DNA from: Eledone cirrhosa
Lineage: Eukaryota
NCBI GenBank assembly: GCA_964016885.1
Contig: OZ024741.1
Location: forward strand, 177,692,001 to 177,756,000
Direction: 5' to 3'
Length of the DNA stretch: 64,000 bases
Made by a program: the position numbers and the translations under genes. Position 1 is the first letter of the stretch; each line of letters starts with the position of its first letter. The notes below the pieces were generated by a model. It saw nothing but the letters and a program-made list of their open reading frames with translations, had not been told where the DNA came from and ran no database searches. This document shows, one piece after another, positions 1 to 64,000 of this stretch.

Positions 1-1640
1 TGTTGAGCTCTAGTCTATTATTGATTGGTGGATGTGTTCTATCTATAATGAGTGCTTCCTTGATTCTAAGATTGCCGAGGTTTCTTTCCTTAGTTTCTAT
101 CCTAACTGTTATGTTTTTATCAGTGTTTTTGCATTTAACTAGGTGTTTCTTAAATGAGGAAGCGTTAGTATTGAGGTGTTCTTTTATTCTTATGTGGAGT
201 GGTCTGGTGGTGCTACCTGCGTAGAAGTTGTTGCATTTGTCACACTCTAGTCTGTAAACTACGTAAGCCTGGTGGCATAGGTCTGTGTCGTTGATGGGGC
301 AGTTGGCTAGTCTGCAGCAGTTGTCATGTCTGGTGGAGTGTCTCTTAGCTAGCCGTCCACGCAAAGAAGGACCCGAATGGGCCAGTTGAATATCCAGACC
401 TTCTCGTCTGATGGCTCTGCGGATGGCTGTTGTTGTTTCTTCACTGAAGTGTGGGAGCTTCAGGAAGCAAGTGTTAGTGCCTCGGGTGTGGTGTCCTCTG
501 TTCTTTCTGGCACGGTTTGTGGTGGATGTCGTGTATCCGTTCAGTTTGAGTACTTCCAGGAAATGTGTGGTGTGTGTGTCTCGGTCTCTGGCGTCGGTGC
601 ATTTGTTCTTGATACGTGCCAGTTCGTTCTTTATGTATCCGAACTTGGCACCGAGTGGGAGGGCCGATCTGAAATGTACGAACAGGTCCCTGCTGGCGGC
701 TTTTTTATAGAAGCAGGTGTGGATGTTGCCTTCCTCTGTTACCCTGAGTTGGAAGTCCAGCAGGGATAGGGATCCGCGGTCATCGGGGTGTTCTATGCTG
801 AACTTTATACTGGCGTCCATGCTGGAGAATGTTGTGTATATTTTCTCTGCCTCCTCACGGGATGATGTAAGGATGAGTATGTCATCTACATATCGGGTGA
901 AGAAGGCATGGGAATGGCAGGTGTTGAGGGCTCGGCATTCTAGTTGGTTCATGTAAGTGATGGCCAGCAGGCCAGAGAGGCTGGATCCCATGGGTAATCC
1001 TGTTGTCTGTCTGTATGTGTGGTGGTGGAAGGTGAAGTACGTGTTGTCGACTGTGAAGGACAAAAGTTGGTGTATGTCCGTCGGGTGGAGGCCGTAGCAG
1101 TGGATGTTCTCTGCGACCACGCAGTCCGTCAATAAATCGACAGCTGGGTGAGCGGGGACTGTAGTGTAGAGGGAGACAACGTCGAGGCTAAAAGCGTATT
1201 TATTAAGTTTAAGTTGTTCTGGCTGGAGTTGGTGTAATCTACGTATAACTTCGTCGGAGCTACTGACATGTCCGGGGAAGGTGGAGAGTAGAGGCTTGAG
1301 GACCTGGGAGAGAAGCCAGGAAATTTTGTATAGGGGTCCTTCTATGCTAGAGACGATGGGTCTTATATGCGTCTTAGTGCTATTCTTGTGGGTCTTGATG
1401 AGGTGGTAGAAAGTGGGCAGTCTGCTATTTCTAGTGGTGTAGTTGAGTTTAATTTTATTCGGGAGTTGTCTTCTCCTACAGATATCGAACCAAATGGAGT
1501 TGGTCTGTTTTTCGATTTGGGCTGCGGTCATGTCCGGGATCACTGTGTACAGTTCACTGTCGCTTAGGTGTTCGAAGGCTAGGTTATTGTATGTGGCTTG
1601 AGAGATGACGCAGAACTCTTTACCTTTGTCGGATGGTAAG
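1..1640 (-). CDS. Penelope-like element RT + GIY-YIG endonuclease ORF (family G), 5'-truncated at (TA)n, runs off the window start
   Basis: Partial manual minus-strand translation: [42 protein letters not shown], then [31 protein letters not shown] and EALII..INNRLEL. Probably absent from the ORF track because its stop lies outside the window. Confidence 0.9.
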
Positions 1641-2534
<894 letters not shown>

Positions 2535-3357
2535 ATAAATTAATAAAATAATGAATAAACAAAGAAACTGTTCCTCATATTAAAAAAATTCTTCATTTTA
2601 CGATCGTTTCTAGGATATATATGTGTTAGAGTTGGTATGCATATTCTATAGATCTATGTACAATATTTATACAAACTATCGGAGGGAATATACATACCTA
2701 CACATATATATGCTGTCTTCGGAAATAATGATATTTTTTTTTATTGAAAAAGACAAAGATTCAATACAATAGGTCTGTTTGGGAACAGGTTTTGAATTGA
2801 CCAATAGAGAGATAGTGAGGGTCAAGATAGTAATATAGTAGTAGAAGAACCTTAAATTATGGGTAGAGAGAGGTAGATTTCAGTTTTGGATGGAAAAGAA
2901 TATTATGAATGAAGGATTATTTTAGGGAAGAAATAGGTCTTATGCTGACCTCAGAAATAATTTTATTTGTTCATTGAATAAAACCAACAAAGATCTAATA
3001 TATTCTGTCTGTTTGGTTAGAGGTTTAGAATTAACCGATAGAAAGTTAATAATTCGCCAAATGGTAAAATAGTAGTAATTGAGGCTTATTTTAGGGGTGA
3101 AAATAGGTCAGGTCAGTAAAAGGTATACAAGCAGTTGCTGTTATGAAATAGTAATGCCAATGCAAATATCTAAGGACACTAAAGTTTTACGATAAGAGTG
3201 TTAGTGAAAAAAATACATCTATGAAAAGAATATTAATTAATTTAATTGATGGTTATATTTATATTGATAAAATTATACTAATGCATATAGATATGATAAA
3301 TAAGAGTTAGATGCAGTTGAAAAGATGAGGGGAAATTAAAAGAATATAAAAATAATA
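2535..3357 (-). repeat. PLE-A 3' pLTR
   Basis: Near-identical direct repeat of 6514-7350. Confidence 0.9.
2594..2730 (-). ncRNA. Type I hammerhead ribozyme with ~105 nt stem II (CCGAAGA core variant)
   Basis: Minus strand: attt-CCGAAGA-[atatatatgtgt..acacatatatat]-GAAAC-GATC-GTA-aaat. Confidence 0.7.
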
Positions 3358-3366
3358 TATATATAT

Positions 3367-3403
<37 letters not shown>

Positions 3404-3777
3404 TATATACACATACACACACACATATACAGACATATATATATATATACACACATATATATATATATATATATATACACGCATATTTACATACATACAT
3501 ATACACATACACACACACATACACACTTACATATACATATAATTATTGGGGAGGGATTAAATTTGTTAGTGAGAAATAATAAATATATATAGATTTCAAG
3601 GAACATAGAGTCATAACCTGAAGTTAAAGCATTATATATGTTTACTTAATGGTATCAGTTTTAGGAAATGATAGTTGTAAGAAGGAAAGTAAAATTATGT
3701 AGTTCATCAGTAGTATAATATTAATTATAGGTTAACTAAATTAAAAACAATTTATATATTAATTTCTAAAGTGTATA

Positions 3778-6232
3778 TTAATTAGGTTTATAATATTTAA
3801 CGGTTTTTCTCAGTTTATGATTACACGATATTATTAATTTCTGTCGCTTATTCAATAGGATATCCTTAGATTTCATTATTTCCAAAAGTTCTTGGGAAGA
3901 TAATCTACATTCATATCTACTATTTTGATAAGGGTGGCCCTTTTGAGCACACTCCAGGTCAGGTCATAATCTATATTCCTCTTTCTATAACTATTAATTA
4001 TTTCAGCTAGAGATGTTGTATTAGCTAGTGCGGCATTTTTAAAACTATGTTTGTGGGTATTAAATCTTACCTTAAATTTGTTAGAGGTAGCTCCTATATA
4101 TGAATAAATTGAGTCCTTAGTGTTAACTTTACATTTATATACTATGTTATTAACAAGGCAATTTCCTTTTAATGGACAGTTTGCCTTGTTTCTACAGTTA
4201 CAACTTTTCGTGAATCCTGTATCTGAGGAGACATTATGGTTAGTTTGATGTACTGGTGGTATACTCATGGTTTGTTTACATTTATATGCATTATAGGCAC
4301 TTATATTTTGTTTTATGTTTTTGGTTGTTGAGTAGGAGAATTTAACCGTTGATCTATATAAAATTTGATGGTATTTGTGGTTTGGCGGGAAGTTTTTCTC
4401 TAGGATATTAAAGAATTTTTTAGGTATATTATCCTTAATTTGTAAATTAAATGGAGCATTATACCAAGTAACTCGTCTATTACGGTTTCGATGTTGTTTA
4501 TTGTTTTTATAGGATGCATCCTGATGTTTATTAAGAGAATTATTGTTAATGACCTCACCACACACATTTTTAGTTAGATTTATTGATTTAGGTGTTTTAG
4601 CTTGTTTATTAGGAGTTTTATTATTAACATTTATTAGAGTTGTAGGATGAGTAGTTTTTTGAGAGTTACTATATTGTATATTAGAAGAGTTAGAGAAATT
4701 TGGTTTTATGTTGGTGTTTTGGGGTATAGTGTGAGTGGCATTTAGGTGTGTATGTTTCATTTGGTGTTTGTTGGTAATATTAGGTTGTATGTTTGTAGTG
4801 TTATTGGTAGAAGGTATATATACTAATCTATTTTTGTGGCCACTTCTAGCTAGAGCTTCGTTATAAAAGGTCGCATTTTTATCAAATATATCTTGGTTAG
4901 ATGAAAGGTTAGAAATTCTAAGTGATATATTATATGCAAGGTTTTTAAGGATAGATTTAGGGTGATTAGATTGTGAGTGTATGTAGTGTAAATTTTGGTT
5001 GGGTTTATGGTAAGGTTGGTAGATACCCGTAGATAAGTCTAATGTTATATCTAGGAAATTAACTACTTTACTTGTGTTTTCAAATGTAATATCTAGACTA
5101 TAATAGTCTTTAAGGAAAGTTCTAATAAGCTTTTTATTTGTTTCTATCTCTGAGAGGCTAAGGTTATTGGAAAGAAGAAGACAGTCGTCACGATATAAAC
5201 CACCTTTAAGGTGGGGACAGAAAGCATTTATGTTAAAAAGAAGAAAGAGGCCCACAAGATCAGTAATTTGGGCAGAATCGCTTGAGCCCATAGTAATATC
5301 GAATAGATTACTATATGTGTTTCTGGTCCAGTATTCATTCTGAAATTCCAATAGTGTTAGTCTAGCATGTGTAATAATATTAATGTCATCCAAAGTTAAG
5401 TTAGATCTATTTTTAGCAAATATCAAGGCTTTGTTCAGGAGTATAGGTGATATAGAATAATAATAATTATCTATATCAAATTGTAGAAATGAAGCAGAGG
5501 ATTTATTTCTAATATTATTAAACCAGTTAATTACCTGGGATGTCTTTTCCCAGAGTGGTAAATTAACATGTTTTCTTAGTTGTGGGATGACTCTATCTAA
5601 AAAATGTTTACTAATTATTCCAATATCAGATTTGGAAGGGCATATAAGCCTTATAGAAGGATTAGAGTTAAAGTTAGATTTATGATCTTTCAGGTTGAAG
5701 TGTGGTCTTTGCAATGCCAAAGGTTCAGTTCTATCTTCAATATTAAGTCTATTCACTATGCTGTGTGTTTTGTTGTTGATGTTGGTAAGTGACGCATTGT
5801 TTGTTTTTCTATAATTTTTCCTGAGTTCTTTATATATGAACTCATTGTAATTTTCAATATCCATGTGATATAGATTTCCAGTTTTGTCCGAGTCGACATG
5901 GATTTTTTTAAATTTTTTTAGGTTCAATAGGGTAGAATCAAGGTCCTTTTGAAAATTAGATTTATACCTCCTAAATTTGAGGTGTTTGATTAAATTAAAA
6001 AGGTCTTTCTCAAAGTGTTCAAGTAAAGAGTTGTGTGGTGGATGTTTTTGTGTAGTGAAATCATACAAATATTTCCTATCAGTACATTTTTTTTTTTTTT
6101 TTGGAAGTGGTAGGCCCTCCATCTGACTCTTCTGATAAATTGGTTGGTTTTTTGTATCATAAGAAGTAAGAAATCATCCTTAGAAGGTAATGGTATATTC
6201 TTTAAAGAAGTTCCCAAGTATTGTTTTTCCAT
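3778..6232 (-). pseudogene. PLE-A RT/GIY-YIG ORF with two frameshifts
   Basis: MEKQYLGTSLKNIP N-terminus (ORF 5990-6253) shifts at the poly-T near 6090 into ORF 3876-6122 (SDKTGN, FDIDNYY, ITMGSSDSAQ, LYRDD, FLDI, CNCRNKANCPL, IVY..YIG..FKVRFNTH). The C-terminus continues in another frame (ECRL..LLNKR..CNH) to TAA at 3778. Confidence 0.88.
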
Positions 6233-6513
6233 TGTGATATGGATAATGGACAAGAAAAAGAGCTCAACTATTTATATATGGAGTTATAAAGTTATACACA
6301 TATATGTATATATATATAAATATATATACACATACAGTATAAAAATAAATATATCCCCATGAAAATAGGAGCAAAGTATGTAGATAAATCTACCAAAAGT
6401 TTACGGTAGTGTCCAATCCGTATGAAGAACTCGATGTAATCCGGATATCATGACAAGAGAAGATGCATTCAAAAACTACTTTCGGTGAAAAATAAACGGA
6501 AAACAGAGTCAAG

Positions 6514-7350
6514 ATAAATTAATAAAATAATGAATAAACAAAGAAACAGTTCCTTATATTAAAAAAAATTCATCATTTTACGATCGTTTCTAGGATATAT
6601 ATGTGTTAGAGATGGTATGCATATTCTATAGATCTATGTACAATATTTATACAAACTATCAGAGGGAATATACATACCTACACATATATATGCTGTCTTC
6701 AGAAATAATGTTATTTGTTTATTGAAAAAACAAAGATTCAATACAATAGGTATGTTTGGGAACAGGTTTTGAATTGACCAATAGAGAGATAGTGAGGGTC
6801 AAGGTAGTAATATAGTAGTAGAAGAACCTTAAATTATGGGTAGAGGAAGGTAGATTTCAGTTTTGGATGGAAAAGAATATTATGAATGAAGGATTATTTT
6901 AGGGAAGAAATAGGTCTTATGCTGACCTCAGAAATAATTTTATTTGTTCATTGAATAAAACCAACAAAGATCTAATATATTCTGTCTGTTTGGTAAGAGG
7001 TATAGAATTAACCAAAATAAAGTTAATAATTGGCAAAATGGTAAAATAGTAGTAATTGAAGCTTATTTTAGGGGTGAAAATAGGTCAGGTGGTCAGTAAA
7101 AGGGATACAAGCAGTTGCTGTTATAAAATAGTAATGCTAATACAAATATCTAAGGTGACTAAAGTTTTACGATAAGAATGTTAGTGAAAAAAATACATCT
7201 ATGAAAAGAATATAAATTAATTTAATTGATGGGTATATTTATATTGATAAAATTATACTAATACATATAGATATGATAAATAAGAGTTAGATACAGTTGA
7301 AAAGTGCTGTTAAAGATGAGGGGAAATTAAAAGAATATAAAAATAATATA
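6514..7350 (-). repeat. PLE-A 5' pLTR
   Basis: Near-identical direct repeat of 2535-3357. Confidence 0.9.
6574..6710 (-). ncRNA. Type I hammerhead ribozyme with ~105 nt stem II
   Basis: Minus strand: attt-CTGAAGA-[long stem]-GAAAC-GATC-GTA-aaat; palindromic loop 3. Confidence 0.78.
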
Positions 7351-7359
7351 TATATATAT

Positions 7360-7753
7360 ATATAAGTATGTAGACGTACATACATATATGTATACCGACG
7401 TACAGTAGTATGTATATATATATATACATACATGCACACATATATATATGCACGTATGGATTCACCGAATATTTATTATAATGCTCGGTGTGTTTGTAAA
7501 CAAACATCCCGTATTAAGCCGTAGTGTCTAGCAACCACCGTTGCTCGTTTGTTCAACACTGACAAAGGAACGCTGTACTAGTTTCAAGCTTCTTAGCTAT
7601 CACACCGAGCATTACAAACACACCGAGCATTATAATAAATATTCGGTGAATCCACACGTGCATATATATATATGTGCATGTATGTATATATATATATATA
7701 CATACTACTGTACGTCGGTATACATATATGTATGTACGTGTACATACTTATAT
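7360..7753. repeat. Fold-back 1: ~140 bp inverted arms (7360-7499/7612-7753)
   Basis: Arms are reverse complements with a few mismatches. Confidence 0.9.
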
Positions 7754-7809
7754 TTAAGTAAGAGCCGTACTAAGAGCGGGAAATGAAATATCGTTTCATT
7801 TTTTCCGTT

Positions 7810-7888
7810 TATATATATATACTTATATATATATATATATATACACATATATATACACATACACACACACATATACACACATATATAT

Positions 7889-7969
<81 letters not shown>

Positions 7970-8283
7970 CATGCATATATACATACATATATATACATTA
8001 ATATCCTAGAGAAAAACTCCCCGCCAAACCACAAATACCATCAAATCTTAAATAGATCAACGGTTAAATTCTCCTACTCAACAACCAAAAACATAAAACA
8101 AAATATAAGTGCCTATAATGCATATAAATTTAAGTGTGTATGTGTGTATATATATGTATGTATGTATGTATATATGCATGTATATGTATATATATATATG
8201 TATATGTGTATATATATGTGTATATATGTGTGTGTGTATGTGTTTATATATGTGTATATATATATATAAGTATATATATATAT
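7810..8283. repeat. Fold-back 2: microsatellite-like arms around an inverted PLE-A ORF fragment (~7998-8130)
   Basis: Spacer is the reverse complement of ~4281-4411; arms resemble the PLE-A 3'UTR microsatellite (3350-3520). Confidence 0.75.
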
Positions 8284-8289
8284 TATTTT

Positions 8290-8773
8290 TAAACAATTAA
8301 GTTAAAAATGTACATCCACATATGTATACTGAAATACTAGTATGCATATGAATACACACACGTGTACATATGTAGATGTACCGAGTTTTTCACTGGAGAC
8401 TTTACTGTGAGTGTTCAGCTATTCTGTATGTAAACACACAGACAAACCGGTTTTTAGAGTCATACTGCTTTTACGATTCTCTAGAAAGGCCGGAGGATAG
8501 GTAAATATTGCTGATGAGATGTAACAACATCGAAACTAGTCCAATATTCCTGTCTGGCTTTCTGGAGAATAGAGGAAAGGTGTTTCCTCGAAAACCAGTA
8601 TGACTCTAAAAACCGGTTTGTCTGTGTGTTTACATACAGAATAGCTGAACACTCACAGTAAAGTGTCCAGTGAAAAACTCGGTACATCTACATATGTACA
8701 CGTGTGTGTATTCATATTCATACTAGTATTTCAGTATACATATGTGGATGTACATTTTTAACTTAATTGTTTA
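8290..8773. repeat. Fold-back 3: ~185 bp inverted arms (8290-8475/8589-8773)
   Basis: Arms are near-perfect reverse complements. Confidence 0.92.
8504..8548 (+). ncRNA. Minimal type I hammerhead ribozyme (canonical core, GUC site after 8541)
   Basis: aatattg-CTGATGA-gatgt aaca acatc-GAAA-CTAG-TC-caatatt; stem I extends to 8476/8570. Confidence 0.9.
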
Positions 8774-8944
8774 AGCGTCAGTCATACAAAAGTGAGTTAC
8801 AAACGAAACGAAATTTAATTTCGTTTCGTTATTTATTGTTATATTATTTTTATATTCTTTTAATTTCCCCTCATCTTTAACAGCACTTTTCAACTGCATC
8901 TAACTCTTATTTATCATATCTATATGTATTAGTATAATTTTATC

Positions 8945-9107
8945 ACGACTTCTGATATACCATTTACGTGGTTTTGTCTTTGCGTGCTATTGTTCTCCAC
9001 GCACCACATATGACGTATTATCTTCGTTTTTTTTTCGTTCATATGTGGTGCGTGGAGAACAATAGCATGCAAAGACAAAACCACGTAAATGGTATATCAG
9101 AAGTCGT
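8945..9107. repeat. Fold-back 4: ~69 bp arms (8945-9013/9039-9107)
   Basis: Near-perfect reverse complements; preceded by an inverted PLE-A pLTR piece (8841-8945, matching ~7246-7349). Confidence 0.9.
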
Positions 9108-9511
9108 AGACTAAAATACGTACAAACAAATACGTACATACACATGCATACACAAATACGTACATACACAAGTATACGCAGAACACTTACCATCGGTATA
9201 CAAAACCAAGAACATATAAATATGTGTGTGTGTGTATGCGTGTATACAAATAAATAAATAATTATATAAACGTATATAAATAAATAAATACGTATATAAC
9301 AAGCGCACACACATACCTAAATGTAAATACACGAATGTTTGGAGACGTAAGTCAACCAAAACATGAAGTACACATATACACACACCCTACATCCGTACGA
9401 AACTGCATACTCACACAGACGCAAAACTCCTGTATACACATAGCCAAACCATATGTTCCAGAATATGGAATATTATACGACATAACATAAAAAATCAAAT
9501 ATACGTATGAG

Positions 9512-9703
<192 letters not shown>

Positions 9704-9711
9704 CATATATT

Positions 9712-9766
<55 letters not shown>

Positions 9767-10842
9767 TTAGTTATACTATTTATGGTTATAGGGGTCGCGA
9801 GGACTGCGGATTGACCTTTGGCCGGCCTGGGGATGATTATCTTTCGACATCAAATGTAGCAAGCGATGACCCAGATCTTACCAGAGATCATTGGGTCCTG
9901 AAGCAAGCCTGCAATCACCGCGCCTGGTCATATGAGCAGACTACAACCACAGAGATCATTAATTTCGAATCCTCGCTCATCATCTATAATTTCCATTTGT
10001 GGCACCTTAAGATGGGTTAATCCACCATAATAATATGATCACCTTCAGCATAACTTAATTAAACTACTCTATAGTTAATACACTTTATGCTTTAAAAATC
10101 TCTCTTGGAAGATGCGCATCACCATAGAATTTAGGGTCTATATTGGGACACATTTTAATGGCTAGATATAGAAACCCCAGAGTTACCTCCCCGCATGCAT
10201 TAACTCCCCTTTGCCACACACACACTTCCGGGCGGTATTCAATGGCGTTTCTAGAAACGTAACAACCTCCTGTATCGAACTAAAGAACACCAGACTACGA
10301 TCTCTAACTGGATTGTCGTGGATTATGTGAAGGGCATATAATCGAAAAATACACTCCCCTGACCATGAAAATGCCGAAGTACATGAAATACTTGACATCC
10401 CTGCGCTGTGCATCTCCATTACTTATAACACTTTTAATGCTTGCACTATCTTTAATGCTTATACTATTTCTCCACACACAGACTATATCAATCATATAAA
10501 GAATTTGCCACCAGATCTACCAACCTAACACTCTTATTTACCTACCTAAGTGCCTCTACCACACATATCTCTCTGCCACACTATATAAACAAGACGCACA
10601 TGCGTGCCACACATATAACATTTGCACTATATAACCGCTTATCTTCATGTTGTATTTAACCTATATTTTTGATTTTTGATTGTACCTATTAATATAAATG
10701 TAATCTCGAAGTGTGTACTGCCACTCTAAATTCTGTAATGAATGTTGACCCACAATGTTTGAATATGTATCAATGTTTGAATATGTATTGGTATGTCTCT
10801 CGGCTGAAAAGGAGGTCATATAACTGTCCATGCATTAATAAA

Positions 10843-10893
10843 TTGCTCCGAAGAATCCAAACCTCGGTTTGGAGGAAACAGCTGTAAGCACAA
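10843..10893 (+). ncRNA. Minimal hammerhead ribozyme (CCGAAGA core variant), 5' pLTR of PLE-B
   Basis: tgct-CCGAAGA-a tccaaacc tc ggtttgga g-GAAAC-AGCT-GTA-agca. Confidence 0.78.
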
Positions 10894-11139
10894 TAATGTT
10901 TTGAACAGTTCTTTCATTCTTATATTTCATATAACTGCTCTGTAAATCATCCGATGTTTTTACATTGAGCTACTTAACTTACTGGTAATAAGGTAGTAAT
11001 ACAATACTGCCTAACACTATTTAGGGTGAGTGTAAAATACTTACAACTGCTTAAGGTCTTGTATTTACATAACCATAAATAGTATAACTAATACTATTAA
11101 CTGCTCCATATCGTTGAGCTGACATATACTATTGCCAAT

Positions 11140-54889: not shown

Positions 54890-55445
54890 ACGTATTTAAG
54901 AAAGCCACAACAATGCAAAGGGAAATCTCGAGGTAGGAAGTGAAATATAGATAGGAAAAACAGGTGAAAGTGAAAATTGAGAGAGACAGAGATGAAAACA
55001 AAACAAAGGTAGAAGGGTTACCGTAGTAGAGATTTAATCCCAATATTTCGGGCTCACGCCCATCAACGGGGGAAAAGTTCCAAAAGGGGGGAAAAACAGG
55101 CCAAGCGGAGAAAGTTGTGATGTCGTTAAGACAGGAATGCCGTTATGGGGAGAAAAATATTTAAAATTTAAACGAGGGATTTCCAACTTCTACAGCTCAC
55201 TATCTTTCACACACACACACACATATACACACTTACACTTATACACACACAGTTACACACACATATATATTTACATACACATATCTTACGGCTTTCACAC
55301 GCTAACGCACCCTCTTGATTTAACCCATTTGGTCAGTAGCTTTTGCCACAGCCAATCAGGCGCACGCGCATTCTTTCCCTCGTTTAAATTTTAAATATTT
55401 TTCTCCCCATAACGGCATTCATTCAAGCAAACTTTAACACCCTCA
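54890..55445 (-). mobile_element. Probable pLTR fragment with degenerate HHR (55038-55073) and 45 bp inverted repeat (55135-55179/55376-55420)
   Basis: tccc-CCGTTGA-t gggc gtga gccc-GAAA-TATT-ggga; flanked by (TA)n. Confidence 0.5.
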
Positions 55446-55511
55446 TATATATATATGTGTATATATATATATATATGTGTATATATATATATATATATGT
55501 GTATATATATA

Positions 55512-55542
<31 letters not shown>

Positions 55543-55552
55543 CATATATATA

Positions 55553-55587
<35 letters not shown>

Positions 55588-55613
55588 CATATATATATAT
55601 GTGTATATATATA

Positions 55614-55649
<36 letters not shown>

Positions 55650-55676
55650 ATATATATATATATGTGTATATATATA

Positions 55677-55707
<31 letters not shown>

Positions 55708-55735
55708 CATATATATATATATGTGTATATATATA

Positions 55736-55778
<43 letters not shown>

Positions 55779-55851
55779 TATATATATATATATGTGTATA
55801 TATATATATATATATATCATATATATATATATGTGTATATATATCATATAT

Positions 55852-57427
<1,576 letters not shown>

Positions 57428-57428
57428 G

Positions 57429-57493
<65 letters not shown>

Positions 57494-57550
57494 GTATATA
57501 TATGTATATATATATATGTATATATATATATATACATATAGATACTTAAT

Positions 57551-58387
57551 TTGTTTGTTCACCCTAACGTCCCCTTTATTTACGTGTCCCAACGACATTT
57601 TTTAGCCGCTGTTCGCACCAACCTGAGGTATATGGCCCTTAAAGCGATGAAATGCCTGGGACGGTTGGAGGGTCACTGATGAAGGACTTACTTTTTCATA
57701 TGTATCCCATTTGCAAAGCGCATCTCCATTATTATCATATTTACACATATTTTTTCCTCTGCTGCCACCCGTCTGTTTCGTGCTTTGTATCTTTACCCTT
57801 TCTAGCAGTCTGTCTCTCTGTTAGCCTCCTCCTCAACTTTCACTCACTCATTCTGTGTCACTACCTCTCCTCCTCCTCCTCCTCCTCCTTCCGTCTCTTT
57901 CTTCCCGCTTGACCTGTCCGATTTCTTTTCTCGCGCGTTCTTGGCCAAGCCGGTATGAATTTTTATTTCTCTCTCTCTCTCTCTCTCTCGTCTGCGACTT
58001 CACAGAACTTATGCTTACCGAATTCGTAGACCAGACCCCTTCTTCTTCCCCCCGTTAGACCTGTGCGAAATTCCTTCCTTGCTCACATTTCAACCAGGTT
58101 TGATGGTCTTTTGTCTCTTGTTCCCGATTTCACCGAGTTTATATTCATAGAAATCTGGGACTTGTCTCTTTCTTCTCACTTTCTGTTGCTTAAACCATTT
58201 TGTTTGTTCACCCTTACGTCCCCTTTATTTACGTTACCCAACGATTTTTTTAGCCGTTGTTCGCACCAACCTGAGGTATATGGCCCTTAAAGCGATGAAA
58301 TACCTGGGACGGTTGGAGGGTCACTGATGAAGGACTTACTTTTTCATATGTATCCCATTTGCAACGCGCAGGTCCATTATTATCATA

Positions 58388-58388
<1 letters not shown>
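57551..58388 (+). repeat. ~190 bp direct repeats (57551-57740, 58200-58388) around a ~460 bp pyrimidine-rich core
   Basis: Direct alignment by eye; (TA)n on both sides. Confidence 0.8.
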
Positions 58389-58447
<59 letters not shown>

Positions 58448-58461
58448 AATATATGTATATA

Positions 58462-58586
<125 letters not shown>

Positions 58587-58609
58587 ATATATATATATAT
58601 AACTTTGAA

Positions 58610-61098
58610 TAACTTTGAAATGTTTTGGCCAGTATTGGCCCAGGCCATGTCTAACTTAATAGCACCACCTGGCGAAGTCTTTCAATTCAGGATTTGGGCA
58701 CCATGGCCCATTCGAGAAGAGAATTACTGTTTGCGGAGACATATCCGGGTGTGGGTGGTTTGTCCGGGATTACTTGGAGGAATTTGTCCAAAGACTTCTT
58801 GAATTTTGTGTGGTCAGTTTCTGTTTTGACGTGTCCTGGTGTGATGTTGAAGAGAGCAGGGCCGATTGAGGTGAAATAATTGTGCCGTATTGTTGTTATG
58901 AGTTGCGATTTAGATTTTTGAATGGGACGGATAGCACGGGGCCCAAGCCTTGGGTGTATCTTGAAAGCGATGCCAACATCATTTGGGCAGTGATGATGGA
59001 ACATTTTCCACATCATGCAGATAATATAACGCTCACGGCGACGTTGGAGTGAGTAAAGTTTCAGGTTTTCCAATCGACCCCAGTAGTCAAGGTCTGACAT
59101 GCCATCTATCTTTTTCGTGATTGCCCTTTGAGGAGCTTCAAGTTTCATGATACTTTGTTTCGTGTGGGGAGACCACAGTGGACAACAGTATTCAAGGTGT
59201 GGTCGGGCGAAAGTAGAGAAGAGAAGGATAATGGTGCGGGAATCTCTCGACTGGAAGGTTCTGAGGATCCAGGAACACATTCTGCGGGCCATGTCAACTT
59301 TGCTGCTTATATGCGTGGTCCAGCTTATGTTGCTGTCCACGGTTACTCCCAAGTCTCTGATGTTGTTAGATGCCACGAGAGTTTCCCCGGAGGGAAGGGA
59401 GTACGGGAGTTTCAGAGCATCCTCTTTTCCAAAGTGGATCAGTTCGAATTTGTCTTCGTTCAGTAACATGTTGTTCTTTTCTGCCCATTGGGTAACAGCC
59501 AGTAGGTCTGACTGAAGGCTTATCCGGTCATCCACGCCATTGATGACCTTTTGGAGCTTGGAATCATCAGCGAAAATTTTAATGTTGCTGTGTTTGATGA
59601 TGTCAGTGATGTCATTAATATAGATGATGAAGAGAAGTGGGCCCAACACAGTGCCTTGTGGGACTCCACTACTGACTTTGGCTGGGCTTGATTTGACTCC
59701 CTCAACTACAACATGTTGGGTTCTGTTTGACAGGAAGCTCTTGATCCACTGCAGCAGCTTTCCAGTGACACCAATATTGGACAGCTTTCTCAGTAGAATG
59801 TTATGATCAACCCTGTCAAAGGCCTTGCTGAAATCAAGGTAGATAACATCAGTGTTGGAACCCTCTCCCAAGGCTCTCAAAATGTCATCAAAGTGATGCA
59901 GTAGTTGCGTCAGGCAATCCCTTCCATTACGGAATCCATGCTGGTTGGAGTTCAGCATATTGTTACTCTCAAGGAAGTGGGTCATTCGCGATCTCACCAC
60001 TCGCTCAAATACCTTAATGATATGAGAGGTGAGTGAGATTGGACGGTAATTCACGGCAAGGGATTTGTTTCCCTTTTTGAAAACTGGGACAACAGACTGG
60101 GATAGAAGGTTTTCTGGCACATATCCAGCATCCAGTGAGTTCCGCCACAGATTGGCAAGAGGAGAAGCAAGTTGGTGTTGACACGCCTTCAAGACACAAG
60201 CAGGGAACCTATCGGGACCTACTGCTGAATTATGCTTGATTTCCTTTATTGCCGCCAAGACATCAGGGGCGCCAAACGTTATGTCCGATAAGGTGTAATG
60301 GGGAGTAACATCGCCGATACAGCCCAGATCGGCCATATCAGGATTGCTGAAAACAGAGCAGTATTGTTTCTGCAGTATCTCACCCATGGTTTTAGCATTG
60401 TCTTGAAGAGTGCCATTTTCATCAATTAGAGGGCCAACAGTAGAGCCAGTGATTTTGTGTTTTTTGCAAATGAAAAGAACACTTTGGGATTGAGTTTGAT
60501 CTTCTCAATGGCCCAGGCCTCTTCAGCTCTTCTCTGATTGTTGATGAGGGACATTATGTTGTTTTGGAGGTTATGTTTTTTAATCTCTAGTGATGAAATG
60601 GCAGTCAAGTTGATGTGTTGCTGCTGACAGTATTTCAGATCGTTGATTTTTTTGTTCGTTCTCTTAATTTTTCTGATGAGCGTTTTTCTATTTCTAGGGA
60701 TTCTGCTCTTAGATTTGTTTATAATTCTTAATGGGGTGTGTTTAGCACATATGTTTGTAACAGTGTCCACAAATGTCTGCCAGGACTTTTTGATGTTAGT
60801 GGGTGTATGAGTGTGCGTGAAGGACCAGTCGACATGTGCAAGATCATGACTGATCGCTTCCCAGTTTGCATTGTGGAAATCCATAGCGTCAAACGGATGG
60901 ACAGGAGAAATGACATTGGGTTTGTATATTGGACGGTGGAATCTCAGATCACAGAGAACCATGTCATGATCAGAGAGTAGAGTTTTCTCCACTGCAATAT
61001 TGTGGATATTGTCAGTGTGATTGCTGAAAATTAAGTCTAGGACGTTTTTGTGGCACCTCGTTGGTTCGAGCACTAGTTGGGATAGGAAGAAATCATCC
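58610..61098 (-). mobile_element. 5'-truncated CR1-like LINE (EN C-terminus + RT, one frameshift near 60430) with (TTCAAAGTTA)2 tail
   Basis: [15 protein letters not shown]; [35 protein letters not shown]. Confidence 0.92.
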
Positions 61099-61133
61099 AT
61101 ATATATATATGTATATCTATATATATATATGTA

Positions 61134-61172
<39 letters not shown>

Positions 61173-61173
61173 C

Positions 61174-61305
<132 letters not shown>

Positions 61306-61307
61306 TG

Positions 61308-61371
<64 letters not shown>

Positions 61372-61377
61372 TACATG

Positions 61378-61622
<245 letters not shown>

Positions 61623-61633
61623 GTATATATATG

Positions 61634-61673
<40 letters not shown>

Positions 61674-61679
61674 TGTATA

Positions 61680-61718
<39 letters not shown>

Positions 61719-61720
<2 letters not shown>

Positions 61721-63812
61721 TTAGACTTACCTACGACACTGACTACCTAGACAGCCATGACCTTAGATGTTTCTGCCCTAGTAGACCTATAAGAGGTAGA
61801 CCCCCCACCATAACCTCAATGGCTAAAAAGACTCCCATAGGAAGGTGGATTGGGTGGACCAAAGCTATACGGACCCCCCAAAACACTGATCAGGTAAGAA
61901 AAATGGTCGCACATGCAATAGGGGCTAGTATCAAAACTACCCTAAAGGGCCACATATTTAAGTTCAATGAGAAAATCTACACCCAAAATGAGGGAGCAGC
62001 CATCGGCGTCAGCATAGCTGGTGATGTTGCCAACCTTTTCATGGTATGGTGGGAAAGGAGACTTAAAGATCTCCTCCTTAATGAAAGCTCCATAGACCTC
62101 ATCATGTACTCTCGTTATGTAGACGATATCAATATAGTTATAAGAACACCCCCACTAGAGAGCACTAACAAGTTTGATTTAGAACGTAGCACGATGGAAA
62201 GCATCCAGCAGATAGCTAATTCCATACACCAGAGTATAACTGTAACTATAGACTTCCCTTCCAAACACCCTAACAATAGACTACATGTATTAGACACAGA
62301 ACTCTGGATTAACACTATAGACGAGAGAGCCCAAATTCTCCACTCACACTATGCTAAACCCATGGCCTCCAAATACCTGATACTCAAAAACTCAGCAATG
62401 TCCAGTAGTGCTAAGTTTAATATTCTGATCACAGATTTGGTACGAGTGATGAAGAATGTGTCCAGCATGTGCGACCCAACAGAAATGGAAGGACACATCC
62501 AACACTTCATCAACCGCATGCAGTTCTCTGGCTACAACCAAAGAGACAGAGTCAGAGTATACGAAGGAGCCATGGAAAAGTATAAGACCCTCATAGAACT
62601 GGACATGAAAGGAATTTGCCCACTATACAGGAGCAAATCATGGAATAGCTTAGATAGGGCTAGACATAAGATAGGGAAGGCCACATCATGGTACGACAAC
62701 CAGAGATATCAGAGTGTCATGTTTGTGGACGCCACCCCTGGAGGGAAATTAGCTAACCAGTGTAGAAAGGCCCTGAGAAAGACCCACTTAAAAATAAAGG
62801 TGGTAGAAAAGCCAGGAACCACCATAAAATCCCTGATCAGCAAAACCTACCCTTTTAAGAAAACCCACTGTACCAATAGGAAATGTATCATATGTAAGGT
62901 GAACCCCCGGATAAACTGTAAAACTAGAAACGTAGTCTATAGCATAAGATGTACAGAGGGTACTTGCAGAAACACGACAACAACATACATAGGTGAGACA
63001 GATCGTAGCATAGGTGAAAGGATAGACCAACACTGGGGGGAACTAAAAGGACAAAAAAACGGGTCAGTACTATACGAACATGCTAGACAACAACATGACG
63101 GTAACATAGACAACATAGAAATTAGAATAATATCTAAACATAGGAATGACCCAGCAGATAGGCAAATCAGAGAGGCCAGTGAAATAGAAATTAGAAGACC
63201 AAAGCTAAACAGAAAGAATGAGTGGAACAACAACAACACCCAAACAAACAACACTGACCTAAGAGAAGTATAAATAAATAAGTAAATTAAATTAAATAAA
63301 TAAAATAAGATAAATAAATACATACACAAGCACATAAACACACACTAGTCACCCAGCATACACAACACTATACACACTAGTCACACATCACACATAACAC
63401 TATACACACACGCAAACGCATGCGCAAAGAAGACAAAATAAAATAAGATAAACAAACAAGCAAATAAATAAATAAATATATAGACAGACTGAACAAAAAA
63501 AAAAAAAAAAAATGGCGTAGACATACAACACAACAGGAGGAACAATGAATATAACACCACTGACGATGTTGCAGATGTGCAACGAAAGATTTATGTAAAT
63601 TATGTAAACTATATATATATGTGTTTGTCTATATTGTATCTGTATTATTTTTGACCGCCGGTCAGTCAATGGCAACATTGAGGACCGAGTAAGTTAGATC
63701 GCAGATATATATATATAAAAGACAGCGAGAAGCGAAAACCAACCAAACAGTGAGTGTGTTCTGTTATTAATTCTGGCAATATTACGCAAATATGACCCTC
63801 CCCAAATATAAC
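61719..63812 (+). mobile_element. Third PLE-C copy, 5'-truncated within RT, with pLTR
   Basis: Near-identical to 50753-52820; begins abruptly after (TA)n. Confidence 0.95.
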
Positions 63813-63824
63813 TATATATTTATA

Positions 63825-63894
<70 letters not shown>

Positions 63895-64000
63895 TAAACG
63901 CATATATATATACATATATATAATTATACATATACATATAGATACATATATATATATACATATAGATATATACATATATATATACACATATATATATATA

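Follow-up and report, generated by a model that had tools for sequence, protein, structure and literature searches.

Organization of the array

The window, meaning the whole stretch of 64,000 nt analysed here, comes from the 3.0 Gb genome of Eledone cirrhosa and contains four consecutive fold-backs, HP1 to HP4, directly beyond the 5' pLTR of a Penelope-like element (PLE), PLE-A. The arms of HP1 (7357-7499 and 7612-7756) are identical in 139 of 145 alignment columns, those of HP2 (7813-7992 and 8103-8283), which are largely microsatellite, in 153 of 184, those of HP3 (8289-8476 and 8588-8774) in 184 of 188, and those of HP4 (8937-9013 and 9039-9117), which enclose a loop of 25 nt, in 76 of 79. 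The spacer of HP1 contains stem II, GAAA, stem III, and the cut site of a hammerhead without the CUGAnGA half. Spacer 2 is the inverse of PLE-A ORF positions 4276-4411 (132/136 identical), and the hammerhead of spacer 3 (8493-8563) matches Rfam HH9 with an E value of 2.5e-5 and 34.2 bits, below the gathering score of 52; the z score of its fold is -4.9. Between HP3 and HP4 lie the inverse of PLE-A pLTR positions 7245-7350 (105/106) and a palindrome with 14/14 pairs. The array is composed of pieces of four high-copy, (TA)n-associated families, namely PLE-A, a second PLE designated PLE-X, and the short tandem units R423 and R465 (Table 1).

Much of the inventory in the original prediction is thereby borne out: the four fold-backs, the 3' half of a hammerhead in spacer 1, the inverted PLE-A ORF piece in spacer 2, and the inverted PLE-A pLTR piece are all present. 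The predicted arm lengths agree in general, HP4 being slightly longer (79 columns rather than ∼69). The 29-nt palindrome exists but belongs to the R465 unit, and spacer 3 does hold a complete hammerhead, though not of an unrelated family as had been proposed, since both hammerheads come from related families. Most of the spacer DNA is the portion of one arm that is absent from the other arm. An origin of each hairpin as a MITE was considered and rejected, as the arms range from 29 to 4889 nt, the inner junctions are variable, the ends are unequal, and there are no constant-length terminal inverted repeats. Rfam microRNA matches over the hairpins were also set aside, being far below gathering scores and caused by TA/CA repeats or by any long hairpin.

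Table 1. Features of the array in window coordinates. P and D denote the proximal and distal sites described in the text; unit, position in the R423 or R465 tandem unit.
Feature	Position	Strand	Description
PLE-A main arm	2535..7357	-	3' pLTR, microsatellite, ORF, tail, 5' pLTR
PLE-A 3' pLTR	2535-3359	-	ends at P adjoining (TA)n
PLE-A internal microsatellite	3360-3540	-	
PLE-A RT/GIY-YIG ORF	about 3876-6232	-	frameshifts near 6090-6103 and near 3880
PLE-A tail and 5' pLTR	6377-6513 and 6514-7350	-	
R423 left arm	7357..7601	-	unit 403 to 225, end at P; hammerhead 3' half
R423 right arm	7612..7812	+	unit 77 to 281, end at D
PLE-A left arm remainder, own microsatellite (HP2 left arm)	7813..7997	-	
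PLE-A ORF piece 4411 to 4276 (spacer 2)	7998..8133	+	innermost part of inverted arm
PLE-A microsatellite, inverted arm (HP2 right arm)	8134..8291	+	first TSD copy 8279-8291
R465 left arm	8289..8472	-	unit 50 to 233, end at P
R465 right arm	8466..8842	+	unit 390 to 301, end at D
PLE-A pLTR piece, inverted arm	8840..8945	+	second TSD copy 8840-8852
PLE-X pLTR piece, inverted (HP4 left arm and loop)	8945..9042	+	
PLE-X copy, 5'-truncated	9039..9519	-	without normal 3' end; then (TA)n

Elsewhere in the window, direct pLTRs of 1144 bp (99.8% identical) surround an open Hydra-type ORF of 832 aa at 9790-15132 (PLE-B), and a different RT-like fragment at 1-1640 is truncated by the (TA)n at 1640.

The Penelope-like elements

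The PLE-A ORF contains DKT, CxCX5C, RWR (a variant of RWK), CxxC/CxH around conserved E and N, plus a GIY-YIG-like region at the C terminus, and the flanks of family loci identify (TA)n as its target. A Pfam search of the ORF returned no family; the motifs, which are those listed for the Hydra clade, indicate that PLE-A is probably a Hydra-type PLE. On the minus strand, the pLTR region ∼6570-6710 has a predicted hammerhead-like fold (z -4.5) with stem I, both core halves, and a stem II of ∼100 nt, a motif that the short-stem hammerhead scan did not pick up; folding of L021:1935-2040 missed the hammerhead and is uninformative. A second, diverged repeat lies at 6918-7075. The 3' pLTR has 22 private differences in 826 nt versus 10 in 837 nt for the 5' pLTR (p = 0.03), with ten A-to-G changes on the plus strand versus one T-to-C, plus an 11-bp deletion. 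A divergent subfamily as the source of these 22 differences was looked for and discarded (best other match 95%); one idea for the A-to-G excess is editing of antisense RNA.

Copies of the PLE-A family have a microsatellite upstream of the pLTR, and the HP2 arms are PLE-A's own microsatellite; HP2 and the inverted pLTR piece are the inverted 5' end of PLE-A. Spacer 2 meets the microsatellite through a 6-nt microhomology, which implies an internal jump or deletion in the second arm of PLE-A, and the arrangement at 7997/7998, in which an inverted ORF piece adjoins a microsatellite, also occurs at L168 and L191. Spacer 2 differs from the adjacent PLE-A ORF at one polymorphic site, 4362, a weak hint that it may not have been copied from that ORF. 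The candidate explanation of spacer 2 as a separate mini-element was rejected, the last 17 nt of the query being matched in 0 of 39 other scored loci.

HP4 derives from the pLTR of PLE-X (976 candidates). It is a tail-to-tail structure that starts at the non-canonical PLE-X positions 1569 and 1598, is absent from the other loci among the best 40 scored PLE-X candidates, and has arms neither of which is a plain copy of the other. The PLE-A pLTR piece stops at a non-canonical point with microhomology to PLE-X, so that HP4 joins PLE-A where the PLE-A distal end (∼870 nt further) and the PLE-X 3' end (∼320-430 nt) would be expected. We interpret HP4 as a scar left by repair at the second end of the PLE-A insertion, or else as the product of a later deletion. 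It is also possible, but doubtful, that at this junction alone the RT truly jumped, from the RNA of PLE-X to that of PLE-A, in an array otherwise formed by nested insertion: both X-derived arms switch template at about the same PLE-X position (1493-1497), and the arms are not plain copies of each other. Against such a jump stand the tail-to-tail arrangement, the non-canonical starts, and the rarity just described; moreover, microhomology-mediated repair of a resected end can mimic an RT-jump junction and gives the same pattern. The PLE-X copy has a 74-nt internal deletion, which was rejected as a spliced intron since its junction is unlike a splice product.

The retrozymes R423 and R465

R465 is a dispersed 465-nt tandem unit with 2412 candidates, the best 40 of which were scored (262 matches among them); the unit includes the HP3 spacer, the HP3 right arm, and the 29-nt palindrome. 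R423, the source of HP1, has a unit of ∼425 nt (periods 418-428 nt) and 1613 candidates, of which again the best 40 were scored. Arrays of both contain from 1 to more than 10 units. R465 and R423 have GC contents of 0.36 and 0.37, and the longest ATG ORFs in the dimers, 68 and 53 aa, mark them as non-coding. The hammerhead core pattern is intact in 70/72 R465 units and 82/95 R423 units. In Rfam, R423 gave no ribozyme match at E 0.001 and HH9 matched R465 alone, below the gathering score, so that the hammerhead assignment of R423 follows from the core pattern and homology to R465; the two units align over their length with a score of 231, versus a best score of 68 in 100 shuffles. Target site duplications (TSDs) exceed 4 bp where visible, with 13 bp in the window and 12-15 bp at L125, L145, and L114. 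On these testable features R423 and R465 appear to be two related non-LTR retrozymes with a type I hammerhead. In the window, the R465 right arm carries a complete type I hammerhead (∼8493-8563) and the palindrome (8802-8830) as a tail hairpin, and the R423 right arm includes a 56-nt tail that the left arm lacks.

A two-sequence profile applied to the window and the fetched loci recovered only further retrozyme subfamilies and no PLE pLTR homologue, and no autonomous partner PLE of R423 or R465 was found among the fetched loci. Subfamilies 70-84% identical to R423 occur at L011, L118, L122, L127, L130, L137, L138, and L154, and some R423-like subfamilies sit in tandem arrays with inversions. 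Long R423 arrays at L101 and L102 have recurring internal deletions (unit ∼82-316 and 192-388), which suggests local tandem amplification besides retrotransposition. Inner junctions of R465 recur near unit position 50, at the base of the long hammerhead stem, in 4 of 23 head-to-head copies (the window at 8466-8476, L142, L121, and L127), and the 50/390 junction of the window is found again in L142; the RT may stall near position 50. Both families have an octamer-like ATGCAAAT motif downstream of the distal site (R465 unit 335-345, R423 unit 317-327), which may resemble snRNA-type promoter elements of newt satellite 2.

Two fixed ends and their pairing

From the best 40 candidates of each search, 28 R465 and 28 R423 loci were mapped on unit coordinates; since every search was sampled at its 40 best-scoring candidates, the copies of all four families are young ones. 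Head-to-head insertions make up 22/28 R465 and 14/26 R423 loci (two R423 arrays exceed the stretch), together 36/54; among the sampled loci the fold-back is the norm for both families. The outer ends fall at two places far from the hammerhead cut, at unit 218-233 (P) or 298-301 (D) in R465 and at 221-225 (P) or 280-281 (D) in R423. PLE-A likewise ends at 6514 or 6377 (39 loci), and the two end sites of PLE-X are separated by 76 nt (38 loci), so that the distance from P to D across the four families is 56-137 nt. This interval, the tail, contains a hairpin in R465 (z -3.2) and R423 (z -2.2), and folding of the PLE-A tail gave no hairpin signal (z -0.1). TA-rich DNA adjoins 75/85 fixed ends, versus 4/18 5'-truncated ends and 1/5 non-canonical 3' ends.

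Head-to-head insertions with two fixed ends combine one P end with one D end in 21/21 R465 and 12/12 R423 cases (the window included in both), 16/17 PLE-A cases, and 14/14 PLE-X cases, or 63/64 over all four families, the sole exception being a D/D pair of PLE-A at L159. Taken by themselves, the 33 retrozyme cases have p = 1e-10 under independent choice at 0.5. Pairs of PLE-A and PLE-X were scored by eye and include four neighbouring insertions. Set aside from these counts were, for R423, L101 and L102 (ends beyond the stretch), three inverted copies with one non-canonical end, and 12 that are not inverted; for R465, two with a non-canonical end and six not inverted; for PLE-A, 23 of 39 loci that are not inverted, are unresolved, or have a non-canonical end; and for PLE-X, 24 of 38 loci on the same grounds, among them L204, L220, L226, and L236.

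A second head-to-head PLE pair lies at 46109-52822 of the window, with ORFs of 946 and 921 aa and arms 99.9% alike; its left end has a tail of ∼56 nt and its right end has none, which is the same one-sided rule. Tails also occur by themselves: a PLE-X tail alone lies inside the PLE-A microsatellite at L169 (∼1840-1910; the same as at L070), and tail pieces of ∼77 nt from the 46109 family lie beside retrozymes in the flanks of L121, L122, L134, and L150. Such tail-only insertions fit distal priming that halted at the proximal site.

Nesting and proposed order of the insertions

Once both retrozymes are removed, the segments 7245-7997 and 8134-8945 can be aligned as the two arms of a single PLE-A fold-back (238/300 columns match; 50 gap columns fall in the microsatellite). 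An exact 13-bp duplication brackets R465. R423 lies in an (AT)n run, where the boundaries of a TSD cannot be set, and the combined run on both sides is longer than that of the family, as a duplication would give. The two retrozymes interrupt different PLE-A arms, and neither insert is mirrored in the opposite arm. Among PLE-A copies generally the microsatellite is broken and then resumed in 5/46 (a sixth candidate, L159, proved to be a miss of the pattern), and within 1 kb of 20 of the 54 retrozyme loci lies another of six families. Dating of the insertions by divergence was tried and is uninformative, since all modules of the array lie ∼1% from their family majority; the order is therefore read from structure.

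These observations make it likely that the retrozymes landed later, inside the folded end of PLE-A, and the array is most probably a pile of separate insertions, each likely folded at landing through the probable priming of both nicked target strands on one and the same RNA from two fixed start sites. In the proposed order, a truncated PLE-X copy would already have been present in the (TA)n tract when PLE-A inserted beside it. The first PLE-A cDNA would have begun at P (2535). The second would have been primed through microhomology from the resected right flank, with HP4 left behind as a scar of repair, and would have jumped once within PLE-A RNA to produce spacer 2. R423 and R465 would then have entered the AT-rich stretch present in each PLE-A arm.

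The original prediction had instead attributed the array to repeated jumps of a PLE RT among heterologous RNAs with snap-back around each captured piece, here taken as a single event. In keeping with this, antisense PLE-X, PLE-A, and R465 follow one another along the minus strand from 9042 to 8466, the X/A junction has microhomology and no TA run, all modules are similarly diverged, and jumps inside PLE-A arms are common. The single event is nevertheless very improbable, given the 13-bp TSD around R465, the exact continuation of PLE-A to either side of both retrozymes, retrozyme ends at the canonical P and D as in independent insertions, the lack of a mirrored copy of either insert, and HP1 arms that are not contained in one another. 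Neither arm of HP1 can have been copied from the other. HP1 and HP3 belong to high-copy retrozyme families and have the ends typical of them, rather than being captured heterologous RNAs, and spacer 2 is PLE-A's own sequence. Other parts of the prediction hold: the array was likely made by Penelope-type machinery, and jumps of the RT do take place, as the microhomology at spacer 2 illustrates.

An assembly chimera of repeat-rich sequence is scarcely credible. Public short contigs and RAD reads are dominated by other copies, none of the records shown spans a unique junction, no long reads are listed, and no public run listed as containing the stretch is recorded as RNA; a chimera would accommodate the missing junction-spanning contigs and reads. 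It would not readily yield a perfect TSD, canonical ends, and private differences of 1-3% between arms, nor the same architecture at dozens of loci.

Proposed priming of both strands on one RNA

An arm copied from the other arm would lie within it, so that non-contained arms argue against copying. Neither arm is contained in the other in 7/20 R465 and 3/12 R423 insertions, i.e., 10 of the 32 tested, HP1 among them, and at five PLE-X loci (L218, L221, L227, L229, and L234) distal arms of 39-125 nt lie beside long proximal arms without a tail. Minority variants common to both arms occur at 2.5/kb within an insertion versus 0.72/kb between insertions in R465 (21 insertions; 0/5000 permutations) and at 2.3/kb versus 0.08/kb in R423 (11 insertions; p = 0.0018). 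Five variants are found in both arms of a single insertion and nowhere else, and two of the five come from non-contained cases. Between arms the difference is 7.9/kb, versus 9.2/kb between neighbouring units of one arm, which gives no sign of extra homogenisation, although gene conversion could also create shared variants. HP1 and HP3 have no variants common to their own arms in the 133 and 168 nt compared, and the same-RNA test is accordingly silent at this locus. Retrozyme copies that are not inverted end at either P or D, and thus both sites behave as start sites. The evidence points to a staggered cut whose two strands are primed one at each site, both on a single RNA or on RNAs from the same source locus.

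The mechanism that would follow begins with a staggered cut, its nicks ∼10-15 bp apart, made by a PLE RT-endonuclease complex that is probably dimeric. Of the two 3' ends, one would pair with an AU-rich site 5' of the tail and one with a site on its 3' side; the two cDNAs would converge and be joined through microhomology. The RT at the distal site may stall near the proximal site, giving arms of tail length, or may displace the first cDNA, and a single successful priming would leave a plain 5'-truncated copy, usually with a non-TA flank at its 5' end. On balance we favour the general form of this proposal, in which PLE integration is asymmetric double priming on one RNA, one strand per side of the tail, and retrozymes obey it too. 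A PLE protein assayed in vitro cuts both strands and extends them, uses two adjacent RNA start sites, and is predicted to be a dimer; the strands showed no difference in start site in that assay, which counts against the proposal (PMC11167929).

Another reading accepts the nesting and explains the arms by a single priming, fold-back copying of the first cDNA, and an endonuclease cut at the second site. Precedents in the accessible portions of the literature are the suggested 'EN-mediated resolution' (PMC8557442) and self-priming on an antisense template (PMC3846280), both for inverted PLE copies. Fold-back copying accounts for the one-sided tail and the shared variants, 22/32 tested insertions do have one arm contained in the other, and the proximal sites of the retrozymes have ATT motifs, which the in vitro enzyme is described as preferring (PMC11167929). 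It is nonetheless unlikely, as the remaining 10/32 are not contained, tail-only distal arms adjoin proximal arms without a tail, and non-inverted copies end at P or at D, both of which thus behave as start sites.

The array itself is an ordinary pile-up of known element types at an AT-rich hot spot. The pairing pattern bears on the origin of the tandem and inverted structures of PLEs, called undefined in the text available from PMC8557442, and on which element moves animal retrozymes, for which PLEs have been proposed (PMC7229834, as available). A one-sided tail is known for PLEs, and the literature search, within the text it reached, found no report of one for retrozymes; PLE-type ends together with the pairing rule would be, as judged from genomic copies, a footprint of PLE mobilisation. 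If double priming is true, it alone explains inverted pLTRs, the one-sided tail, and target duplications; if true for retrozymes, it would be direct genomic proof of PLE mobilisation, with a circular or multimeric RNA read twice. The one-of-each rule and the shared variants also make a sharp prediction for the in vitro PLE system, in which retrozyme RNAs would be handy short templates.

Comparison with known systems

In LINE-1 twin priming the second target strand primes on the RNA and a 5' inversion results. Its second site is variable and its arms do not overlap, whereas the families described here have a fixed second site and, usually, overlapping arms. The literature search, with subscription papers outside its scope, turned up neither inverted or tailed retrozymes nor the pairing rule.

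Non-LTR retrozymes were defined by Cervera and de la Pena (2020, PMC7229834), who name PLEs as candidate movers and in whose available text the word 'inverted' is absent. Li, Clavereau, and Pollet (2026, bioRxiv 10.64898/2026.07.22.740005), in the part of the preprint available, tie retrozymes to PLEs by distribution or co-occurrence and pLTR homology only, and describe phylogeny as supporting PLEs as their movers. Like animal non-LTR retrozymes, R423 and R465 are non-coding tandem units of ∼425-465 nt with 36-37% GC, one type I hammerhead per unit, a palindromic stem III, dispersed arrays, and TSDs of more than 4 bp. Unlike retrozymes in the published text at hand, they are mostly head-to-head, with two fixed ends, a one-sided tail, and a (TA)n target, and unlike those of the 2026 preprint as available, they have no pLTR homologue among the fetched loci.

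Insertions of endonuclease-bearing PLEs are described, in the available parts of PMC3846280 and PMC8557442, as a pLTR with an adjacent inverted 5'-truncated copy and a tail of 30-40 bp at one end. The head-to-head arms, one-sided tail, TSDs of 9-15 bp, and microsatellite targets are common to those elements, as there described, and to the insertions studied here; the latter differ from that description in their tails of 56-137 nt, in a pairing counted at 63/64, in private variants shared by the arms, and in the inclusion of retrozymes. Hammerheads of PLEs are described in the accessible text of PMC4209133. Start sites lie away from the hammerhead cut, which is also the case for Poseidon of Anolis in vitro (Frangieh et al., 2024; PMC11167929, as available). 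Poseidon further resembles the present families in two internal start sites that bound the tail, an AT-rich target, and cutting and extension of both strands; it differs in showing no strand difference in start site, inverted products are not addressed in that text, and its start sites lie inside the ORF rather than upstream of the start codon as in PLE-A. PLE-A shares with the Hydra clade, as characterized in the accessible text of PMC8557442, the DKT, CxCX5C, RWK-type, and CxxC/CxH motifs, the GIY-YIG-like region, and the (TA)n target, and is set apart from it by a unit of ∼4 kb (most Hydra elements are <3 kb) and a hammerhead-like stem II of ∼100 nt.
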